Assembly (NCBI GenBank): GCA_047637555.1
Contig: JBLIKX010000001.1
Span: 8,294 to 72,293, forward strand
Length of the DNA stretch: 64,000 bases
Direction: 5' to 3'
From: Crocinitomicaceae bacterium
GTDB lineage: Bacteria; Patescibacteriota; Minisyncoccia; Phycocordibacterales; UBA1006
Shown: one piece after another, positions 1 to 64,000 of the stretch
Numbering within the stretch: the first letter of the stretch is position 1
How the letters are laid out: each line of letters starts with the position of its first letter
The notes under the pieces: generated by a model
The model's input: the letters and a program-made list of their open reading frames with translations, nothing else
Databases searched by the model: none
Told to the model about the DNA's origin: nothing
Program-made: the position numbers and the translations under genes

Positions 1-72
1 AGATAATACATAATTTAGGGTCATGGAGACATGACTTAGTATAAGTATACCGTATTTTGTTATACTGGATCT

Positions 73-507
73 ATGATTAAGGATTTACTCGAAAAGAAAA
101 AGAAGATAATACTATTTGATGGTGAATGTAATTTGTGCGATTGGTCAGTTAAAGTTCTCCTAAAGAATGATCCAAAAGATATTTTTCACTTTGCTTCATT
201 ACAATCTGAGTTGGGAAAAAAAATTCAAGAACAATATGGAATTGATTCTTCAAAATTACATTCGATTATTTTGATTGATGATTATACAAATCACAAAACA
301 AAAACCTCTGCTATTTTCTCTATAACAGGTTCAATGGGAGCTGCATGGTCATTATTTAATATTTTTTGGATTGTTCCAAAATTTATTCGTGATGCTGTAT
401 ATATGTTTATTGCAAAAAACCGATATACATGGTTCGGGAAGCAAAATACCTGCATGATAATAACTGATGATATACGTCATAAATTTTTAGATCAGCATGA
501 GTACTAA
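73..507 (+). CDS. DUF393 / DCC-family thiol-disulfide oxidoreductase-like protein
   Basis: N-terminal FDGECNLCD motif typical of the DCC/DUF393 family; 144 aa. Confidence 0.65.
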   Translation: MIKDLLEKKKKIILFDGECNLCDWSVKVLLKNDPKDIFHFASLQSELGKKIQEQYGIDSSKLHSIILIDDYTNHKTKTSAIFSITGSMGAAWSLFNIFWIVPKFIRDAVYMFIAKNRYTWFGKQNTCMIITDDIRHKFLDQHEY

Positions 508-919
508 AACATTACCAATGGACCTCGGTGGTAATAATCAACCAAAGGAAGAATTTCAAAATTATGAAAAAATTATTAATGATCGTAGATCTGTTTATTC
601 AGTAAGTATTATTAAAGTTCATGACAAAAAGGGTATTAAGGCTTTTCTTAAAAGAACAAAAAAGATAAAAAACCATGACAAAGCAACACATCATTCTTGG
701 GCCGTACGTATTTCTAATAATGGTGTTATTTATGAATCTAAAAATGATGGAGGTGAGACAGGAGCAGGACAGGTAATCCTACGAATCCTCCAGAAGAAAC
801 ATATGATAGACACAATTGTTTGTGTGACGCGTTGGTATGGAGGTATTAAACTAGAAGCTGACAGGTTCAGGCACGTTCAGGACGCAACCTTCTATGCTTT
901 AAATCAAGTAATACGTTAA
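497..919 (+). CDS. IMPACT/YigZ (UPF0029) family protein
   Basis: HHSWAVRI...DGGE.GAGQ...VCVTRWYGGIKL motif block typical of the YigZ/IMPACT N-domain; overlaps the previous ORF by 11 nt. Confidence 0.6.
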   Translation: MSTKTLPMDLGGNNQPKEEFQNYEKIINDRRSVYSVSIIKVHDKKGIKAFLKRTKKIKNHDKATHHSWAVRISNNGVIYESKNDGGETGAGQVILRILQKKHMIDTIVCVTRWYGGIKLEADRFRHVQDATFYALNQVIR

Positions 920-972
920 CCACAAAGACCATCTCTACTCTTTGTGGTATGGTTTTGGTATAATAAAATTAT

Positions 973-1437
973 ATGAATACTATTATTCACTTGGCGGCAG
1001 ATCATGCGGGTTTTGAAATGAAAGAATTTCTTAAATCAGCTCTAGAAGAACTTGGCTATGATATAAAAGATCATGGGACTTTTTCATATGATCCTGATGA
1101 TGATTTTACTGATTTTATCCCTTTGGCCTCCAATGCTGTATCTCAAAACCCAGAAGATCGTGCCATTATATTTGGGGGTTCAGGAGAGGGCGAAGCCATG
1201 ATGGCAAATAGATTTCCACACGTAAGAGCTACGGCTTATTATCATTTTGACCCTGAGATAATCAAAGTTTCGCGTGAACATAATAATGCAAATATTTTAT
1301 CTATTGGAGCTCGATTTCTTTCAAACGAAGAGGTCTTAGAGTCAGTGTTATTTTGGTTAGAGATACCATTTCCAAATGAAGACAAATATGCCAGAAGAAT
1401 TGAAAACATGGAACTTTCTTCATTTAATGAAGAATAG
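973..1437 (+). CDS. rpiB: ribose-5-phosphate isomerase B (RpiB/LacAB family)
   Basis: GGSGEGEAMMANRFPHVRA active-site region; ~150 aa, typical size. Confidence 0.85.
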   Translation: MNTIIHLAADHAGFEMKEFLKSALEELGYDIKDHGTFSYDPDDDFTDFIPLASNAVSQNPEDRAIIFGGSGEGEAMMANRFPHVRATAYYHFDPEIIKVSREHNNANILSIGARFLSNEEVLESVLFWLEIPFPNEDKYARRIENMELSSFNEE

Positions 1438-1450
1438 TATTGTATAAGAC

Positions 1451-1945
1451 ATGACATACATTCGAATCTATAAAAGTTTTCAAAAATTTATTGATAAAGA
1501 TGAACATTTTTCTGAAGATCAACAGCAGGAAATATTAAAAAGTTTTGAAGACCCTCGACACAAAAAAATATTTAGACTGAGTGTTATTTTGCTTGTTTGG
1601 AGTACTATTGCAATAACTATTGATTCAACATTTATAGGAGGCGGAGTTATCGCAAGCATTATCAATGGGGCTAATTGGAGATTTTTTATACCTACTGCGA
1701 TTTTTTCTATTGTTAACTTTATTATAAAATTTATTTTTGTGAAGTTCTATTTAAGAGATAGTATTACGAATACTCAGGCTGCCTATTGCGGAATCCCGTA
1801 TGCTGGATCAGCACTTATTCTTGGATTCTTACTACGAGTTGATCCTCTTTTCTTGAAAGGTATTAAACATTATAGGGCTTATATGCTTAAACGTGGATTT
1901 AAATATATCTGTGTAAAATTTAATATAAAACAAAAAGCCTCTTAG
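1451..1945 (+). CDS. hypothetical integral membrane protein
   Basis: 164 aa with several hydrophobic segments; no recognisable motif. Confidence 0.4.
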   Translation: MTYIRIYKSFQKFIDKDEHFSEDQQQEILKSFEDPRHKKIFRLSVILLVWSTIAITIDSTFIGGGVIASIINGANWRFFIPTAIFSIVNFIIKFIFVKFYLRDSITNTQAAYCGIPYAGSALILGFLLRVDPLFLKGIKHYRAYMLKRGFKYICVKFNIKQKAS

Positions 1946-2406
1946 GCTTTTTGTTTTTCCTTAATAAATTCAAGAACTTCTTTTGGGTGACTTATTGGCT
2001 TTACCTTATTCCAATGTTTTACTACTATTCCTTTTTCATTTATCAAGAATGACTCTCGAGAAATACCCTTGTATTTTTTACCAAACATACTTTTATCTTG
2101 CCAAACCCCATATTCTTGAATCATTGTAGTTTCTGTATCTGAAAGAAGAATAATATCTAGACTGTGTTTGTCGCAAAATTTTTGGTGACTTGCTACGCTA
2201 TCTTTCGAAACACCTAATACAATAGCATTGGCTTTTTCAAATTCTTTTTTTAATTCTTGAAAACCTAATGTTTCAGTGGTGCATCCTGGAGTCATATCTT
2301 TTGGGTAAAAATATATAATAATATTTTTACCAATAAATTCTTCTAAAGTTCTAAATTTTCCTGTTTGGTCAGGTAGTGAAAAGTGTGGTGCTTTTTGTTG
2401 TTCCAT
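1942..2406 (-). CDS. bcp: thioredoxin-dependent peroxiredoxin Bcp
   Basis: YFYPKDMTPGCTTE peroxidatic-Cys motif; 154 aa. Confidence 0.9.
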   Translation of the reverse strand: MEQQKAPHFSLPDQTGKFRTLEEFIGKNIIIYFYPKDMTPGCTTETLGFQELKKEFEKANAIVLGVSKDSVASHQKFCDKHSLDIILLSDTETTMIQEYGVWQDKSMFGKKYKGISRESFLINEKGIVVKHWNKVKPISHPKEVLEFIKEKQKA

Positions 2407-2452
2407 ATGTCTTTAGTATAACATGTATGGGTTTCTAGGTTATAATAAGCCT

Positions 2453-3145
2453 ATGAATCCATATATTATCCCAGCAATAATGCCGCAACGTTTTGAAGAT
2501 ATTGAAGAATCAGCTGGACTTGTTAAAAATCACGTAACTACTATTCAATTAGATCTCATGGATGGTAAATACGTATCTGAAAAAACTTGGCCGTTTTTCT
2601 ACACTACTGACTATGATGTTACAGCCTTAAAAGCTCAAGACAGCTCTCTTCCATATTGGGAGGATGTAAATTATGAGCTTGATCTCATGGCTGAACGACC
2701 CGAAGAAAATCTCGATACTTGGTTAGGGCTTGGTGCTTCTCGTGTTATATTCCATTATAAATCAATACATGATTGGGATAAGATACGTGCTATTGATCCT
2801 GTTATTCGTGATTTCACACAGATTGGTTGCGCTGTAACGATTCATGATAATTTAGATGACGTAGAAAACTTAATAAGTGAAAATATTTTTGATTTTGTGC
2901 AAGTCATGGGTATCTCTCGCGTTGGATATATGGGGGAACCATTTGAAGAAGAGTCATTAACTCTTATTGAAAAGCTTCATAAAAAATATCCAGAACTGAC
3001 CATTACCGTTGATGGTGGAGTATCTCGAGAAACCATCTCTGACTTATATGATGCAGGAGCAATTCGTTTTGTCTCTGGCTCGAGTGTTTTTGGGGGAGGA
3101 ATGGCAAGCGAGAACGTTGAGGATCTTACTGATTTTATAGCCTAA
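2453..3145 (+). CDS. rpe: ribulose-phosphate 3-epimerase-like (RPE family) protein
   Basis: DLMDGKYV...VMGISRVGYMGE...VDGGVS...GSSVFG resembles RPE metal/phosphate-binding blocks; track ORF starts at 2423, likely start MNPYII at 2453. Confidence 0.65.
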   Translation: MNPYIIPAIMPQRFEDIEESAGLVKNHVTTIQLDLMDGKYVSEKTWPFFYTTDYDVTALKAQDSSLPYWEDVNYELDLMAERPEENLDTWLGLGASRVIFHYKSIHDWDKIRAIDPVIRDFTQIGCAVTIHDNLDDVENLISENIFDFVQVMGISRVGYMGEPFEEESLTLIEKLHKKYPELTITVDGGVSRETISDLYDAGAIRFVSGSSVFGGGMASENVEDLTDFIA

Positions 3146-3547
3146 TTTTTATAGCTATTTTTATTGGAAATGATAATCTAATGTTAAACTAAAAAATTAA
3201 TTTTGAAAAAAACAAAAGACAGTTTGTTAATTATTGGAATTAATATCCTCACAACGCTTATCACTATATCGTTAACGCTATATAACGTAAATTGGAATCT
3301 CATTGATTCGTTTTGGTTGTTTATTCATGGTATGGTGCAGGGTTTCCTAATAAATTTTCGTACTTTTTCTTTTTTTCTTTTCTTTTCTTATTTATTGCAT
3401 GGATTATTAAAATTCTTATTCTCTATTTTTTAAGTAACGAAGAAAAAAAATTTCTACGTAAAAAACATTCAATCCTAGGGGGAATACCTTTTTTTGGATT
3501 TGGATACGGAATTCATTTAAAAATCAAACAAAATAACATTAAGTCTA

Positions 3548-4672
3548 TTACTTAAAGTAGGTAATAGATTTTTTTATTATAAAAATTATTTTCGATGAAA
3601 AGATTTTTTTAATTTTTTGTAATAAGGATTTTTTAGTGAATATTTTTCTCGCACCTAATGATTTTGAAAATCTTTTTTTACTATTACCCTTTATCTTGTA
3701 ATATATTTCTAATTTTTCTGGAGGCATATTGATGACCTCTTTGCATGAAGTTGAACAAGTCATTTCCATTTTTTGTTTGCAATGCATACACTGAAGAAAT
3801 AAAAGATTACAGGCATAATTGACGCAGTTTACATGCCGATCACATTTATTTTTACATTGATTACAGTGAGATATTATTATATCTCCAATTTTTTCTGGGT
3901 CTCTTTTATCAAATACGTAATTAGAGCCAAGGAATCTATTCTCTAGTCCCTCGCGCTCTACTTGGTGTTTATAATCAATAATGCCACCATGTAATTGATT
4001 AGTATCCTTAAACCCTTTATCTTTTAGATAGGCAGATGCTTTTTCACAACGTATACCCCCAGTGCAATACAGTAATATTTTTTTGTTCTCGCTCCCTGAT
4101 AACTCCGCAGCAACCACAGGTAATCCCTCACGGAAAGTATCTATTTGCGGAGTGATTGCTCCATCAAAATAACCAATTTCAGATTCATAATGATTGCGCA
4201 TATCAACCACAATTGAATTATTATCTTTCATAGCCTTGTTGAATTCTCCCGCAGTGAGATGATTACCCACATTTTCAATATCGTAATTACCCAAGGTCAA
4301 ACCGTCAGCCACAATTTTTTTTCTTATTCTTACTGAGAGGCGATGAAAAGAGGTGTTATGGTGAACTCCGATTTTAAGAGGTACATTGTTAAATTCAGAG
4401 ATAGTATAAAGTTCAGATTTAAATTGATCCCAGTTATGTTCAGGAACCGACATTTGAGCATTGATTCCCTCAGATGCAATATAAATTCTACCAAGACAAT
4501 CTAGTCGTTCCCAGGTGGAGAAAAGTCTCTCGTGCATTTCTCTCGTATTATTGATTACAATATATTTATATAATGAAACAGTGATTCGATTAAATGTTTC
4601 ACTTTTAAGTTTGAGAATTGCTTCTTCTTTGGATAAGCCATAAGGTATTTGTTTTTTACCAATTCGTTGCAT
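3548..4672 (-). CDS. trhO: tRNA uridine(34) hydroxylase TrhO (YceA, rhodanese-like)
   Basis: ASEGINAQMSVP, CTGGIRCEKASA rhodanese catalytic loop and C-terminal HCNQC...C Cys cluster, colinear with E. coli YceA. Confidence 0.85.
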   Translation of the reverse strand: MQRIGKKQIPYGLSKEEAILKLKSETFNRITVSLYKYIVINNTREMHERLFSTWERLDCLGRIYIASEGINAQMSVPEHNWDQFKSELYTISEFNNVPLKIGVHHNTSFHRLSVRIRKKIVADGLTLGNYDIENVGNHLTAGEFNKAMKDNNSIVVDMRNHYESEIGYFDGAITPQIDTFREGLPVVAAELSGSENKKILLYCTGGIRCEKASAYLKDKGFKDTNQLHGGIIDYKHQVEREGLENRFLGSNYVFDKRDPEKIGDIIISHCNQCKNKCDRHVNCVNYACNLLFLQCMHCKQKMEMTCSTSCKEVINMPPEKLEIYYKIKGNSKKRFSKSLGARKIFTKKSLLQKIKKIFSSKIIFIIKKSITYFK

Positions 4673-4983
4673 ATATTTATTCTAACCAAAGGTAAAAATT
4701 TTTCAATAAAAAACTGCACCCTTAACAAGGTATGGATCACTCTTATAGACCTCACAAATCATTTCAAGAACTAATACTTGAAACAAAATTCTTAGTATAG
4801 TTTAGGATACCCAGCAATAACTTTTTAGCGTGAACTCTCTCCAGCACAACTTTTTTAGTACAACAGAGACATATTGACCTCAACCGAGGGTCCTGTATTC
4901 AAATATAAACTCTAGAGTGCAATGTTTTTTTTATCACTAGATGTCAATGATCTGTGATTGCATACATCAACGTTTTTGTAATC

Positions 4984-4992
4984 TGCTATAAT
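4984..4992 (+). promoter_or_regulatory. extended -10 element (TGcTATAAT) 6 nt upstream of the tkt N-subunit ATG; probable leaderless mRNA
   Basis: tgcTATAAT at 4984-4992 and ATG at 4999; no credible -35 or Shine-Dalgarno. Confidence 0.35.
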
Positions 4993-4998
4993 ATAACT

Positions 4999-5853
4999 AT
5001 GACAGATGAACGAATTAAAGAATTAGAATTAAAAGCAAATGATATTCGCATATCTATTATTGATATGTTAGAAGACGCAGGAAGTGGGCACACGGCTGGT
5101 CCACTAGGGATGGCTGACATGTTTGCAGTATTGTATTTCGAAATCATGCGACATGATCCAGAGAATGTTCATTGGGATGAACGAGACTGGCTCTTTCTCT
5201 CAAATGGACACACTGTTCCTGTACGATATGCAGCAATGGCCCATTCTGGATATTTTCCTCTAGAAGAATTAAAGACGCTACGGAAATTTGGATCAAGGTT
5301 ACAAGGCCACCCAGAACGTCATGCCTTACCGGGAATTGAACATACTGCAGGGCCGTTAGGAACTGGTTTAGGTCAGGCAGCAGGAGTTGCAACTGGACTA
5401 CTATTAGATGGAAAGAAAAATCATGTTTATTGCATTACCGGTGACGGGGAGCTGGATTGCGGAAATATCTGGGAATCAGCTATGTTTGCGGCTCATAATG
5501 GACTATCAAATCTAACGGCTATTGTTGATCGAAATAATATCCAAATTAATGGCGCAACAGAAAACGTCATGAAGTTAGAAGATCTTGCTGATAAATGGAA
5601 GTCATTTGGATGGCATGTAATTGAGATTGATGGGCATAATATCCAACAATTTGTAGACGCGATAAACCAAGCAAAAGCAATTCAAAATAAACCAACCTGT
5701 ATTATTGCTCATACTATTCCAGGAAAAGGAATCAAAGAAATTGAAAACGAGTTTCAATGGCACGGTAAACCACCAACAGCGGAAGAGGAAAAACGTTTCT
5801 TAAAAGAATTGAGGACATTAAGAGGTAAAATTGAGGCGACTCATTCTGAGTAA
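4999..5853 (+). CDS. tkt: transketolase, N-terminal (TPP/PP-domain) subunit
   Basis: GSGHTAGPLGMADM and GHPE motifs, GDGELDCGNIWE TPP-binding block; track ORF starts at 4954, likely start MTDERIK at 4999. Confidence 0.9.
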   Translation: MTDERIKELELKANDIRISIIDMLEDAGSGHTAGPLGMADMFAVLYFEIMRHDPENVHWDERDWLFLSNGHTVPVRYAAMAHSGYFPLEELKTLRKFGSRLQGHPERHALPGIEHTAGPLGTGLGQAAGVATGLLLDGKKNHVYCITGDGELDCGNIWESAMFAAHNGLSNLTAIVDRNNIQINGATENVMKLEDLADKWKSFGWHVIEIDGHNIQQFVDAINQAKAIQNKPTCIIAHTIPGKGIKEIENEFQWHGKPPTAEEEKRFLKELRTLRGKIEATHSE

Positions 5854-5855
5854 TT

Positions 5856-6332
5856 ATGGAAAACTACAAACCTAACTCGAGTAATTATAATGAATCTCCC
5901 TTAGAAGTTAACAATAGAAAATTCACTCTTGAACATGAAGTAGCTTCCAATCAACATTTAATTGAAAACAAGTCTGATGTGTTAAAAACATTAAATAATA
6001 AAATATCTAATTTACGAATGGCACTTGTTGGTGCACGAGAGCGAGAGTTTGAAAAAAAATCTAAATTAAAAAATATTAAAGAAATTGAAAAGGCAATAAT
6101 TGAGCTCAGAATAGATAAGGCCGAAGCGAAATTAAAGAATCTAGAATTTGATGAAGTATTAATTTCCCAATTACAAGCTGAAAAGCTAACCGATGAACAG
6201 CTACTTCATACAGATCAGATGATTTTAGAAAACACGCCTGAAGATATAATTGAATTAGATAAAGAAAGATCACTCCTTGAAGAAAGTATAATAGCTACTA
6301 AATTAATTGAATCAAAGTATCAACAAAACTAA
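5856..6332 (+). CDS. hypothetical coiled-coil protein sitting between the two transketolase subunit genes
   Basis: 158 aa, K/E-rich heptad-like sequence; its stop is 2 nt before the tkt C-subunit start. Confidence 0.45.
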   Translation: MENYKPNSSNYNESPLEVNNRKFTLEHEVASNQHLIENKSDVLKTLNNKISNLRMALVGAREREFEKKSKLKNIKEIEKAIIELRIDKAEAKLKNLEFDEVLISQLQAEKLTDEQLLHTDQMILENTPEDIIELDKERSLLEESIIATKLIESKYQQN

Positions 6333-6333
6333 T

Positions 6334-7320
6334 ATGATTAACACAGAATTAAAATTACATACTGATGTATTTAATACAGAGGAATTACCACATGCAGCAA
6401 CACGTGATGGTTTTGGGAAAGGTCTTGTCGAAGCAGGGGAGAGGGATGATCGAGTAATGGCATTATGCGCAGATCTCGCTGAGTCTACTCGAGCACATTG
6501 GTTCAAAGAAAAGTTTCCAGAGCGGTATGTCGAGGTAGGTGTAGCAGAGCAAAATCTAATGGCAGTTGCATCAGGACTAGCTAATTATGGAAAAATTCCT
6601 TTTGCTATGTCTTATGCTGCATTCTCTCCAGGTAGAAATTGGGAACAAATTAGGTCAACCGTTGCATTGAATGATGTACCAGTAAACATTGTAGGAGCTC
6701 ATGCTGGAGTGTCTGTTGGTCCAGATGGAGCAACACATCAGGCACTAGAGGATATTGCCACTATGCGCGTATTACCAAATATGATTGTTATAGTTCCATC
6801 CGATAGTGAAGAGGCACGAAAGGCAACACTAGCTATAGCTGCAAATAACAAACCTTCATATATTCGTTTGGCACGAGCAAAAACACCTGTTTATACGACA
6901 ACTGAAACATCTTTTGAAGTTGGAGTACCGCAGGTCGTATATCAATCTCGAAATCCAAAAATAGGAATAATTGCCTGTGGTTCATTGGTATATCAATCAA
7001 TACTTGCAGCAGAAGAGTTGAAAAAGGAAGGAATCGAAGTTTCTGTTATGAATCTCTCTACTATCAAACCTATGAATGAAAAAATGGTGACTGATTTCGC
7101 TAAAAATGTTGATCATATCGTAACCGCTGAAGAACACCAAATACATGGAGGAATGGGGTCTGCTGTTGCAGAAGTTTTGTCTCAGTATCACCCGACAAAG
7201 ATGTCGTTTATTGGTATGCACGATCGTTATGGTGAGTCAGGGACTCCTGACGAATTATTAGAGAATTTTGGATTTACTAAATCTGGAATCATTAATCACA
7301 TCAAGGAACAATTAACGTAA
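6334..7320 (+). CDS. tkt: transketolase, C-terminal (Pyr + C-terminal domain) subunit
   Basis: ATRDGFGKGL...GVAEQNLM...GPDGATHQALEDIA motifs; track ORF starts at 6307, likely start MINTELK at 6334. Confidence 0.9.
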   Translation: MINTELKLHTDVFNTEELPHAATRDGFGKGLVEAGERDDRVMALCADLAESTRAHWFKEKFPERYVEVGVAEQNLMAVASGLANYGKIPFAMSYAAFSPGRNWEQIRSTVALNDVPVNIVGAHAGVSVGPDGATHQALEDIATMRVLPNMIVIVPSDSEEARKATLAIAANNKPSYIRLARAKTPVYTTTETSFEVGVPQVVYQSRNPKIGIIACGSLVYQSILAAEELKKEGIEVSVMNLSTIKPMNEKMVTDFAKNVDHIVTAEEHQIHGGMGSAVAEVLSQYHPTKMSFIGMHDRYGESGTPDELLENFGFTKSGIINHIKEQLT

Positions 7321-7378
7321 TTAAAAATAGATCATAAGATTTGTTTTTAATTTATTATTTTGAGTGTAAAATAATAAT

Positions 7379-7549
7379 ATGATAAAAAATAGTGCGTATC
7401 TTTTTATATTTCTCCTTTTTTGTATGATGGCTTTTATGTGGTTTACTATTGATCAAAAAGATGTTCCCGAAAAAAGTCCTCAATTTAACGAAGAACGTGA
7501 TCAAACAGAAATAGTAGAAAATATTTTTAAAGAGGAGCTAGGAACATAA
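7379..7549 (+). CDS. small hypothetical membrane protein (56 aa)
   Basis: ATG at 7379, TAA at 7547; one hydrophobic helix then an acidic tail; below the track length cutoff. Confidence 0.3.
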   Translation: MIKNSAYLFIFLLFCMMAFMWFTIDQKDVPEKSPQFNEERDQTEIVENIFKEELGT

Positions 7550-7586
7550 AATCCATCAGAATTTATCATTCTGATGGATTATTTTC
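7547..7586. terminator. bidirectional rho-independent terminator
   Basis: perfect 12-bp inverted repeat atccatcagaat/attctgatggat with a 5-nt loop, flanked by A and T runs. Confidence 0.7.
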
Positions 7587-7907
7587 TTTTGAAATCATTT
7601 TAAGTTTCTCTAAATTCACTGGAGATATTATTTGAAGAGTCGCTTCAATGTTTGAACTTGCTTTAGACTTTTGTTCTTCAAGAGATAATTTCTTCTGATT
7701 GTTTTCATTAGTTTCAGGAAGCTCTCGGAGTTGCTTCTCAAGATCATTTATTGTTTCAGACAAATTTAAAATAAGATCTATATGGATGCTTTCACGGTTG
7801 TTATATTTTTCCTCCATATTAGAAGCATGTTCATTAGCAAATGCTTCTTTTTCATCGTTACTGAGGTGGTTATTTTTTGGCGTTTCAAGGTTAGGTTCGA
7901 AGTTCAT
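7566..7907 (-). CDS. hypothetical acidic coiled-coil protein
   Basis: 113 aa, E/N/K-rich; no motif. Confidence 0.4.
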   Translation of the reverse strand: MNFEPNLETPKNNHLSNDEKEAFANEHASNMEEKYNNRESIHIDLILNLSETINDLEKQLRELPETNENNQKKLSLEEQKSKASSNIEATLQIISPVNLEKLKMISKENNPSE

Positions 7908-8162
7908 ATTTTTATTATACCAAATAAATGTTTAAAATCTAGAATCTATCCAGCATGTCTTAAATTAATATGTTCTAACTATTGTTTTAATTTTTAATAC
8001 TATTATATATATTCTTAGATTTCCATAGCGCTCCTTCTTTTTGTAAGTATTCTTTTTTTAAGATATTCTATTTTTGCTAAATTATTTCAACAGTGTCTAT
8101 GAAGTGACTATCTTTACTTATTTTTAAATTATTAAATAAACTTTCCATGTTATTTTTATATC

Positions 8163-8192
8163 AAAAAATACCAGAAATTCTGGTATTTTTTA
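8163..8192. terminator. rho-independent terminator downstream of the PfkB kinase gene
   Basis: ataccagaa/ttctggtat 9-bp inverted repeat followed by a T run. Confidence 0.65.
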
Positions 8193-8201
8193 AGTGATAT
8201 T

Positions 8202-9206
8202 CTAGATTTTTTCTGGTTTATAATCTTCTGGTGCATTAGCAAGATATTCTTCAAGTTGCTCTTGTGTGAGTAATCCTTCTTGAGCTCCAATATATTGAAC
8301 AACGTTCATAGAGTTAATTGGCGCCCATGATAATGCTTCAGCAACTGTTTTTCCATGTCCCAGAGCAATAGTAAATGCTGATGAAAATGAATCCCCAGCA
8401 CCTGTTCGTTCTACTGGTGGTTTTGGGTCTGGGTAAATTCGATGGAACCAATACTCATCATTATATGAATCGTAGGCATAGGCTCCATCAGGTCCATCAG
8501 TAATACATACAATTTTTGGACCAAGTTCATGCATTTGTTTCATAAGATTTTTTATATCATCTGAGTCTATTTTAAGAATCTTTTGAGCTTCTTCTACGTT
8601 ACAGAAAAACACCTCAGTCGCTGAGTAAATATCTGAAAGTTTTTCTTTACCGAGAGAAATTTGGAATGTTCCTGGTTGAAACGCCATTTTGATATTATTT
8701 TCTTTTATCCAAGTTGCAATATCTGCGTGATATTGCATCGAATCTTCTCCAACAGAAGAGAAATAGACCCACTTAGGAATGAGATCTTCTGTTTGCTTGG
8801 CAAGATCGTAGTTATAGTTCTCATGTTTAATAAGAATTGTTCGCTCTGCTTGAAAAGATAGAACATAATGATAATTAGTATTTTTACCATCTTCTACTGT
8901 TACATAATCAGTGATTACTCCATTTTCTTTTAGCGCTTCAATACATTCTTTACCGAATTGATCATTTCCTACATGTGTCATTGTCGTTGAGGTCAAACCT
9001 AATCGTGCCGCAGATACTGCTGCGTTTGGACCATTACCAACTGCCTTCACTACCTTTACGCTGTCATACGGAATTTTGTCCCCAAATCGCATTTCAAGCA
9101 TCTCAGTTCCGTTATGTTCCTCTACCTCAGCATCTTGTAATTTAATAAATGCATCAATTACGATGTCACCGATTGCTAAGAAATCGATATTTTTTTCTTT
9201 ATTCAT
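8202..9206 (-). CDS. PfkB-family carbohydrate kinase (ribokinase-like)
   Basis: TGAGDSFSSAF anion-hole/ATP motif near the C-terminus, N-terminal GDIVID substrate motif. Confidence 0.8.
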   Translation of the reverse strand: MNKEKNIDFLAIGDIVIDAFIKLQDAEVEEHNGTEMLEMRFGDKIPYDSVKVVKAVGNGPNAAVSAARLGLTSTTMTHVGNDQFGKECIEALKENGVITDYVTVEDGKNTNYHYVLSFQAERTILIKHENYNYDLAKQTEDLIPKWVYFSSVGEDSMQYHADIATWIKENNIKMAFQPGTFQISLGKEKLSDIYSATEVFFCNVEEAQKILKIDSDDIKNLMKQMHELGPKIVCITDGPDGAYAYDSYNDEYWFHRIYPDPKPPVERTGAGDSFSSAFTIALGHGKTVAEALSWAPINSMNVVQYIGAQEGLLTQEQLEEYLANAPEDYKPEKI

Positions 9207-9253
9207 GATCAGATTATATCATATCTTTATCTGCGTGATATAATAACTCTTAT

Positions 9254-10135
9254 ATGAAAACATTAAAAGAATATTTATACGATGCTCAAAAGAACAACAG
9301 AGCTATTGCCCATTTTAACGTTGCAAATTCAGATATGCTGATGTCTATCTTTGCTGCTGCACAAAAAGTATCTCAAGATACAGATGAGAAGATCCCTGTA
9401 GTAATTGGGGTTTCAGAAGGAGAGCGTGATTCATTTGGAGTGACGCAAATTGTTGACTATGTAACGAGCTTACGTAACGAACATGATTATCCAATTTTTT
9501 TAAATGCTGATCACACATATTCTGTAGAACGAACCTGTGAAGCTATTGACGCTGGTTTTGATATGGTTATTTATGATGGGGCGAAAATTTCTCATCAAGA
9601 AAACCTTGAAAATACGAAAGCAGTCGTTGCTTATCGTAATAAGGTAAATCCTGAATGTTTAGTAGAGGCTGAGTTTGGTTTTATTGGTGGGGGTTCAAAT
9701 ATTAAAGATGAAATTCCAGAAGGTGTTTCAGAAGCGACCATGACAAAACCAGAAGAAGCAAAAGATTTTGTTGATGCTTCGGGGGTAGAGGTACTAGCTC
9801 CTTCAGTAGGAAACTTACACGGAATGGTAAAATCTGGTAATCCTGCATTAAATGCTGAACGTGTATCTGCCATCTGGGAAGCAACAAAAACTCCTCTTGT
9901 ATTGCACGGAGGTTCAGGGTCAAGTGATGAAGATTTTATAAAAGTTATAAACGCAGGAATTTCACTGATCCACATTAGTACTGAACTACGAATTGCATAT
10001 CGAAAAGGTATAGAAGAAGCATTTGCTTCTGATGCAGAAGTTCTGGCTCCATATAAATATTTCAAACAAGCACAAACAAATGTTATGTTGATAGCTGAAG
10101 AACGAATACGTTTGTTTTGGGGTTTAATAGTATAG
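9254..10135 (+). CDS. fba: class II fructose-bisphosphate aldolase
   Basis: HFNVANSDM, LNADHT, LHGGSGS motifs of the class II FBA/tagatose-bisphosphate aldolase fold. Confidence 0.85.
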   Translation: MKTLKEYLYDAQKNNRAIAHFNVANSDMLMSIFAAAQKVSQDTDEKIPVVIGVSEGERDSFGVTQIVDYVTSLRNEHDYPIFLNADHTYSVERTCEAIDAGFDMVIYDGAKISHQENLENTKAVVAYRNKVNPECLVEAEFGFIGGGSNIKDEIPEGVSEATMTKPEEAKDFVDASGVEVLAPSVGNLHGMVKSGNPALNAERVSAIWEATKTPLVLHGGSGSSDEDFIKVINAGISLIHISTELRIAYRKGIEEAFASDAEVLAPYKYFKQAQTNVMLIAEERIRLFWGLIV

Positions 10136-10270
10136 TTTGACAAAATGTTATTACGTTACATAACTGTGGATAACTCGTTGACCATATGATTGCTTGCTTG
10201 TAAGGTATTGGAAGTTCTCATTTGAGAGCTTTTTTAGTTACGGAGTTTCGCGGAGCACATATCGCATTTT

Positions 10271-10891
10271 ATGACACAATATATATTACCTAAAAAAGTT
10301 ATTACTAATATATTCATCAAGAATGTATACAAAACACTTATTATTATCTATTCGTTCTACCTCACCTTTTCACCACAGGTTTTTGCCTTAAGCGCTGACG
10401 CACCTCTTGGTGGAGAGTCATTTTCACAAATCGTGTTTAATGATACTGCTGCCCTAGAACGACAATCACAAAAACTTCAAGATCAATTAGATACTGAGCG
10501 TATCGAAAAAATACGAAAGTATTATGCACGATACGACTTACCATTACAGTATGAAGCAGAACATTTTGTTACGGCTGCTAATGAGTATGGTATTGATTGG
10601 CGTCTTGTTGCTGCTATTGGATTTATTGAATCTACCGGTGGTAAATTTGCCTGTTCAACAGCGGATTACTCTGCTTTTGGTTGGGGGTCATGTAAAATTG
10701 ACTTTGAATCTTATGCAGATTCAATCGATGTGATCTCACTAAATCTGGGTGGACATAATCCAAATACCGATCAATGGTATGCTGGAAAAGATGTCAAAGG
10801 AATTCTGAATATGTATAATCCAAATCATATTCGAGCAAATTATGATGGAATGGTTATGAAACAAATGGAAATGATTTCATCAACAATCTAA
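10271..10891 (+). CDS. secreted hypothetical protein (possible glycoside hydrolase / cell-wall hydrolase-like)
   Basis: N-terminal signal/TM segment; GIDWRLVAAIGFIESTGGK block vaguely like glucosaminidase/transglycosylase cores; weak. Confidence 0.4.
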   Translation: MTQYILPKKVITNIFIKNVYKTLIIIYSFYLTFSPQVFALSADAPLGGESFSQIVFNDTAALERQSQKLQDQLDTERIEKIRKYYARYDLPLQYEAEHFVTAANEYGIDWRLVAAIGFIESTGGKFACSTADYSAFGWGSCKIDFESYADSIDVISLNLGGHNPNTDQWYAGKDVKGILNMYNPNHIRANYDGMVMKQMEMISSTI

Positions 10892-10904
10892 ATATTTTGT
10901 AAAT

Positions 10905-10936
10905 AAAAAAACCAAGATAATTACCTTGGTTTTTTA
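10905..10936. terminator. bidirectional rho-independent terminator
   Basis: accaag-ataattac-cttggt hairpin flanked by A and T runs. Confidence 0.6.
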
Positions 10937-10975
10937 TATATTATTTTAGGGTTAAGGGGACATAGAATCTACAGA

Positions 10976-11464
10976 TCATAAACAAGAATCTAATTTTTCC
11001 ATAGCTATTGCCAAAACATAATCAGAGGGTTCTGAACCAACGATATCTTCGTAAATCTCTGTACTTCCAGCACAGCGAACCAGAATATTAACATTCTGCA
11101 TTGCCGCATCATTGAATGATTTTTTTTGAGATAGATCATTTAGCATTTCTGGAAAATTTTCCGATATTATATCCTTAATCTTCCTTGGGACATTGGGATT
11201 AATTGTATCTTCTATAATACTAAATTCACGTTTAATAACATTTCCGTCTTTATAATCCTCATCCTTAAATTGGATATCAAAGTAGGTTTTGTGCTTTTTA
11301 TTAAACTCTAACTCTTTGTCTTTATAGTTTTGAATATCTTGATTTGAGAGGAAATAAGCATTATCTAAATCAAGTTCTTTTATAAAAGACTGCTTAAATG
11401 TTTTTGATATATTTTCCATTTTCTTAGTTTTTACTATTATAAATAATAATAAATATTTAGTCAA
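10976..11464 (-). CDS. hypothetical protein
   Basis: 162 aa, likely start MENISK internal to the track ORF; no motif. Confidence 0.4.
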   Translation of the reverse strand: MTKYLLLFIIVKTKKMENISKTFKQSFIKELDLDNAYFLSNQDIQNYKDKELEFNKKHKTYFDIQFKDEDYKDGNVIKREFSIIEDTINPNVPRKIKDIISENFPEMLNDLSQKKSFNDAAMQNVNILVRCAGSTEIYEDIVGSEPSDYVLAIAMEKLDSCL

Positions 11465-11494
11465 ATGATATGCCTATGGTATTCTAGGCAAAGT

Positions 11495-12241
11495 ATGAAT
11501 AAACCAAAGGCAAAAAACTACTTTGAACCAGATATTCTTTTGGTGCATAAACCAGTTGGAATAAGTTCTTTTGATGTGATTCGTCGCTTACGTGTAATTT
11601 TAGGTATTCGAAAAATTGGACATGCGGGAACACTCGACCCATTGGCACATGGCTTGATGATTGTTGGTATTGGAACGGGTACCAAAAAATTAACTGATTA
11701 TTTAAAACAAGACAAGACATATATTGCAGAGATTCTTGTGGGTAAATCAACTACAACAGGAGATTTAGAAGGTGAAATCGTTAAGGAAGTTTATGTTGAA
11801 AAGACTGATATGAATTCGTCTAATATTGAGATGGAGTTAATACACATGAAAGGCTCTCACACGCTCCAGGTACCCCTATATTCAGCCATTAAGGTTCAAG
11901 GTAAGGCTTTGTATGCTTATGCTAGAGCAGGTCAAAAACCACCCTATATTCCAGAAAAAGAAATGAACATCAAGAGTATTCAATATATGGACGATTACCG
12001 TTCTGGTAAATATCATATTATCCAGGTGCGCTTAAATGTTAGCTCGGGCTCATATATTAGAACTCTTGGTGAAGAATTCGGTCGTAGAGTTGGTTACCCT
12101 GCAACATTAAAGGGTTTGTATCGTATATCTATTGGAGAACATTTAGATAAAAACGCTTATCATTTTCCTTCTAGGAAAAAGCCCTACCACGGAATTGTTC
12201 GTGCTATAATTGAATTGTTATTCGGTAAAAAATCAAAATAA
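11495..12241 (+). CDS. truB: tRNA pseudouridine(55) synthase TruB
   Basis: LLVHKPVGISSFDV...GHAGTLDPLAHGLMIVGIG catalytic-Asp motif; track ORF starts at 11465. Confidence 0.9.
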   Translation: MNKPKAKNYFEPDILLVHKPVGISSFDVIRRLRVILGIRKIGHAGTLDPLAHGLMIVGIGTGTKKLTDYLKQDKTYIAEILVGKSTTTGDLEGEIVKEVYVEKTDMNSSNIEMELIHMKGSHTLQVPLYSAIKVQGKALYAYARAGQKPPYIPEKEMNIKSIQYMDDYRSGKYHIIQVRLNVSSGSYIRTLGEEFGRRVGYPATLKGLYRISIGEHLDKNAYHFPSRKKPYHGIVRAIIELLFGKKSK

Positions 12242-12245
12242 AAGT

Positions 12246-12599
12246 ATGAATATTTATTTTCAAACAACAAACATTAAAGTTACTCAAGATGAGAAAAATT
12301 TTATGGCCAATCGTATGTATGTTTTGAATAAATTCTTTTCATGGGATACCAGTACTTATATTGAGATTGAACGTACACGAAAAAGTTATAATGGACATGA
12401 TCTTTATTACGTTTCAATTAAAATCGATGATCCTGAGTATCAATATTTTGCAGAGGAATATCGTGAAAATGTACGCAGTGCGTTTGATCATGCGTATGGA
12501 GATGCATTTAGACTGGTTCGTTCTCACCGAAGTAAATCACGAAATCTAGTAAGGCGAGCTGGGTTAAAAATTAAACGATTATTTAAACGACAAATATAG
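12246..12599 (+). CDS. hpf: ribosome hibernation promoting factor / RaiA-family protein
   Basis: MNIYFQTTNIKVTQDEKNFMANRM N-terminus and YVSIKID...basic C-terminus as in HPF/YfiA; start moved to ATG 12246. Confidence 0.7.
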   Translation: MNIYFQTTNIKVTQDEKNFMANRMYVLNKFFSWDTSTYIEIERTRKSYNGHDLYYVSIKIDDPEYQYFAEEYRENVRSAFDHAYGDAFRLVRSHRSKSRNLVRRAGLKIKRLFKRQI

Positions 12600-12601
12600 A
12601 C

Positions 12602-13324
12602 ATGAAAAAAAATATTAAAATTATATTGGGTGTTATTATACTGACTACGATTGTTTTTATTGCATACAAGTTCACACCCGGGCAAATTGAAACTGATATC
12701 GACATGCTTGTTGACGTTCCTAGTCAATCAGCTACTCTAAATACATTAGCCGATAATACTGGCGCTCCGACATCAGAAACAAATGAAAGTAATTCTGATC
12801 AATCGAAAGAAGCATCAGAAGAAAACCAAGAAAATACTATGAAAGCAACATTTAACACAAGCAAGGGATCATTTGAAATTGAATTATTTAATGACTTAGC
12901 CCCAAAAACAGTAGAAAATTTTGTGAAACTGGCAGAATCAAATTTCTATGATGAGGTAAAGTTCCACCGAGTTATCAAGAATTTTATGATTCAAGCTGGA
13001 GACCCATTGTCAAAAGATGATGATATGTCAGATCGATGGGGAACAGGTGGTCCGGGGTATAGTTTTGAGGATGAAATTCACGGAGAGAACTTCAATATCC
13101 GAGGAACAATATCAATGGCAAATGCTGGTCCAGACACGAATGGATCACAGTTCTTTATTAATACAAACCCAGATGATAATAGTTTCCTTGACGGTAAACA
13201 TACCGTTTTTGGAAAAATAATTTCAGGAATGGACGTTGTAGATTCTATCGAGAATGTAGAAAAATTCCCCAATGACCGTCCTGTTGAGGCAGTGATTATT
13301 ACTTCAATAACTATCAACAAATAA
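12602..13324 (+). CDS. ppiB: peptidyl-prolyl cis-trans isomerase (cyclophilin type), membrane-anchored
   Basis: FHRVIKNFMIQAGDP, MANAGPDTNGSQFFI, HTVFGKIISGMDVV cyclophilin blocks; N-terminal TM helix. Confidence 0.9.
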   Translation: MKKNIKIILGVIILTTIVFIAYKFTPGQIETDIDMLVDVPSQSATLNTLADNTGAPTSETNESNSDQSKEASEENQENTMKATFNTSKGSFEIELFNDLAPKTVENFVKLAESNFYDEVKFHRVIKNFMIQAGDPLSKDDDMSDRWGTGGPGYSFEDEIHGENFNIRGTISMANAGPDTNGSQFFINTNPDDNSFLDGKHTVFGKIISGMDVVDSIENVEKFPNDRPVEAVIITSITINK

Positions 13325-13325
13325 T

Positions 13326-13472
13326 ATGGAAACAAAAGATTTTAGTGGAGGTGATTTCAAGGATTTAGAAAACGAGACTTCAAAAACAGCAGAAGATATT
13401 GCTAGAGAATTGCAAAATGAAATTGAAGCTCTTGGTACAAAAAACCCTAACGAAGATAATTCAGTAGAATAA
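13326..13472 (+). CDS. small acidic hypothetical protein (48 aa)
   Basis: ATG 13326 to TAA 13470, followed by the terminator aacgc-gata-gcgtt plus T run at 13471-13494. Confidence 0.25.
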   Translation: METKDFSGGDFKDLENETSKTAEDIARELQNEIEALGTKNPNEDNSVE

Positions 13473-13499
13473 AAAACGCGATAGCGTTTTTTATTATTT

Positions 13500-13967
13500 T
13501 TACCCTTTCTTTTTCACAAACTCTGTTTTAATTGCTAGGGTAGATTTACCTATTCGACAATCAATATATGCTGGATCTCCTGTTAATTTAATTTTTTCTA
13601 GTGCGGTACCTTGTTTAAGATTCAGAGAAGAACCTTTTACATCAAGGTCACGCGTAAGGAGAACAGTATCACCATCATCAAGGATTTTTCCATTACTACA
13701 TTTTGTAATACCTTCTTCTCCTGGAGGATTACTCATGAGGTTTTCTAATTCTTGTTTTGTTGGGTTGCTGTAGTTTTCATCGTAAATAACGAGTGTTGGC
13801 GTAATACGTTTTCCATTATTAATTTCCATTACTTTTTGGGTGTATTCTTGTCCATGATCCTTATCATCAATTGCATATAAAGTGTAGGAGAAATCTCTTT
13901 CTTTTAATTGTGCAATTACTCGGTTGGTATCCTTACACCACTCTGCTCCATAGATTTCAATATTCAT
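13500..13967 (-). CDS. glutaredoxin/NrdH-like protein with CxxT active site and a C-terminal Mop/TOBE-like extension
   Basis: MNIEIYGAEWCKDT...NNGKRITPTLVIYDE thioredoxin-fold N-domain; C-terminal NGKILDDGDTVLL...LNLKQGTALEKIKLT resembles a Mop/TOBE OB-domain (weak). Confidence 0.55.
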   Translation of the reverse strand: MNIEIYGAEWCKDTNRVIAQLKERDFSYTLYAIDDKDHGQEYTQKVMEINNGKRITPTLVIYDENYSNPTKQELENLMSNPPGEEGITKCSNGKILDDGDTVLLTRDLDVKGSSLNLKQGTALEKIKLTGDPAYIDCRIGKSTLAIKTEFVKKKG

Positions 13968-14027
13968 AATTTTAGTATATCCAATTGCCCATAAAAAAAC
14001 ACTCGATAATGAGTATTTTTTTATGTG

Positions 14028-14330
14028 CTATTGGCAATCTGTATTACAAACACCAGTAATATTGTTAATGGTTACTTCTTTGTTAAGGTTTAAAAGAGTA
14101 CTCAATTCTTTGACGCTAGGGTTGGTAAATTGTTCATCATCAATAATAAATGTTGGTATGCTACGTTTACCATTATTGAGATCTATAACAATCTGAGAAT
14201 ATTCTTTTCCCATTTTTTCATCTTCAATATCAAGATAGGTATACTCCGTGTTGTTTTCCGCTAATATTTTTTTAGATCGAACACAGTCTCCACACCAATC
14301 TGCACCATACATAATAATTTCTTTGTTCAT
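14028..14330 (-). CDS. glutaredoxin/NrdH-like redoxin (CGDC active site)
   Basis: IMYGADWCGDCVRSKK...NNGKRSIPTFIID; 100 aa; C-terminal CNTDC pair. Confidence 0.65.
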   Translation of the reverse strand: MNKEIIMYGADWCGDCVRSKKILAENNTEYTYLDIEDEKMGKEYSQIVIDLNNGKRSIPTFIIDDEQFTNPSVKELSTLLNLNKEVTINNITGVCNTDCQ

Positions 14331-14355
14331 ACTTTTATCATAGCAAAATATTTAA

Positions 14356-14913
14356 CTAGCGCGAAGATTTTTTCATGTACTTTTTGTTGTAGATGGGTTG
14401 CCTATCAAATAATTGAATATGATTATGGTGATAAAATCGTTCATATCCAACCATTGTAGATATCAAGAAAAATACACTTGATAGTATTCCTACTGGCGTG
14501 AATACTACAATGTTATGAATAACCCATAATATCATCGCAATAATCAAATAGATTCGCATGTTACGATCTCTATCGCTAAAGGCGGCAAGGGTTCCCATAA
14601 CTCCAGCAATCACAGGTAAGGCGCTAATAATACCAGCATGATTAAACCAACCGGCAATAATAATAATTACAATGAAAAATATTTTAACCCATTTTTTATG
14701 AGTAAATATACTTGTTAACCAACGACTTCCTGTAACAAAAGTTATAACACCTGCCTGAGGTATTCCAAGTAAGAGAAAATGAGTACCTCGAAACAACGAT
14801 GATATAAAAAACATAACTCGCATAACGACAGGATTTTTAATTTGTGCTGAGGTTACGGAAATTCCCAGAGCAATACCAGCAAAGATTTGTGACCAAATAA
14901 ATAGTGTTAACAT
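14356..14913 (-). CDS. hypothetical polytopic membrane protein
   Basis: 185 aa, 5-6 hydrophobic helices. Confidence 0.45.
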   Translation of the reverse strand: MLTLFIWSQIFAGIALGISVTSAQIKNPVVMRVMFFISSLFRGTHFLLLGIPQAGVITFVTGSRWLTSIFTHKKWVKIFFIVIIIIAGWFNHAGIISALPVIAGVMGTLAAFSDRDRNMRIYLIIAMILWVIHNIVVFTPVGILSSVFFLISTMVGYERFYHHNHIQLFDRQPIYNKKYMKKSSR

Positions 14914-14914
14914 A

Positions 14915-15745
14915 TTATTTTCGGTTTAAGTAATCTTGATAATCCATTTCATTTTTTCCTTCTGGAATAATACGCTTAATGGTGAAGGAATTATTGGAAT
15001 ATTCAGCGTCAGTAATTTTCAAACGAACTTTGTTATCAAAAATAAAAGTACCAGGCCATCCATAATAGGCCCTATATTTTCGATCACGAGTGTGATTATT
15101 ATCATGGGTAATATCTCCATCTGCTTTTACAATTTTTCCACAGTATGTTGCTAGGGAATGGTCTTGTTCTATTGGTGTACAATTTCCTAAAATATATTCA
15201 GGTAAAATTTCCGCAAGAACTTTTCCTCCATCATGAGCTAGCATATGAAATAAATCAGGTTTTAAAAGATCTGACTCTAAAGGGAATTGTGACTGAGTAA
15301 TGATAGGACCTTCGTCCATTTTCAAAGTCATTTGCATGATCGTCGAACCAGTTTCATCATCACCATTAAGGATTGCTGACTCGATAGGTGAGGCACCACG
15401 ATATTTAGGGAGTAGTGATGTATGCACATTGAGCACTCCAAGCCTTGGGATGTTGAGTAGTTTTTGAGAAACAATATATCCATACGAGGCAACAATATAT
15501 AAATCATCATCCCTTTTTTCTAATTGTTCTATAATATATTTTGGTTTCTCTGGTTGCCAACATTCAATTCCGTGCTCGTCAGCCCATACCTTAACAGGTG
15601 GGGCTGTCATAATATGTTTCCGTCCAACAGATCGGTCGGGTGCTGTGATTATCAATGAAGGCATATAACCCACACTTTTTAATTCCTCGAGAACTATTAC
15701 TGAAAATTCAGGTGTTCCAAAATAAACAAATTGAGTATCTTTCAT
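14915..15745 (-). CDS. fmt: methionyl-tRNA formyltransferase
   Basis: VYFGTPEF...LNVHTSLLPKYRGASPIESAILNGD formyltransferase core. Confidence 0.9.
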   Translation of the reverse strand: MKDTQFVYFGTPEFSVIVLEELKSVGYMPSLIITAPDRSVGRKHIMTAPPVKVWADEHGIECWQPEKPKYIIEQLEKRDDDLYIVASYGYIVSQKLLNIPRLGVLNVHTSLLPKYRGASPIESAILNGDDETGSTIMQMTLKMDEGPIITQSQFPLESDLLKPDLFHMLAHDGGKVLAEILPEYILGNCTPIEQDHSLATYCGKIVKADGDITHDNNHTRDRKYRAYYGWPGTFIFDNKVRLKITDAEYSNNSFTIKRIIPEGKNEMDYQDYLNRK

Positions 15746-15762
15746 GTGTACAGTATAGGTAA

Positions 15763-16098
15763 AAAAATAATTTCGTCATCTTACAAAAAACTGATATAAA
15801 AAATAAAGGATTTACCTTAATTAAACTACTCATTATTATTGTAATTATAGGTGTATTGGCAACTATCATAATTGGTTCGTCTGGTGATGTTTGTAATGAA
15901 GCTCTTGATTCAAAGGCAAAGACAAGACCCTCACAGACCCAAATTCAGGCTGAGCTATAATCATTTGATACAGGTTCCTATACAGAGCTTTATGATACAG
16001 ATACTCTTAGCTTTATGGTATTTCAAACTTTAGATAATGTTTGGGGCACACAAGATATTTCAAATACTAATGTCAGTGCAGGCGAGGACAATTTATAG
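15763..16098 (+). pseudogene. decayed type IV pilin / pseudopilin gene (no start codon, in-frame TAA and TAG)
   Basis: the frame reads ...KNKGFTLIKLLIIIVIIGVLATIIIG (class III prepilin N-methylation motif) with no ATG/GTG/TTG start after the upstream stop; TAA at 15958 and TAG at 16096 interrupt a continuing pilin-like reading frame. Confidence 0.55.
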
Positions 16099-16207
16099 TT
16101 CTCTGTATCACGAAGCCCTTCTAGTAAATAATACTACAGCAACACAGGAGTCAGCATTGCTTGCTGGACATGCTCATCCTGTTAACAACGATGATAAAAA
16201 TTGTAAT

Positions 16208-16231
16208 TAAAAACACCTCTAGGTGTTTTTA
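16208..16231. terminator. bidirectional rho-independent terminator overlapping the def stop
   Basis: aacacct-ct-aggtgtt hairpin flanked by A and T runs. Confidence 0.7.
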
Positions 16232-16747
16232 ATTTTCATTCAAGACATCATCAATCTCATCTTGGGTCATATCTCGTAATTTACGTGCCTTGTCTACAAA
16301 TAATATTCCATGTAAATGATCTGTTTCATGTTGAAAAATATGAGCTAATAGTTCGTCTGCCGATTCGGTAAATTTATTTCCATATTCATCATAGGCCTCA
16401 ATAGTAGCTTCTTTAGACCGTTCTACATCACCAACTTTCCAACGACAGGATAGACATCCTTCGCGCATCCACTTTTTTTTCTCAGATGTTTCAATGATTA
16501 CAGGGTTAATATATACCAAATGTTCTCCTTGTGGCTCTTCAAATATAAAAGGGGCAACGGTGAAAATTTGATATGATTCACCAATTTGTGGAGCCGCAAT
16601 AGCCACGCCGTCACTCTGAGTGGTGAGTGATTCATGTAAATCTGAAATAATAGATTGAATTTTTTCTGAGGTAATTTTTGTTGGATCGACATACTCAGCT
16701 TTTTGCCGAAGGACCTTTTTCCCCATCTGAATAATATCTCGTTTCAT
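16229..16747 (-). CDS. def: peptide deformylase
   Basis: GVAIAAPQIG, EGCLSCRW, HIFQHETDHLHG metal-binding motifs; track ORF runs to 16783 inside the tandem repeat, likely start MKRDIIQMG at 16747. Confidence 0.9.
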   Translation of the reverse strand: MKRDIIQMGKKVLRQKAEYVDPTKITSEKIQSIISDLHESLTTQSDGVAIAAPQIGESYQIFTVAPFIFEEPQGEHLVYINPVIIETSEKKKWMREGCLSCRWKVGDVERSKEATIEAYDEYGNKFTESADELLAHIFQHETDHLHGILFVDKARKLRDMTQDEIDDVLNEN

Positions 16748-16767
16748 ATCTCTTAGAGTAAAATTAA

Positions 16768-16947
16768 ATGAAGAAAAGAGCAATAGCGACTATTATGAAT
16801 TTATGCTGTGCGAAATGAAGAAAAGAGCAATAGCGACTATTATGAATTTATGCTGTGCGAAATGAAGAAAAGAGCAATAGCGACTATTATGAATTTATGC
16901 TGTGCGAAATGAAGAAAAGAGCAATAGCGACTATTATGAATTTATGC
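16768..16947. repeat. perfect 47-bp direct tandem repeat, 3.8 copies
   Basis: unit atgaagaaaagagcaatagcgactattatgaatttatgctgtgcgaa at 16768, 16815, 16862 and 16909 (last copy 39 nt); 100% identity between copies. Confidence 0.95.
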
Positions 16948-16951
16948 AAAA

Positions 16952-16986
16952 TAAAAAACACTTTAAGCTAGGTTTAAAGTGTTTTT
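16952..16986. terminator. bidirectional terminator at the hisS 3' end
   Basis: aacactttaa-gctaggtt-taaagtgtt inverted repeat with flanking A/T runs. Confidence 0.6.
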
Positions 16987-18269
16987 AGATAATCAGAAAG
17001 TTCAGAGATCTTAATAATTTTTTGTTTCCGTGTGCTCATGTCACGAACAATTACGGTTCCATCCATCGCTTCTTTCTGACCAAAAATTAATGTATACGGA
17101 ATACCTAATGTCTCTGCGGTTCCTAATTGTGCCCCAAGAGTATTCTTTGATAAAGAATGCTTGATTGGATAGTGCTTTTTACGCATTATTTCAATAATAT
17201 CAAAAGCTTTGGCTTTGGCTTCATATCCTAGTTGAATAAAGAAGAATTTTGCTTTTTTCCTTATTTTGGGATTATAGGTTCCTTCTTTTGAAATTTCAAG
17301 AATACGGTCTACTCCAAGTCCAAGCCCTACAGCAGGCACATCTTTGTTGTGTCCCATTGATTTTGCCAGTCCATCATATCGTCCGCCTCCCCCTAGTGCA
17401 ATTGATTGATTGCCATCTTTATCTAATGTGACATATTCAAACACAGTGTGCGTGTAGTAATCTAACCCACGAACCAGAGCATGGTCTATTTCATAGGGAA
17501 TACCTGCAGCCTCTAGGTATTCAAGTACTGACTTAAAATGTTTTTTACTGACGATATTTAAATTATCAATAATAGTTGGAGCTTGCTCGTTAATTTTTTT
17601 AGTATCAGGCTCTTTTGAGTCAAGAACACGGAGTGGATTTGTGTCGAGTCGAGCGAGGTCTTTTTCACTGAGGTATTTTTTATTTTTTCTATAAAAAGCC
17701 TTAAGTATTTTAAGATATTCTTTACGAACCTCAGGATCACCCAAGGTATTTATTTTTACAATAATCTCAGCACCAGATTCTTTTATTATTTGATATCCTG
17801 TTTGTATGGTTATGGCATCTAGTACGGCTCTCTCTGAACCAATGATTTCAAGTCCAAACTGATAAAACTGTCGGTAACGCCCTTTTTGAGGTCTTTCATG
17901 TCTAAAGAATGGACCACCATAGTATAAAAATACTGGTTGTGGTTGGTTACCCATTCCATGTTCAATGTATGATCGCATAATACCTGCTGTGCCTTCTGGT
18001 CGCATTACAAGTTTACTTCCACCTTTAGTTTTCAAGCTATACATTTCTTTCTCTACTATGTCGGTATTATCTCCAACACCTTTAACAAAAATTTCTTCAT
18101 GCTCCAGGATTGGCAGTTCAGTCCCAGAAAATCCATAGTATTCAGCAATCTCTTGTGCTTTTTCATAAAAACCTTGTTTTTGATAGAAGGTATCACCTGA
18201 AAGATCTCGCATACCTTTTGGTGCTTGAAGAAGATCTTTTTTGTTTTTTGTTTTTTTGTTTGGAGTCAT
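16974..18269 (-). CDS. hisS: histidyl-tRNA synthetase
   Basis: class II aaRS motifs (MRDLSGDT, FRHERPQKGRYRQF, GGGRYDGL) and anticodon-binding domain; 431 aa. Confidence 0.95.
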   Translation of the reverse strand: MTPNKKTKNKKDLLQAPKGMRDLSGDTFYQKQGFYEKAQEIAEYYGFSGTELPILEHEEIFVKGVGDNTDIVEKEMYSLKTKGGSKLVMRPEGTAGIMRSYIEHGMGNQPQPVFLYYGGPFFRHERPQKGRYRQFYQFGLEIIGSERAVLDAITIQTGYQIIKESGAEIIVKINTLGDPEVRKEYLKILKAFYRKNKKYLSEKDLARLDTNPLRVLDSKEPDTKKINEQAPTIIDNLNIVSKKHFKSVLEYLEAAGIPYEIDHALVRGLDYYTHTVFEYVTLDKDGNQSIALGGGGRYDGLAKSMGHNKDVPAVGLGLGVDRILEISKEGTYNPKIRKKAKFFFIQLGYEAKAKAFDIIEIMRKKHYPIKHSLSKNTLGAQLGTAETLGIPYTLIFGQKEAMDGTVIVRDMSTRKQKIIKISELSDYLKTL

Positions 18270-18323
18270 TGTTTTTTAATACTTAAGCGAGTAGAGGTTT
18301 TGAAATTTCTAATGGAAAAATAG

Positions 18324-18908
18324 CTATAGCTTAATTTCTAATTCTGAAGGTTTAACTTCCCCTGTTCTATAACTTATTTCAGTCAAGGGAAAGAGTCGTA
18401 AAAACGTTTTCCCGACAATTAAGTTTCTATCTAATACACCCCATGATCGTGAATCTGAGCTTTTTTGACGATTATCTCCTAGTACAAAATATTCATCCTT
18501 TTCAAGTTCCCAACTACCATAACTTGAAAAATCCCCATTAAGATAGTTCTCTTTTAGTTGGATTACACTATCATCAGCTTGGGTTATTGTTATTTTACTA
18601 CCATTAATGGCTATATTTTCTCCTGGCAAACCAATTACTCGTTTTATAAGAAATCGTGTATGTTCGGTTGGATAGCGAAACACCACAACATCACCCCGCT
18701 CAGGTTCTGTTGTTCTATAGGAAATTTCATCAATAATGAGATAGTCTCCATTTTCTAAGGTAGGGAACATCGACTCACCATTTACAATAAATGGTTGAGC
18801 AATAAATACGCGGATAGGAATGACCACCGCAAGGACAATAAGAATAAATCTAATGAGCTCTAATATTTCGGATTTAAGTGATTTTTTAGGAGTAGATTCT
18901 GAATTCAT
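18324..18908 (-). CDS. lepB: signal peptidase I
   Basis: GESMFPTL (Ser box), KRVIGLPGE (Lys box), VLGDNRQKSSDSR. Confidence 0.9.
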   Translation of the reverse strand: MNSESTPKKSLKSEILELIRFILIVLAVVIPIRVFIAQPFIVNGESMFPTLENGDYLIIDEISYRTTEPERGDVVVFRYPTEHTRFLIKRVIGLPGENIAINGSKITITQADDSVIQLKENYLNGDFSSYGSWELEKDEYFVLGDNRQKSSDSRSWGVLDRNLIVGKTFLRLFPLTEISYRTGEVKPSELEIKL

Positions 18909-18924
18909 GATACAATTCTAGCAT

Positions 18925-19410
18925 ATGAGTATGTTTCTCCAAAGGTATTCTGTTTCACAGAAAATTGTTAAACCTCTTATAGCACTTGTAATTATAGCAT
19001 TTGTTATTATTTTTTTTCAGTATTTATCCATAAAGAATAATCAATTTGTTAATCGTAATGATTTATTGGTAATGATAGGTGGCGAGGTACTTGAAACTCA
19101 GATATCAGACCGTCCCGATGAAAGGCGTGTTGGCTTATCAAACCATACATCACTAGGAAAAAATGAAGCAATGCTTTTTGTTTTTGATACACCTGGACCT
19201 CATTCCTTTTGGATGAAAAATATGGATTTTCCAATTGACATTATTTGGTTAGATTCTAACAAAGAGATTATATATATAGAGGAAGATGTCAGCCCAGAGA
19301 CTTATCCAAAAAGTTTCTTTCCAAATAAGAATGCCACATATGTCCTTGAGGTTGTTTCAGGATTTAGCAAAAAAAATAATATACAAATTGGAAATAAATT
19401 ATCATGGTAA
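18925..19410 (+). CDS. DUF192-domain protein
   Basis: MLFVF...FWMKNMDFPIDIIWLD core of DUF192; N-terminal TM anchor. Confidence 0.65.
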   Translation: MSMFLQRYSVSQKIVKPLIALVIIAFVIIFFQYLSIKNNQFVNRNDLLVMIGGEVLETQISDRPDERRVGLSNHTSLGKNEAMLFVFDTPGPHSFWMKNMDFPIDIIWLDSNKEIIYIEEDVSPETYPKSFFPNKNATYVLEVVSGFSKKNNIQIGNKLSW

Positions 19411-19945
19411 ATTTAGAACAAAAATTAAAAAAAGTACGAGATAGCTTATTCCTATTTTTTAATAATTACTGTTTTTTCACCTATGCTATTTGTGTTTATT
19501 CAAGAAAGAATTAAGTTGACTGAGATTTTTTAGAATATGAATGAGGTCAAGAGCGCAGATAATTAATAAAGAAGAGTATTAATTAATACATTAAATGCTG
19601 AATATTTACTCCCAGTAGTCTTAATTATCTTAGTTGCTTAAGACATACAAATTTGTGCTTATTGCTGACGATTATCATATTAACATTAGGTATATGATTG
19701 AAATTGCAATTATATGAATTATTCTTGAGCTACTCCTTAACTATCCGTCTACCTTAGACTTGTGCAAATTATTCTTGTGATACTTGGTCTTTGGTTAGCT
19801 ATTATTTATCATATTTTTATCCATTTATGATAAATGAACCACTCTGTTTGGTTATTACCTAATGTGCTTGAAAATTAAGCTAATGTGGTAAATTAAATGT
19901 AGTTGCCGACCATGTTTAAACTTAAACAGGTCTGTGGTTATTATC

Positions 19946-19988
19946 GCCATCATAGCTCAGTTGGTAGAGCGCCACCATGGTAAGGATA
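19946..19988 (+). other. truncated tRNA-like 5' half (acceptor 5' strand + D-arm + anticodon-loop-like GGU); no T-arm or 3' acceptor
   Basis: GCCATCA-TA-GCTC-AGTTGGTA-GAGC-G-CCACC-ATGGTAA has canonical U8, A14, G18G19, A21 and U33, but the 3' anticodon stem does not pair and no TTCGAAT-type T-loop follows; the D-arm is identical to the genuine tRNA-Thr at 37094-37166. Confidence 0.4.
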
Positions 19989-20005
19989 CGAGGCTGAGTG
20001 AGTAC

Positions 20006-20037
20006 AAAAAAACCACAGCAATAAGCTGTGGTTTTTA
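20006..20037. terminator. bidirectional rho-independent terminator between the tRNA-like fragment and rnpB
   Basis: ccacagc-aataa-gctgtgg hairpin flanked by an A run and a T run. Confidence 0.75.
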
Positions 20038-20040
20038 TAT

Positions 20041-20364
20041 GTTTATGTCGATAAGCCGGATCCTGTCTAGGGTAATCATTTATCTTGATTATATGTCACC
20101 ATATAATTCCTTGCGGCACTCTGAATAAATTCAGTACGACTTTGCATGTGGGTAAGGGTTTAGCCGTTTCACTATCTATGTCACCATAGAAATTCATCTA
20201 CTAGAGATGCCATCATCTTTCGAATTAGGCGTCACTGCTCGCACCTCGCGTATTACTACGGACAGGGGTTACCTGCTACCATTTTTGAACTCCGAAGAGT
20301 AAAACATGTCCGGACTTTCCTCACTTTCTGGTAAACCAGATTCGCGCGATTACCTAACATAAAC
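20041..20364 (-). ncRNA. rnpB: RNase P RNA (bacterial type, compact)
   Basis: minus strand carries the P4 GAGGAAAGTCCGGAC motif, a P3 hairpin CTGGTTTACCAG, a GCAGGTAACCCCTGTC block, and the 3' P4/P1 block AGACAGGATCCGGCTTATCGACATAAAC pairing with 5' GTTTATGT. Confidence 0.8.
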
Positions 20365-20443
20365 ATTAGTAGTGTACGGTATGTTATTAAAAATACAAAT
20401 AAAAAAAGCAGATATACTGCTTTTCTTTTTCTAAAAGAAAAAA

Positions 20444-20569
20444 TTATTTTTCCTCTTCTTTTTTTGTAAGTTGAGTTAAATCAAATACCTCACAGTTATA
20501 GCTTTCTCCTGGTTCAGAACAATCGGTCTGGATTGACACTGACATTTCATCTATGGGTGTTTTCTTCAT
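20444..20569 (-). CDS. small hypothetical protein (41 aa, MKKTPIDEMSVSIQTDCSEPGESYNCEVFDLTQLTKKEEEK)
   Basis: ATG to TAA ORF followed on its own strand by the terminator hairpin aagcag-atatact-ctgctt plus T run at 20404-20428; no clear SD. Confidence 0.25.
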   Translation of the reverse strand: MKKTPIDEMSVSIQTDCSEPGESYNCEVFDLTQLTKKEEEK

Positions 20570-20643
20570 GATACTAAGTTTTTTCTAGTATAGCTAAAAT
20601 ACACTATTCTTGGCAAGTCCTTTTATGTGGATATACTGGATAT

Positions 20644-21336
20644 ATGAACTTCCACATAATAACTATTTTCCCAAACCTTTTTGACTCCTATCTAGGAGAT
20701 TCGATGATGAAAAAAGCCATTGATGCAAAAAAAATAAATATTCAATTCTATAACCCACGAGATTACACTCAGAATAAACATAACAAGGTAGACGACATTC
20801 CTTATGGTGGAGGTCCAGGCATGATCATGACGGTTGATCCTATTATGCGTGCATGGAATTCTGCTCGATATAAAAGGAGCGATAGTAAATTTATACGTCT
20901 CTTAAAAACAGGAAGAATTAATGGGGTAAAGAAATATAAAACCGTAATTTTGTCTCCAGGAGGAATAGAATTTACAACTAACTATGCAAAGGAAGCCGTT
21001 AACAATTACACCGATATCATTTTTATTTGTGGTCGTTATGAAGGAATTGATGCACGTGTTGCTCAGATTATTGGAGTTGAGGCAGAGGATGTTTCTATTG
21101 GTAATTATGTATTAACTGGGGGGGAATTACCTACGATGGTCATGATTGATTCAATTTCACGCCAAATAGACGGAGTTTTAGGAAATACTAATTCACGAGA
21201 GGAAGAGCGTATTTCGTCACACGAAATGTATACACGCCCAGCTGAGTATAAACATAATAAAAAAACCTATTCAGTACCAGATGTTCTTACGAAAGGGAAC
21301 CACAAGTTAATAAATGAATGGAGAAAAAACCACTAA
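20644..21336 (+). CDS. trmD: tRNA (guanine37-N1)-methyltransferase
   Basis: IITIFPNLFDSYL, DIPYGGGPGM, CGRYEGIDARV, LTGGELP SPOUT-fold motifs. Confidence 0.9.
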   Translation: MNFHIITIFPNLFDSYLGDSMMKKAIDAKKINIQFYNPRDYTQNKHNKVDDIPYGGGPGMIMTVDPIMRAWNSARYKRSDSKFIRLLKTGRINGVKKYKTVILSPGGIEFTTNYAKEAVNNYTDIIFICGRYEGIDARVAQIIGVEAEDVSIGNYVLTGGELPTMVMIDSISRQIDGVLGNTNSREEERISSHEMYTRPAEYKHNKKTYSVPDVLTKGNHKLINEWRKNH

Positions 21337-21398
21337 TGAGATATTGCTTTTTGATTTATTTTTAGTAAATGGTATAGTTAAAAAAAATCTTATAAGAT

Positions 21399-21938
21399 AT
21401 GAACTATAGAAAAAAAGAACAGATTCTAATTCCTAGAGATAGACATTCTTCTGATATGAGCACTATTTTTATTTCAGATCATGATTTATTCCCAACTCAG
21501 CTCAAGGTTATTGAAAAGATGCACGGACATGATAAGAGGCAGATAGAAAACATAACGAGCACTCACTTACCTAATCGCTATGTTTCATTTCAAGATTGGA
21601 TAGAAGTTGTCATGAATTATGTACATGACCCTAGTGTTTCTGGTATTTATATTGTAATACATCGAGAATGGAAGACTAGATTCATCAAAGAATATATAGA
21701 ACCTGGAAAGGTTAATGGGGCTTTGATTGGTTGGTTTACGGGGTTTGGTGAAAAAGAATATCTTAGTCATGTAAAACAAAAAATGACTTATATATGGCAT
21801 GGTTGCGTTCTTGATTTTGATATCGAGAAAAATTTTGGAAGGACCCCTGTTATTAAGAAACATCGCAAGAAAAAAGATTCTATTTCTGAACTTAAAATAA
21901 CAAGGCCGAATAAAACACAACAAAGAAGAAAAAAATAG
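21399..21938 (+). CDS. hypothetical protein with a basic C-terminal tail
   Basis: 179 aa; K/R-rich C-terminus; no motif. Confidence 0.4.
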   Translation: MNYRKKEQILIPRDRHSSDMSTIFISDHDLFPTQLKVIEKMHGHDKRQIENITSTHLPNRYVSFQDWIEVVMNYVHDPSVSGIYIVIHREWKTRFIKEYIEPGKVNGALIGWFTGFGEKEYLSHVKQKMTYIWHGCVLDFDIEKNFGRTPVIKKHRKKKDSISELKITRPNKTQQRRKK

Positions 21939-21940
21939 TA

Positions 21941-21975
21941 AAAACCCCCATATATTTTAAGTATATGGGTTTTTA
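21941..21975. terminator. rho-independent terminator
   Basis: ccccatata-ttttaag-tatatggg hairpin followed by a T run. Confidence 0.65.
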
Positions 21976-21978
21976 TAT

Positions 21979-22006
21979 TTGACATTTCAAAAATTGAATT
22001 TATAAT
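21979..22006 (+). promoter_or_regulatory. consensus sigma-70 promoter (TTGACA-16-TATAAT) upstream of the helicase gene
   Basis: TTGACA at 21979-21984, 16-nt spacer, TATAAT at 22001-22006, ATG at 22042. Confidence 0.55.
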
Positions 22007-22041
22007 TGATTTAAAATAAATAATAATTTAATAAAAAAAAT

Positions 22042-23208
22042 ATGAAAAAAAAATGTGATTTTGGATCAAAAGCTTTTAATATTGCTGCATATTTACTTAT
22101 TAATAAGATTAAAAATATTACTTTTGATGGTGCTGCTGGCACAGGAAAAACTACTTTTGCTCGCAGGTTAAAAGAATTTTGCGAGATAAAAGGGATAAAT
22201 GTTGCACTCACAGCTGTAACTGGAACTGCTGCAAATAATATTGGTGGTGTAACTATCTCTAGTTTTTGCCAGTTGAGAACTTACAATTTAGAAGACCATG
22301 AGATTATTGAGCGTAATCAATTAGTTACTGCATTGTTGCGGCTAGTAAAAATACTTGTTATTGATGAAGTTAGTATGCTAACTGATGAGCAATTAAGACA
22401 AATAAACATTGCATGTCAGGCGGCAAAAGGAAACAAAAAACCTTTTGGTGGTATTTCTGTATTGCTAATGGGCGATCTTTGCCAACTTGAGCCTATAGAG
22501 ATCAACGATGATGAAATTATTGCTATCGATTCTGTCTTGGAAACAAAAGAGTATTTAAAAAAACTAAATTTTACTCAAATTCGTTTAAAAAAAAATTATA
22601 GACAGACAGATGAAAGAAGTCTTTATTTTTTAAATTCTTTAAGAAATATGATTGTTAATAAATCCATTAATAAAACAAAGATTAATGAGTTGTTTAATTT
22701 TCTCAAAAAAAATACTTCTCATGGAATACATCTTTATTCAAACATTAAAGATGTACCCTTAGAAGAGTTTAACCCAAGTCATTATTATTATTCAAAAGGT
22801 AATGCTCCTTATACGGCACTTCCTATAATGTATGGTTATAATTATCTAATAACAAAAAATACTGATAATTATTTTAATGGTCAGCATATTGTTCTAAGCG
22901 AAGATAACGAAGAAGAATTTCTTTATCAAGACTTTTTATATAAAAAAGAGTCAGGTTTTGATAATAATGGTACAGCATGCTTGCACACTGTTTTTGATAG
23001 GGTTATTGCAGAATATTTAGCATTGATTCCTTTGAGTGATATGACAACACGTCGCGTTCAAGGATCTACCTTTGATTCAGGATGCATTGCATCTGAATTT
23101 TTTGCTGAAGATAATAAGGTACTTCAAGTATCTTTAATTGGTTGGCTGAAAACATTATATACAGCACTTGGTAGATTTAGAGATCTATCTAATGTTTCGT
23201 TGTGTTAA
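22042..23208 (+). CDS. compact SF1B helicase, Dda/PIF1/RecD-like (AAA_30 family)
   Basis: Walker A GAAGTGKTTF, Walker B LVIDEVSM, motif III LLMGDLCQLEPI, C-terminal RRVQGSTFD and YTALGRFRDLSNV (motifs V-VI); 388 aa, very AT-rich codon usage. Confidence 0.7.
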   Translation: MKKKCDFGSKAFNIAAYLLINKIKNITFDGAAGTGKTTFARRLKEFCEIKGINVALTAVTGTAANNIGGVTISSFCQLRTYNLEDHEIIERNQLVTALLRLVKILVIDEVSMLTDEQLRQINIACQAAKGNKKPFGGISVLLMGDLCQLEPIEINDDEIIAIDSVLETKEYLKKLNFTQIRLKKNYRQTDERSLYFLNSLRNMIVNKSINKTKINELFNFLKKNTSHGIHLYSNIKDVPLEEFNPSHYYYSKGNAPYTALPIMYGYNYLITKNTDNYFNGQHIVLSEDNEEEFLYQDFLYKKESGFDNNGTACLHTVFDRVIAEYLALIPLSDMTTRRVQGSTFDSGCIASEFFAEDNKVLQVSLIGWLKTLYTALGRFRDLSNVSLC

Positions 23209-23218
23209 CTAAATAATT

Positions 23219-23255
23219 CAGACCTAAAGCAAACATTTGCTTTAGGTCTTTTATT
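23219..23255. terminator. rho-independent terminator after the helicase gene
   Basis: gacctaaagcaaa-cat-tttgctttaggtc 13-bp stem followed by a T run. Confidence 0.75.
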
Positions 23256-23601
23256 TGGTATAATAAAATTAAAGTCAATATTAACCCAAGGGCTGTGTAA
23301 AAAAAATTGTTTTTTATTTAAAACAATCTGCACACATAATGTTTAATTTTAAAACAAAAAATCTTCATTTAAACTAGCAAAGAAACGTAAAAAGTCATAA
23401 TATTATTTTAATTGATAAATTATAAATAATTTATGCCAAAATCTGATTGAGTTCAGCTACAATAATTTTTAGAATACGGTTATGAAAAAAATGGTTTATA
23501 AGGAGGTGTGGGTTTTATGAAAAAGTCCACATCTAACTAGATAAAAAGCGTAATTTAAAATATATAATTAAGAGCAATACCCTTCTATTGCTCTTTAAAT
23601 T

Positions 23602-23629
23602 TTGACAATTGTAAAAAAATTCGTAATAT
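23602..23629 (+). promoter_or_regulatory. candidate sigma-70 promoter for the rpoB-rpoC-dnaG-rpoD block (TTGACA-16-TAATAT)
   Basis: TTGACA at 23602-23607 and TAATAT at 23624-23629; preceded by the hairpin gagcaata/tattgctc at 23573-23594. Confidence 0.5.
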
Positions 23630-23766
23630 GCTTAGTACCTAATATCTGATTGAGTTCCTGTTGCATTAGGGTTGCTGTACAACATTATTATATGTTTATC
23701 TCCTTACTAACCCTTAAAAAAGTATAAAACTAAAACACCAAAGTCTTCTTTGGTGCATTTACCGTT

Positions 23767-26700
23767 ATGAATACACGAGAAAAAAAATATTTTTCAAAAT
23801 ATAAAGATCCATTGATTGAAATGCCAAACCTGGTTGAAAATCAAATTGAATCGTTTGAAAAATTTATGAACGGAGGCCTTCAAGAGTCAATTATGGAGTT
23901 CTCTCCAGTTATGGATTACTCAGAAAAGAAATTTGAATTAAATTTCTTGGAATTTTCAGTTGAAAATCCAGAATTTGACGAATACTATGCTCGAGAGAAT
24001 AAAAAAACCTATGAAGCCCGATTAAAGGCCAAGGTCTCTCTTTATAATAAAACACTGGATTCCACGAAAGAAGAAGAAATTTTCTTAACTGAAATTCCAT
24101 TCATGACACCTCATGGTACCTTTATTATTAATGGTATTGAGCGAGTTATTGTGCCTCAGTTAGCACGATCATATGGAGTATTCTTTACCATGGATGACCA
24201 TATTAAGGGTCCATTCTTTGGAGCTAAACTTATTCCTGCACGAGGGGCGTGGATTGAATTTGAATCTAACAAGGATGGAGCCATTTATGTTCGAATCGAT
24301 AAAAAACGTAAGTTTGCTGCAACAGCACTATTGCGTGTTTTTGGATTGGAAACAACCGAAGAAATACTTGAAGCTTTCAAACATGATGAAGTAGCGTACA
24401 AACAAGTTGAAGCAACCCTAGCAAAAGATACCTCATTAGATAAACAAGAAGCTTACGCTGATGTATATCGACGGATTAGAGACGGAGAAGTAGCATCACC
24501 CGATGCACTTGTTGAATATTTTGAAGCTATTTTTGGAGATACCTTATATGATATGTCAGAAGTAGGCCGATATCATTTCAATAAACGATTTGACAAAGAA
24601 CTTCCAAAGAAAGGAGTTTACGAGCAAACACTTCAAGTTGAAGATCTAGTTATTATAATGACAAAGATCGCTCATATGAACATTGACCCAACATCAAAGG
24701 CTGATGATATTGATCATCTTGGTTCAAGGCGTGTACGATTCGTAGGAGAATTGTTGGAGCAAAAGGTAAGACAAGCTCTTTCTCAAATGAAACGAAATAT
24801 TAGAGATAGAATGTCGACTGTTGATAATGATACGACAGGATCAATGACCTTGATTAACCAACGTCCATTCCAAGCTCGAATGAAAGAGTTTTTTGCGACA
24901 TCTCAATTGTCACAATATATGGATCAGGAAAACGCACTATCAGAAATTTCTCACTTGCGGACACTCTCTGCTCTTGGACCTGGAGGTCTTACGCGAGAGC
25001 GTGCTGGATTTGAGGTACGGGATGTTCACCCGTCTCATTATGGACGTGTATGTCCAATCCACACTCCAGAGGGACAAAATATTGGATTGATTCTGCGTAT
25101 GAGTGTTTATGCTCGAATTAATAATTTCGGAATGATCGAAGCTCCGTATGCGAAAGTTATTAAAGGAAAGGTTACAGGGGAAATTGAATATCTTAACGCA
25201 ATGGATGAGGAGAAATATAATATTGCCCATGCATCAAACCCATATGAAAAAAATGGTAAATTCACTAATGAAATTGTAGAGGCTCGTATTAAAACACGAC
25301 CAGGTATTTGTACGCGAGAAGATGTTGATTATATTGACGTTGCGACAAACGCAGCATTTTCAGTTGCAACATCATTGATTCCATTTTTGGAGGCTGATGA
25401 TGCAAATCGATCTCTTATGGGGTCAAACATGATGAAGCAAGCCGTACCATTGGTAGTTCCACAAGCTCCACTTGTTGGAACAGGTATGGAAGGAAAAGCG
25501 GCACTGGATACTGGTCGCGTGGTTATTTCACGTTCAAACGGAACAGTCGTTGAGTCAGATGGTAAGCATATTGTCGTTAAGGATTCAAAAGGAAATCTTG
25601 AAACATATAATTTAATTAACTTTATTCGAACGAATTCAAACTCATTCTTCCATCAACGGTCAATAGTTTCATCAGGTCAAAAAGTTAAAAAAGATGAAGT
25701 ACTCGCTGATACTTCCACAACAGAAGGAGGACAATTAGCTATTGGTCAAAATGTCCTTGTGGCATTTATGTGTTGGAATGGGCAAAACTTTGAGGATGCA
25801 ATCATTCTTTCAGAAAAACTTGTTAAGAACTCAATTTTTACTTCAATTCGAATTGATGAATACGAATGTGTTGTTCGTGATACAAAACTAGGAGAAGAAC
25901 AAACTACAACCGACATTCCAAACGTAGGAGAAGGAAAGCTTGGAAATCTTGATGAAGATGGAATTATCCGTGTTGGAGCATACGTAGGAGAAAACGATAT
26001 CCTCGTTGGTAAGGTTACACCAAAGGGTGAAACTGAACTTACACCAGAAGAAAAACTTTTACGATCAATTTTTGGAGAAAAATCACGAGATGTAAAAGAC
26101 ACATCCCTTCGCCTAGGATACGGAAAAAAAGGACGAATTATTGGGGTAAAAATATTCTCACGAGATGCAGGGCATAAACTTGAATCAGGAGTATTAAAGA
26201 AGGTTTATATTGAAATTGCACAACTACGAAATATCAAGGTTGGAGATAAACTTGCTGGACGTCACGGAAACAAAGGGGTTATTTCTATTGTTCTTCCAGA
26301 GGAAGATATGCCATACATGGCTGACGGAACACCTATTGATGTTATTTTGACGCCACTTGGAATTCCTTCACGTATGAACTTGGGACAAATTCTTGAAATG
26401 CATCTAGGGCTGGCAGCGGATGCTCTAGGTTACCAAGCAATTGTTCCTTCGTTTGCCGGAGCAACTGCTGATGAAATTGCAGAGGAACTTGAAAAGGCTG
26501 GATTCTCTGGTACAGGTAAGGTAACGCTCTTTGATGGTCGAACAGGAGAAAAGTTTGATCAAGATATTGCGGTTGGGTATATGTATATCTTGAAACTGCA
26601 CCACATGATCGATGACAAAATGCACGCGCGTTCAATCGGACCATACTCACTAATCACCCAACAACCTCTTGGTGGTAAGGCTCAATCTGGTGGACAACGA

Positions 26701-27006
26701 TTTGGAGAAATGGAGGTTTGGGCTCTTGAAGGATACGGAGCAGCGCATACCTTGCGTGAAATGTTAACCATTAAATCAGATGATGTCGTTGGTCGATCAG
26801 CTGCCTTTGATTCTATTATTAAAGGTCAAAAGATTACTCAACAGAATACACCTGCTTCATTTGAAGTGTTGGTAAATTATCTGAGAGGATTATGTCTTGA
26901 TGTTAATCTTGATATTATTCGAGAAAACAACCTTATTAGTATTGATGAAGATGCTGTTGTGGAAGTAGAAGCAACAGAGGTAATCTCAGAATCAGATAAC
27001 GCATAA
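23767..27006 (+). CDS. rpoB: DNA-directed RNA polymerase subunit beta
   Basis: 1079 aa; conserved beta-subunit blocks (GPGGLTRERAGFEVRDVH, rifampicin region, NMQRQA-like core). Confidence 0.97.
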   Translation: MNTREKKYFSKYKDPLIEMPNLVENQIESFEKFMNGGLQESIMEFSPVMDYSEKKFELNFLEFSVENPEFDEYYARENKKTYEARLKAKVSLYNKTLDSTKEEEIFLTEIPFMTPHGTFIINGIERVIVPQLARSYGVFFTMDDHIKGPFFGAKLIPARGAWIEFESNKDGAIYVRIDKKRKFAATALLRVFGLETTEEILEAFKHDEVAYKQVEATLAKDTSLDKQEAYADVYRRIRDGEVASPDALVEYFEAIFGDTLYDMSEVGRYHFNKRFDKELPKKGVYEQTLQVEDLVIIMTKIAHMNIDPTSKADDIDHLGSRRVRFVGELLEQKVRQALSQMKRNIRDRMSTVDNDTTGSMTLINQRPFQARMKEFFATSQLSQYMDQENALSEISHLRTLSALGPGGLTRERAGFEVRDVHPSHYGRVCPIHTPEGQNIGLILRMSVYARINNFGMIEAPYAKVIKGKVTGEIEYLNAMDEEKYNIAHASNPYEKNGKFTNEIVEARIKTRPGICTREDVDYIDVATNAAFSVATSLIPFLEADDANRSLMGSNMMKQAVPLVVPQAPLVGTGMEGKAALDTGRVVISRSNGTVVESDGKHIVVKDSKGNLETYNLINFIRTNSNSFFHQRSIVSSGQKVKKDEVLADTSTTEGGQLAIGQNVLVAFMCWNGQNFEDAIILSEKLVKNSIFTSIRIDEYECVVRDTKLGEEQTTTDIPNVGEGKLGNLDEDGIIRVGAYVGENDILVGKVTPKGETELTPEEKLLRSIFGEKSRDVKDTSLRLGYGKKGRIIGVKIFSRDAGHKLESGVLKKVYIEIAQLRNIKVGDKLAGRHGNKGVISIVLPEEDMPYMADGTPIDVILTPLGIPSRMNLGQILEMHLGLAADALGYQAIVPSFAGATADEIAEELEKAGFSGTGKVTLFDGRTGEKFDQDIAVGYMYILKLHHMIDDKMHARSIGPYSLITQQPLGGKAQSGGQRFGEMEVWALEGYGAAHTLREMLTIKSDDVVGRSAAFDSIIKGQKITQQNTPASFEVLVNYLRGLCLDVNLDIIRENNLISIDEDAVVEVEATEVISESDNA

Positions 27007-27011
27007 TTATT

Positions 27012-30000
27012 ATGAATACAACAGATACTATGAAAAAGATTCAACAAGAAAAACAGGTTTCAATCCGCTTGGCTTCACCGGAAAAAATTCGGTCATGGTC
27101 TCATGGTGAGGTAGCCAAGCCAGAAACAATTAACTATAGAACAGGTCGTTCTGAAAGGAATGGACTCTTTGATGAGAGAATTTTTGGTCCAGAAAAAGAT
27201 TACGAATGTTACTGTGGAAAATACAAAGGTATTCGTTATCGTGATATTGTATGTGAAAAATGTGGAGTTGAGGTAACACGAGCTATTGTCCGTCGTTCGC
27301 GAATGGGACACATTGGTTTGGCTTCACCCGTTGCCCATATTTGGTTCTTACGAGGGATACCATCACGAATGGGATTGGTACTTAACATACCTGTTTCAAA
27401 ACTAGAAAAAGTTATTTATTTTGCAAGTTACATCATTACTGATGTACACCAGGATGTAAAAGAAAATGTATTGAAGGAGTTGCAGCGAGAATACAAGGCA
27501 AAGCAAAAAACTCTTGAATCAGATGAAGACAAAGAGAAGTTGAAAGGTCTTTTTGATAAAACAAAAAAACAGATTCAAGATATTGTTCTTTATAGTGTTA
27601 TTTCTGAAGATGAATATAACATCTATTCACTAAAATTTGGTTCAATTTTTGAAGCAGGTATTGGTGCAGAAGCAATTTTTTACATCTTCAAGACACTTGA
27701 TCTAGATGTGATTGAGGTAGAGCTTGGAGCTGCAGTAAACGCTACAAAGTCAGTTGCTGTTCGAACAAAAATCGAAAAGCGACTTTCACTTTTACGGTCA
27801 CTTAATCGAGAAAATATCCGTCCAGAATGGATGTTCCTTGAAGTGATCCCAGTTATTCCTCCGGCTTTGCGACCTATGGTTGCTCTTGAAGGAGGACGAT
27901 ATGCAACATCTGATGTTAATGATCTATATCGACGTGTAATCAACCGAAATAATCGTTTGAAGAAACTCATGAAAATTGGAGCACCAGATGTAATTTTAAG
28001 AAACGAAAAACGTATTCTTCAAGAAGCATGTGATTCGCTTATTGATAATACTATTCGTAAGCATTCAGGAACGGTTGCCAAATCTTCATCACAAAAACGA
28101 AATCTTAAATCTCTTTCAGACCAGCTAAAGGGTAAGCAAGGTTTGTTCCGACAAAATCTTCTTGGTAAACGTGTAGATTATTCTGGGCGTTCTGTTATTG
28201 TTGTTGGTCCAAAACTAGGAATCGACCAATGTGGTATTCCTAAAAACATGGCACTTGAACTTTTCCGACCATTTGTTATTTCAAAGATTATTGATCGTGA
28301 AATGGCGTTTAATGTACGTGGAGCAGGAAAATTACTTGAATCACCAACAGACGAAATTTGGGATATTCTTGAAAATATTATTGATGGTAAATATGTTCTT
28401 TTAAACCGTGCCCCAACATTACACCGACTTTCAATCCGAGCATTCAAGCCAATTCTTATTGAAGGAAAAGCTATTCAGCTGCACCCACTTTCGGTTAACG
28501 GATTTAATGCGGACTTTGATGGAGATCAAATGGCCGTACATGTACCGCTTTCAGAAGAAGCACAATACGAAGCTAAAGAGCTTATGGCTGCAAGCAAAAA
28601 TTTATTGCGACCAGCATCAGGTGAACCAACGGTTGCTCCATCACAGGATATGGTTTTAGGAGTGTACTGGATGACCAAAGCCATTGAAGGAGCTTTAGGA
28701 GAAGGAAAGATTTTTTCATCACCAAACGAAGCTATTACTTGTTATGATTTTGACAAGGTAGATTTCCGAGCAAAAATTTACGTACTTCCAACAGATTCAT
28801 CACGATATGATGAATTCGAAGGAAAGCCATTTGAAACAACCGTAGGGCGACTATTATTTAATAGTATTATGCCTAGTGACTTTGGTTATTTGAATCAAGA
28901 CATTAAGAAGAAAGATATTTCAAAAATTATTGCACGATTAATTGAAAAATATGGTATTGCTGCAACAGCTCCTGTTGTTGATAAAATTAAAGACTTTGGA
29001 TTCAAATATGTAACCTTCTCTGGTTCAACATTTGGTTATTCAGATGCAATTATTCCAAAGGAAAAGCACGCTATTATTGACACTGGGCGAAAGGCGGCTT
29101 TAGAGATTCAAGGTCAATATGATGAAGGTCTTATCTCTGAACCAGAACGATATCGAAAAACTATCGAATTATGGGAAGGGGTTAAGGTTGAAGTTGAAAA
29201 GGTTATTGGAGAAAATCTTCATAAATCTGAATCAATTTACGACATGGTTACTTCTGGAGCTCGTGGTTCAACATCAAACATGTTGCAAATGGGTGGTATG
29301 AAGGGTGTTATTGTTAACGCATCAGGACGTGCGATTGATTTCCCAATTTTAAGTTCATATAAAGAAGGGCTTACACCTATTGAGTACTTTATTACAACTC
29401 ATGGATCGCGTAAGGGTCTTACTGATACGGCTCTAAAAACAGCTTCTGCTGGATACCTAACACGTCGACTTCATGATGTTGCTCAAGATGTTGTAGTAAC
29501 AGAAGAAGACTGTAAAACAAAGAAGCATATTATTGCGACTGATATTAATTATGATGGAATTATTAAACCGCTCTTGGAAAATATTCTTGGACGTGTTACA
29601 TCTTCAAAAATTGTCGATGCAAAAGGAGAGACAGTTCTCAAGAAGAACCATCTTATTACTCGTAATGATGCAGAGACAGTTGTTGCCGCTGGTATTACTG
29701 AGGTTGCAGTACGAACACCAATCAAATGTGATTCACTTCATGGTGTCTGCCAAAAATGTTACGGGCTTGATCTTGGGCGAAATGCTTTGGTTAAGGTTGG
29801 AGAAGCAGTAGGAACTATTGCTTCTCAATCAATTGGTGAGCCAGGAACACAACTAACACTTCGAACTTTCCACGCGGGAGGGGTTACAGGGTTAGATATT
29901 ACGACGGGTCTACCTCGTATTGAAGAGTTGTTTGAGAAACGTTCAAACATTAAATCACCAGCACTTATCTCTAAAACAGGAGGTCTTGTTGTTGATGTAA

Positions 30001-30707
30001 GAGAAAAGGAAGGTGTTAAGATTATTGAAGTATTATCTGATACTGAAATTACCGTTGGGGCAAATAAAACAAGAACGATTGAATATGCTCTTGATAAAAG
30101 ACGTACTCCTGTTGTAAAGAAAAATGACCGTGTAGAGGTTGGAGATCTGGTTACAGATGGTTCTGCAAGTATCGATGATTTATTTGATATTGCAGGTACT
30201 TCTCGTGCACAAGAGTATGTAATTTCTGAGGTAGCAAAAGTTTATGAATTAAACTCTGCACCAGTTTCAAAAAAACACATTGAAATTATTGCACGATTGA
30301 TGTTCTCTCGACGTAAAATTACTTCACCAGGAGATACAAAATTCTCAACAGGAGATGTTGTTGAATACATTGAACTTACTCAAGAGAATAACCTTGTAGA
30401 AGCTGAAGGAAAACTAGGAGCAAAAGCGGTAACCGTTGTAAAAGGTATCTCAGAGGTAGCTCTTTCAACTAAATCATGGTTATCATCTGCATCATTCCAA
30501 CATACCACTCGTATTTTGGTATCAGCAGCAGCAGGTGGAGAAATTGATGAATTGAGAGGTCTAAAAGAAAACGTTATTGTTGGAAATCTTATCCCAGCAG
30601 GAACTGGATTCAGAAATGATTTTATCTCGTTTGATAAAATGCCAGGACGAGTTCGAGCAGGAGAAATTAAATCTCTTGAGGCTGAACTTGGAGATAATAT
30701 TTCATAA
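27012..30707 (+). CDS. rpoC: DNA-directed RNA polymerase subunit beta'
   Basis: 1231 aa; zinc-finger CGKYK...C...C, the NADFDGDQM catalytic Asp triad, bridge-helix and trigger-loop blocks. Confidence 0.97.
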
Positions 30708-30720
30708 TTAAATCATTACC

Positions 30721-32463
30721 ATGAAAAACACCGACATCATTAAAGATAAATTGAATATCGTAGATGTGGTGGGATCATATGTAAAGCTTGAAAAGGCAGG
30801 AAAGACATACAAAGGAAAATCACCCTTTACTAATGAAAAAACCCCATCATTCTTTGTTTCACCAGAGAAGGGTTTTTTCTATTGTTTTTCAAGTGGTAAG
30901 GGTGGTGATATTTTTACTTTTGTCCAAGAAATTGAGCGCATCGAATTCCATGATGCACTTAAGTTACTTGCCGAAAAAGCAGGTATAAAGTTAGAATCAA
31001 ACGCTATTTCATTAGAAAAACATAATGAAACAACTATCCGATTCAAGGTTTTGGATGATATTACAAAATGGTATGAAATTAACTTGAGGAAAAACACTGA
31101 AGTAGTCGAGCATCTTTTAAAAAGAGGTCTTACCAAGGAAACAATCATTAAGTTTCGGCTTGGTTTTTCATTAGATGCATGGCGTGAATGTTATGAATAT
31201 CTTCATTCCCGAAAATATCGAGACCAAGACATCGAATCTGTCGGATTGATTATTAAAAAAGAAGGAAGTGGGTATTATGATCGATTTAGATCACGAATTA
31301 TGTTTCCTCTTATGGATGGGCGTGGACGAGTTGTTGGTTTTTCCGGACGTATATTTACTGATGATCCAGATACTCAGGGTGCCAAATACATCAATAGCCC
31401 AGAAGGTCCCTTGTTTGATAAATCAGAGGTTCTCTACGGCTATCACACAGCTAAGACATCAATGAGTAAGGAAGATGCATGTATTCTCGTAGAAGGACAG
31501 TTTGATGTAGTTATGGCTCAGCAGGCTGGATATATTCACACGGTAGCCATATCAGGAACAGGACTAACTGATCATCATATAAATATGATCAAACGTTTTA
31601 CTGATAACATCTTCCTGGCGCTTGATAGTGATAAGGCCGGAGTCAAAGCTACACGTCGAAGTGTTCTTGCCGCTTATCGGCACGGCATGCAGGTAAAAAT
31701 TATTATGATGCTTGATGGCATGGATCCAGCTGATACTATTGTTCATAGTAAAGAACAGTGGGATCTCTGTGTTCATGACTCAAAAGATTATATAGATTAT
31801 CGACTGGAATTATTCAATCGAGTAGATCACACCTTCGAAGAAAAAAAGAAACTTGTAGATACTGACCTTTTTACCTTTGTATATCTGATGAAAAGCTCAA
31901 TGGTCCAAGATAGGGTGTTGCAAAAATTAGCATTATTTTTAGGAGTAAGCATAGAGGCTGTACGAAATGATTTCACAAGTTTTAAACCTGATCAAGATGA
32001 TATTATTAAATCTGATAATCATTTTGTTTATACAAAGAATGTATCTCCGATATCTGAACGAGATATCAAAAGGGAAGTAGCGCTTATCACTCATTTTACA
32101 AAAGACCAAGACTACGAAATTGAACTTGAGATTCAGGCTCAAATTGAAGCTTTGTATAGCGAACTCTACGATGAAGAATTAAAGACTACCATCGCAGAGT
32201 TACCCGAAACTGAAAAAAACATGCAGTTGTTTATCTTACAAGATAAATACAAAGATACATCAGAAAAATCATTTGGATCTATGTTATTAACTATGTTGGC
32301 AGAAGAGAAAATACGTAGACTGGATAATCGCTCGGCACAGTTGCTTGAAGAAACTCGCCAGACAGAATCAAAAGCAGACGGAGAAAAACTGGCTGAATTA
32401 ACGGTTGAGCTTCAAAAAATACTTTTATTAAAAAAAGATTTAAAAAATCTTATTCAAAAATAA
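30721..32463 (+). CDS. dnaG: DNA primase DnaG (zinc-ribbon ligands degenerate)
   Basis: TOPRIM EGQFD...DSDKAG and RNA-polymerase-domain blocks are present; the N-terminal zinc-binding region reads KSPFTNEKTPSF...FYCFSSGKGG where canonical DnaG has CPFHxEKTPSF...YHCFGCG. Confidence 0.9.
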   Translation: MKNTDIIKDKLNIVDVVGSYVKLEKAGKTYKGKSPFTNEKTPSFFVSPEKGFFYCFSSGKGGDIFTFVQEIERIEFHDALKLLAEKAGIKLESNAISLEKHNETTIRFKVLDDITKWYEINLRKNTEVVEHLLKRGLTKETIIKFRLGFSLDAWRECYEYLHSRKYRDQDIESVGLIIKKEGSGYYDRFRSRIMFPLMDGRGRVVGFSGRIFTDDPDTQGAKYINSPEGPLFDKSEVLYGYHTAKTSMSKEDACILVEGQFDVVMAQQAGYIHTVAISGTGLTDHHINMIKRFTDNIFLALDSDKAGVKATRRSVLAAYRHGMQVKIIMMLDGMDPADTIVHSKEQWDLCVHDSKDYIDYRLELFNRVDHTFEEKKKLVDTDLFTFVYLMKSSMVQDRVLQKLALFLGVSIEAVRNDFTSFKPDQDDIIKSDNHFVYTKNVSPISERDIKREVALITHFTKDQDYEIELEIQAQIEALYSELYDEELKTTIAELPETEKNMQLFILQDKYKDTSEKSFGSMLLTMLAEEKIRRLDNRSAQLLEETRQTESKADGEKLAELTVELQKILLLKKDLKNLIQK

Positions 32464-32598
32464 TTAAACACAGAAATAGTCGCAAGTTGTATCTACTGTT
32501 GTTCATTTATTCCTATAATTTTGTTTTATTTTTCTTGATGTTTCGAAAGAAATTTATAGAGCAAGTTATTTATTTACTAATCAAATTTAAAAACCATC

Positions 32599-33768
32599 AT
32601 GGCACCAAAAAAAATTACAAAAAAAATTACAAAAAAAAAGGTGGATCCTGTGCAAACTCATATTCAAGAGCAACGAGAAATTGAAGCTCGAGATAAAAAA
32701 GCAAAGGCCTTGGTTGAAAAAGGTAAAAAACGTCGTTTTTTAACTTATGCAGAAATCTTAAAGCAATTTCCAGATATTGAAGAGGATGTTATGTTTCTTG
32801 ATGAATTGTATGGGATGCTTGGTGATGCCGAGGTTGAAATTGTTGAAGGTGGAACCAGTTCTGGTGGTGGAGGAATGTTGGACATGACTGACGAGGAATT
32901 ACTGGAAAAAGATTTTGCGACTAAAAAACAACCAGAAACCAAAGATTCTATTCAAATGTATCTTCGTGAAATTGGTAAATATCCACTTATTAAGGCTGCA
33001 GAAGAAGTGTCTCTAGCAAAACGAATCGAATCTGGTGACGATGAAGCAAAAAACCTTCTTGCAAAGGCAAACCTACGTTTGGTAGTCTCGTTAGCTAAAA
33101 AATATGTTGGACGATCTCCAGATCTAACCCTGCTTGATTTAATTCAAGAAGGAAACATCGGATTATTTAAAGCTGTTGAAAAATTTGATTGGACTCGAGG
33201 ATACAAATTCTCAACATATGCAACATGGTGGATTCGTCAATCAATCACGCGGGCACTTGCTGATCAATCTCGAACGATTCGTATACCAGTTCATATGGTT
33301 GAAACAATTTCTAAATACAAACAGGTCTTCAAGCGAATGAGTCAGGGACTAGGTCGTGAGCCATTGCCCGAAGAAATTGCTTTAGAGATGGGTCTTGATG
33401 TTGAAAAGATTCATATGATTGGAAAGATTAACCAAACGACAATGTCACTCGAAGAACCTATTGGTTCAGATGGAGAAGAGAAATCTACGAGAGGTGAATT
33501 TATTGCAGACGAATCAATTCCCTCTCCTGATCGAGATTCTTCAAAAACTATTTTGAAAGATCAACTCCAAGAAATTTTAGATGAGTTAACTGAAAAAGAA
33601 CGAACGATTATTGAATTACGATATGGTCTTGTTGATGGTATCTCTCATACTCTGGAAGAGGTTGGTCGTAAGTTTGATGTTACGCGTGAACGTATACGTC
33701 AGATTGAGGCAAAAGTTCATGAAAAGATTAGGGTTAATGATAAGATTAAGAAGCTTCAAGATTACTAA
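32599..33768 (+). CDS. rpoD: RNA polymerase sigma factor RpoD (group 1 sigma-70)
   Basis: region 1.2 [11 protein letters not shown], region 2 [17 protein letters not shown]...[13 protein letters not shown], region 4 [21 protein letters not shown]. Confidence 0.9.
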
Positions 33769-33774
33769 ATTTAA

Positions 33775-33800
33775 AAACGAGTAAATTCATCTCGTTTTTT
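33775..33800. terminator. rho-independent terminator after rpoD
   Basis: aaacgag-taaattcat-ctcgttt followed by a T run. Confidence 0.7.
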
Positions 33801-34259
33801 TATTTTGTAAAATTAGTTTATTATATCAATCCTCCTTTTAGGAAACAGAAAACATACCCAATACTCTTTATTTTTTTCTAACTTTTTTGAGAGAGATATC
33901 CAGAATCTAATGATTTCTTTAAATTTATAATTTCCTTATATATACCCAGCTCTGTACTCTTAGCTATCTATAAATCTTGGGTGGAAAAAAAAATACAAAA
34001 AATTCAACATGATTTCATGTAGTTGTAGTTGTAGTTGTAGATTTTGATTTTGATCCTATTAATTCATATGCTTGGTTTATTATAAAATTAACTATGAACA
34101 CGATGTATAAACCTCCAGAGAGGGAAAATCAAATGTCATACATTCCCCTATATAAATAAAGGAAAGAAAAATAGTATATAAAGATTTTTCTTTACTATAA
34201 TAAAACAATAATGGCTCCTATATTTTTTATTATAAAATAATGACCTGAGTCTCGTCTTA

Positions 34260-34709
34260 ATGTATAATAGTGCGTATATGTATTGGAGTGAACTAAAGAA
34301 AAAAACATGGATTGATTGGATTAAAATTATTGTAGCAGTTGATATTGCGGGTGTTGGTATAGGGCTTGTGCTTGGATTTGATATGCATGTGTTTGCTCAC
34401 TTTTTTGGATTTTTATCGCGAATTATATTTGGTATTTTATATGTGTTTGTAGCAGTCCTTATTTTTAAAAGAATCTTCCCGCAAGATCTTGCAAGAGAAG
34501 AACACGTTGAAGCGGAAAAAATGAATGAAGAAATTATTGAAACAACAAATGCTGTTAAAAAAAGTCTAAAAAAAATAGCAAAAAAAATAGCTAAATTCAC
34601 TGATCAAGCACATGCTAAAATTGATAGTGCTTTGGACAAGGTTGAAGATTTTTTTGGCAGACGCAAAAAAGAAGCAGGTGAAGAGATTAAAAAAATGATG
34701 AAGGACTAA
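34260..34709 (+). CDS. hypothetical small membrane protein with a K/A-rich amphipathic tail
   Basis: two hydrophobic helices, then KKSLKKIAKKIAK repeats. Confidence 0.4.
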   Translation: MYNSAYMYWSELKKKTWIDWIKIIVAVDIAGVGIGLVLGFDMHVFAHFFGFLSRIIFGILYVFVAVLIFKRIFPQDLAREEHVEAEKMNEEIIETTNAVKKSLKKIAKKIAKFTDQAHAKIDSALDKVEDFFGRRKKEAGEEIKKMMKD

Positions 34710-34762
34710 CGTCGTTTTTTTTATTTGAATAAAAAATTAGCTCAGGTAGGATAGTAATAGTT

Positions 34763-36007
34763 ATGGATATAATATACTACCTATTTCTCTTTGTGGCTTT
34801 GTATTTCCAAATTTTCTTTCTTATGAGTTACTTAGAAAATTTTGATTTTTTTAACCTCAAGAAAAAAAATAATTACCCTGCTCTACCTCAAGATGGTTTA
34901 CCCTTGGTGAGTATTGTCGTGGCGTGTTGGAACGAAGACACAACAATTGATTCAACCGTGAAATCAATATTTAATTCTGAATATCCACGAGATAGAATTC
35001 AATTACTATTAGTAAATGATGGTTCAGATGACGCTACCTGGGAGGTCATGCAACAGTATAAAAATGACCCAAAAATTACTCTTATAAATAAAAAAAACGG
35101 TGGAAAATTTACCGCTATTAATTTCGCGCTTGAGCACGTAAAAGGTGACTTAATTGCAACTGTTGATGCTGACACTTTTTTACAACCGACAGCATTGCCT
35201 TTTATGGTTGAACGATTTCTTGGTGATTCTAAATTAGATGCACTAGGAGCAACTATTGTTTTACACAAACCTCATAGTCTTACGCAAATTGCTCAAAGTA
35301 TTGAATATCAGTTATTTGCGTTTACAAAGCTTATTTTGGCTAAAATGCATGGAGCCTTGGTTGTTCCTGGAGCCTTTTCTATGTATCGACCTCGCGTTTT
35401 TAATGAAATTGGTTTATTTAAAGAGGCGCATAAACTAGAAGACCTCGAGTTAACATTTCGTATGCATGAATCCAGAATGAAGGTTGGACAGTCTCGTGAC
35501 GCTATTGCGTATACGAACGCACCAGAGACCGTAGGAGCACTTTTCAGACAACGCATCCGGTGGGGATATGGTTTTATAAAAAACTCTTATGATTACCGCC
35601 ATTTGATTTATAATAAAGACCAAGGTCATTTTGGATTCTTTACCTTACCTATGAGTATTTTTAGTTATCTTTCTATTATTATTTTTTTTATATTATCTTG
35701 GTTTGTTGTTGTTCGAGCTATTATTCAATCTGTGATTCAAGCAAGTCTTGTTGGCTGGTCTACCTTGTTTCAATGGAATGGCTTTGAATTGAACACTCTC
35801 AGTGCTCAAGCGAGTGTATTTATTACGTTAATCTTATACGTTGTTGTTATATTTATGATTTTTTCTGGAAAAAATCTGGTTAATGATCGGTCAAAAAATC
35901 CATTTCCTATTTTAATATTTTTTGTGCTTTATGGTATTATTGTTCCGTTTTGGGTTATCAAATCAATTTATAATAGTGTTTTTGACAAGAAAGTGATTTG
36001 GCGATAG
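34763..36007 (+). CDS. family 2 glycosyltransferase, membrane-embedded processive synthase type (PgaC/NodC/cellulose-synthase-like)
   Basis: LVNDGSDD, VDADTF (DxD), QRIRWGYG (QxxRW) motifs; N-terminal TM and C-terminal multi-TM region. Confidence 0.8.
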   Translation: MDIIYYLFLFVALYFQIFFLMSYLENFDFFNLKKKNNYPALPQDGLPLVSIVVACWNEDTTIDSTVKSIFNSEYPRDRIQLLLVNDGSDDATWEVMQQYKNDPKITLINKKNGGKFTAINFALEHVKGDLIATVDADTFLQPTALPFMVERFLGDSKLDALGATIVLHKPHSLTQIAQSIEYQLFAFTKLILAKMHGALVVPGAFSMYRPRVFNEIGLFKEAHKLEDLELTFRMHESRMKVGQSRDAIAYTNAPETVGALFRQRIRWGYGFIKNSYDYRHLIYNKDQGHFGFFTLPMSIFSYLSIIIFFILSWFVVVRAIIQSVIQASLVGWSTLFQWNGFELNTLSAQASVFITLILYVVVIFMIFSGKNLVNDRSKNPFPILIFFVLYGIIVPFWVIKSIYNSVFDKKVIWR

Positions 36008-36190
36008 TCTGTTGTTGTTTTAGTAATCTTTCTTATATATCCAGAGCGTTCAAAACTAAATTTACTAAAATAAACGGTCAATAGTTACTATTATTTTTTG
36101 TATATCTTTCATTCTAAAATAATACCTCAGAGTATTTTTCTATCGTAATCTCCTTCTTCTCTTCGTTTATTGAAGTATATGTGATAGATT

Positions 36191-37072
36191 TTGATTATGA
36201 AAAAATATATTATTACCTTTTTAATTACCTCAACTATATTTCTCTCTGCCTTTTTTATTAGCGATAGAGTTAATGTTAGTCGTATTGAACAACTCGATAA
36301 TGTACAAGAAAAAATATCACTAAATATATTAACTACAGAAACACGTTTTGCACTTCTTGAGGAGTCTTCATGTGAAAATATCTTTGAAGGCAGTCAACTA
36401 GAGGTTGGAATAACAAAGGATTTAAATCAATTAGTAACGCGTATTAAATTCCTAGAAAGTGAACTAGGAGGGAATAATCAAGATGTGCAAATTTTAAAAC
36501 AACGTTATACCTTGCTACAAATCAAAGATTTTCTTTTGGTGAGAAAATTAAGTCAAAAATGTGAGTATACCATTCCAACCGTACTTTATTTCTATACGTC
36601 AGATTGCTTTGATTGCCGAAGACAATCGATTATTTTAGATCAAATTAGATCTGAATATAACCAAGTGCGTGTATACTGGATGGATTCTTCTCTTGATGAG
36701 CCTACAACAAATACTCTGGAACGTTTATATAATATTGAAACTTATCCAACGATGGTACTTGGCGATGAGAACTATTCAGGATTTATTTCTTATGATAATT
36801 TTTCAAGGAAATTATTGCTTTGGTCTAAGGATAATAATATTAATCTTCTATCAGAAGAAGATCTTATTCGGATAGGGCGTGGTCGTCAATATATTCTTTC
36901 TTTGGATAGATATTCACAACTACAAAGTAAAAATATTTCATTTGGTAAGGAGATCAATAATATATATGAATATTTCGTGACAACTATGAATGGAGAGGAA
37001 CCAGAATTAGTTCAACTTGAATATACAGATGGGGAATTTCTAGTAAAAATAGTTCCAAATAAAAACACTTAA
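36191..37072 (+). CDS. membrane-anchored protein with a C-terminal thioredoxin-like CxxC (CFDC) domain
   Basis: N-terminal TM helix and coiled coil; VLYFYTSDCFDCRRQ...YPTMVL resembles a TlpA/DsbA-type thioredoxin fold. Confidence 0.5.
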   Translation: MIMKKYIITFLITSTIFLSAFFISDRVNVSRIEQLDNVQEKISLNILTTETRFALLEESSCENIFEGSQLEVGITKDLNQLVTRIKFLESELGGNNQDVQILKQRYTLLQIKDFLLVRKLSQKCEYTIPTVLYFYTSDCFDCRRQSIILDQIRSEYNQVRVYWMDSSLDEPTTNTLERLYNIETYPTMVLGDENYSGFISYDNFSRKLLLWSKDNNINLLSEEDLIRIGRGRQYILSLDRYSQLQSKNISFGKEINNIYEYFVTTMNGEEPELVQLEYTDGEFLVKIVPNKNT

Positions 37073-37093
37073 TCAGTGTTTTTTTATTTTATG

Positions 37094-37166
37094 AGCCACC
37101 TATCAGATTCGAACTGATGACCTATTGTTTACAAAACAATTGCTCTACCAACTGAGCTAAGGTGGC
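37094..37166 (-). tRNA. tRNA-Thr (anticodon UGU)
   Basis: 73-nt cloverleaf folded by hand: acceptor GCCACCT/AGGTGGC, D-arm GCTC-AGTTGGTA-GAGC, anticodon stem ATTGT/ACAAT with loop TTTGTAA, T-arm ATCAG-TTCGAAT-CTGAT, discriminator T; CCA not encoded. Confidence 0.9.
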
Positions 37167-37188
37167 ATATAAACCTAATTAATTAAGT

Positions 37189-37533
37189 TTATAATGTTGG
37201 CTTTTCTTTTATTTTAGTAATAAAAGAAGAGGGTTTTTCTTTGTAAGTATCAGAATGAAGTTTCATTCTGATAAAATATTTTAATTTATTAACAGGTAAC
37301 TGACTATAATCAAGAGCTTTTTTAAGGCTTATATGAGTAAGTGCAGAGACATATTTTTTTAAATTAATTGATTTTGTTTGAGCATTAGAAAGTCGTTTCT
37401 CAAATCGAACACTATCGATATTACACGATCTCTTAATAATCTGCAATAGATTACTCTTTGTCTTTTTGTGTTCCAGAAAAAGAAGTACTCCAGTTCCCGA
37501 AACAGCAATCCCTAAGAGATATACAAATATCAT
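37189..37533 (-). CDS. hypothetical small membrane-anchored protein
   Basis: 114 aa, N-terminal hydrophobic helix. Confidence 0.35.
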   Translation of the reverse strand: MIFVYLLGIAVSGTGVLLFLEHKKTKSNLLQIIKRSCNIDSVRFEKRLSNAQTKSINLKKYVSALTHISLKKALDYSQLPVNKLKYFIRMKLHSDTYKEKPSSFITKIKEKPTL

Positions 37534-37541
37534 GCGATTGA

Positions 37542-38015
37542 TTATACCGCAAATCGAGAGAATTCTGAAACTTCAATTCGCTCTCCTATCTTTAGAGTTG
37601 CTTCTTCAACAAGCTTAGCAATCGTAATTTCTGGATTTTTTATGAATGGTTGTTCTAAAAGTTCCTCAATATTTTCTGTTCCCATTGCAGCAATATGCAT
37701 ACCAACATTATGAGCAAGAGAAATAAAATCCTCATTCCGTGCTACATAGTCAGTTTCACATCCTAATTTTACAAGAACACCAATAGTGTTATTTGGATGG
37801 ATATACGCGCTTACGATTCCAGCAGCTAATTCTCGGTCAGCTTTTTTGGCTGCATTTTTAGCTGAGATTTCTCGTAATAATTCTTTCGCCTTAGTTATGT
37901 CCCCAGCGGCTTCTGTTAATGCTTCTTTACATTTACCAATAGAAACTCCTGTTTCTTCCCGAAGAGTTTTAATTTGTTCTACAGAAATATCCATATTATT
38001 TAAGTCCATCAGCAA
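37542..38015 (-). CDS. tsf: elongation factor Ts (short form)
   Basis: N-terminal UBA-like VEQIKTLREETGVSIGKCKEAL and the dimerisation core; 157 aa; overlaps the rpsB 3' end as in rpsB-tsf operons. Confidence 0.85.
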   Translation of the reverse strand: MLMDLNNMDISVEQIKTLREETGVSIGKCKEALTEAAGDITKAKELLREISAKNAAKKADRELAAGIVSAYIHPNNTIGVLVKLGCETDYVARNEDFISLAHNVGMHIAAMGTENIEELLEQPFIKNPEITIAKLVEEATLKIGERIEVSEFSRFAV

Positions 38016-38673
38016 TCTTTTGTGTAAAGAAGTTGATTGATGAAACGTTAGTATCGTTTGCTACGATTGGGTGAGTAATAACCGATACATCACAGTCTGT
38101 GTTTGCAATAGCAATAACTGGAATATTCATTTGCCGTGCTTCTGTGACAGCGATCTCTTCTTTCTTTGGGTCAATAACAAAAAGTGCAGCAGGCGCTCGC
38201 TTGAGAGCCTTGATTCCTCCGAACTTCTTTTCAAGTCGTTCCATTTCTCGACCCAACATAAGTTTTTCTTTTTTGTTGGCTGCGATTAATTCTCCTTTTT
38301 CTGTTTGATCTTCCAGTTTAACTAATCGATCTACACGTTTTTTAATTTCACTCGCGTTAGTAAGAGTTCCTCCTAACCATCGTTCAGTTACAAAAGGCAT
38401 ATCAATAAGTTCAGCAGCAGCTCTCATAATTTGTCGCGCTTCCGCCTTTGTTCCAACAAATAATACTTGTTTATCTGCTTTCTTTAATTCCAATAAGAAC
38501 TCTAGTGCAGAAGCCAATTGAACTGATGTTTTTTCTAGATCAATGATATCTTTCTTTTGACGTGAGTCAAAAATGAACTCACGTGCTGATGGGTGACGTC
38601 GAGATTTTGAGTATCCAACATGTGCTCCAGCTTCGAACATTTCGTTCACAAGAGCTTCGTTTACTTTTGCCAT
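37996..38673 (-). CDS. rpsB: 30S ribosomal protein S2
   Basis: MFEAGAHVGYSKSRRHPSAREFIF N-terminus and downstream S2 blocks. Confidence 0.95.
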   Translation of the reverse strand: MAKVNEALVNEMFEAGAHVGYSKSRRHPSAREFIFDSRQKKDIIDLEKTSVQLASALEFLLELKKADKQVLFVGTKAEARQIMRAAAELIDMPFVTERWLGGTLTNASEIKKRVDRLVKLEDQTEKGELIAANKKEKLMLGREMERLEKKFGGIKALKRAPAALFVIDPKKEEIAVTEARQMNIPVIAIANTDCDVSVITHPIVANDTNVSSINFFTQKIADGLK

Positions 38674-39221
38674 AATTTAAATTTTTTAGAAAATCTTGCA
38701 CAATAGTTTTTAATAATAATTTCTATCGTTTGTTCTCACGTTCGACGGTGAGGGGAGAAGACTAACTACAACATCTGACAGATCATTCCCACAAGTTTTT
38801 ACCCAACCTATATTACTTATTATTGTTATTTTTACAAGATAAAAGTTATTATAAATAGCTGCTCTTTCTATTTTAAATATTCTCCCTTAATATTATCTAC
38901 TTCTAAGATATATAGGCACTCCAGAGTCTATAGCATTTGAGTAAGCCCTCTTTTCCATGTAAAACTGAGAAGAAAGTTGAGTACTATTTTTTTCACAATA
39001 CCAAGAATAGTATGGATATATTCTATTTTAGTATCAAGAATTGAAACATTTTCATATTACGCTTTTTTCTTTTCATACTTTTCATTCACTAGATTGTCTT
39101 TTTTTTATATTTCTCATTTTTTGCAACCCCTTAACTATATTAAATCATAAAATACATAATTTTATATTTTTTAATGTGAAGATATTGAAATATCTTATAG
39201 TTCGCGTATTATGGAATCTAT

Positions 39222-40475
39222 ATGAAACAGTCACAGTTATTCACAAAAACGCGGAAAGAAGCACCATCAGATGAAGTATCAAAAAACGCACAACTTTTAA
39301 TTAGAGCAGGTTACATTAATAAAGAATTAGCTGGAGTGTATGACCTGTTACCTCTCGGAATGAAGGTAGTTGAAAACATCAAAGAAATCATACGGCAAGA
39401 AATGAACGCAATAAACGGGCAAGAATTCATTATGTCTTCTCTTCAATCAAAAGAGGTTTGGGCAGCAACAAACCGATGGGATGAAGATATTGTAGATGTA
39501 TGGTTTAAATCGGACTTGCATGCAGGAGGTCAGGTCGGATTTGGTTGGTCTCACGAAGAACCAATTGTGAATATGATGAAAAATCACGTGTCATCATACA
39601 AAGACCTTCCAATTTATGTATACCAGTTCCAAAATAAATTCCGGAATGAATTACGTGCCAAATCAGGAATGATGCGTGGAAGAGAGTTTATTATGAAAGA
39701 TATGTATTCGTTCTCAGTTGACGAAGCTCAACATGAGGATTTTTATCAAAAAACTATTGATGCTTACAAACGTTGTTACGACCGATTAGGTCTTGGTAAC
39801 GATACTTTTGTAACTTTTGCAGCAGGAGGTGCTTTTACTGAATTTAGTCATGAATTCCAAACTATTTGTGAGACAGGTGAAGATGAGATTTATATAAATA
39901 GAGAAAAAGGTATTGCTATTAATCATGAAGTTTACAGCGATGCTACTCTAAAAAAACTAGGTGTATCTGCGGATGATCTTGAGAAAGTAAAAACTGCAGA
40001 AACAGGTAATATTTTTAATTTTGGAACTCAAAAATGTGAAGAAATGGACTTGTATATAAATAATGATCAAGGTAAACGAATTCCAATTCATCTCGGTTCG
40101 TATGGTATTGGTGTTACTCGTGTTATGGGAGTTATCGTTGAGAATATGTCTGATGAGAATGGTATTATTTGGCCAGAAGAAATTGCTCCGTTTACCATTC
40201 ACCTTGTAACTTTTGGTAAAAACGAAAATATTATCAGGGAAGCTGAGAATTTATATCATGATCTCAAAAAAGCTGGTATTGAAGTACTATTTGATGATCG
40301 AGATGCTGGACCAGGACAGAAACTGAATGATGCAGATCTTATGGGGATGCCATATCGTATTGTATACTCAGAAAAATCTTTTGAAAAAGGTGGCGTAGAA
40401 ATTACTAAACGTGAATCAGGTGATACTGAATATATTGATCCCGCACGAGTAATTGCTTATTTCACTGAAGGTTAA
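39222..40475 (+). CDS. proS: prolyl-tRNA synthetase (short form without an editing insertion)
   Basis: class II motifs (FRNELRAKSGMMRGREF, GSYGIG) and C-terminal anticodon-binding domain; 417 aa. Confidence 0.9.
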   Translation: MKQSQLFTKTRKEAPSDEVSKNAQLLIRAGYINKELAGVYDLLPLGMKVVENIKEIIRQEMNAINGQEFIMSSLQSKEVWAATNRWDEDIVDVWFKSDLHAGGQVGFGWSHEEPIVNMMKNHVSSYKDLPIYVYQFQNKFRNELRAKSGMMRGREFIMKDMYSFSVDEAQHEDFYQKTIDAYKRCYDRLGLGNDTFVTFAAGGAFTEFSHEFQTICETGEDEIYINREKGIAINHEVYSDATLKKLGVSADDLEKVKTAETGNIFNFGTQKCEEMDLYINNDQGKRIPIHLGSYGIGVTRVMGVIVENMSDENGIIWPEEIAPFTIHLVTFGKNENIIREAENLYHDLKKAGIEVLFDDRDAGPGQKLNDADLMGMPYRIVYSEKSFEKGGVEITKRESGDTEYIDPARVIAYFTEG

Positions 40476-40483
40476 AAAATACT

Positions 40484-41539
40484 ATGAATAGTTTTTTACA
40501 AAAAATTTATAATAAATTCTCAAATGATATTGGAATTGATTTAGGTACAGCAAATACACTTGTTCATGTAAAAGGACAGGGTGTTTTAATCAACGAACCA
40601 TCGGTTGTTGCCATGAATACAAAAACAAATCGAGTAGTCGCTGTCGGGAATGACGCTCGAGAAATGCTAGGGAGAAATCCAGGGCACATTGACGTTATTC
40701 GACCACTAGTAGATGGTGTAATTTCAGATTTTGATGTTACCGAAGAAATGCTTTCATATTTAATTCGAAAGGCAGAATCTAAATCAAAGAAGTTTTTTAG
40801 ACCACGCGTTATTGTTGGGGTACCATCAGGAATAACCAACGTGGAACACCGTGCCGTTTATGATGCTTCTCACAATGCTGGAGCCAGAGAAGTTTATATT
40901 ATTGAAGAACCAATGGCTGCGGCTGTTGGGTTGGGACTACCGGTTCTCGAACCTGTAGGTTCAATGGTTATTGATATTGGCGGAGGTACCACCGATATTG
41001 CGGTTATATCTCTAGCTGGAGTGGTTCAGTCCAAAAATATTAAAATTGCTGGAGATAAGCTAAATCAAGATATCATTACCTATCTTCGTGATGAGTTTAA
41101 AATTCTTGTAGGAGAAAAAACAGCAGAAGAAATTAAAATCAAAATTGGTGCAATCAGTGATCACGAACAACTTGAATCAGAAATCAGAGGGAGAGATATT
41201 ATTACTGGTTTACCTCGGCAAATTTTGGTAAACAATTATGATATTCGCGAGGCAATTAATCACTCTATTTTAATCATTGTTGAGGGGGTAAAAGAGGTAC
41301 TTGAAAAAACACCACCAGAAATTGTTTCTGATGTTATGCAGCGAGGTATTTATCTTGTTGGAGGTGGAGCTATGATTGGTGGATTAGATGAACTTTTAAG
41401 GCGTGAATTAGAAATACCTGTTTACGTAGGAGAAGATCCTTTGTATGCAGTCGTAGTTGGAACGGGATTAGTGCTTGATCGGATCGACGATTATAAAGAA
41501 GTCCTAATTCACGAAGATGATGAGTTACCGTTACGATAA
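40484..41539 (+). CDS. mreB: rod shape-determining actin homolog MreB
   Basis: DIGIDLGTANTLV, VGVPSGITNVEHRA, IDIGGGTTDIAVIS, YLVGGGA actin-fold motifs. Confidence 0.95.
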   Translation: MNSFLQKIYNKFSNDIGIDLGTANTLVHVKGQGVLINEPSVVAMNTKTNRVVAVGNDAREMLGRNPGHIDVIRPLVDGVISDFDVTEEMLSYLIRKAESKSKKFFRPRVIVGVPSGITNVEHRAVYDASHNAGAREVYIIEEPMAAAVGLGLPVLEPVGSMVIDIGGGTTDIAVISLAGVVQSKNIKIAGDKLNQDIITYLRDEFKILVGEKTAEEIKIKIGAISDHEQLESEIRGRDIITGLPRQILVNNYDIREAINHSILIIVEGVKEVLEKTPPEIVSDVMQRGIYLVGGGAMIGGLDELLRRELEIPVYVGEDPLYAVVVGTGLVLDRIDDYKEVLIHEDDELPLR

Positions 41540-42305
41540 GCAAAGACAGGTACGAAAACGTTGGTATATTTTTGGTACCATTTTTTTACTAATTGCCTTA
41601 TTTACACCAATATATTCTTGGTTTTTTGACATGCTTGAAAAACCGTTTGAGAAAAATTGGTCAGACCGAATTGCGTTAGAGGTTGAATCAAAAAATATTT
41701 TTCAATCATTCTATAACAAACAACGTATTATTGATGAAAATCAAACGCTAAAAGAAGATGTTAGACGATTAGAAATAGATAATCTACGTACTCGTTATTT
41801 ATCAGAGGAATTGGAGAAAAATTTATTATTACAAGAATTAACTAATATAGTACCTGCACATGTTGTACGTCGTGATATTTATGGCTCATCTGATATTTTT
41901 TTGATCAACCAAGGTGACGATACTGGATTGGCTGTTGGTGATAAGGTACTAAATTACAATAAAGTACTAATAGGGTATATTTCAGAGTTATATGATACAA
42001 GCTCAGAAGTAACATTATTTTCTCACGTGGATGAAACGCGAAATGGGATTCTATTTCCACATGATATTACGCTAAATGTTGAAGGGCATGGAAATGGTAC
42101 CTTTAAAATAAATGCTCCACGTGAGATTAATATAGTTGAGAATGATATATTTTATGATTTAGAAAATCCTGGTTTTATTATTGGAATTGTAAGAGAGGTA
42201 GTGTTTGACGCTCGAGACCCATTTAAACAAGTATACCTATCGTACCCTATGAGCCTTAATGAAATAAATTTAGTTGGAATTAAAAAAAGCACCCAAATCA
42301 ATTAG
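41517..42305 (+). CDS. mreC: rod shape-determining protein MreC
   Basis: immediately downstream of and overlapping mreB; N-terminal TM and coiled coil; beta-rich C-domain; 262 aa. Confidence 0.7.
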   Translation: MMSYRYDKQRQVRKRWYIFGTIFLLIALFTPIYSWFFDMLEKPFEKNWSDRIALEVESKNIFQSFYNKQRIIDENQTLKEDVRRLEIDNLRTRYLSEELEKNLLLQELTNIVPAHVVRRDIYGSSDIFLINQGDDTGLAVGDKVLNYNKVLIGYISELYDTSSEVTLFSHVDETRNGILFPHDITLNVEGHGNGTFKINAPREINIVENDIFYDLENPGFIIGIVREVVFDARDPFKQVYLSYPMSLNEINLVGIKKSTQIN

Positions 42306-42416
42306 TATTGAATGGGTGTTTTATATTCGTATAGGCATAAAATCACTATTTTTTACATTGTCTTTTTAGTAATTTAAATAATTCTTCCTTTTTAATTACT
42401 CTTGGGTATACTTTGA

Positions 42417-43637
<1,221 letters not shown>

Positions 43638-43649
43638 TCTGTTGGTTTT

Positions 43650-43928
43650 TTATCCTTCAATAACTGAAACAACTTTTTTTATCTTAACGCTCCCGTTAAA
43701 ATGTTTTTTTCGAGTATGACTGAATTTTACAGTTCCTTCTTTTAAGGCGAACAATGTATGATCTTTTCCGATTCCTACATTAACTCCTGCCATGGTTTTT
43801 GTACCACGTTGTCGAACAATAATTGATCCAACTTGTGCTGATTGTCCGTCAGCTAGTTTCAATCCTAAATACTTTGGATTTGAATCTCGGAGGTTTTTTG
43901 CCGAACCACCGGCTTTCCTATGTGCCAT
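43650..43928 (-). CDS. rpmA: 50S ribosomal protein L27
   Basis: [24 protein letters not shown]...IIVRQRGTK signature. Confidence 0.9.
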
Positions 43929-43999
43929 ATATAATTACGAGTTCTTATAAACAAGAACCTTGTGTAGTATACTTAGTGTTAATAATAGAAAGCAGGATA

Positions 44000-44398
44000 A
44001 TGGGTCCTAACAATCAGAGTAACATGCGGATTATAAACAAAGTAAACAAAAAAATCAAGGACCTGGTACATCATAAATGGTTTGATGAGGTTTTGTGGGT
44101 TACCCTTATTATGTTTGTGGGACTTGGTATGTTTTCCTTTGGGGTAGTGTACCAACGCCATGCATATCTAGAGCGTAATCCTCTACTCATCGAATATTCT
44201 GATGAAGCAATTGCTTTATGGGAAACCTATCAAAATATTAAAACAGAGAACCAAGAATTCTTTGGCTCAAAGAATGGATCGATAGTCTATCCTGTTGGAT
44301 GTACAAAAGGAAATCGTATTAAAGAAGAGAATATAGTATTTTTTGGAAGTTTAAATGATGCAACTGAAAGAGGATATAAAAAAGTAGAAGGGTGTTAA
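44000..44398 (+). CDS. hypothetical membrane protein with a C-terminal Ada metal-binding-like domain (Cys ligands mostly absent)
   Basis: SIVYPVGCTKGNRIKEENIVFFGSLNDATERGYKK parallels the Ada_Zn_binding pattern (..Y.V.TTGIYCRPSC...ENV.FF.S...A...GFRPCKRC); the track ORF from 43823 begins with TTG and overlaps rpmA, so start ATG 44000 is used. Confidence 0.4.
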   Translation: MGPNNQSNMRIINKVNKKIKDLVHHKWFDEVLWVTLIMFVGLGMFSFGVVYQRHAYLERNPLLIEYSDEAIALWETYQNIKTENQEFFGSKNGSIVYPVGCTKGNRIKEENIVFFGSLNDATERGYKKVEGC

Positions 44399-44405
44399 TT
44401 AGGTA

Positions 44406-44687
44406 TTATAAAAAACGAAACTGCTCACCTAAATTTTCTTTTAAAATATTCATGATCACTTCTGGCGAGACGTCATCATATATCCTAAACTGCTGTTTAT
44501 ACATTTTCCCAGTTACTGTTAGTAAATGACATCCAGATTCTGAGCTGTGTTTAACTGTAGTTCTATGGTCTCGTCTACCTTTAATAGAAATGATAATTCC
44601 ATAGCTGGTATTAATAATCCTATGTTTTTTAAGAAGTTTATTGATAATTCTGACTGAGTTTATTGCGGTTGTTTTGGAGCCTCTCAT
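44406..44687 (-). CDS. hypothetical basic protein (93 aa)
   Basis: no confident motif; faint OB-fold/IF-1-like GKMYKQQFRIY stretch. Confidence 0.3.
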   Translation of the reverse strand: MRGSKTTAINSVRIINKLLKKHRIINTSYGIIISIKGRRDHRTTVKHSSESGCHLLTVTGKMYKQQFRIYDDVSPEVIMNILKENLGEQFRFL

Positions 44688-45135
44688 AATTATTGTTTTA
44701 GGAATTTTCTCTGGTTATCCAGAAAAATTTATTGAAATAAATGAGCGCTAGTGAATATTATTTACGGTATACTCTTGGTTATAGAACTGTACCTCGAGTG
44801 TATTTCGATTTTTACAGTCACTTTCGCTTTCTTAAAAATTATGCAATTCATAATAGTCGCTGAACTCCTTTATTCATCTAACTATAGCACGTTGACACAT
44901 TTTATGACTTTGTTAATGTGGTCGGAGATTAAAAGTAGTCACTAATTAAATAATTCAAAAATCATTTTTAAATGCACTTAAATTCAGTACGACCATCAAG
45001 CATTTTTCCAAGAGTTAACTATTTTAATAAACCTCGAAAAAAGTAAATATTTCTTCATAAAACAACAATACTTCTATTTTTTTTTGAGGTATTTTTTATT
45101 TCCTTATCATGCTAAATCTGCCATTATTTACAAAT

Positions 45136-45640
45136 ATGAATACATCAAAAGAAGTTACTCTTATCGAATTTTTATTTGTTATCTCAATTATTGGATTATT
45201 ATCCACCATTATTGTAGGCAGCTTGTGCGATGATCGAGCTTGAGATATTAAACAACTTGGAAGTATTAGAACAATTCAAATGGCATTAGAAATTTATAAT
45301 TTAGATAATGGTTTTTATCCCCCACATGCTGTTTAACTTGCGTTCAACCTAATTCATCTAAGGGTGCTTAGGTATAAAGTCCATATACTTCTTGGGAAAA
45401 TCTAAGTTTTGGACTAGGAATCACATTAGTTGTTGATATTATAAATTATGAAGGTTTGAGTACCACAATTGGAGATAGACTATATAATTATGATTATTTC
45501 AAATCTGTTCCTAGTTACCCAAAAGGTTCAGGATATTTTATTAAAGTTAAACTAAAATCAGATTTTTCCTGCAACTACTTTAGATCCTGAGGTTAAACCT
45601 TGTGATACGGGTACTAAATATTATTAGGGTTCTGGTATTA
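45136..45640 (+). pseudogene. decayed type IV pilin / GspG-like pseudopilin gene (in-frame TGA, then frame breaks)
   Basis: MNTSKEVTLIEFLFVISIIGLLSTIIVGSLCDDRA-TGA-DIKQLGSIRTIQMALEIYNLDNGFYPPHAV-TAA in one frame (45136-45336); pilin-like pieces such as NYDYFKSVPSYPKGSGYFIKVKL continue to ~45640 in other frames. Confidence 0.5.
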
Positions 45641-45713
45641 CCATATGAGCATCTCCTCTTTTACAAGTTCTCGTAGGGCTTTTTTGTTTTAATAAATTCG
45701 CTATAGTGTTTGT

Positions 45714-47744
45714 ATGTCACAAAAGTTTAATCTTCAATCAGAATATTCACCTGCAGGTGATCAGCCAAAGGCCATAGAGACTCTCGTTAGTGGACTTAAA
45801 AAAGGTCAGGAAAAACAAACACTCCTAGGAATAACCGGTTCAGGTAAAACTTTTACGATGGCAAATGTGATCCAGCAAGTCCAACAGCCAACTTTGGTTA
45901 TTGCCCACAACAAGACACTTGCTGCTCAATTAGCACAGGAATTTCAAGAATTTTTTCCAGAGAATGCCGTTCATTATTTTGTTTCCTATTATGATTACTA
46001 TCAGCCTGAGGCCTATGTTACAGCGAGTGATACATACATCGAAAAAGACGCACAAATTAATGATGAAATTAATCGCCTTCGTCATGCAACAACTCAATCC
46101 TTGTTACTACGTAATGATGTAATTATTGTGGCATCTGTTTCGTGTATTTATGGTTTAGGTTCACCGAAAGAGTATTTTGACAAAAACTTTTTAATTACGG
46201 TTGGTGAGAAATTATCTAAAATAGATATTATGCGGCGACTCGTTGAAATTCAATTTGATAGAACAACGGCCGATCTTACTCCTGGAGCATTTCGTTCGAT
46301 AGGAAACACTATTGATATTATGCCAACGTCGTCTGAAAAGATTATGTACAGTATTGATATCACAGGAGGGGTGGTAGATCAAATTCAAGTCATTAATCCT
46401 GTTTCAGGAGTTATCCTAGAAGAAATTGATCATATTGTTATTTTTCCAGCAAAACATTTTATGACTGATGGTGACAAGAAAGAGACTGCCATGAAACTTA
46501 TTAAGGAAGAATTAAATAAATCTCTAGCAGAATTTCAAAAGGAAAATAAATATTTAGAATATGACCGTTTAAAGCGTCGGACAGAATATGATTTGGCAAT
46601 GATTCGTGAGGTTGGTTATTGTTCAGGTATTGAAAACTATTCGAGACACCTTTCTGGTAAGAAAGAAGGAGAGGCTCCAGACACACTAATCTCATATTTT
46701 CCTCATGATAAAAACGGCAAACCAGAATTCCTAACAATTATAGATGAGTCTCACATGACGATTCCACAAATCCGTGCGATGTATGCAGGCGATCAATCTC
46801 GAAAAGGAAATTTAGTACAACACGGATTCAGACTACCTAGTGCCAAAGACAACCGGCCCTTACAATTTCCTGAATTTGAGAATCGTGTTGGTCAGCAAGT
46901 CTACGTTTCGGCAACACCAGCAGATTATGAACGAGAGGTCTCAGAAACCCTGGTTGAGCAAATTATTCGTCCAACAGGACTCCTAGATCCAATCGTAGAA
47001 CAACACGGTGTAAAGGCTCGAACAGAGGACGATTATCCAGGTCAAATTCAACATTTTATTGCTCAGGCACAAATTGATATTGAAAAAGGCGGACGGGTAC
47101 TCGCAACAACGCTCACCAAAAAAATGGCAGAGGATTTATCAATATACCTCAAGGATAAAGAAATAAAGGCAGAGTATTTACATAGTGATGTAAAGACCAT
47201 GGACCGTATCAAAATTATTACTGAGTTTAGGAAGGGAAGCTTTGATATTTTGATTGGGGTTAATTTATTACGTGAAGGGTTAGATTTACCAGAGGTAACC
47301 TTAATTGGGATTCTTGACGCAGATAAGGCAGGGTTTTTGCGTTCTAAAACATCATTAGTTCAAACAATTGGACGTGCTGCTCGTAATCAGAATGGTCGTG
47401 TTATTGTCTATGCTGATCATATGACAGAAGCTCTTGAATTTGCGGTTTCTGAAACAGCTCGTCGCCGAAAATTGCAACAGATCCATAATAAAAAGAATAA
47501 CATCACTCCAGCGACAATTAAAAAAACTATTCATGATATTACCGAACGTATGCAATCAGAACATGTAAAGACGGTTTTGAGTGAAATGGAAACAGATCTT
47601 TCTGCCTTTAGTGGGAATATTAAAAAATTAATTAAGTATAAAAAGAGGGCAATGAACGATGCTGTGAAGGAGTTAGATTTTGAACGTGCGGCTATTGTAC
47701 GGGATCAGTTGATTGAGTTGGAGGGAAGGCTAGGTGAAGAATAA
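45714..47744 (+). CDS. uvrB: excinuclease ABC subunit B
   Basis: GITGSGKT Walker A, helicase motifs, C-terminal UvrB/UvrC interaction coiled coil; 676 aa. Confidence 0.95.
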   Translation: MSQKFNLQSEYSPAGDQPKAIETLVSGLKKGQEKQTLLGITGSGKTFTMANVIQQVQQPTLVIAHNKTLAAQLAQEFQEFFPENAVHYFVSYYDYYQPEAYVTASDTYIEKDAQINDEINRLRHATTQSLLLRNDVIIVASVSCIYGLGSPKEYFDKNFLITVGEKLSKIDIMRRLVEIQFDRTTADLTPGAFRSIGNTIDIMPTSSEKIMYSIDITGGVVDQIQVINPVSGVILEEIDHIVIFPAKHFMTDGDKKETAMKLIKEELNKSLAEFQKENKYLEYDRLKRRTEYDLAMIREVGYCSGIENYSRHLSGKKEGEAPDTLISYFPHDKNGKPEFLTIIDESHMTIPQIRAMYAGDQSRKGNLVQHGFRLPSAKDNRPLQFPEFENRVGQQVYVSATPADYEREVSETLVEQIIRPTGLLDPIVEQHGVKARTEDDYPGQIQHFIAQAQIDIEKGGRVLATTLTKKMAEDLSIYLKDKEIKAEYLHSDVKTMDRIKIITEFRKGSFDILIGVNLLREGLDLPEVTLIGILDADKAGFLRSKTSLVQTIGRAARNQNGRVIVYADHMTEALEFAVSETARRRKLQQIHNKKNNITPATIKKTIHDITERMQSEHVKTVLSEMETDLSAFSGNIKKLIKYKKRAMNDAVKELDFERAAIVRDQLIELEGRLGEE

Positions 47745-48240
47745 AAAACCAGTTATTAAGGTTTTTTATTTTAAATTCATATGAAATAAAAACATATTCT
47801 TTTTCGATGACACTGTATATTCCTAAAATACTAAAAAATATAATGATTCTTCATAACTACAAGTATCAAGTATTTTATAATTCTTATCTCTATACTAGGA
47901 GCAAAAAAAGTTCTTAGCTCTGGAACATTAAGACTCTTCACTATTAATATAAATGAAATTGTTGTTGTTCTTTGAACATAAATACAAAAAAATTCTAGAG
48001 CAAGAAAAATTTTTCAAACGGTTTTGGAATAAAAAAATCTTGTTTATATCTTTTTTCTTCTCCATACATCTATTTTTTTTATTTTAACTATTTTGAATTA
48101 CTGTAGTAAATGAATAAACGAGTGCAACGATTATAGTATTTTTTTTACTGAATTTTCTAGATCCTTATTGAAAATACCTAGAACATTTTTAGGTAGACTT
48201 TCCATATAAAACTTTCTGACTATAATGAAAGAATACTATT

Positions 48241-50886
48241 ATGGCAAAAGCAGATCAAAATAAAATAAACCAGGAATGGATTACTATTAAGGGTGCGCGA
48301 ACGCATAACTTGAAAGATATCGATGTTCAAATCCCTCGTAATAAAATGACCGTTATTACAGGTCTTTCGGGGTCAGGAAAATCATCGTTGGCATTTGATA
48401 CGATATTTGCGGAAGGACAACGACGATATGTTGAATCACTATCGAGTTATGCGCGTCAATTCTTGAACCAAATGTCGAAACCTGATGTAGATGAAATTAC
48501 AGGTCTCTCCCCAGCGATTTCAATTGATCAAAAAACACGATCAAATAATCCACGTTCAACGATTGCGACTATTACAGAAATCTATGATTATTTGCGTATT
48601 CTCTACGCACGAATAGGACAGCCATTTTCTCCTATTTCTGGTTTACGGATCAAAAAACTTTCAAATCAAGAAATTCTAGATTTTGTTTTTAAGATTGTGG
48701 AAAAAAACAAAGATCCTAAAAAAGCTAAAAAGGTTATGGGAGTGTCGGTTGATGAAATGCAGGTACATATTTTAACACCAGTCATTCGAGGAAGAAAAGG
48801 TGAGCACTATCAATTAATGTATGACATGTTGAACAAGGGATACGCCAAGGCCCGCGTTGATGGATCAATGAAGAGTCTACGCAAACAAATAAAACTGACT
48901 AAAACAAAAAAACATGACATTGACTTTGTTGTGGATAGTTTTGCCGTTCATGAATTTACAGATAACCCGGACGATGTACGATTGCGACTAGGAGAGGCGG
49001 TAGAGAAGGCTATCGACGAGTCAGAAGGGATGATCAAGATCCTTGTTGAAACAGAATCAGGTGAATTAATTGATGAAACATTGATGTCTGCGAAATTAGT
49101 TTGTCCGGAAGATGGGTATGTTTTTCCCGAGATTGAACCACGACTTTTTTCGTTTAACTCACCCTACGGTGCATGTCCTACTTGTAATGGACTAGGAACA
49201 AAGCATATGTTTGGGGAAGATGTTTGCCCTGAATGTATGGGTGCACGATTAAGACCAGAAGCCTTGCAAGTGTTTCTTGGAAAATATGACAAAGATAATA
49301 ATGTTGTTGATCACGAAGACCATCGAAAAAACATCGATGATTTTGTTGATATGAAAATCTCAGAGGCCTATGAATTCATGGCTGAAATTGATCTAACCGA
49401 AAAAGAAGCAAAAATTGCAGCACCGCTATTACGAGAAATTGAAAACCGTCTTGAGTTTCTTATGTCTGTTGGGTTGGAATATCTTTCATTAGGTCGCCGA
49501 GCTCATACGCTCTCTGGTGGAGAGTCTCAGCGTATTCGTTTAGCGTCACAACTAGGTTCTCAACTTGTTGGGGCTCTATATGTACTTGACGAGCCAACGA
49601 TTGGTCTGCATGCACGCGATAATAAACGCCTTATTCAAACCCTTCGTGAGCTGACTGAAAAAGGAAATACTATTATCGTAGTAGAACACGATGAGGAAAC
49701 AATTTTTGCATCTGACTATTTAATAGAGATTGGTCCAGGTGCAGGAAAGCACGGGGGAGAAGTAATTGTTGCTGATGAATTACAAAAATTATTAAAGTCT
49801 CCAGCATCTATTAAGAAATCACTTACCTTGCAATATCTGACCGGTAAGAAAAAGATTGAATTACCAATAAGACGACGCACCAAAGACAAGGGGGGAATTG
49901 CTATCGAAGGTATTGTTCATAATAATTTAAAGAATGTGAATATTGAAATTCCATTAAATAAACTAACCTGTATCACCGGTGTTTCTGGATCTGGAAAATC
50001 ATCATTTATGCATGGGGTTTTGGCTAAAAATATGGAAGCACGTCTATCACGACGGAATAAATCAAATGAGGTTATTCGTGCACACACGGCACATGGATTT
50101 AGTCAGATTTCTCGGGGAATTGTAATTGATCAGTCTCCTATTGGAAGAACACCTCGTAGTAACCCGGCAACGTATACAGGAGCCTTTGATCATATCCGCG
50201 ACCTCTTTGCCGAAACAACCGAAGCGCAAATTCGTGGTTGGAAGGCCGGACGGTTTTCGTTTAATACCAAAGGAGGAAGATGTGAGGCTTGTCAGGGGCG
50301 AGGAACAGTAGCTGTTGAAATGGGATTTCTACCGACTGTTCATGTGACCTGTGATGTCTGTATGGGAAAACGCTACGAAAAAGAAACCTTACAGGTTCAA
50401 TTTAAAGGAAAGAATATTTACCAAGTTTTAGAGATGAATATTGAAGACGCACAAAAATTCTTTGGTGATATTCCAGCAATTAATGATCGTTTGGTTACAA
50501 TGTTACAAACAGGGTTAGGTTATTTAAAATTGGGACAACCAGCTAATACTCTCTCTGGAGGAGAATCACAACGCGTAAAGATCTCTTCTGAATTATACCG
50601 ACCTCAATTAGATAAAACATTGTATCTATTAGATGAGCCAACGGTTGGTCTACATTTTGAAGATGTAAAAAAATTAATTGAAATTATTCAACGATTGGTA
50701 AACAAAGGTAATACTGTTGTGGTAATCGAACATAATATGGATTTGATTAAATGTTCAGATTATATGATTGATTTTGGTCCAAAATCAGGAGACGAAGGAG
50801 GAAAGGTAGTCGCAAAGGGTACCCCAGAAAATATTGTAGATAATAAAAATTCAGTAACCGGAGAATTCTTACGAAAACATTTATAA
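48241..50886 (+). CDS. uvrA: excinuclease ABC subunit A
   Basis: two ABC ATPase modules (GLSGSGKSSLAFDT and GVSGSGKSS Walker A, two LSGGE signatures) and Zn-finger Cys clusters; 881 aa. Confidence 0.95.
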   Translation: MAKADQNKINQEWITIKGARTHNLKDIDVQIPRNKMTVITGLSGSGKSSLAFDTIFAEGQRRYVESLSSYARQFLNQMSKPDVDEITGLSPAISIDQKTRSNNPRSTIATITEIYDYLRILYARIGQPFSPISGLRIKKLSNQEILDFVFKIVEKNKDPKKAKKVMGVSVDEMQVHILTPVIRGRKGEHYQLMYDMLNKGYAKARVDGSMKSLRKQIKLTKTKKHDIDFVVDSFAVHEFTDNPDDVRLRLGEAVEKAIDESEGMIKILVETESGELIDETLMSAKLVCPEDGYVFPEIEPRLFSFNSPYGACPTCNGLGTKHMFGEDVCPECMGARLRPEALQVFLGKYDKDNNVVDHEDHRKNIDDFVDMKISEAYEFMAEIDLTEKEAKIAAPLLREIENRLEFLMSVGLEYLSLGRRAHTLSGGESQRIRLASQLGSQLVGALYVLDEPTIGLHARDNKRLIQTLRELTEKGNTIIVVEHDEETIFASDYLIEIGPGAGKHGGEVIVADELQKLLKSPASIKKSLTLQYLTGKKKIELPIRRRTKDKGGIAIEGIVHNNLKNVNIEIPLNKLTCITGVSGSGKSSFMHGVLAKNMEARLSRRNKSNEVIRAHTAHGFSQISRGIVIDQSPIGRTPRSNPATYTGAFDHIRDLFAETTEAQIRGWKAGRFSFNTKGGRCEACQGRGTVAVEMGFLPTVHVTCDVCMGKRYEKETLQVQFKGKNIYQVLEMNIEDAQKFFGDIPAINDRLVTMLQTGLGYLKLGQPANTLSGGESQRVKISSELYRPQLDKTLYLLDEPTVGLHFEDVKKLIEIIQRLVNKGNTVVVIEHNMDLIKCSDYMIDFGPKSGDEGGKVVAKGTPENIVDNKNSVTGEFLRKHL

Positions 50887-50914
50887 AAAAACCACTCAAC
50901 CTTGAGTGGTTTTA
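50885..50914. terminator. terminator after uvrA
   Basis: accactcaa-cc-ttgagtggt 9-bp stem, short T tract. Confidence 0.55.
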
Positions 50915-51163
50915 ACTTATTGACGATGTTTTTTCCTCTTAAATCACTAAAATTATGATAGGAATAAAGATGAGTGGTTTGTATTTTAGGTTTTAAATAT
51001 TTATTTTTATCTTCTTATTTGAACCTAATTTCAGCTTACTGAGTAGTTCAATAATATTCCTTTTATTTACAATACTCATATAATTCTATTTTGTAAATAC
51101 CCCTTTCAAGGGTCTTGCTAATAATAATACTCTATGTTATCGTGACGGAAGTACAGATAAAAT

Positions 51164-52249
51164 TTGCGAATATATATTATGAAAAAAATACGAAAAATTA
51201 AACTAAACTTTAAACCACAAACCTCTTCAAAAAAACTTTTGAAAGGATTAAAAAATAGAGATCGTTATGTCCTTGAAAGTCGTTTTGGACTTGAAGACAT
51301 CAATAAAAAAACTTTAGAAGCTATTGGTCAAGAATATGATATTACACGAGAACGTGTCCGTCAAATTCAAGACGCTGCCTTAAAAGCCATTCGTAAATCT
51401 GATAATTATGAAGAAGCTCGAGAAGTTTTTGAAGAAATTGAAACAATGATAAACAATTTTGGTGGAGTTGTTTCTGAAGACCATTTTCTTGATCATACAC
51501 ATGAGGATGAATTAATTCAGAATCATATTCATTTTCATCTTGTTATAGGTGATACTTTTAAGAAGCACAAGGAAGATAAAAAATTCCGTGCTCGTTGGTC
51601 AGTAAATGGAGAATTAACTGACAAGGTTCACTCAGCATTAGAAAAACTACACGACCATGTAACTGACGAAGAACTTCTTTCGGAAGAACAAATGGTTCTA
51701 AAATTCCTCGATCGTTTAGATGGTGTTGAGGATGGTTATGTAGATAATGAGATTGCTCAGCAATTTCTTATGCTTTCAAAACTTGTGGCTAAAAATCCAC
51801 TTGGTGATTGGGGATTAACATCTTCACAAAATATTTCAGTTCGAGGTATTCGTGATTATGCCTACCTCATTATGAAAAAAAATGGTTCACCTATGCACTT
51901 TAGAGAAGTGGCTGAATCTATCACTGATACCTTTGATAAAAAAGCTCATCCTGCAACAACTCATAATGAGTTAATCAAAGATGACAGATTTGTTCTTGTT
52001 GGAAGAGGGATGTATGGATTGAAAGAATGGGGTTATCGATCAGGCGTTGTAAAAGATGTCATTCGAGACCTTATTGATGAGCGTGGTCCATTAGCAAAAG
52101 AAGAAATTATTGAATCTGTTCTCAAGGAACGATATCTGAAAGAAAATACTATTTTAGTAAATCTCTCTAATAAGGATTACTTTAAGAAGGACGAAGATGG
52201 AAAGTACGTTCTCGCTGAGGGAGCAAAGAAAAAACTTAAAAATAAGTAA
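51164..52249 (+). CDS. putative transcription factor: N-terminal sigma-70 region-4-like HTH plus C-terminal HARE-HTH (RNAP delta-like) domain
   Basis: N-terminus LESRFGLEDINKKTLEAIGQEYDITRERVRQIQDAALKAIRK closely parallels sigma-70 region 4.2 (compare rpoD in this window: [21 protein letters not shown]); C-terminus GSPMHFREVAESI...HPATTHNELIKDDRFVLVGRGMYGLKEWGY matches the HARE-HTH signature (PLHYKEI...TPEATM...RFV.VGRG.YGL.EW). Confidence 0.6.
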   Translation: MRIYIMKKIRKIKLNFKPQTSSKKLLKGLKNRDRYVLESRFGLEDINKKTLEAIGQEYDITRERVRQIQDAALKAIRKSDNYEEAREVFEEIETMINNFGGVVSEDHFLDHTHEDELIQNHIHFHLVIGDTFKKHKEDKKFRARWSVNGELTDKVHSALEKLHDHVTDEELLSEEQMVLKFLDRLDGVEDGYVDNEIAQQFLMLSKLVAKNPLGDWGLTSSQNISVRGIRDYAYLIMKKNGSPMHFREVAESITDTFDKKAHPATTHNELIKDDRFVLVGRGMYGLKEWGYRSGVVKDVIRDLIDERGPLAKEEIIESVLKERYLKENTILVNLSNKDYFKKDEDGKYVLAEGAKKKLKNK

Positions 52250-52251
52250 AC

Positions 52252-52280
52252 AAAAAAACATACTCTGTATGTTTTTTTGT
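52252..52280. terminator. rho-independent terminator after the HTH gene
   Basis: aaacatac-tct-gtatgttt followed by a T run. Confidence 0.7.
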
Positions 52281-52309
52281 TTTGTATATTAAAGTGATAC
52301 ACTAATGGT

Positions 52310-53518
52310 ATGAATGTAGTTATATCTGCAATAATTAATACAGCTTTTGTTTGGCTTCCTGTTATCTTAGGGGTTGTTTTTTGGAAAACATATCTTTCTT
52401 ATAAGCAGAAAGCTTTTTTGGGAAATATAACATATACCATGTTGGAAATCAGTATCCCTAGAAATGTCTATAAATCTCCACAAGCAATGGAGATCGTTAT
52501 TGATGTTCTTCATCATCTTGGTGGAGGAGCTATGGGTAAATATAATCGTATATGGGATGGCGCTGTCTTATATCCTTCATCGTTGGAGTTAGTATCTATC
52601 GAAGGAAAAATTTATTTCTTTATTAGATGTTCTGATAAATTAGCACGAACCGTAAAAACCGCTCTTTATTCACAATACCCTCAGGCTGAAATTAATGAAG
52701 TTGATGATTATACACGCTATGTGCCTAATTATAATTATCACCAAGACTCTTGGAGTTTATATGGAGCTGATTATAAACTAGCAAAGGATGATTTTATGCC
52801 AATTAAAACTTATATTGATTATGAGTTAGATAAAAATGTAGGCTCGTTAGATGAAGAACAGAAAATTGACCCTATTGCGCCACTATTAGAATATTTGGGA
52901 ACGATCAGGTCTGGTGAGCAAATATGGATTCAATTCATTGTGCGTGCTGATCAATTTACAACATGGAGATCTGAAGCTAAAAAATTTATTGAGGAAGTAA
53001 TGGGAAGAGGGAAGCCTATTTTGGATGATGAACCATTTACTACTGTTAAATTAACACATGCCGAGCAAGAACAAGTAAAGGCAATTGAAAGAAGTCTGTC
53101 AAAGTCTGCCTTCGAATGTACTGTGCGTGCCCTATATATGGCACGAAAAGAAAATGAAAATAAAGGAGTTAAGGGCTTTTTTAAGGGACCAATTTTTAAA
53201 GCTTTTAATTCTAATTATCTAAATGCATTTCGAAAAAATGAAGATACTACCTATGATTGGATTTGGCAGGATCTCACAGGATCACGCTATCCGATACTTC
53301 AAAGACGGTTTTTCAATGATTATGTTGAGCGTGCTGGTTTAAATGAAGGGTTCTTGAGGTATGTAAATTTCTTATGGTATAAACGTAATAAACCTATGGT
53401 TTTAACCAGTGAGGAATTAGCTACCCTGTTTCATATTCCTGGACGTGTATCTGAAACAACCGCTGTTGAGCGAATTGAAGCTACAAAATCAGAACCACCA
53501 ACAAACCTACCGATGTAA
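52310..53518 (+). CDS. hypothetical membrane-anchored protein (402 aa)
   Basis: N-terminal TM helix, aromatic-rich globular remainder, C-terminal LTSEELATLFHIPG motif; no nucleotide-binding motif. Confidence 0.45.
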   Translation: MNVVISAIINTAFVWLPVILGVVFWKTYLSYKQKAFLGNITYTMLEISIPRNVYKSPQAMEIVIDVLHHLGGGAMGKYNRIWDGAVLYPSSLELVSIEGKIYFFIRCSDKLARTVKTALYSQYPQAEINEVDDYTRYVPNYNYHQDSWSLYGADYKLAKDDFMPIKTYIDYELDKNVGSLDEEQKIDPIAPLLEYLGTIRSGEQIWIQFIVRADQFTTWRSEAKKFIEEVMGRGKPILDDEPFTTVKLTHAEQEQVKAIERSLSKSAFECTVRALYMARKENENKGVKGFFKGPIFKAFNSNYLNAFRKNEDTTYDWIWQDLTGSRYPILQRRFFNDYVERAGLNEGFLRYVNFLWYKRNKPMVLTSEELATLFHIPGRVSETTAVERIEATKSEPPTNLPM

Positions 53519-53523
53519 TTACT

Positions 53524-54504
53524 ATGTCTGAATATCTGTATCTGTATAAAAAGCAAAATAATCATTTGAAGAAAAAATTGATATACCTTATTAGTTTTTT
53601 TGTTATTGTGGGACTTCTATTTTTGGTGTTTCTCTATAGTCATATTTTTGGATCACAATCGCTTGAGTTAGAAAAACAAATCACTATTCCTCAAGGGTTT
53701 TCATTAAATAAAACTGCAGAATTATTAGTTTCAGAAGGTGTTCTTAATTCTCGAATAAGTCTTATTTTACTTGATAAACAGCAAGGCATATCAGTAAAAG
53801 CAGGAGATTATTTATTCTCAGGAATACAATACCCACGAGAGATTGCACAACGATTAAATACGGGAGCACATGGAGATGTATATATAAAATTAACGATTCC
53901 CGAAGGTTCTACTTTGATACAGGTAGCTGATATTATTTCCCGCTCCTCATTTGAATTCGATAAAGACGTATTTGAAAAAGAAACAAAAGGTTTGGAAGGA
54001 TATTTATTCCCAGATACCTACAGTTTCTTACCGTCTACTGATACCTCAGAGATTGTACGGGTTCTTACACAAACCTTTAGAAATAAAACAGATTCATTGC
54101 AAGTAGAAATCCAAAAATCTAGTAGATCCCTTAAAGATATTATTATTATGGCCTCTCTCTTAGAGAAAGAAGCTACTGGCAACATTGAAGAACAAAAAAC
54201 AGTTGCTGGCATTCTCTGGAAACGTCTTGATCAGGGTAAATTACTCCAAGTTGATGCACCCTTTAAATATATTTATGGGGAAGTTAAGGCTTCTGACTTG
54301 CGCAAGGACGGTCCTTATAATACTTATACTCGCTTAGGACTGACACCTACACCAATTGGGAATCCTGGTTTAGCCTCAATTCAGGCGGCAATTAACCCTA
54401 CTCAAAGTCCTTATTATTTTTACCTGCATGGTAAAAATGGAAATATTTATTATGGCGTTACCTATAGGGAGCATATTAATAATATTAATCGCTATTTACG
54501 GTAA
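53524..54504 (+). CDS. mltG: endolytic murein transglycosylase MltG (YceG family)
   Basis: N-terminal TM, LEKEATGN...GILWKRL...YNTYTRLGLTPTPIGNPG YceG blocks. Confidence 0.85.
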   Translation: MSEYLYLYKKQNNHLKKKLIYLISFFVIVGLLFLVFLYSHIFGSQSLELEKQITIPQGFSLNKTAELLVSEGVLNSRISLILLDKQQGISVKAGDYLFSGIQYPREIAQRLNTGAHGDVYIKLTIPEGSTLIQVADIISRSSFEFDKDVFEKETKGLEGYLFPDTYSFLPSTDTSEIVRVLTQTFRNKTDSLQVEIQKSSRSLKDIIIMASLLEKEATGNIEEQKTVAGILWKRLDQGKLLQVDAPFKYIYGEVKASDLRKDGPYNTYTRLGLTPTPIGNPGLASIQAAINPTQSPYYFYLHGKNGNIYYGVTYREHINNINRYLR

Positions 54505-54511
54505 ATAGTGA

Positions 54512-55069
54512 TTGTGTACAATACAAGGTATGAAGAATAAGAACTTAGCATTTATTGATATTGAGACTACTGGTTTTGACCCTGAGACACAGGAGATTAT
54601 TGAAATTGGTTGTGTCATTATAAAACAAAACGAAGGAGTTCCTGGTGAAATAGTAGAAGAATTTGAATTAAAAATCAAACCTGAAAAATTAGAAAACGCA
54701 GACCCAGAAGCACTTTCAATTAATGGGTATAACGAAGCAGAATGGTTATTTGCATCGAACTTAAAACAGGCTATGAAAGTTTTTGCAGATAAAACCAAAG
54801 AATGCATTTTTGTCGCACACAATGCTGCATTTGATTGGTCGTTTATTGCAAAAGCATTTGTTACAACAGGTGTCAAAAATAAAATGTTCTATGCTAAAAT
54901 CGATACTATTTCATTTGCCTTTGCCAAACTACACAAGGATGCAACTGTTACTCGATATAATTTAGGTTCTCTTTGTGACAGATTTGGTATTACGAATGAT
55001 CGTGCCCATACTGCTCTAGCTGATACGCATGCAACTCTTGAGGTATATAAAAAACTTCTTGAGCTATAA
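54512..55069 (+). CDS. DEDDh 3'-5' exonuclease (DnaQ/epsilon-like)
   Basis: Exo I FIDIETTGFD, Exo II FVAHNAAFDWSFI, Exo III HTALADTHATLEVY. Confidence 0.8.
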   Translation: MCTIQGMKNKNLAFIDIETTGFDPETQEIIEIGCVIIKQNEGVPGEIVEEFELKIKPEKLENADPEALSINGYNEAEWLFASNLKQAMKVFADKTKECIFVAHNAAFDWSFIAKAFVTTGVKNKMFYAKIDTISFAFAKLHKDATVTRYNLGSLCDRFGITNDRAHTALADTHATLEVYKKLLEL

Positions 55070-55130
55070 AAAAGACACTGAAAAGTGTTTTTATCTTGGA
55101 TTAGAGATTATGATATAATAAAAGTATATT

Positions 55131-55556
55131 ATGCGATACCGAGTATCATGTGGAGTTATACCAGTACATATAAACACGAATGGAAAGATTCGTTTTTTAC
55201 TAGTGCAAGGGCACGGTGACTATTGGGGTTTTCCAAAAGGGCATAAAGAAGGTAACGAAACCCATCTACAAACAGCAATTCGTGAGCTACAAGAGGAAAC
55301 GCAATTAGTAGCTGATAGTTTTTTTGGTAACACTATTTTTACAGAACGATATCGTATACCTAAAAAACGAGGAAGCGATATTATTAAAAAAGTTATTTAT
55401 TTTATTGGTATTATATCTGATACTCGGGTAGTTAGGCAGACTACAGAACTTAAAAATCACGGCTGGTTTAGCTTTGAAGATGCACAGTCAAAACTTTTAG
55501 AGAATCGGGTTGTGATGCTTTCTGAGTTAATGCATTTGCTAGAAAAAAATACTTGA
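55131..55556 (+). CDS. NUDIX hydrolase
   Basis: Nudix box GFPKGHKEGNETHLQTAIRELQEETQL; TGA stop. Confidence 0.8.
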   Translation: MRYRVSCGVIPVHINTNGKIRFLLVQGHGDYWGFPKGHKEGNETHLQTAIRELQEETQLVADSFFGNTIFTERYRIPKKRGSDIIKKVIYFIGIISDTRVVRQTTELKNHGWFSFEDAQSKLLENRVVMLSELMHLLEKNT

Positions 55557-55601
55557 CGTATTTTTTTTAATATGTATTCTTAAGCTAGAAAAAGCCACAC
55601 A

Positions 55602-56453
55602 ATGAAAAAAAATAAAAATGCTAAAAAAGCAAGGCAAGCAAGAATTGCTCGAAAGCAAAGAATAGCAAATATTAATAAGCAGACAAGGCAGGCTAAAAAT
55701 CTTAAGAAACATATTATTCTTTCATACAAAATAGATGAACCTCGTATATTTAAGGTGCTTAAAGAAGAATTTAAAAAAGAATTTACTTCTAATGAATTCC
55801 CAGTAACAGTTACCTCATTAGGGGCGACAGATACTTCTCCTTACCCAAGAATTCAAGTTATATTTCGTTATTTATTATGGAAGCAAGAAGAAGTATTTAC
55901 TTTTTATATTACTGATAGTCCGAGGCTACTAGCATTTGTTGATGCTAATGCTTATGATGTATGGTACCAAATAGGTAAAATTCAAGATTTTCAAGATGAA
56001 AAGAAATTATCAAAAAAAATCCGAGAGATAATTATCTCAAAGAAAAAAGGGAGTAATACTGAATTTAAATTTCTTAAATTTCTGCAATCCGTTATTCCAA
56101 ATTATTTCGAGGTAAAATACGGAAGTAATTTAGATGGGTTAAATATTGATTTTTTTATAGCTAAAAAAGGATGCAAATTCGGCGAAGGTTTTCAAGTTAA
56201 AAGTTCATCTCTTTTTATAGATAGTGAAGGAAAAAAAATAGGTGAAGTAGTAAAAAACTCTTTTCTCCTCATTAAGGATAAAGTTCCTAAACCTATAAAT
56301 GCAGATTATGAATATGCTATTAATGATATCCATACTGTTTATTTAGATAAAAAGACTTTTATTTTACGTGATGGTTTCGGAGACCGCCCCGCAGAACCCA
56401 CTATTTTAGAATTAATTTCTAAACTGGAATCTGAATATTCGAAAACAAACTAA
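55602..56453 (+). CDS. hypothetical protein with a basic N-terminus; possible PD-(D/E)xK-like nuclease core (speculative)
   Basis: GLNIDFFIAKKG...EGFQVK could correspond to D...(E/Q)xK; otherwise no motif. Confidence 0.35.
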   Translation: MKKNKNAKKARQARIARKQRIANINKQTRQAKNLKKHIILSYKIDEPRIFKVLKEEFKKEFTSNEFPVTVTSLGATDTSPYPRIQVIFRYLLWKQEEVFTFYITDSPRLLAFVDANAYDVWYQIGKIQDFQDEKKLSKKIREIIISKKKGSNTEFKFLKFLQSVIPNYFEVKYGSNLDGLNIDFFIAKKGCKFGEGFQVKSSSLFIDSEGKKIGEVVKNSFLLIKDKVPKPINADYEYAINDIHTVYLDKKTFILRDGFGDRPAEPTILELISKLESEYSKTN

Positions 56454-56508
56454 TACATTGCTTTACTTATCAATCTATGAATATAGACTAATAACGTAAA
56501 GTTTTTTT

Positions 56509-57600
56509 ATGCAAAAACAAGAAAATAAAAAAACAATATTCGTAGGGGTTTCTGGTGGGGTAGACTCATCGGTTTCTGCTGCACTCTTAAAAGATCAGGG
56601 ATATTATGTCGTTGGTGTTTTTATGCGCACATGGCAACCAGATTGGATTGAATGTACTTGGACAGACGAACGGCGTGATGCTATGCGAGTTTGTGCTCAT
56701 TTAGATATCCCTTTCGTAGAGCTAGATCTAGAAAAAGAATACAAAGAAGGTGTAGCTGATTATATGATTAGTGAATATCGTTCTGGCAGGACTCCAAACC
56801 CAGATGTTATGTGTAATAGAGAGGTTAAGTTCGGTGGCTTCTTGAAATGGGCACTGGAAAAAGGTGCTGATTATATCGCGACTGGTCATTACGTAGATAG
56901 GCTTGTTGATGCTGTTGGTACTGTTACTATGTTGCGCGGTAATGATGCTCAAAAAGATCAGTCATATTTTCTTTGGACACTCGAACAAGAGCAATTAAGA
57001 CACGTTCGTTTTCCAATAGGAAACATTCCAAAATCTAAAGTCCGAAAATTAGCAAAACAATATAATCTACCAACAGCAACAAAAAAAGACTCACAAGGTA
57101 TTTGCTTTATTGGAGAAATAGATATGAAAGATTTCCTGGGGCATTATATTGATGAGCAACCAGGTGAGGTTGTAAATGTTTTTGGGGACAAAATTGGTAC
57201 ACACAAAGGGTCATTATTTTATACTATTTCAGAACGTCATGGTTTCACTATTAATCCTCAATACAAAGGAACGAATGACAAACCCTATTATGTTATTGCC
57301 AAAGATCTTGAGCTAAATACTATTACGGTTTCTCAGGAACCAAAAAAAAACCAAGGAACTAAGAAAAAAGTATCACTTATTGATATTGTTGATAATAAAA
57401 ATCATCTCAAAAAAGGAATGATACTTCAGGTGCAAATTCGCTATAGAGGTCAGGTAAAGAATATCAAGATTTTAGATATTAATTGCGAACAAAAAACAGC
57501 AGAAATAGAATTTTTTGAATCTGATGCTACTCTTGCAGCAGGGCAGTCAGTAGTTTTCTATAGAGAACAGGAATGCCTTGGAGGAGGTATTCTTGCCTAA
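56509..57600 (+). CDS. mnmA: tRNA-specific 2-thiouridylase MnmA
   Basis: PP-loop VGVSGGVDSSVSA, catalytic Cys context, C-terminal beta-barrel domain. Confidence 0.9.
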   Translation: MQKQENKKTIFVGVSGGVDSSVSAALLKDQGYYVVGVFMRTWQPDWIECTWTDERRDAMRVCAHLDIPFVELDLEKEYKEGVADYMISEYRSGRTPNPDVMCNREVKFGGFLKWALEKGADYIATGHYVDRLVDAVGTVTMLRGNDAQKDQSYFLWTLEQEQLRHVRFPIGNIPKSKVRKLAKQYNLPTATKKDSQGICFIGEIDMKDFLGHYIDEQPGEVVNVFGDKIGTHKGSLFYTISERHGFTINPQYKGTNDKPYYVIAKDLELNTITVSQEPKKNQGTKKKVSLIDIVDNKNHLKKGMILQVQIRYRGQVKNIKILDINCEQKTAEIEFFESDATLAAGQSVVFYREQECLGGGILA

Positions 57601-57957
57601 ATTTAATATATATTGTTTTATTCAACTAATGGGTTTATCTATGATTTCTGATAATTTTTTTTGCTACATGCTACATTAATGAAGTAAGTGCCGCTTATGA
57701 ATCAGGTGAAATTATTGGAGAGCATTATTGAAAATTAGCTATTGCAATTAACAAAAATACAATTTACCAAGTGTTACAAGATCTAAAGAATAAGCTGCAT
57801 TTCTATTTTTATTAATAAGTGCACTTGCTCCTAAAATTGGATTTAGTCATGGAAAATGGTGAAGACGGTTTGCCCTAACACTAGGGTACATACTCGTGCG
57901 GGTCTAGCTTGTCTTTATTTTATGGTGTAGCATTTAATTTTTTTTAGAAAATAATAA

Positions 57958-57985
57958 CCCCCGAGTTTATCGGGGGACTTTTTTA
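57958..57985 (+). terminator. intrinsic terminator hairpin 30 nt upstream of the mgtC start (possible attenuator)
   Basis: cccccga-gttta-tcggggg followed by a T run. Confidence 0.6.
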
Positions 57986-58014
57986 TCTAAAGTGTATCAT
58001 GGTAGTATATAATT

Positions 58015-58494
58015 ATGACAGAATTTGAAATGATATTACGATTGGTACTAGCCTTAGTACTTGGTGCGTTTATTGGCGTAGAGCGAATCCATGCAGGAAA
58101 AAGTGCAGGAATTAGAACTCTCGGATTGGTTGCCTTGGGTTCAGCATTATTTACTATTATCTCGGAAAACGTTGTTGCTGGGTATCCTGGTCTAGACGTT
58201 GATCCATTACGCGTTGGTGCTCAGATAGTAACAGGTATTGGTTTCTTAGGAGCTGGTATGATTATATTTAAGCAAGATCACCTTTCAAACCTTACAACAG
58301 CTGCTGGGGTTTGGGTTGCGGCAGGAATTGGAATGTCGGTTGGTTTTGGTATGTATGGAGTGGGGATTGCGGTAACTATACTTGTTATTATTACCTTTTC
58401 TTTAATGCTTAATTTAGAAATTTACGTTAAACGATTATTTAACAAAAATAACCATTCACAAAAAAATGACCTTACTGAATCTGCTATGAAATAG
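58015..58494 (+). CDS. mgtC: MgtC/SapB family membrane protein
   Basis: RLVLALVLGAFIGVERIHAGKSAGIRTLGLVALGSALF N-terminal MgtC signature; 159 aa. Confidence 0.8.
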   Translation: MTEFEMILRLVLALVLGAFIGVERIHAGKSAGIRTLGLVALGSALFTIISENVVAGYPGLDVDPLRVGAQIVTGIGFLGAGMIIFKQDHLSNLTTAAGVWVAAGIGMSVGFGMYGVGIAVTILVIITFSLMLNLEIYVKRLFNKNNHSQKNDLTESAMK

Positions 58495-58558
58495 TTATTG
58501 ATACAAACCTTGTAGGATTTTTCTTGCTCAAAATGAGTCTTCATCTACAATATACGAG

Positions 58559-59197
58559 ATGAATGTTACTGATGTTTCAAAAAAATACTTATGGATAGAG
58601 CTTATATTACTCTTTGTAATTATTCCTCTTTTACTTGCTCTTCCAGCTTTTATAGAATTAAAAATATTCTCTGTAATAATCGGTTTTGTATATGTACTAT
58701 TCGCTCTCTATGAATATACAAAATTCAAAATTAAAAAACCTCAAAAAAAGCTTATTACATTTTTTTGGAAATCAATTATATTTCGTCTAATTCCAATTAT
58801 AATTTTTGGTCTTATTTTTATAAAATTTATATCACCTGAATCTTTCTTTCGTTTGGTTATTGAGGATACTCGTTTGTGGATAGTAATTATTTTTTTCTAT
58901 AGTCTTGGTTCGGTATTACCTCAAGAGATTATTTACCGAAATTTCTTTTTTCAAAGATACCACTCGTTAATATTGAATCGGAAGTTATTTATTATTATAA
59001 ATGCATTTCTTTTTGCAATAAGTCATTCTTTTCTTAATAGTTGGATTGTTATCGCTGTTACGTTCTTGGGTGGATTAATGTTTGCTTTGACCTATGAAAA
59101 AACTAGATCTACGATATTAGTCACCATAGAGCACTCACTCTATGGTTTAGTATTATTTACAATTGGAATTGGCCCATTACTTGCGTTTCCATCTTAG
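58559..59197 (+). CDS. CPBP-family (CAAX) intramembrane metalloprotease
   Basis: PQEIIYRNFFF (EExxxR) and FAISHSF (His) motifs in a polytopic membrane protein. Confidence 0.7.
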   Translation: MNVTDVSKKYLWIELILLFVIIPLLLALPAFIELKIFSVIIGFVYVLFALYEYTKFKIKKPQKKLITFFWKSIIFRLIPIIIFGLIFIKFISPESFFRLVIEDTRLWIVIIFFYSLGSVLPQEIIYRNFFFQRYHSLILNRKLFIIINAFLFAISHSFLNSWIVIAVTFLGGLMFALTYEKTRSTILVTIEHSLYGLVLFTIGIGPLLAFPS

Positions 59198-59336
59198 AAA
59201 AAAACTTAACAGAAATCTCGTATTTATTTTTGTTGCAGAAATTAAATAGATAAAAAGAGAAGTGCTACTATTGTGGATCTATGTAATAAATATAAATCGA
59301 CTTTTTTAATTTGTTTTTTGCCTTCTTTCATTTAGA

Positions 59337-61157
59337 ATGATAGATATGACATCACAGGAAATACGAAAACGATTCTTAGCGTTCTTTGAAAAACGCGGAC
59401 ATGCTATCTTGCCTTCAGCATCATTAATTACTACTGATGATCCAAAGGCCACAAATGCAACATTATTCAATACTGCGGGTATGCAACCCTTGATTCCTTT
59501 TTTAATGGGACAAAAACATGATACTGGAAAGCGTCTCGCAAGTTCACAAAAATGTGTGCGAACAGGTGACCTGGAAGAAGTCGGTGATAATACTCACGTG
59601 ACATTCTTTGAGATGCTTGGGAACTGGTCTCTTGGTGATTATTTTAAAAAGGAGGCTATCTCTTGGTCATGGGAATTCCTGACTGATACTGATGAAGGTC
59701 TTGGTCTTGATCCAGAGCGTTTATATGTAACAGTATTTATTGGAAATGATATGGTTCCACGTGATAATGAGGCTGTAGAAATTTGGAAACAGTTTATTCC
59801 TGAAAATCGAATTTATTACCGAGACTCAAAAGACAACTGGTGGACCGCAGGACCTAATTCTCCAGCAGGACCATCAACTGAAATATTTTATGACCTTACC
59901 GGAGAACTTGGTGATCTATCTGATACAGAATTTGAAAAAGCTGATAAAGATCAACAGGTCGTGGAGATTTGGAACGATGTATTTATGGTATATAAACAAG
60001 AAAGAGGTGAGGTAACAGGTAAACTCTCACAGAGAAATGTGGATACGGGTGCAGGGTTGGAGCGTTTAACTGCAGTTACGCAAGGAAAAAATAATATTTT
60101 TGATACTGATTTATTTTTACCACTACTAAATATCATAAAGGAAAATGCAGAAAAATATGAACAAAAGCATGCCCGAATTTTAGCTGATCATATTAAGACA
60201 TCTGTATTTCTCATTAATGATGGTGTTATTATTTCAAATACAGGGCGAGGGTATGTACTACGACGTATATTAAGGCGGGCTTATTCATCACTCGAAGCAA
60301 TGGAATGTTCTGAAAAAATTATTCCAGAACTTATTCATACTGTTGTTAATATGTATAAAGATTTATATTTTAAAAATGTTGATGAAAAGAAGATAGCAAT
60401 TAAAATAAAGGTAGTTGCAACAGAAATGGATAAGGTTATTAATATCATCAAGCGTGGAGTAAAAATATTTAAGAAAATAAAAGAAAATCCACATACCTTG
60501 ATTACAGGAAAATTTTTAATGGATCTAGAGCAAACCCAAGGTCTGCCATTATCTATGTCAAAAAAATTGGCCAAAAAATTCGGTATTGAAATTTCAGATG
60601 ACTCATTAGAGGAATGTAAAAAAATAAGAGTTGAACATCAGGAACTATCTCGAACGGGAGCAGATCAAAAATTTAAAGGAGGTTTATCTCAGGACACACC
60701 AAAAATTAGAGCACTTCATACCGCTACGCACTTGATGCTTGCTGGTCTTCGTAAGGAACTCGGAAATGACGTTCATCAAAAAGGTTCAAATATTACCGAA
60801 GAGAGAACACGTTTTGATTTTACGCATGGAGAAAAAGTTTCTCGAGAGATATTAAATAAGGTGGAATTATATGTAAGGGATGCAATTACTACAAATGCGA
60901 AAATGGGCGTTCAGTTAATGGAAAAGGAAAAGGCAAAGAATTCTGATGTTGTTGGTTCATTTTGGGAAAAATATCCAGATATCGTAAAGGTATGGACTAT
61001 TATAGATAAAGACCAAAATATTTACTCAAAGGAATTGTGCGGAGGACCACATGTGGAAGATCTATCACAGATTGCAGAATTTGGGGTATTTAAAATAAAA
61101 AAAGAGGAATCGTCATCCGCAGGCGTTCGTCGTATCAAAGCCATTCTGGAAAAATAA
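59337..61157 (+). CDS. alaS: alanyl-tRNA synthetase, short form (catalytic + editing domains, no C-Ala domain)
   Basis: N-terminal FFEKRGH...NTAGMQPL...FFEMLGNWSLGDYFK class II core; editing HTATHLM and CGGPHV motifs; only 606 aa. Confidence 0.9.
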   Translation: MIDMTSQEIRKRFLAFFEKRGHAILPSASLITTDDPKATNATLFNTAGMQPLIPFLMGQKHDTGKRLASSQKCVRTGDLEEVGDNTHVTFFEMLGNWSLGDYFKKEAISWSWEFLTDTDEGLGLDPERLYVTVFIGNDMVPRDNEAVEIWKQFIPENRIYYRDSKDNWWTAGPNSPAGPSTEIFYDLTGELGDLSDTEFEKADKDQQVVEIWNDVFMVYKQERGEVTGKLSQRNVDTGAGLERLTAVTQGKNNIFDTDLFLPLLNIIKENAEKYEQKHARILADHIKTSVFLINDGVIISNTGRGYVLRRILRRAYSSLEAMECSEKIIPELIHTVVNMYKDLYFKNVDEKKIAIKIKVVATEMDKVINIIKRGVKIFKKIKENPHTLITGKFLMDLEQTQGLPLSMSKKLAKKFGIEISDDSLEECKKIRVEHQELSRTGADQKFKGGLSQDTPKIRALHTATHLMLAGLRKELGNDVHQKGSNITEERTRFDFTHGEKVSREILNKVELYVRDAITTNAKMGVQLMEKEKAKNSDVVGSFWEKYPDIVKVWTIIDKDQNIYSKELCGGPHVEDLSQIAEFGVFKIKKEESSSAGVRRIKAILEK

Positions 61158-61185
61158 AACACGTAACGACGTGTTTTATTTTGTG
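61155..61185. terminator. rho-independent terminator after alaS
   Basis: aaacacgt-aacg-acgtgttt followed by a T run. Confidence 0.7.
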
Positions 61186-61199
61186 ATATAATTAAATAT

Positions 61200-61541
61200 A
61201 TGAAAAAAGCCTTTGAATTAGTCCTTGTATTTATTATTTTTTACGGTGTTTATTCTGCGTTCAATAAAATTACATCAGGTTTCATGCCAGAATTATCAAA
61301 ATTCTGGGTGGTTATTATTAGTCTCCTAGTAGCAGCAGGGTTACTCCTGTTATACTCAGGAATCCTTGTTTCAAGAACAAAACTCAAATTAACTGAAAAA
61401 ATGACTAAAACTGTTGTAGAATTGGAACACAAGATTCACGAAAAAGAAGTTGAGATAGAACATAAAGATTCAGAGTTAAAAAATGCTTTTAAGATCAAGC
61501 ATTCAGTAGAAGAAGAAGCGGAGAAAACCCTGCAAAATTAA
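61200..61541 (+). CDS. hypothetical small membrane protein with a coiled-coil tail
   Basis: two hydrophobic helices then an E/K-rich helix. Confidence 0.4.
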   Translation: MKKAFELVLVFIIFYGVYSAFNKITSGFMPELSKFWVVIISLLVAAGLLLLYSGILVSRTKLKLTEKMTKTVVELEHKIHEKEVEIEHKDSELKNAFKIKHSVEEEAEKTLQN

Positions 61542-61548
61542 GAGTTAC

Positions 61549-62724
61549 TTGCCCTATAGTGCTATGTCAAAAAAAATTACTACAAAAAAAAATACCATCA
61601 TTTTCGATATAGATAGTTCATCAATTGGAGCTGCATTAGTTCAATATGGTTATACTGTAAACAAAAAAAATATTTCAACTATTGAGCTGTGTTCTGTTCG
61701 TAAGAATATTACTGGTGGCAATAAATATTCATTTGAAGAATTTTTTAAGAGAACAGCGAGAACTTTAGATGAAGTTGCTCAAGAAATTTATCTCCAATCA
61801 CTCGTACCATTAGACGAAATAGTTATTAATGTCGCTGTTCCTTGGTCGAGTTCACAAAAAAGGAACCTAGTGTATTCTTCAAAAAAAGCTTTTCTTTTTA
61901 CTCATGAGTTATCTACAAAACTTATTCACCAGGATTCTGAACTTTCTTTTGATATAAATATCGACTATGCGGGACATGATGTTGAATTAATACAAAGAAA
62001 AAATCTAGAAGTATATGGAAACGGATACCCTATGAGAAATCCAATAGGTAAAGAAGTCTCAGATATTGAGATACATTTTCTTACATCAGTAATGTCTTCA
62101 GGTACTAAAAATATTTTTACTGACATCATTGAAAGAGTATTTCATAGAACTCCGCGATTTATATCGAACACTTTTGTTCAATATCAGGAACTACGTGTAC
62201 TTTTGCCTCATGTTGATAATGCGGTAATCGTTGATATCAGTGGTGAGGTAACTGAAATGATTGTTGTTAAGGAAGATAATCTATTACATATTGGATCTAT
62301 TCCTGTTGGAACGCAGGGCATCATTCGTCATTTATCTGATGAATTACATATATCTCCCGCAAAAGCACGTACTCTTGTAGATTTATACAAAAACACAGGT
62401 CTTGGTGTTGAATCAAAAGAAACTCAAAATGCTATCAAAAAATCATTTAGGTATTGGTTCAGAGAATTTTATACCCTGCTTGATGACTACAGCAAGCAAG
62501 GACTCCTCCCTCATGTTTTGATCGTTAATGCTCATAATGAAGTTAGGTCGTGGTTTGAAGAATTACTCATGGCAGAGGATTCCCTCAGAGAACATATGCA
62601 TACACAGGGACGAATCGAACTTCTTCATATTCCAATACGAAGTTCTGATGCGAATACTACACACGCTTTTTTGGATCCAGCTCTGGGTATTATTGCTGCG
62701 TATATTGAGCAAGAAACAAAATAA
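61549..62724 (+). CDS. actin-like ATPase of the FtsA/PilM family
   Basis: N-terminal IIFDIDSSSIGAALV (phosphate-1-like) and VIVDISGEVTEMIVV...IGSIPVGTQGI (phosphate-2/adenosine-like) blocks. Confidence 0.5.
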   Translation: MPYSAMSKKITTKKNTIIFDIDSSSIGAALVQYGYTVNKKNISTIELCSVRKNITGGNKYSFEEFFKRTARTLDEVAQEIYLQSLVPLDEIVINVAVPWSSSQKRNLVYSSKKAFLFTHELSTKLIHQDSELSFDINIDYAGHDVELIQRKNLEVYGNGYPMRNPIGKEVSDIEIHFLTSVMSSGTKNIFTDIIERVFHRTPRFISNTFVQYQELRVLLPHVDNAVIVDISGEVTEMIVVKEDNLLHIGSIPVGTQGIIRHLSDELHISPAKARTLVDLYKNTGLGVESKETQNAIKKSFRYWFREFYTLLDDYSKQGLLPHVLIVNAHNEVRSWFEELLMAEDSLREHMHTQGRIELLHIPIRSSDANTTHAFLDPALGIIAAYIEQETK

Positions 62725-62729
62725 AAAGT

Positions 62730-64000
62730 ATGAAAAAATCTGGTCGAAAAAAAAATATAGATGGCATTTCATTGCGAAAAAAAAGAACGAGAGCAACTCG
62801 TTCTTTTCATAAAGCAAAGCCGGCTGTAAAAATACCTCTTAATGTATCTACAAAACCAATTACTCGAAGAAGAGATTTAAATATAAAACTCTTCTCTCGC
62901 AAGGAATTACTAAAAAACACACCTCTATATATTTCAAAAGAAGTACTCCCTAGAAGAAACAGGCAGATAAAGAAAAAAATTATTCACACTATTGACAAGG
63001 TTTTCAATCATAAAATCACTTCTTTATTTATTAAGATAATTATTGTGGTTGCTGCTATTTTCATTTTTTTTAATAATCGAGACAGAACTACAATGACCGT
63101 TCGGCCACATTATCAGTACCTTGAGTTATCAGAGTTAATTAAGGTATATAAAAACCCAAAGGAAGGAGATTTAGGTTTTGATATCATTGCTATAACTGAA
63201 GAGGTAACATCTTCGGTAATAGCAGACGAAGAACGCCCAATGCTGGTTAAATCTTCAGGCGAAATAATTATTTATAATAATTATAGTACAGAACCTCAAC
63301 GATTGATTCCTGAGACGCGCTTCAAAACGGCGGGAGGAAAGATTTTTTTCTTAGGAAAGGAAGAAGTAATTATCCCTGGTAAGGTAGGTGATAACATAGG
63401 TAGTACTACGGCTATTGTATATGCAGAAAAAGCAGGGGAACAATATAATATAGATACTACCGATTTTAGCGTTCCAGGTTTTAAGGAGTCTGGATTGATT
63501 GATAAGTATAATGGAATATATGCAGTCTCTACACAAATGATGGAAGGGGGGTTCATTGGGAGTGAAGCATATGTTTCTGAAAATGAACGTTTAAAGGCAG
63601 AACAAGCATTAAGCATAGATCTTGTTGATCGACTCCGCAGTAGACTTAATAGGGAAAAAACAGAGAATACTTTCTTAGTAGAGGGGAGTGAAAAGTATAG
63701 GTTTAAAGAGTCAGAATACCTTTCAGATGCTCTTGGTTCTGCGGGTGTATTATCCCAACGGGGAACTATTCTCGCTATTGTTGTAGGTAATAAATTCCTA
63801 GGTGAATACATTGCAGATAATTATTTTGAAATAAGTGATACTGAAAGTGTTAAGATGTTACAGTATGATGATGCACGCTTAACACTCAATAATAATACTT
63901 TTGATTTTGAGAATAGTGATATTGCCGAAATTAATGTTTCAGGTTCACTTCTTTATGTATGGAACATTAATAAAGAGTCATTAGCAAATAACATAACAAA
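62730..64000 (+). CDS. hypothetical bitopic membrane protein, 3'-partial (runs off the window)
   Basis: ATG at 62730, basic ~100-aa N-terminus, one TM helix (IKIIIVVAAIFIFF), then a long extracytoplasmic domain with no stop before 64000; absent from the track, probably because it is incomplete. Confidence 0.45.
   Translation, partial: MKKSGRKKNIDGISLRKKRTRATRSFHKAKPAVKIPLNVSTKPITRRRDLNIKLFSRKELLKNTPLYISKEVLPRRNRQIKKKIIHTIDKVFNHKITSLFIKIIIVVAAIFIFFNNRDRTTMTVRPHYQYLELSELIKVYKNPKEGDLGFDIIAITEEVTSSVIADEERPMLVKSSGEIIIYNNYSTEPQRLIPETRFKTAGGKIFFLGKEEVIIPGKVGDNIGSTTAIVYAEKAGEQYNIDTTDFSVPGFKESGLIDKYNGIYAVSTQMMEGGFIGSEAYVSENERLKAEQALSIDLVDRLRSRLNREKTENTFLVEGSEKYRFKESEYLSDALGSAGVLSQRGTILAIVVGNKFLGEYIADNYFEISDTESVKMLQYDDARLTLNNNTFDFENSDIAEINVSGSLLYVWNINKESLANNIT

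Follow-up and report, generated by a model that had tools for sequence, protein, structure and literature searches.

A tandem array between hisS and def of a Parcubacterial genome, probably amplified locally from a single module of a structured non-coding repeat family

Pneumococcal BOX elements have the composition boxA-boxB-boxC, with a variable number of boxB modules in tandem, the REP and REPIN sequences of proteobacteria are mobilized by RAYT transposases, and the MIRU-type repeats of Mycobacterium contain small ORFs with overlapping start and stop codons that run along the flanking genes. Here we describe a tandem array in the spacer between hisS and def on a 64-kb stretch of DNA (64,000 nt, hereafter the window) whose source organism is a low-GC Patescibacterium (Parcubacteria/Paceibacteria), and we compare it with these systems, none of which has a sequence relationship to the repeat found here. 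We consider it fairly probable that a structured non-coding element with dispersed copies gave rise to the array when one of its modules was recently amplified in tandem at this locus. The full element is approximately 83 nt long and consists of two abutting hairpins, P3 followed by P1/P2, with 0–1 nt between them; each 47-nt unit of the array comprises one P3 and the 8-nt linker UGCUGUGC.

The resemblance to BOX lies in a small, modular, foldable intergenic repeat that occurs in either orientation and in which one internal module of about 45 bp can be multiplied, to a copy number that in our array may vary. In contrast to BOX, the host phylum is Patescibacteria, the module has a GA/GA loop and is near-invariant across genera, and multiplication of a perfect module was seen at one locus only, the clusters elsewhere (two or three elements in L088 and L134) being made of diverged full elements. 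Like REP and REPIN, the copies are structured extragenic repeats of tens of nucleotides, present in many copies in 3' UTRs and operon spacers near stop codons and in both orientations, but the element has neither a GTAG-type head nor an inverted doublet, and Pfam scans of eight window ORFs identified no RAYT and no other mobilizing enzyme. A further difference from REP and REPIN is that different species have kept copies of the element at orthologous positions, with compensatory changes, a sign that the copies may serve a function where they lie and have not spread only selfishly. With the MIRU-type repeats the array shares the layout of intergenic tandem repeats (40–100 bp) in operon spacers with a copy number that may, in our case, be variable, whereas its ORF lies on the strand opposite to the flanking genes and is unconserved, and its unit is a module of a two-hairpin element. 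Several intergenic copies per genome, fold potential, both orientations, and presence or absence among relatives are the traits of REP/BOX-like repeats, and all were found for the element.

Tandem Repeats Finder describes the array as a 47-nt unit in 3.9 copies with 100% matches and no indels (score 364), that is, as head-to-tail units longer than 10 bp at high identity, the usual description of a VNTR, and since the second-ranked tandem array in the window scores 66, the hisS-def array is the sole strong one. A 39-nt core occurs exactly four times in the window, at 16768, 16815, 16862 and 16909, with no match elsewhere in the window at up to 3 mismatches (0 expected in shuffles). These values bear out the perfect 47-bp tandem repeat reported in the initial annotation, as well as its placement in the upstream region of def: the def ATG, at 16747 on the minus strand and 20 nt from the first unit, agrees with the gene calls on other contigs, with Pfam and with the sister species. 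The gene order on the minus strand is lepB, hisS, array, def, fmt (Table 1). The annotation had also raised the possibility of an assembly artefact; the array is found in seven independently assembled metagenome contigs and so is not an artefact of one assembly, and three k = 31 Logan contigs end 30 nt into the first unit, which is the behavior expected of a true repeat.

Ten further JGI/Logan contigs encode identical HisS and Def proteins and are 99.9–100% identical to the window over 1.5–10 kb. The core is present in 3 copies in L001, L003 and L004, in 4 copies in L002/L009, L010 and the window, and in at least 5 copies in L006, where 4 copies are complete and the contig ends inside a fifth. 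Arrays of 135–230 nt are at or above short-read length, so the differences may be assembler artefacts, and the series of 3, 4 and at least 5 copies is therefore suggestive but not proof of real copy-number variation as opposed to a miscounted 47-nt assembler loop. The earlier suggestion of a slippage hot spot is compatible with these counts in contigs of at least 99.9% identity, to the extent that they survive the same reservation. Copy number, if it does vary, would be a possible strain-typing marker.

Comparison with related genomes had been named as a check on the array. Among genomes sampled at one per GTDB species the closest HisS is 62% identical, the close matches all belonging to Patescibacteria (Nomurabacteria, Paceibacteria, Parcubacteria), and metagenome HisS proteins from sister species reach 79–83% identity. 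The hisS-def spacer of four sister species measures 36–63 nt and holds a terminator hairpin over the hisS stop followed by a leaderless-type promoter with the frame TTGCAT/TTGGTA/TAGACC, N16–17, TACACT/TAAACT, N6, ATG (n = 4); in more distant relatives the spacer is approximately 2–58 nt, and one relative has an inserted gene. The 47-nt unit is absent from 60 GTDB Paceibacteria hisS loci and from the four sister species. Since the spacers of the relatives are short and without the unit, the array is a lineage-specific insertion and expansion, placed between the ancestral terminator and the def −10.

The hisS terminator has a 13-bp A/U-rich stem and a loop of ACCUAGC followed by UAUUUU, and it overlaps the hisS stop codon (16974–16976). 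It is, judging from the orthologous hairpin in the sister species, ancestral, and its sequence suggests that it may terminate in both directions. The predicted def promoter combines a −35-like TTGCTC (16783–16778, within module 1), a 17-nt spacer and a −10 of TACTCT (16760–16755), with 7 nt between the −10 and the def ATG, a leaderless-type spacing. Such spacing seems common in the window, where a Shine-Dalgarno-like site was found for 1 of 34 long ORFs surveyed and where TAnnnT stands 6–7 nt before the ATG of many genes (fmt TATACT-N6, uvrB TATAGT-N6, alaS TAGAAT-N7), which suggests that this lineage starts most genes without Shine-Dalgarno sites, from leaderless mRNAs with −10 boxes 6–7 nt before the ATG. 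A DoxX remnant was sought in the long def-fmt spacer and no similarity was found. A promoter and terminator consensus scan of 16100–17100 returned nothing inside the array, folding of the whole hisS-def spacer on both strands left only the hisS hairpin conspicuous (z ~ −0.5), and the whole array folds no better than shuffles.

The relation of the unit to a dispersed family is seen within the window itself, as the exact 17-mer AGCGACTATTATGAATT of the array unit recurs at 44845–44861 (blastn, 17/17), and the likeness there continues past a 1-nt indel that disrupts the mini-ORF frame. A scan of a metagenome collection for 17-mer matches gave 102 single matches, about the chance expectation, and no second tandem array; 25 of the 102 nevertheless have in common a much longer conserved sequence, the other 75 or so corresponding to chance. 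A "tail" profile made from these metagenome copies matches every array unit (E 1.6e-7), so the unit belongs to a family and is not a gene fragment. The idea of a duplicated 5' gene fragment, put forward in the initial annotation, is accordingly abandoned, the unit being homologous to a structured non-coding element and to no gene start, and the dispersal that had been considered there holds in modified form: the exact 47-mer is not dispersed, but its family has at least three more, diverged copies in the window. Each array unit is a copy of a box of approximately 40 nt that is near-invariant across diverse Parcubacterial metagenome contigs, and the proteins of element-bearing contigs fall in clusters named Kaiserbacteria or Parcubacteria.

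The family is non-coding, as shown by the frame of its homologous copies, which is broken by 1-nt indels or by stops after 5–9 codons (MNKRA*, MNKGA*, MNKGVQRLL*, MNKRVQRL*), most copies stopping after 5 codons. Its conservation is uniform by nucleotide, without three-periodicity. A search of the window and 10 element-bearing loci against Rfam 15 at the gathering threshold returned only tRNA and 16S, and relaxing it to E values up to 10 gave only noise (10–24 bits vs. thresholds of 35–100). Viral contigs and phage records yielded one chance 17-mer match (15.8 bits to the model) and one 35-nt match to a Bacillus phage (E 0.7). No description of the element was found in the Patescibacteria/Parcubacteria literature by full-text searches with taxon and feature keywords, which miss other names, and the family appears to be undescribed so far and of more interest than the array.

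P3 is about 39 nt long and almost constant in sequence. Its outer helix (5 bp) and inner helix (4 bp) are separated by a symmetric internal loop, GA/GA, and a small apical stem completes the hairpin; its consensus, in the sense of the + strand at the array, is 5'-UAAAU[GA]AUAA-ACG-AGCG-UAG-CG(A)CU-A-UUAU[GA]AUUUA-3'. P1/P2 has 5 plus 9–10 bp, with 2 nt (CU/UC) bulged out of its 3' strand and a loop similar to UUCCUAG, and varies in sequence with its pairing strictly kept. In an alignment of 15 independent copies (A4), 97.5% of cells are paired and both sides have changed in 13 of 27 pairs, a level of pairing matched by none of 500 shuffles, and in slid controls only 32–41% of cells pair (32–43% over both alignments). 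The larger alignment A5 (23 distinct rows, including non-seed copies) has 96.4% of cells paired and double changes in 19 of the 27 pairs (110 cells), values that are to be read with the knowledge that A5 was fitted to the model, that the test used the very sequences from which the structure had been derived, and that some copies are interrelated. Most of the covariation signal comes from P1/P2. Because most metagenome copies were chosen via an exact 17-mer within the 3' arm of P3, variation in that arm is censored, and the covariation of P3 rests on few non-selected copies. The outer helix occurs as UAAAU/AUUUA, GAAAU/AUUUC, AGAAAU/AUUUCU, UUAAU/AUUAA and AAAAU/AUUUU, and compensations in the inner helix are found in copies that had not been chosen via the 17-mer, namely AU to GC on both sides (L088a), U to G with A to C (L098b), and U to C with A to G (L092b); the last of these has its apical stem swapped for UGCC/GGCA and keeps the GA/GA loop.

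The sequence changes also bear on which molecule is conserved. G.U outnumbers A.C at paired columns by 26 to 4, and the internal loop has GA on both arms in every copy and is thus non-palindromic. This combination points to the element acting as a single-stranded molecule, of + strand sense at the array, rather than as a double-stranded palindrome, with the qualification that a palindromic DNA site would also yield complementary changes, so that only the G.U bias and the GA/GA loop speak for a single strand. The fold of P3 is weak, at −2.5 kcal/mol for the consensus (z ~ 0) and −0.8 to −1.8 kcal/mol for the window units, and reaches −7.5 to −13.7 kcal/mol in three variants.

At the array, the model CM R1 matches the units on the + strand with 35.8, 28.2 and 21.7 bits. 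Module 1 can be written UAAAU[GA]AGAA...UUAU[GA]AUUUA with the apical stem AGCA/CG(A)CU; P3 is its minimum-energy fold, at only −1.8 kcal/mol, and it departs from the family consensus by two mismatches, G16773.A16795 and A16782.C16787. The linker (16804–16811) precedes module 2 and is similar to the 5' strand that P1 has in full elements; with the GAAAU that follows, it recalls UGUCC-GAAU, with which P1/P2 starts. On the 3' side of module 4 lies UGCAAAAU and then the hisS hairpin, P1/P2 being absent there.

Table 1. Coordinates in the window of the array, its modules, the other copies of the element and the neighboring genes and signals.
Feature	Position	Strand	Evidence
Tandem array	16766..16947	+ (sense strand of the element, opposite to hisS and def)	Tandem Repeats Finder, exact-match search, CM R1
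P3 hairpin module 1	16765..16803	+	Alignment to family model, CM R1
P3 hairpin module 2	16812..16850	+	Sequence, CM R1
P3 hairpin module 3	16859..16897	+	Sequence, CM R1
P3 hairpin module 4 (last)	16906..16944	+	Sequence, CM R1
P3-only copy with the exact 17-mer AGCGACUAUUAUGAAUU of the array unit	44846..44877	−	blastn 17/17; nhmmer 44845–44877, E 9.5e-9; CM 27.7 bits
Diverged full copy (P3 and P1/P2)	48105..48186	+	CM R1 30.7 bits, E 1.8e-5, full length; nhmmer 48109–48133, E 1.6e-3
Strongly diverged probable copy (weak)	59245..59322	+	CM 18.5 bits, E 0.025; sequence
fmt	14915–15745	−	Gene order / Pfam
def (peptide deformylase, 172 aa)	16229..16747	−	Pfam PF01327, E 3e-44; gene calls on other contigs
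Predicted def promoter	16755..16783	−	Sequence, sister-species frame, window-wide pattern
hisS intrinsic-terminator hairpin	16954..16986	−	Fold and sister-species spacers
hisS (histidyl-tRNA synthetase, 431 aa)	16974..18269	−	Gene calls, protein matches
lepB	18324–18908	−	Gene order / Pfam

The element is found at four loci within the window, the array included. The full copy at 48.1 kb sits in the uvrB-uvrA spacer, 55 nt ahead of the uvrA ATG, and the weak copy at 59.2 kb lies just 5' of the alaS promoter (TAGAAT-N7-ATG, ATG at 59346; the downstream gene matches Pfam tRNA-synt_2c) and has in common with the array unit and its left flank the series AAATTAAAT...AAAAGAG...ACTATT...TATG. Second or third copies are also present in the metagenome contigs L092, L098 and L088. 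All copies are intergenic; they occupy spacers as well as the 3' UTRs and the 5' regions of housekeeping genes, and their neighbors are varied (rplK, tpiA, recA, thrS, rplJ-rplL, secE, gyrA, dnaN, uvrA, alaS), with about 10 sense contexts and 4 antisense. In the commonest sense layout a gene ends in or beside the 5' arm of P3, which supplies UGA, UAA and UAG across the three frames, and the next gene starts 6–60 nt past P1/P2; examples are the copies between an upstream gene and recA, between rplJ and rplL, and at thrS (three genomes), secE and a YqeY-like gene and, within the window, those between uvrB and uvrA and between a gene and alaS. Past gyrA and past rplB the element is found after the stop codon and ahead of a terminator. 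At four loci P3 has an intrinsic terminator directly at its 5' end, so that it is doubtful whether transcripts read through into P3 at these places. At the antisense loci an ATG on the opposite strand is 1–4 nt from P3 (rplK, tpiA and a small membrane protein gene) or, at def, 20 nt, and the small membrane protein gene is conserved together with its antisense element in five related genomes.

Occurrence is patchy even between close relatives: L079 carries the element upstream of rplK and L177, a Kaiserbacteria locus with the same L11 protein, is without it, and 520 kb from 62 other Paceibacteria loci contained no copy. We estimate that the Parcubacteria with the element, a patchily distributed subset, have tens of copies each. 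The GC skew of the loci gave no replication-strand bias of the element, and the tail was no more complementary than shuffles to a 3' fragment of 16S taken from a genome with the element. The near-invariance of P3 and the compensatory evolution of P1/P2 at orthologous sites suggest that the copies are also used.

Under the amplification that we favor, a P3-only copy would have come to separate the ancestral terminator of hisS from the −10 of def, and a 47-nt segment of P3 and the 8-nt linker, seemingly a remnant of the P1 5' strand, would then have been multiplied by slipped-strand mispairing or unequal recombination. From the identity of the units, on which the initial annotation had already based a very recent expansion, and from the probable copy-number differences, we infer that amplification of this kind was recent. 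The overlapping 16-codon mini-ORFs would be a by-product of the P3 sequence. Extra units would merely lengthen the upstream DNA, the unit nearest to def always giving TTGCTC 17 nt from TACTCT; as only this unit is in register with the −10, the core promoter would be the same at any copy number, and copy number should be near-neutral for def, with probably little effect on it. Since hisS and def run against the sense strand, P3 RNA could arise here only through antisense or divergent transcription. As for the family as a whole, there is about an even chance that it is a REP/BOX-like repeat that would be transcribed with its neighbors or antisense to them, folded, and recognized by a conserved protein.

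That the two-hairpin element is a new functional, protein-bound RNA class of Parcubacteria and that the copy number of the hisS-def array titrates the protein seems rather unlikely to us; the bound protein would in such a case, for example, flag sites of RNA processing or stability, be it between cistrons, at the 3' ends or within antisense transcripts, and the array would be a naturally multiplied + strand RNA with four binding hairpins. A related proposal, which we regard as unlikely, is a + strand small RNA of approximately 225 nt transcribed from TAGAGT (16754–16759), the divergent partner of the def −10, and ending at the hairpin at 16954–16986, with four P3 hairpins acting as a decoy or sponge for a P3-binding protein and copy number setting its capacity. 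It resembles the CsrB/RsmZ sponges in design, with several protein-binding hairpins on one RNA, although the sense strand lacks the GGA-loop motif and any CsrA link. The sense strand of P3 is indeed the + strand, a hairpin with U5 comes directly past the last unit, TAGAGT stands 7 nt before the array, where it overlaps the def −10 of the other strand and is placed to begin a transcript with the array's first base, and in the L092 group of five related genomes purifying selection preserves elements in the "antisense" placement at orthologous sites. This TAGAGT has no −35, however, and the promoter scan was blank within the array; the predicted start would cut into the first P3, and the window units have two extra mismatches and a weak fold. 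A role in regulating def-fmt, with the units as tandem weak promoters, UP-like elements or protein sites whose copy number tunes def, is decidedly unlikely in our estimation. It would accord with the position of the array directly 5' of the def core promoter, with the −35-like hexamer supplied by the proximal unit, and with the variation in copy number between assemblies. Against it, the internal units have no TAnnnT 16–18 nt from TTGCTC, the array was negative in the consensus scan for promoters, the core promoter is unchanged whatever the copy number, the conserved strand of the family is the opposite one, and a period of 47 bp (4.5 helical turns) sets successive units on opposite faces of the helix. 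A phase-variable contingency locus looks unlikely from the arrangement of the locus, with the array 5' of the −35, TTGCTC-N17-TACTCT constant and the def ORF untouched.

P3 might alternatively be conserved as double-stranded DNA, either as a sense-strand promoter of the form ATGAAT-N16-TATTAT or as a palindromic protein site, which would make the array four promoters pointing into the hisS terminator. This we hold to be quite unlikely. Every copy retains ATGAAT-N16/17-TATTAT (with TATAGT at 48.1 kb), and thrS and secE, where a terminator abuts P3, need a promoter for which P3 has the best candidate; but the G.U excess and the invariant, non-palindromic GA/GA loop argue for the single strand, L092b has a different stem in place of the spacer and apical part, several downstream genes (uvrA, alaS, the L080 gene) are provided with a −10 of their own beyond P1/P2, and promoters in the array would have no gene on the + strand to transcribe. 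Translation of the overlapping mini-ORFs MKKRAIATIMNLCCAK, with re-initiation at ATGA as the initial annotation had envisaged, is very improbable: the ORFs are literally present on the plus strand, but their frame is kept in no homologue and conservation tracks base pairing, not codons. The accompanying statement that the array is no coding-repeat domain is upheld, and the functional mini-ORF is not supported. An antitoxin array of a type III toxin-antitoxin system (ToxI-like) or a guide array of CRISPR or TIGR type is barely conceivable. Perfect short tandem repeats with a terminator hairpin do recall ToxI/AntiQ, but the + strand has no gene past the terminator (hisS converges), where ToxIN, AbiQ or CptIN systems have an endoribonuclease toxin gene, and the minus-strand order is terminator, repeats, def. 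TIGR arrays are known in parasitic bacteria and have units of approximately 36 nt, variable spacers and an adjacent Tas (Nop-domain) gene (PMC12045711), whereas here a single unit recurs unchanged with lepB and hisS on one side and def and fmt on the other, and the match to Rfam CRISPR-DR34 reaches 15 bits vs. a gathering score of 35; gene context rules these systems out. By eye we also dropped dif/Xer sites, iterons, rrn boxA/boxB antiterminators, T-boxes and r-protein operator mimics, whose defining features are missing, K-turns, as there is no 3-nt bulge, and CsrA sites, for which GGA would fall on the non-sense strand.

Local amplification of a P3 module thus remains our preferred account of the array, which taken alone is an ordinary-looking variable tandem repeat and has its worth in leading to a covarying element with 27 conserved pairs. 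Parcubacteria are uncultured and ultra-small bacteria about whose signals for gene expression very little is known. Should the element prove to be selfish and REP/BOX-like, it would be an additional repeat of that kind, in Parcubacteria; should it instead be an RNA that binds protein or a mark for processing, it would offer a handle on operon expression in Parcubacterial genomes.

Comparison of the region upstream of rplK in L079, a contig that carries the element, with that in L177, a Kaiserbacteria locus where the element is absent from this position, gives a view of the element at an insertion site (coordinates in the table below). The TTGCAA-N17-TACGAT promoter and a conserved leader upstream of rplK are common to the two; L079 carries approximately 130 nt more, the element included, inserted immediately 5' of the rplK ATG. 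Copies elsewhere vary in number and form: two further contigs, L088 and L134, hold clusters of diverged elements, some of them truncated so that the 3' half of P3 is left, and from these clusters the family seems to multiply locally as a habit. In the copy beside the 16S rRNA gene of L092 a different stem is substituted for the P3 apical stem. Within the window, a P3-only copy (44846–44877) falls inside a stretch of about 1.3 kb (44400–45710) that has no convincing gene, and the adjoining ORFs of 93 and 191 aa had no matches in Pfam.

Coordinates of the features discussed
Feature	Location	Strand	Remark
Regions compared upstream of rplK	L079:9700-9900; L177:9690-10000
Open frame IKNKGFTLIKLLIIIVIIGVLATIIIGSSG...	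window 15796-15960	+	within the 483-nt def-fmt spacer
def -10 TACTCT and TAGAGT	window 16754-16760	- (TACTCT); + (TAGAGT)	overlap, 1-nt offset
Example ORF starts	window 15745 (fmt), 45714 (uvrB), 59346 (alaS); others 4999, 9206, 20644
Diverged elements clustered in twos or threes within 100-300 nt	L088:1976-2300; L134:2017-2260
Element copy	L092:713-794	-	spacer separating 16S rRNA from a tRNA gene, antisense to both

The def -10 and the plus-strand TAGAGT beside the array overlap in the symmetric layout described for bidirectional promoters, and a plus-strand transcript initiated from TAGAGT would have its predicted start on the array's first base. On the other side of def, where the sister species have a distance to fmt of only ~30–45 nt or, in L070, a DoxX gene, the open frame in the spacer encodes a type IV pilin-like N-terminal motif. 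After the preceding stop the frame has no ATG, GTG or TTG start; it may represent a pilin-like gene that has decayed or that is initiated in an unusual way.

At def, the four closest (sister) species share the window's layout of a TAnnnT box 6–7 nt ahead of the ATG. The 16S rRNA of an element-bearing Parcubacterium (L092:1-520) ends in ...GGAUUAAUUCCAAU, as opposed to the canonical ...GGAUCACCUCCUUU, and therefore lacks the canonical anti-Shine-Dalgarno CCUCC. Of the 34 window ORFs with a length of 200 aa or more, only 1 carries a Shine-Dalgarno-like site, and many have a TAnnnT box 6–7 nt 5' of the ATG, a pattern suggesting that most genes in the window's Parcubacterium are expressed from leaderless mRNAs.

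Follow-up and report, generated by a model that had tools for sequence, protein, structure and literature searches.

The dnaG gene of the window, by which we mean the entire 64-kb stretch of DNA analyzed, quite probably encodes the working replicative primase of its organism, with a ribbon domain that would be independent of metal and devoid of a tetrahedral zinc site. The coding sequence (30721..32463, plus strand, as are all features below; 580 aa plus stop; translation beginning MKNTDIIKDKLNIVDVVGSYVKLEKAGKTYKGKSPFTNEKTPSFFVSPEKGFFYCFSSGKGGD) was identified from the ORF list, Pfam and PDB sequence matches to DnaG from Aquifex, B. subtilis, S. aureus and E. coli. Pfam recovered Zn_ribbon_DnaG (residues 4-93), DNAG_N and Toprim in this order, and thus the ribbon domain is placed ahead of the RNA-polymerase and TOPRIM core, as in canonical DnaG. 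The N-terminal domain (30730..30999), a homologue of the DnaG zinc-binding domain, was recognized by PF01807 (E 7.5e-31, 106 bits, cut-off 24.9), AlphaFold2 and Foldseek, and the ribbon proper with the four former ligand positions (residues 29-63; 30805..30909) was delimited by HMMER and MAFFT alignments. It is followed by the DNAG_N part of the RNA-polymerase domain (residues 118-245; 31072..31455; PF08275, E 5.3e-38), where the GRVVGFSGR and KYINSPE motifs were found, and by the TOPRIM fold (residues 254-341; 31480..31743; Toprim_2 and Toprim_4), which contains the motifs EGQFD (258-262), DSDKAG (302-307) and DGMDPAD (332-338). The C-terminal region (32041..32460) is presumed from its position within DnaG to be the helicase-binding domain; its ~140 residues after the core matched no Pfam family, and their mean pairwise identity among relatives was 16-19%. 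Low conservation of this domain is already known (PMC6163395). The gene lies directly downstream of rpoC (27012..30707), with a 13-nt gap, and directly upstream of rpoD (32599..33768), both identified from their ORF translations. rpoD follows dnaG in 72 of 79 related loci, and the window holds a single dnaG copy.

The C-H-C-C zinc ligands of the DnaG ribbon, described as highly conserved in reviews (PMC6163395, PMC8928506), are S34-T37-C55-S58 in this protein. The HMMER alignment to Aquifex DnaG (2au3) was gapless across the ribbon (nCPFHpddTPSFyVSPskqiFkCFgCGvGGD in 2au3, kSPFTNEKTPSFFVSPEKGFFYCFSSGKGGD in the query), with S34, T37, C55 and S58 falling on C, H, C and C, and MAFFT with E. coli DnaG (C40, H43, C61, C64) gave identical ligand columns. 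Ser34 (TCA, 30820..30822) replaces the first ligand Cys, Thr37 (ACT, 30829..30831) the His and Ser58 (AGT, 30892..30894) the fourth ligand Cys, Cys55 (TGT, 30883..30885) being the sole ligand position kept. The initial annotation, which had reported the loss of three of the four metal ligands and retention of only the third Cys within 30800-30930, is therefore borne out by two independent alignments, and all four codons fall within that interval. Offset ligands were rejected: residues 1-100 contain no Cys other than C55, and their single His (H77) sits in the helix after the ribbon, which leaves no Cys or His to act as a displaced ligand. In addition, the motifs around the lost ligands are intact: P35, F36, E39, S43, F44, F56, G61, G62 and D63 were unchanged in 66 of 66 zinc-less sequences, in agreement with the suggestion that the loss is specific to the ligands and not part of a general decay. 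The Cys-His-Cys-Cys set for one zinc that characterizes a CHC2 zinc ribbon is thus absent, and without this set or an alternative Cys/His the domain should not be filed as zinc-binding, though it is homologous to those that are; we infer from its sequence that it is zinc-free. A sequencing or assembly error or a pseudogene, for which there is only the general prior attached to any MAG-derived sequence, has a negligible probability and is already refuted: the frame is intact over 580 aa, the same residues recur in ~200 homologues with different codons, and the identical DnaG protein (100% identity) was present on 4 contigs from three independent sources, which excludes sequencing error.

Comparison with related proteins extended this pattern to a whole family. 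Among 315 distinct full-length homologues, 201 were zinc-less, all of the form S/T-x-C/D-S/T/A/E, and no partly liganded ribbon was found in this set; some zinc-less homologues have neither Cys nor His at any of the four positions. These about 200 zinc-less homologues come from Patescibacteria, class Paceibacteria, and of the 150 domains closest to the query (50%-identity cluster representatives), ~65 were of this type; the domain search gave roughly 31,750 hits in all. Judging from these sequences, the ligand-free ribbon is the normal state for a large part of Paceibacteria. One half of the case that the initial annotation had set against its own claim, a lineage-wide normal state, thus holds for a large part of the class; the other half, zinc-independent folding of such a ribbon that was already known, does not, because no published description of a zinc-less DnaG ribbon or of its zinc-independent folding was found in the literature searched. 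Zinc-less ribbons were also present on two viral contigs, and matches in GenBank phage records were all below 60% identity.

Substitutions at the first, third and fourth ligand positions were stereotyped. Ser occupies position 34 in 200 of the 201 zinc-less homologues (codon TCN in 54 of 56 loci) and position 55 holds either Cys (176) or Asp (25), while position 37 is variable (T, N, S, K, A, V, G, R) and position 58 is S in 122, T in 65, A in 13 and E in 1. Positions 57, 52, 32 and 33 co-varied with ligand loss. Ser57 (TCA, 30889..30891) replaces the knuckle Gly of CFGCG: homologue counts gave Gly at this position in 113 of 114 zinc-type sequences versus Ser in 197 of 201 zinc-less ones, with TCN codons in 56 of 56 zinc-less loci versus GGN in zinc-type loci. 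Phe52 (30874..30876) is the bulky hydrophobic residue that usually goes with ligand loss, picked out by mutual information with the ligand state (0.58, the top non-ligand column except 57), this position being T/S/I/M in zinc-type and F/M/L in zinc-less sequences.

Furthermore, the domain seems to have been kept under strong constraint. When the window was compared with one of its relatives (L008), dN was 0.037 in the domain, 0.11 in the polymerase domain, 0.29 in the C-terminus and 0 in the ribbon, though synonymous sites are saturated elsewhere between the two species. Within the zinc-less group mean identity was 66% in the N-terminal domain versus 49% in the core, and the ribbon reached a mean pairwise identity of 73% among the 201 zinc-less sequences, a value that no other part of DnaG attained. 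By these measures the N-terminal domain is under purifying selection and is the slowest-evolving part of DnaG. The TOPRIM acidic residues E258, D262, D302, D304 and D335 were unchanged in 315 of 315 aligned homologues, including 201 of 201 zinc-less ones, and the TOPRIM and polymerase motifs are accordingly normal, as first noted. An AlphaFold2 model of the domain, built on an alignment of zinc-less sequences only, had a mean pLDDT of 85.6 and values near 90 across the ribbon, and predicted the five-strand ribbon plus helices of the canonical domains. Foldseek matched it to 1d0q_A (TM 0.86, rmsd 1.1 A) and 2au3 (TM 0.84), to which it is 50% (1D0Q, B. stearothermophilus) and 42% (2AU3, Aquifex aeolicus) identical over 91 aligned columns; as AlphaFold ignores metals and was exposed to both 1D0Q and 2AU3, the confidence of the model lends weak support to a fold that persists without zinc. 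The differences from the canonical ribbon are the three missing ligands, the change of the knuckle Gly to Ser and the bulky hydrophobic residue at 52.

This conservation bears on whether the domain could be a relic without template recognition, in a primase that is impaired or repurposed as metazoan Twinkle has been. The N-terminal region of metazoan TWINKLE, a T7 gp4-like primase-helicase, contains a zinc-ribbon-like domain that has lost its cysteines; both proteins are DnaG/T7-type primases with a loss of this kind in the ribbon domain. Human Twinkle was also the next structural match after the DnaG domains, at a non-significant level (E 0.38, TM 0.46), and the animal protein has lost its primase activity through sequence changes in the primase domain (PMC3610141). 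However, TWINKLE has lost catalytic residues and activity, whereas in the DnaG described here the catalytic residues are unchanged, the ribbon is under strong purifying selection with no non-synonymous change in the L008 comparison, all non-ligand signature residues are retained in the 66 zinc-less sequences, and the gene sits within a conserved rpoC-dnaG-rpoD arrangement. A relic thus appears very unlikely, and an active primase is the best reading of the sequences.

For this active primase, the template-recognition domain would keep the zinc-ribbon fold without the tetrahedral zinc site. The two knuckles, normally stapled by zinc, could be held by side-chain hydrogen bonds involving Ser34, Thr37, Cys55 (or Asp), Ser57 and Ser58, with Phe52 adding hydrophobic packing to the metal-free ribbon. 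Primer synthesis would follow the course known from other DnaGs, the ribbon reading the template trinucleotide, which is handed to the TOPRIM/RNA-polymerase core. A similar exchange is found in the adenylate kinase LID: Gram-positive enzymes have a Cys4-Zn site, and the E. coli enzyme has a network of hydrogen bonds among His, Ser, Asp and Thr in its place, with its fold and activity preserved. Both cases place polar side chains at the four positions of a structural zinc, and the Ser, Thr/Asn, Asp/Cys, Ser/Thr set of DnaG is chemically similar. The LID belongs to an unrelated protein and fold, and its network is demonstrated, the one in DnaG being putative. The near-invariant Cys/Asp at the third ligand position and Ser at the first could point to another metal site or another function. 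The site might still bind a hard cation (Mg2+, Ca2+, Na+) through Ser/Thr/Asn oxygens and Asp/Cys, or a zinc completed by another domain or subunit: Ser at the first position in 200 of 201 sequences and Cys/Asp at the third in 201 of 201 is tighter than mere filler needs, and oxygen ligands are on offer in the SNDS, SSDS and SKDS variants. Against this, the second position varies freely, with Lys, Arg, Ala, Val or Gly among its residues, and Asp-type sequences of the SNDA group have Ala at the fourth, which leaves at most 2-3 weak ligands with one carboxylate at best; moreover, no compensating Cys/His exists elsewhere in the domain. We consider residual metal binding of this kind improbable.

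Other recognizable zinc sites in the window were intact. RpoC keeps both of its sites (C66/C68/C81/C84 and C834/C906/C913/C916), UvrA its four CxxC pairs, TGT its CxCxxC motif and a rhodanese protein its Cys-rich tail, indicating that the loss is specific to DnaG and that there is no genome-wide decay of Cys motifs. The same sites speak against the ligand loss being part of a genome-wide zinc sparing in small-genome bacteria, in which the C- versions of zinc-ribbon ribosomal proteins would offer a precedent as a known zinc-economy device (PMC3087516), and close relatives with very similar genomes retain the CHC2 ribbon. Zinc sparing is consequently a poor candidate for the cause, with little probability.

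These ribosomal proteins are nevertheless comparable to the zinc-less DnaG ribbon. They occur in liganded (C+) and unliganded (C-) versions with a patchy distribution relative to the species tree (PMC3087516). In both systems a structural ribbon of an informational protein exists with and without ligands, both versions apparently functional, and as in a C- derivative DnaG has its ligands replaced within an otherwise conserved domain and has probably kept its function. In some genomes the two ribosomal forms are paralogous and the C- copy is under zinc (Zur) control; the 64-kb window has one dnaG. Unlike the ribosomal proteins, DnaG is a replisome enzyme whose domain reads DNA. Some type IA topoisomerases have zinc-ribbon-like C-terminal domains without cysteines. 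Like DnaG, they belong to the TOPRIM family and act on nucleic acids, and their ribbon domains bind single-stranded DNA whether or not zinc is present, but those ribbons belong to another domain family, lie in another position and are not homologous to PF01807. What zinc does in bacterial primase is, according to PMC6163395, still unresolved, and a large primase family without ligands and with the other signature residues strongly selected argues that the metal is dispensable for both primase chemistry and template recognition. Its members are natural test proteins for whether zinc is a staple only or has a part in template sensing, and Ser57 together with a hydrophobic residue at 52 would give a defined set of changes for designing a ribbon that needs no zinc. 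Annotation pipelines label these proteins 'CHC2 zinc finger', which misleads metalloproteome predictions for candidate-phyla bacteria.

Zinc-type and zinc-less DnaG were interleaved among close relatives. In one mixed pair (L070, CHCC; L076, STCS) identity was 89% in RpoC, 87% in RpoD and 85% in the DnaG core, compared with ~62% in the ribbon, where 12 of 32 residues differ as counted by eye. Mixed states at 89% RpoC identity imply several switches, and neighbour-joining trees built from RpoC+RpoD, from the DnaG core and from both combined required at least 4 state changes in 100 of 100 bootstraps; because these trees rest on simple distances, the number and direction of the switches are uncertain. 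On the same trees the ribbon shows a patchy distribution incongruent with the organismal phylogeny. These trees, the only ones used, never gave fewer than 4 changes and so speak against a single origin of the zinc-less state, yet the TCN Ser codons common to positions 34 and 57 favour common descent. At the nucleotide level, the L070 and L076 ribbons were each more identical to same-state ribbons of distant lineages. Recent recombination as the source of their difference was rejected, since codon sharing at identical amino acids pointed to no clear donor and amino-acid constraint can explain the remainder. Zinc-type and zinc-less ribbons look like alternative, internally co-adapted versions of one module, swapped for each other several times among related lineages, and their interleaving is a tractable case of a multi-residue metal site lost or regained without visible intermediates. 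A bolder reading, which we hold only tentatively and would sooner doubt than accept, is that Paceibacteria have two co-adapted ribbon versions, zinc-stapled and metal-free, that have been repeatedly exchanged as a short cassette, possibly via phage-borne primases, and that in the subclade of the window a nucleic-acid-level signal (mRNA structure or an overlapping element) freezes synonymous sites over ~190 nt. If true, this would be the first C+/C- style polymorphism described for a replisome enzyme.

Lastly, synonymous change was suppressed in the subclade of the window over the first ~62 codons of dnaG (30721..30906), a zone that overlaps the domain and was defined by identity and codon diversity. 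Nucleotide identity to relatives was 85-100% in this zone versus 55-83% in the flanks, rpoC included, and synonymous codon diversity was 0.30 versus 0.55 (Mann-Whitney p 1.4e-9). Recombination was rejected as the cause, because differences in the segment follow overall divergence (Spearman 0.90), which favours constraint over recent transfer. Rfam, promoter and terminator scans of 30400-31200 gave nothing above chance. In most relatives a +2-frame ORF (30788..30988) that overlaps dnaG is open; its boundaries differ from those of the constrained zone, which speaks against it. Two helices were also rejected: a long-range one between the dnaG start codon and codons 55-58, with a single-sequence z of -3.46, but whose 5' arm varies without compensation, and another between codons 22-29 and 51-58, which is broken in most relatives. 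Inside the zone, the RNAalifold consensus contained a candidate mRNA hairpin (30835..30879), weakly supported, with 98.6% of cells paired and 2 compensatory pairs, a result equalled by 12 of 500 shuffles.

Our alignments placed S34, T37, C55 and S58 of the window DnaG on the Cys-His-Cys-Cys zinc ligands of Aquifex DnaG (HMMER, with a gap-free ribbon), and the same four columns were recovered by MAFFT alignment anchored on C40, H43, C61 and C64 of E. coli, bearing out the loss of three of the four ligands (S, T, C, S) claimed in the initial annotation. Offset ligands were ruled out: C55 is the sole cysteine in residues 1-100 and the sole histidine, H77, lies beyond the ribbon in a later helix, so the ligands are absent rather than shifted. 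Sequencing error was also ruled out, because an identical protein is on record from four contigs in three sources. The gene (dnaG, 30721..32463, + strand, 580 aa) encodes a full primase architecture according to Pfam, with Zn_ribbon_DnaG at residues 4-93 (E 7.5e-31), DNAG_N at 118-245 (E 5.3e-38) and Toprim at 254-341, and its closest relatives with a solved structure are the DnaG proteins of Aquifex, B. subtilis, S. aureus and E. coli. Judged by its sequence, the protein is a true homologue of DnaG, without the feature by which CHC2 zinc-binding domains are defined.

The initial annotation was right in both observation and interpretation, and the finding proved broader than it supposed. The ligands were missing from 96 of the 120 best full-length homologues, while the 22 that keep CHCC were the more distant ones, and DnaG from 79 species-representative genomes comprised 55 zinc-less and 24 CHCC proteins. 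Furthermore, when residues 1-100 were searched against 1.84 billion cluster representatives, the best 150 matches included about 65 zinc-less and 77 CHCC sequences. The combined set, with duplicates removed, contained 315 full-length homologues, of which 201 were zinc-less, and by these counts the zinc-less ribbon is a lineage-wide state. Its pattern is stereotyped, with Ser at position 1 in 200/201, variable residues at position 2 (T, N, S, K, A, V, G, R), Cys (176/201) or Asp (25/201) at position 3, and Ser, Thr or Ala, once Glu, at position 4; in one group, SNDA, none of the four positions is Cys or His. No partly liganded sites were found among the homologues compared. Three unusual ribbons may be informative on the path between the two states: a relative's locus that keeps CHCC with Ser already at position 57 (L041, CFSC), and two homologous proteins, P0247 (S,R,D,E, still with Gly57) and P0206 (T,G,C,T).

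As proposed initially, the ligands were lost specifically and without general decay. Seventeen domain positions, including P35, F36, E39, S43, F44, F56, G61, G62 and D63, were invariant in 66 zinc-less sequences. Zinc-less sequences had an average pairwise identity of 73% in the ribbon, 66% in the whole domain, 49% in the catalytic core and 16% at the C-terminus, the same ranking as in zinc-type relatives. In addition, dN between the window gene and that of a relative (L008) was 0 in the ribbon and 0.037 in the domain as a whole, 0.11 in the core and 0.29 at the C-terminus. A decaying domain would be expected to show the reverse, and these figures speak for selection on it. The TOPRIM domain is normal, as had been noted, its acidic residues (E258, D262, D302, D304, D335) being invariant in 315/315 homologues, and the zinc-less enzyme looks active. 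Nor is the loss likely to be part of a general zinc economy, in which other zinc proteins would be affected besides DnaG, since the other recognisable zinc sites in the window are intact: both sites of RpoC (C66/68/81/84 and C834/906/913/916), four CxxC pairs of UvrA, the CxCxxC motif of TGT and the Cys-rich tail of a rhodanese-family protein.

According to reviews, strong conservation is the rule for the C-H-C-C residues of DnaG, and what exactly the zinc motif does is still unresolved (PMC6163395; PMC8928506). In the full-text literature, of which our coverage was incomplete, we found no earlier description of a DnaG ribbon of the zinc-less kind, in Patescibacteria or elsewhere. Other proteins offer good precedents for such a loss: the adenylate kinase LID of E. 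coli lacks the zinc site of the Gram-positive enzymes, some topoisomerases I have cysteine-free ribbon domains, and the ribbon cysteines of animal Twinkle are lost. Animal Twinkle differs as a precedent in that primase activity was lost there (PMC3610141).

The non-ligand columns most informative on ligand state were 57 (Gly in 113/114 zinc-type, Ser in 197/201 zinc-less), 52 (T/S/I/M to F/M/L), 32 (Ala to Gly) and 33 (Arg to Lys or Leu). An AlphaFold2 model of the domain, built from zinc-less sequences only, reproduced the five strands and flanking helices with a mean pLDDT of 85.6 (about 90 in the ribbon), and superposed on the solved DnaG structures 1D0Q (TM 0.86, rmsd 1.1 A) and 2AU3 (TM 0.84). 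The model only weakly suggests that the zinc ribbon fold is retained without ligands, because AlphaFold2 ignores metals and has seen both structures. In such a fold, the side chains of S34, T37, C55, S57 and S58 would form a hydrogen-bonded cluster and F52 would have a packing role.

Our neighbour-joining trees required at least four state changes in 100/100 bootstraps, versus about 16 with shuffled labels, whether built from RpoC+RpoD, from the DnaG core with its ribbon domain left out or from both concatenated. The clearest case is that of two relatives, L070 (CHCC) and L076 (STCS), which share 89% identity in RpoC, 87% in RpoD and 85% in the DnaG core; 12 of 32 residues differ in their ribbons (residues 29-60), with flanking helices about 94% identical when counted by eye. 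L076 and L013 have nearly identical ribbons, and that of L070 has a distinctive CYGC knuckle in common with another zinc-type group. Ser57 is encoded by TCN, two nucleotide steps from Gly GGN, in all zinc-less loci, and Ser34 by TCN in 54/56, which argues for a common origin of the zinc-less ribbons. All these data suggest two co-adapted module versions, with several replacements of one version by another among lineages; by these comparisons the zinc-less form is a clade-wide alternative to the primase zinc ribbon of bacteria, kept under selection and apparently switched repeatedly. At synonymous sites, the ribbons bore no mark of a recent donor. The substitution pattern between L070 and L076 is mosaic-like, as it is for L054, L077, L013 and L025 (85-89% identical in RpoC, RpoD and DnaG core, with differing ribbon type). 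Zinc-less ribbons also occur on two predicted viral contigs of IMG/VR, L080 (3001-3261; S,T,C,G; KSPFTNEKSASF...CFSGGSGGD) and L081 (2887-3843; S,T,C,S; KSPFTNEKTPSC...CFSSGKKG), the latter in a 318-aa ORF in which only the ribbon domain had detected homology. The two contigs may derive from Paceibacteria phages, which could have served to exchange the module.

The start of dnaG was also conserved at synonymous sites. Over its first ~62 codons (30721-30906), nucleotide identity in the window's subclade (13 sequences) was 85-100%, versus 55-83% elsewhere including rpoC; the stretch is also in L001-L008 and L088-L094. The window and L004 agree at 100% of third positions in codons 21-60 and at about 45% outside them. 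In the subclade, pS was 0.045 in the ribbon versus 0.75 in the core, and synonymous codon diversity was 0.30 versus 0.55 (p 1.4e-9). A metagenome scan with a degenerate pattern, allowing any synonymous codons except AGY Ser, gave no more than seven loci, and all of them had almost the same nucleotides. Differences within the segment grew in step with overall divergence (rho 0.90), favouring constraint over recent transfer. No such freeze was seen in other zinc-less clades or in zinc-type clades. A candidate 16-bp mRNA hairpin (30835-30879), in which GAAAAAAC pairs with GUUUUUUC (inner stem UUCUUUG/CAGAGAA), showed 98.6% pairing and, across 13 relatives, two compensatory substitutions at wobble positions, with 12/500 shuffles as good; it spans a quarter of the constrained zone and is no more than weakly suggestive. 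Two longer helices were rejected, and Rfam and promoter/terminator scans of the region were empty. A 66-codon ORF in the +2 frame relative to dnaG (30788-30988), open in most subclade relatives, overlaps the ribbon-coding region and may simply be a by-product of nucleotide conservation.

Lastly, 13 nt separate the rpoC stop from dnaG, an obvious Shine-Dalgarno sequence is lacking, and rpoD follows directly. The order rpoB-rpoC-dnaG-rpoD (23767-33768) differs from the classical rpsU-dnaG-rpoD operon; of 79 related loci, 61 have rpoC upstream and 72 have rpoD downstream, an arrangement common to zinc-type and zinc-less loci. A PIF1-like helicase ORF (388 aa, 22042-23208) lies directly 5' of rpoB, the usual place of ribosomal protein genes. 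UvrA (881 aa, 48241-50886), with only four CxxC pairs, and AlaRS (606 aa, 59337-61157) are both short and look like truncated architectures common in small genomes. The DNA is AT-rich (about 34% G+C) and chromosomal, and the source organism, judging by its nearest relatives, belongs to Patescibacteria, class Paceibacteria. Public labels read 'Crocinitomicaceae bacterium' for the contig of P0001, a protein identical to the window DnaG, and 'Acidimicrobiales bacterium' for L076; RpoC, RpoD and DnaG of both are typical of Paceibacteria, and binning or taxonomy errors are probably behind these labels.

Follow-up and report, generated by a model that had tools for sequence, protein, structure and literature searches.

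A conserved Patescibacteria protein joining a sigma-70 region 4 domain to four winged helices: a candidate transcription factor at -35 boxes

Introduction

Bacterial fusions of HARE-HTH domains to sigma-factor HTHs were reportedly noted in 2012 in a computational study by Aravind and Iyer in Cell Cycle (11:119), together with fusions to the C-terminal HhH of the RNA polymerase (RNAP) alpha subunit. For the fusions with sigma HTHs, that study and the text of the Pfam entry PF05066 are said to predict a delta-like inhibition of RNAP binding. To our knowledge, the 2012 description does not contain the spread throughout the ultra-small Patescibacteria (CPR), the layout of four winged helices, the synteny with DUF8128 and an ATPase, or the essentiality that are described below. 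The delta subunit of RNAP is dispensable in B. subtilis. Lineage-specific essential transcription factors are RbpA and CarD in Actinobacteria and GrgA in Chlamydia, and we know of no copy of sigma region 4 (sigma4) in any of the three. The Patescibacteria represent a large share of bacterial diversity, and their gene regulation is almost unstudied. The Saccharibacteria are now genetically tractable.

Delta is composed of an N-terminal HARE domain and a long polyanionic disordered tail, which displaces nucleic acids and has a charge of about -47 in B. subtilis. In delta, the partner of the HARE domain is RNAP beta' and not DNA (PMC7749165); it docks between the shelf and the jaw. Pull-downs showed that the HARE-HTH of ASXL1 is sufficient for binding to duplex DNA (PMC6591016). 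Recognition of modified DNA has been proposed for HARE-HTH fused to restriction enzymes, and ASXL1 binds 6mA DNA (PMC10853773, PMC6591016).

In this work, one gene in a 64,000-nucleotide stretch of DNA (the window) was analysed. The initial annotation had read its product as a fusion of a sigma4-type HTH to a HARE-HTH at the very C-terminus, with about 200 unrecognised residues between them, and had guessed at an RNAP-associated regulator or a sigma-mimic. As a whole, this observation was partly confirmed and the interpretation partly supported.

Results

The ORF 51164..52249 on the + strand, from which the initial annotation started, is confirmed. The likely start is ATG 51179 (356 aa) rather than TTG 51164, because the gene callers on matching contigs (those with a DUF8128 product identical to that of the window) give 356 aa and the homologs align from MKK. 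The features of the locus are summarized in Table 1. Both proposed domains passed the HMM check. Sigma70_r4 of Pfam covers aa 20-73 (47.6 bits with a cutoff of 24.1; E=1.2e-12), and Pfam HARE-HTH matches aa 226-284 just over the threshold (E=5.6e-6, 27.1 bits against 25.9). The HARE-HTH ends about 70 aa short of the C-terminus and is followed by a further winged helix, so that its supposed position at the very C-terminus does not hold. The middle region showed no significant Pfam match, yet the AF2 model of the whole protein (pLDDT 89.3, pTM 0.73) folds it into two winged-helix units. Since the middle consists of two degenerate winged helices, the protein is composed of sigma4 and four winged helices (WH1 to WH4, WH3 being the HARE-HTH).

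Table 1. Features of the locus (positions in the window)
Feature	Position	Strand	Description
Putative promoter	51115..51142	+	-35-like TTGCTA (51115-51120), 14-nt spacer, extended -10-like TGTTATCG (51135-51142)
CDS, 356 aa and stop	51179..52249	+	Sigma4, then four winged-helix domains; from the ORF, gene callers and full-length homologs; likely start
Sigma-70 region 4 domain, aa 13-74	51215..51400	+	Recognition helix TRERVRQI at aa 56-63
Winged helix 1, aa 76-142	51404..51604	+	From AF2 secondary structure; poorly conserved; acidic in the window protein
Winged helix 2, aa 143-215	51605..51823	+	From AF2; poorly conserved; acidic in the window protein
Winged helix 3 (HARE-HTH), aa 222-287	51842..52039	+	Contains the Pfam HARE-HTH match; best-conserved part of the protein
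Winged helix 4, aa 288-347	52040..52219	+	From AF2; conserved and basic throughout the family
Terminator-like palindrome	52248..52282		16 bp perfect (3 G-C pairs), loop of 3, flanking T-runs; overlaps the stop codon
DUF8128 (PF26449) gene, 402 aa	52310..53518	+	N-terminal membrane helix; VirB4-N-terminal-domain-like fold; conserved partner

The architecture had been supposed to be uncharacterised, and as regards experiments this is the case. No curated full-length family was found, and NCBIfam gave just partial sigma matches far under cutoff. A sequence search of the PDB turned up no structure past the sigma4 part. No functional study of the sigma4-HARE family was found, and a literature text search for Patescibacteria and sigma factor found nothing relevant.

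The RpoD of the window is encoded at 32599-33768, with Pfam r1.1, r1.2, r2, r3 and r4 all present; rpoB is located at 23767-27006 and rpoC at 27012-30707. The N-terminus of the protein shows 40% identity (69% positives) to region 4 of this RpoD over 58 aa (E=2e-10). The two had been called nearly superimposable; the homology stands, whereas near-identity does not. Residues 17-81 align with residues 544-608 of E. coli sigma70, and the group-1 type to which the domain belongs occurs throughout the bacteria. In this alignment, sigma70 R554, R562, T572, T583, R584, E585, R586, R588 and Q589, which are the established -35-contacting residues reported by Campbell et al. in 2002, fall on residues invariant in 22 homologs. 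The helix TRERVRQIE is more than 90% conserved in 143 representatives clustered at 50% identity, and the family mean charge of sigma4 is +4.8. The fold matches that of solved sigma4 domains in complex with -35 DNA or the beta-flap (31-47% identity). It superposes on the sigma4/beta-flap-tip chimeras 8d5v, 7kug, 7kuf and 6ido with TM values of 0.5-0.7 (32-47% identity). In having a region 4 HTH of the -35-recognising type, the protein agrees with the sigma-70 family.

According to the AF2 model, the HARE-HTH is composed of the elements H224-235, H241-252, H258-267, E271-275 and E278-281 with pLDDT >85, and these form a winged helix-turn-helix. This fold and the score above the gathering cutoff place the domain in the PF05066 superfamily. 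Other family members score 32.9-40.5 bits, and the core motif is P.HF...T.HNELIKD.RFVLVGRG.Y.L.EWGY. The mean identity to the query is 58% for the HARE (50%-clustered representatives) and 46% for WH4, and the family mean charge is +5.1 for each. According to the family means, sigma4, HARE and WH4 are the best-conserved and basic parts, and WH1 and WH2 are neither. In the window protein, the net charge is -8 for WH1 and -10 for WH2. Profile-profile comparison by hhalign gave probabilities of 72-93% for the related pairs: 93% for WH4 and HARE, 91% for WH2 and WH4, 76% for WH1 and WH2, and 72% for WH1 and WH4. WH2 matched the HARE just weakly, and WH1 did not match it in hhalign.

Several known identities were considered and rejected. 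Pfam finds Sigma70_r4 as the sole sigma domain and does not detect sigma region 2. NCBIfam sigma models match by their region-4 end alone, and the best of them score 47-57 bits where the cutoffs are 350-800. Sigma70_r3 gave no match in nine diverse middle regions even at E<=10. A sigma factor, or RpoS in particular, was ruled out by the undetected regions 2 and 3 in these Pfam, NCBIfam and middle-region searches. A middle of the sigma region-3 type is not supported, in view of the missing Sigma70_r3 match, the beta-strands in the AF2 model and the hhalign links of WH1 to WH2 and WH4. The NCBIfam RNAP delta model TIGR04567 (RNAP_delt_lowGC) aligns with aa 226-285 at 33.7 bits, under its cutoff of 42. 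The best PDB match of the HARE profile is RNAP delta (8x6g_E), which is not significant (E=0.1). A true RNAP delta subunit was ruled out by the score under the cutoff and by the missing acidic tail. Thus, since sigma regions 2 and 3 and an acidic tail are all missing, the protein is not a sigma factor, and it is not RNAP delta either. A defence-system or phage protein was also rejected, because PADLOC and PHROGs match at the sigma4 part alone. The PADLOC model MZA MzaA matches with 33.6 bits at profile positions 603-675 of 683, which is the sigma region-4 end alone. The DUF8128 protein gave no PADLOC match.

The family comprises 726 clusters at 50% identity (profile search, E<=1e-30), and nearly all members have 330-390 aa. 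For nearly all full-length matches among the close homologs, the identity is 54-92% across 91-100% of the query. Both Sigma70_r4 and HARE-HTH are present in nearly all homologs (PF05066 precomputed). The window protein belongs to this family by its full-length collinear match and by both Pfam domains at the same positions. Full-length members are found in many Patescibacteria classes. The few filed under other phyla are taken to be mis-binned contigs, and in the remaining non-Patescibacteria loci the match is confined to region 4. The family is apparently restricted to Patescibacteria and is a hallmark of this phylum. The identity between classes is 30-55%, and many residues are invariant inside one class.

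The counterpart in Southlakia epibionticum, SEML1_0294 (349 aa), has PF04545 at 27-72, PF05066 at 225-283 and a similar multi-domain split. DPAM assigns its residues 216-285 to the 'winged' ECOD domain e7f75L1. Its residues 6-155 are called 'tri-helical' by DPAM, which was one of the hints at a middle of the sigma region-3 type. From the architecture and the synteny, rather than from a sequence alignment, we infer that SEML1_0294 is the ortholog of the window gene. Its essentiality is already known as a listing: in the Tn-seq analysis, it is core, Patescibacteria-enriched and essential (ES/ES/ES; Wang et al. 2023, Table S1). The insertions numbered 24 in the input DNA and 1-2 after selection (Wang et al. 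2023 tables). SEML1_0294 is labelled 'RNA polymerase sigma factor RpoS', and the 'sigma' annotations of S. epibionticum are just RpoD and SEML1_0294 (Wang et al. 2023, Table S1); the main text of that paper does not mention SEML1_0294. The 'RpoS' label is a mis-annotation, which apparently leaves S. epibionticum with a single true sigma factor.

The promoter candidate of the window was picked up with a relaxed pattern; under a stricter sigma70 scan, the window gave no + strand promoter before the gene. Among 61 related loci, 44 have TTGAC-N14-17-TGnTA upstream of the gene. TTGAC is located within 160 nt upstream in 60 of the 61, and in 22% of the other intergenic regions of the same loci. By comparison with these loci, the window candidate is a putative degenerate form of the promoter conserved in the relatives. 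In five loci, a second TTGAC is located 10-12 bp upstream of the -35, and the excess of such extra boxes is about two-fold by rough estimate. Of 48 related loci, roughly 25 have a hairpin of at least 9 bp with a T-rich tail in the stretch up to the next gene, mostly soon past the stop codon.

Of the 60 informative loci, which come from very divergent CPR classes, 56 have the DUF8128 gene downstream in the same orientation, directly adjoining in nearly all, and the window follows this arrangement. The downstream gene is usually without a consensus promoter of its own. The gene had been described as monocistronic with a terminator. The terminator-like hairpin was found, but the monocistronic state is doubtful in view of this conserved partner, which usually has no recognisable promoter. 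In three clearly Saccharibacteria-type loci, DUF8128 is fused to a type IV secretion system (T4SS) coupling-protein-like ATPase, and in about 24 other loci such an ATPase is the very next gene. This ATPase is TrwB/TraD/VirD4-like and has a TraG-D_C ('TraM recognition site') match. It is not adjacent in the window and its closest relatives, and it was not found in the 64 kb. In S. epibionticum, the coupling-protein-like SEML1_0293 is non-essential and SEML1_0294 is essential (Wang et al. 2023 tables). The upstream genes vary (LeuRS, SecDF, UvrA), and the conservation is limited to the downstream module. No sigma2-like partner was found in the conserved neighbourhood. At one locus (P0145), SecF is fused to the family protein, which looks like a gene-call artefact. 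At another (P0135), AAA_14 is joined to WH2-HARE-WH4.

Discussion

Our preferred reading, which we hold tentatively, makes the protein a Patescibacteria-specific transcription factor that binds DNA at -35 boxes, is essential and probably abundant, and is neither sigma nor delta. The N-terminal group-1-type sigma4 would read the -35-type TTGACA in duplex DNA, as the housekeeping sigma does. The basic conserved HARE and WH4 would make a second contact, with neighbouring DNA or with RNAP, and the variable acidic-to-neutral WH1 and WH2 would serve as a spacer or a protein-interaction module. Occupancy of -35 boxes, or of a box one helical turn upstream, would tune the access of the sigma-A holoenzyme to -35-dependent promoters. 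The factor's own unusually consensus promoter would be among the targets, giving autoregulation, and read-through from this strong promoter past a leaky terminator would give low expression of the module of DUF8128 and the coupling-protein-like ATPase. DNA binding, TTGACA specificity, an effect on transcription and autoregulation are what we infer from the data above. The consensus promoter may instead reflect high expression alone.

Several points stand against this reading. The window's own promoter is degenerate (TTGCTA). Filling of every -35 box would be global repression, which fits oddly with essentiality. Occupancy of -35 boxes leaves the deep synteny with the membrane DUF8128 protein and the coupling-protein-like ATPase unexplained. 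The nearest solved relative of the HARE, by a weak match, is delta, whose HARE domain binds beta' and not DNA.

The guess of an RNAP-associated regulator or a sigma-mimic is plausible, and the invariant -35-contact residues appear to favour direct DNA binding at least as strongly. One form of it is possible, though unlikely: an accessory subunit bound to core or elongating RNAP, with sigma4 on the beta-flap tip helix in competition with region 4 of sigma-A and the HARE on beta'. It would act on the polymerase, in recycling, sigma exchange or anti-sigma-like control, and not as a free DNA-binding factor. The superposition of sigma4 on the beta-flap-tip chimeras, the relation of the HARE to delta in the PDB and NCBIfam comparisons, and the delta-like inhibition that the PF05066 text reportedly predicts for such fusions point in this direction. 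Essentiality, spread over the whole lineage, good conservation and a strong promoter would also suit a stoichiometric RNAP factor. However, flap docking does not need the invariant -35 DNA-contact residues, neither delta match reaches its threshold, and an intact region 4 is already present in the RpoD of the window. The acidic C-terminal region, which in delta carries the nucleic-acid-displacing activity (PMC7749165), is also absent. The conserved neighbourhood suggests another role, which we consider quite unlikely: an adaptor or regulator that brings specific DNA as a substrate to the DUF8128/coupling-protein-like membrane translocase in DNA transfer, uptake or segregation. The relaxosome accessory proteins, which contact both DNA and the coupling protein, would be one parallel, and the gamma domain of FtsK, a winged helix, another. 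The conserved downstream DUF8128 gene, the ATPase fused to it or next to it, the usual lack of a consensus promoter before the downstream gene, and the several basic winged-helix modules, which fit DNA handling, agree with such an adaptor. On the other side, SEML1_0293 is non-essential while SEML1_0294 is essential, and therefore the ATPase cannot by itself account for the essential role. The two genes often have a terminator between them, the ATPase is missing near the gene in the closest relatives and throughout the window, and homology to known relaxosome accessory proteins is lacking.

A secreted effector, which would pass through the CPR type IV secretion system and hijack the RNAP or the -35 elements of the host, is very improbable. 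The gene adjoins a coupling-protein-like gene, and a group-1-type sigma4 is present across bacteria. The CPR in cultivation live as epibionts, and Tn-seq in co-culture scores the genes required to exploit the host as essential (PMC10633639). Against an effector, the conservation between classes is at the housekeeping level, unlike that of fast-evolving effectors, the adjoining coupling-protein-like gene is non-essential, no obvious secretion signal was noticed in passing, and the promoter pattern suggests constitutive high expression. It is likewise very improbable that the protein is an alternative sigma that has diverged or degenerated, or that it supplies the sigma4 half of a split, two-subunit sigma, in spite of the Sigma70_r4 domain and the 'RpoS' annotation (Prokka) in S. 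epibionticum. Two-subunit sigmas are known, and SigO-RsoA of B. subtilis and gp55/gp33 of phage T4 provide a precedent. However, sigma regions 2 and 3 are undetected, the NCBIfam sigma models reach the region-4 end alone, and the middle folds as winged helices in AF2 with no Sigma70_r3 match. A sigma2-like partner is also missing from the conserved neighbourhood, and the 'sigma' entries for S. epibionticum in Table S1 offer RpoD as the only other one.

A phylum-wide essential copy of the -35-reading module of sigma thus stands out as a candidate for a core transcription factor specific to the lineage, or for a global regulator. A bolder proposal, to which we give little weight, is that an essential second -35 reader exists in Patescibacteria: a trans-acting sigma4 paralog with a delta-like winged-helix array, which would be a phylum-defining general transcription factor, stoichiometric with RNAP or promoters. 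Such a reader may physically tie promoter DNA or RNAP to the membrane DUF8128 protein and the coupling-protein-like ATPase. If this is true, a major bacterial branch initiates transcription with a component that lacks a counterpart in model organisms. An explicit predicted motif (TTGACA) and candidate partners (beta-flap, beta' and DUF8128/ATPase) make the question directly testable. The result would also mend an error that recurs in annotations ('RpoS', 'sigma factor-like') and inflates the sigma-factor counts of CPR genomes.

In comparison with known systems, the group-1 sigma-70 (RpoD/SigA) region 4 is a homologous domain, with the -35-contacting residues and the beta-flap-tip-binding fold in common. 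Unlike in RpoD/SigA, sigma4 is N-terminal here and stands alone, without regions 1.2, 2 and 3, and four winged helices follow it. Because regions 1.2, 2 and 3 are absent, the protein cannot bind core via sigma2 or melt the -10 element. RNAP delta (RpoE, Bacillota) is, as here, a lineage-specific protein of the transcription sphere with a HARE-type winged helix. In contrast to delta, the HARE is internal and basic and lies between other winged helices, and the C-terminus is a folded WH4 with a short lysine-rich tail. Delta of B. subtilis is dispensable, whereas SEML1_0294 of S. epibionticum is essential. The fusions of the 2012 study reportedly hold a sigma-type HTH and a HARE-HTH in one bacterial protein, as here; the alpha-CTD HhH and the sigma region-3 HTH were undetectable by Pfam searches in the window protein. 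The C-terminal 270 aa align in Foldseek with multi-winged-helix arrays (8b9x, E=3.6e-4; 2xub, 2uwm and 5msn). The tandem arrays of RPC62 of RNA polymerase III, SelB WH2-4, UFL1/DDRGK1 and Dcc1 resemble the window protein in architecture; at TM values of 0.16-0.35 and identities of 10-17%, this is an architectural likeness and gives no evidence of common descent or function. RbpA, CarD and GrgA show no homology to the protein, and their targets are sigma2, the beta lobe or DNA that lies upstream of the -10. Like these three, the protein belongs to one phylum, is essential and is built of small DNA- or RNAP-binding modules, and it would act at most promoters.

Gene and domain structure

The open reading frame reported in the initial annotation is present. 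According to gene callers, contigs matching the window, whose DUF8128 protein agrees exactly with that of the window, carry a 356-residue product, and the alignment of 21 homologs begins at the methionine of ATG 51179; this ATG is therefore the likely start. In the Pfam search, Sigma70_r4 matches residues 20–73 (E = 1.2e-12; 47.6 bits, cutoff 24.1), and HARE-HTH (PF05066) matches residues 226–284 (E = 5.6e-6; 27.1 bits, cutoff 25.9), the latter being marginal for the window protein. The N-terminus is 40% identical and 69% similar to region 4 of the window's real RpoD over 58 residues (E = 2e-10). What the initial annotation saw in the sequence thus stands, except for the position of HARE and the account of the middle region. 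PF05066 is annotated (precomputed) on nearly all homologs and other family members score 33–40 bits; the HARE assignment holds for the family.

The AlphaFold2 model, for which 22 homologs were used, has high confidence (pLDDT 89.3, pTM 0.73). In it, a helical sigma4 domain precedes four helix-helix-helix-hairpin units (WH1–WH4). HARE-HTH is the third of these units (WH3), and not the last 70 residues, where the domain had been placed. The middle 200 residues were said to match nothing, and WH1 and WH2 have no significant match in Pfam, including Sigma70_r3. Profile-profile comparison was performed with sub-alignments taken from 143 diverse family members. HARE matches WH4 (93%), WH2 matches WH4 (91%), and WH1 matches WH2 (76%) and WH4 (72%); WH2 matches HARE weakly (10%), and no match was found between WH1 and HARE. 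The model units and these matches indicate that the middle region consists of two degenerate winged helices.

Residues 17–81 align to residues 544–608 of E. coli sigma70, with spans equal in length. Nine family-invariant residues correspond to sigma70 residues: R27 (R554), R35 (R562), T45 (T572), T56 (T583), R57 (R584), E58 (E585), R59 (R586), R61 (R588) and Q62 (Q589). It is with these residues that sigma4 touches the -35 hexamer, as was reportedly established structurally by Campbell et al. in 2002. Conservation of the helix TRERVRQIE exceeds 90%, even in the set of representatives clustered at 50% identity. In the window protein, WH1 (net charge -8) and WH2 (-10) are markedly acidic; this strong acidity belongs to the window lineage and is not family-wide. 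By analogy with sigma region 1.1 and the delta tail, the acidic stretch could be a DNA mimic or an autoinhibitory element.

Features of the sigma4-HARE gene and its surroundings (window positions unless noted; identity, mean to query; charge, family mean)
Feature	Position	Strand	Remarks
Presumed rpoB	23767–27006	+	large ORF, identity presumed
Presumed rpoC	27012–30707	+	large ORF, identity presumed
dnaG	30721–32463	+	directly after presumed rpoB/rpoC
rpoD	32599–33768	+	regions 1.1, 1.2, 2, 3, 4
ORF	43823–44398	+	no Pfam match
Putative promoter, degenerate	51115–51142	+	TTGCTA-N14-TGTTATCG
sigma4-HARE ORF	51164–52249	+	likely start ATG 51179, 356 aa
sigma4	aa 13–74		identity 45%, charge +4.8
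WH1	~aa 76–142		identity 23%, charge -2.5
WH2	~aa 143–215		identity 21%, charge 0
WH1 + WH2 (aa 76–215)	51404–51823	+	acidic stretch
WH3 (HARE-HTH)	~aa 222–287		identity 58%, charge +5.1
WH4	~aa 288–347		identity 46%, charge +5.1
Terminator-like palindrome	52248–52282		16 bp perfect, T-runs flanking
DUF8128 gene	52310–53518	+	402 aa, N-terminal membrane helix
ORF	55602–56453	+	no Pfam match
ORF	63296–63811	-	no Pfam match
DUF8128–ATPase fusion	L048: 7085–9775
Coupling-protein-like ATPase	L038: 8669–10738

The three ORFs without a Pfam match encode 171–283 residues, and the one at 55602 is also called on matching contigs, without a Pfam match on record. The dnaG–rpoD adjacency is also found in Southlakia epibionticum (SEML1_0062/0063).

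Distribution

The word-indexed search with the sigma4-HARE protein gave at least 8000 matches. The top matches, 340–380 residues long, come from Paceibacteria, Nomurabacteria and "Patescibacteria group" bacteria and go by the names hypothetical, "HTH domain-containing" or "sigma factor-like helix-turn-helix DNA-binding protein". When 1.84 billion representatives were searched exhaustively with a profile, 726 clusters reached E ≤ 1e-30, almost all of them 330–390 residues long and matched over their full length. Among one-genome-per-species contigs, full-length matches were found in Paceibacteria/Parcubacteria, Saccharibacteria, Gracilibacteria and Peribacteria, and in Doudna-, Uhr-, Falkow-, Buchanan-, Kaiser-, Niyogi- and Taylorbacteria. 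Loci of other phyla are for the most part ordinary sigma factors that match residues 18–85 only; the few full-length records filed under Thermodesulfobacteriota and Planctomycetota are probably mis-binned contigs of Patescibacteria (CPR). Binning or annotation problems were seen in two protein records (P0270, P0093), one related locus (L015) and the S. epibionticum counterpart SEML1_0294, and an exact copy of the window's DUF8128 protein is filed in a 'Crocinitomicaceae bacterium' MAG. A 327-residue metagenomic protein (P0135) joins an AAA_14 ATPase to WH2-HARE-WH4 (profile positions 144–345) without sigma4.

Promoter, terminator and downstream genes

In relatives, the gene's promoter comes exceptionally near to consensus. 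TTGAC is present within 160 nt upstream of the gene in 60 of 61 related loci, and the full TTGAC-N14-17-TGnTA (consensus -35 and extended -10) in 44 of 61, against TTGAC in just 22% of other intergenic regions of 60–600 nt in the same loci. Five loci (L003, L009, L010, L013, L043) have a second TTGAC 10–12 bp upstream of the -35, which may be a candidate autoregulatory site for a sigma4-type reader. The terminator proposed after the gene was located as a perfect palindrome with T-runs, and a hairpin of at least 9 bp with a T-rich tail follows the gene in roughly 25 of 48 loci. Of 44 spacers between the gene and the DUF8128 gene, only 6 contain TTGAC and one a full promoter. The unit would be strongly expressed, and attenuated read-through would supply the DUF8128 module. 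Thus, "monocistronic" is only half right.

Homologs of the downstream product carry PF26449 (DUF8128); the window protein has no match in the Pfam or NCBIfam copies searched. Of 64 related loci, 55 have the DUF8128 gene downstream in the same orientation, directly adjoining in nearly all. Four loci truncated right after the sigma4-HARE gene were left out and match-less loci were re-searched by tblastn, which added DUF8128 and the ATPase in L056; the partner is thus present in 56 of 60 informative loci. Neither DUF8128 nor ATPase was found within 6 kb downstream in L054, L057, L058 and L059. These only clear synteny breaks are an oral code-25-type lineage, one Saccharibacterium, one Peribacterium and one Gracilibacterium. 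The upstream genes show no conservation across the related loci.

In the three clearly Saccharibacteria-type loci (L048, L050, L055), DUF8128 and a P-loop ATPase form one fused protein, and the ATPase is the very next gene in about 24 others. Because it matches TrwB_AAD_bind, T4SS-DNA_transf, TraG-D_C and DUF87, the ATPase is likened to the T4SS coupling protein; a treble-clef zinc finger is also present in the two stand-alone versions. The predicted fold of DUF8128 is VirB4-N-terminal-domain-like or EccE-like. DUF8128 and the ATPase together look like a chromosomal, CPR-wide, split VirB4-NTD plus VirD4-like ATPase. YceG/MltG follows instead of the ATPase in the window and in the relatives nearest to it, and no coupling-protein-like ATPase was found within the 64-kb window.

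Counterpart in Southlakia epibionticum

Prokka gives SEML1_0294 (1050 bp) the name "RNA polymerase sigma factor RpoS"; its listed domains are PF04545 at 27–72, PF05066 at 225–283, and DPAM domains at 6–155 (tri-helical) and at 156–215, 216–285 and 286–345 (winged) (Wang et al. 2023, Cell 186:4803, PMC10633639, Table S2). From the architecture, length and synteny, we infer that it is orthologous to the window gene. It is flagged as a core, Patescibacteria-enriched family and called ES/ES/ES: the mutagenised input DNA had 24 insertions, of which 1, 1 and 2 were counted post-selection (Table S1). The adjoining downstream SEML1_0293 (921 residues, T4SS coupling-protein-like, P-loop 361–795) is core and enriched, yet non-essential (PMC10633639). 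The main text of that paper does not discuss either gene. RpoD and SEML1_0294 are the only "sigma" annotations in this genome (PMC10633639); the name 'RpoS' inflates sigma-factor counts.

Possible function

Lacking regions 2 and 3, the sigma4-HARE protein cannot be a sigma factor, and a split or degenerate sigma is very improbable. The protein is not RNAP delta either, since the delta model scores 33.7 bits, short of its cutoff of 42, and the acidic tail, in which delta's activity resides (PMC7749165), is absent. We tentatively favour an abundant, essential -35-box-binding factor acting at promoters and probably controlling its own promoter. The strict retention of the -35 contact residues argues that sigma4 would bind TTGACA-like DNA, as docking to the flap alone needs none of them. 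The same point speaks against a sigma4 mimic that sits on RNAP through a delta-like anchor, which we consider unlikely. The HARE-HTH of ASXL1 binds duplex DNA (PMC6591016), so HARE and WH4, both basic and highly conserved, could plausibly bind nucleic acid as a second unit. In delta, however, the HARE-type fold binds beta' (PMC7749165).

The synteny with DUF8128 and the ATPase would suit a DNA adaptor for that module. This role is rather improbable; it is weakened by the ATPase being dispensable while the sigma4-HARE gene is not. A secreted anti-host effector is hardly to be expected. The protein is real, matters to the organism and lends itself to experimental tests, with a function that we infer.

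Comparison with known systems

The initial annotation did not recall this architecture as characterised, and no curated family, solved structure or functional study was found for the protein. Aravind and Iyer reportedly described, in 2012, fusions that join HARE-HTH to HTHs of sigma factors and to the C-terminal domain of alpha, with delta-like inhibition predicted, and the Pfam text of PF05066 gives the same fusions and prediction. The sigma-HTH/HARE fusion itself is probably not a first sighting. Neither alpha-CTD nor a region-3 HTH is detectable in the sigma4-HARE protein. As far as we can tell, the layout of sigma4 with four winged helices, the linkage to DUF8128 and the ATPase across CPR, the consensus promoter conserved among relatives and the tie to Tn-seq essentiality had not been brought together before. 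We would class the family with lineage-specific promoter- or RNAP-associated HTH factors. It is most closely related to sigma region 4, whose homology to the N-terminal domain is clear, and to the HARE-HTH superfamily, of which delta is the nearest solved member, matched weakly (E = 0.1).
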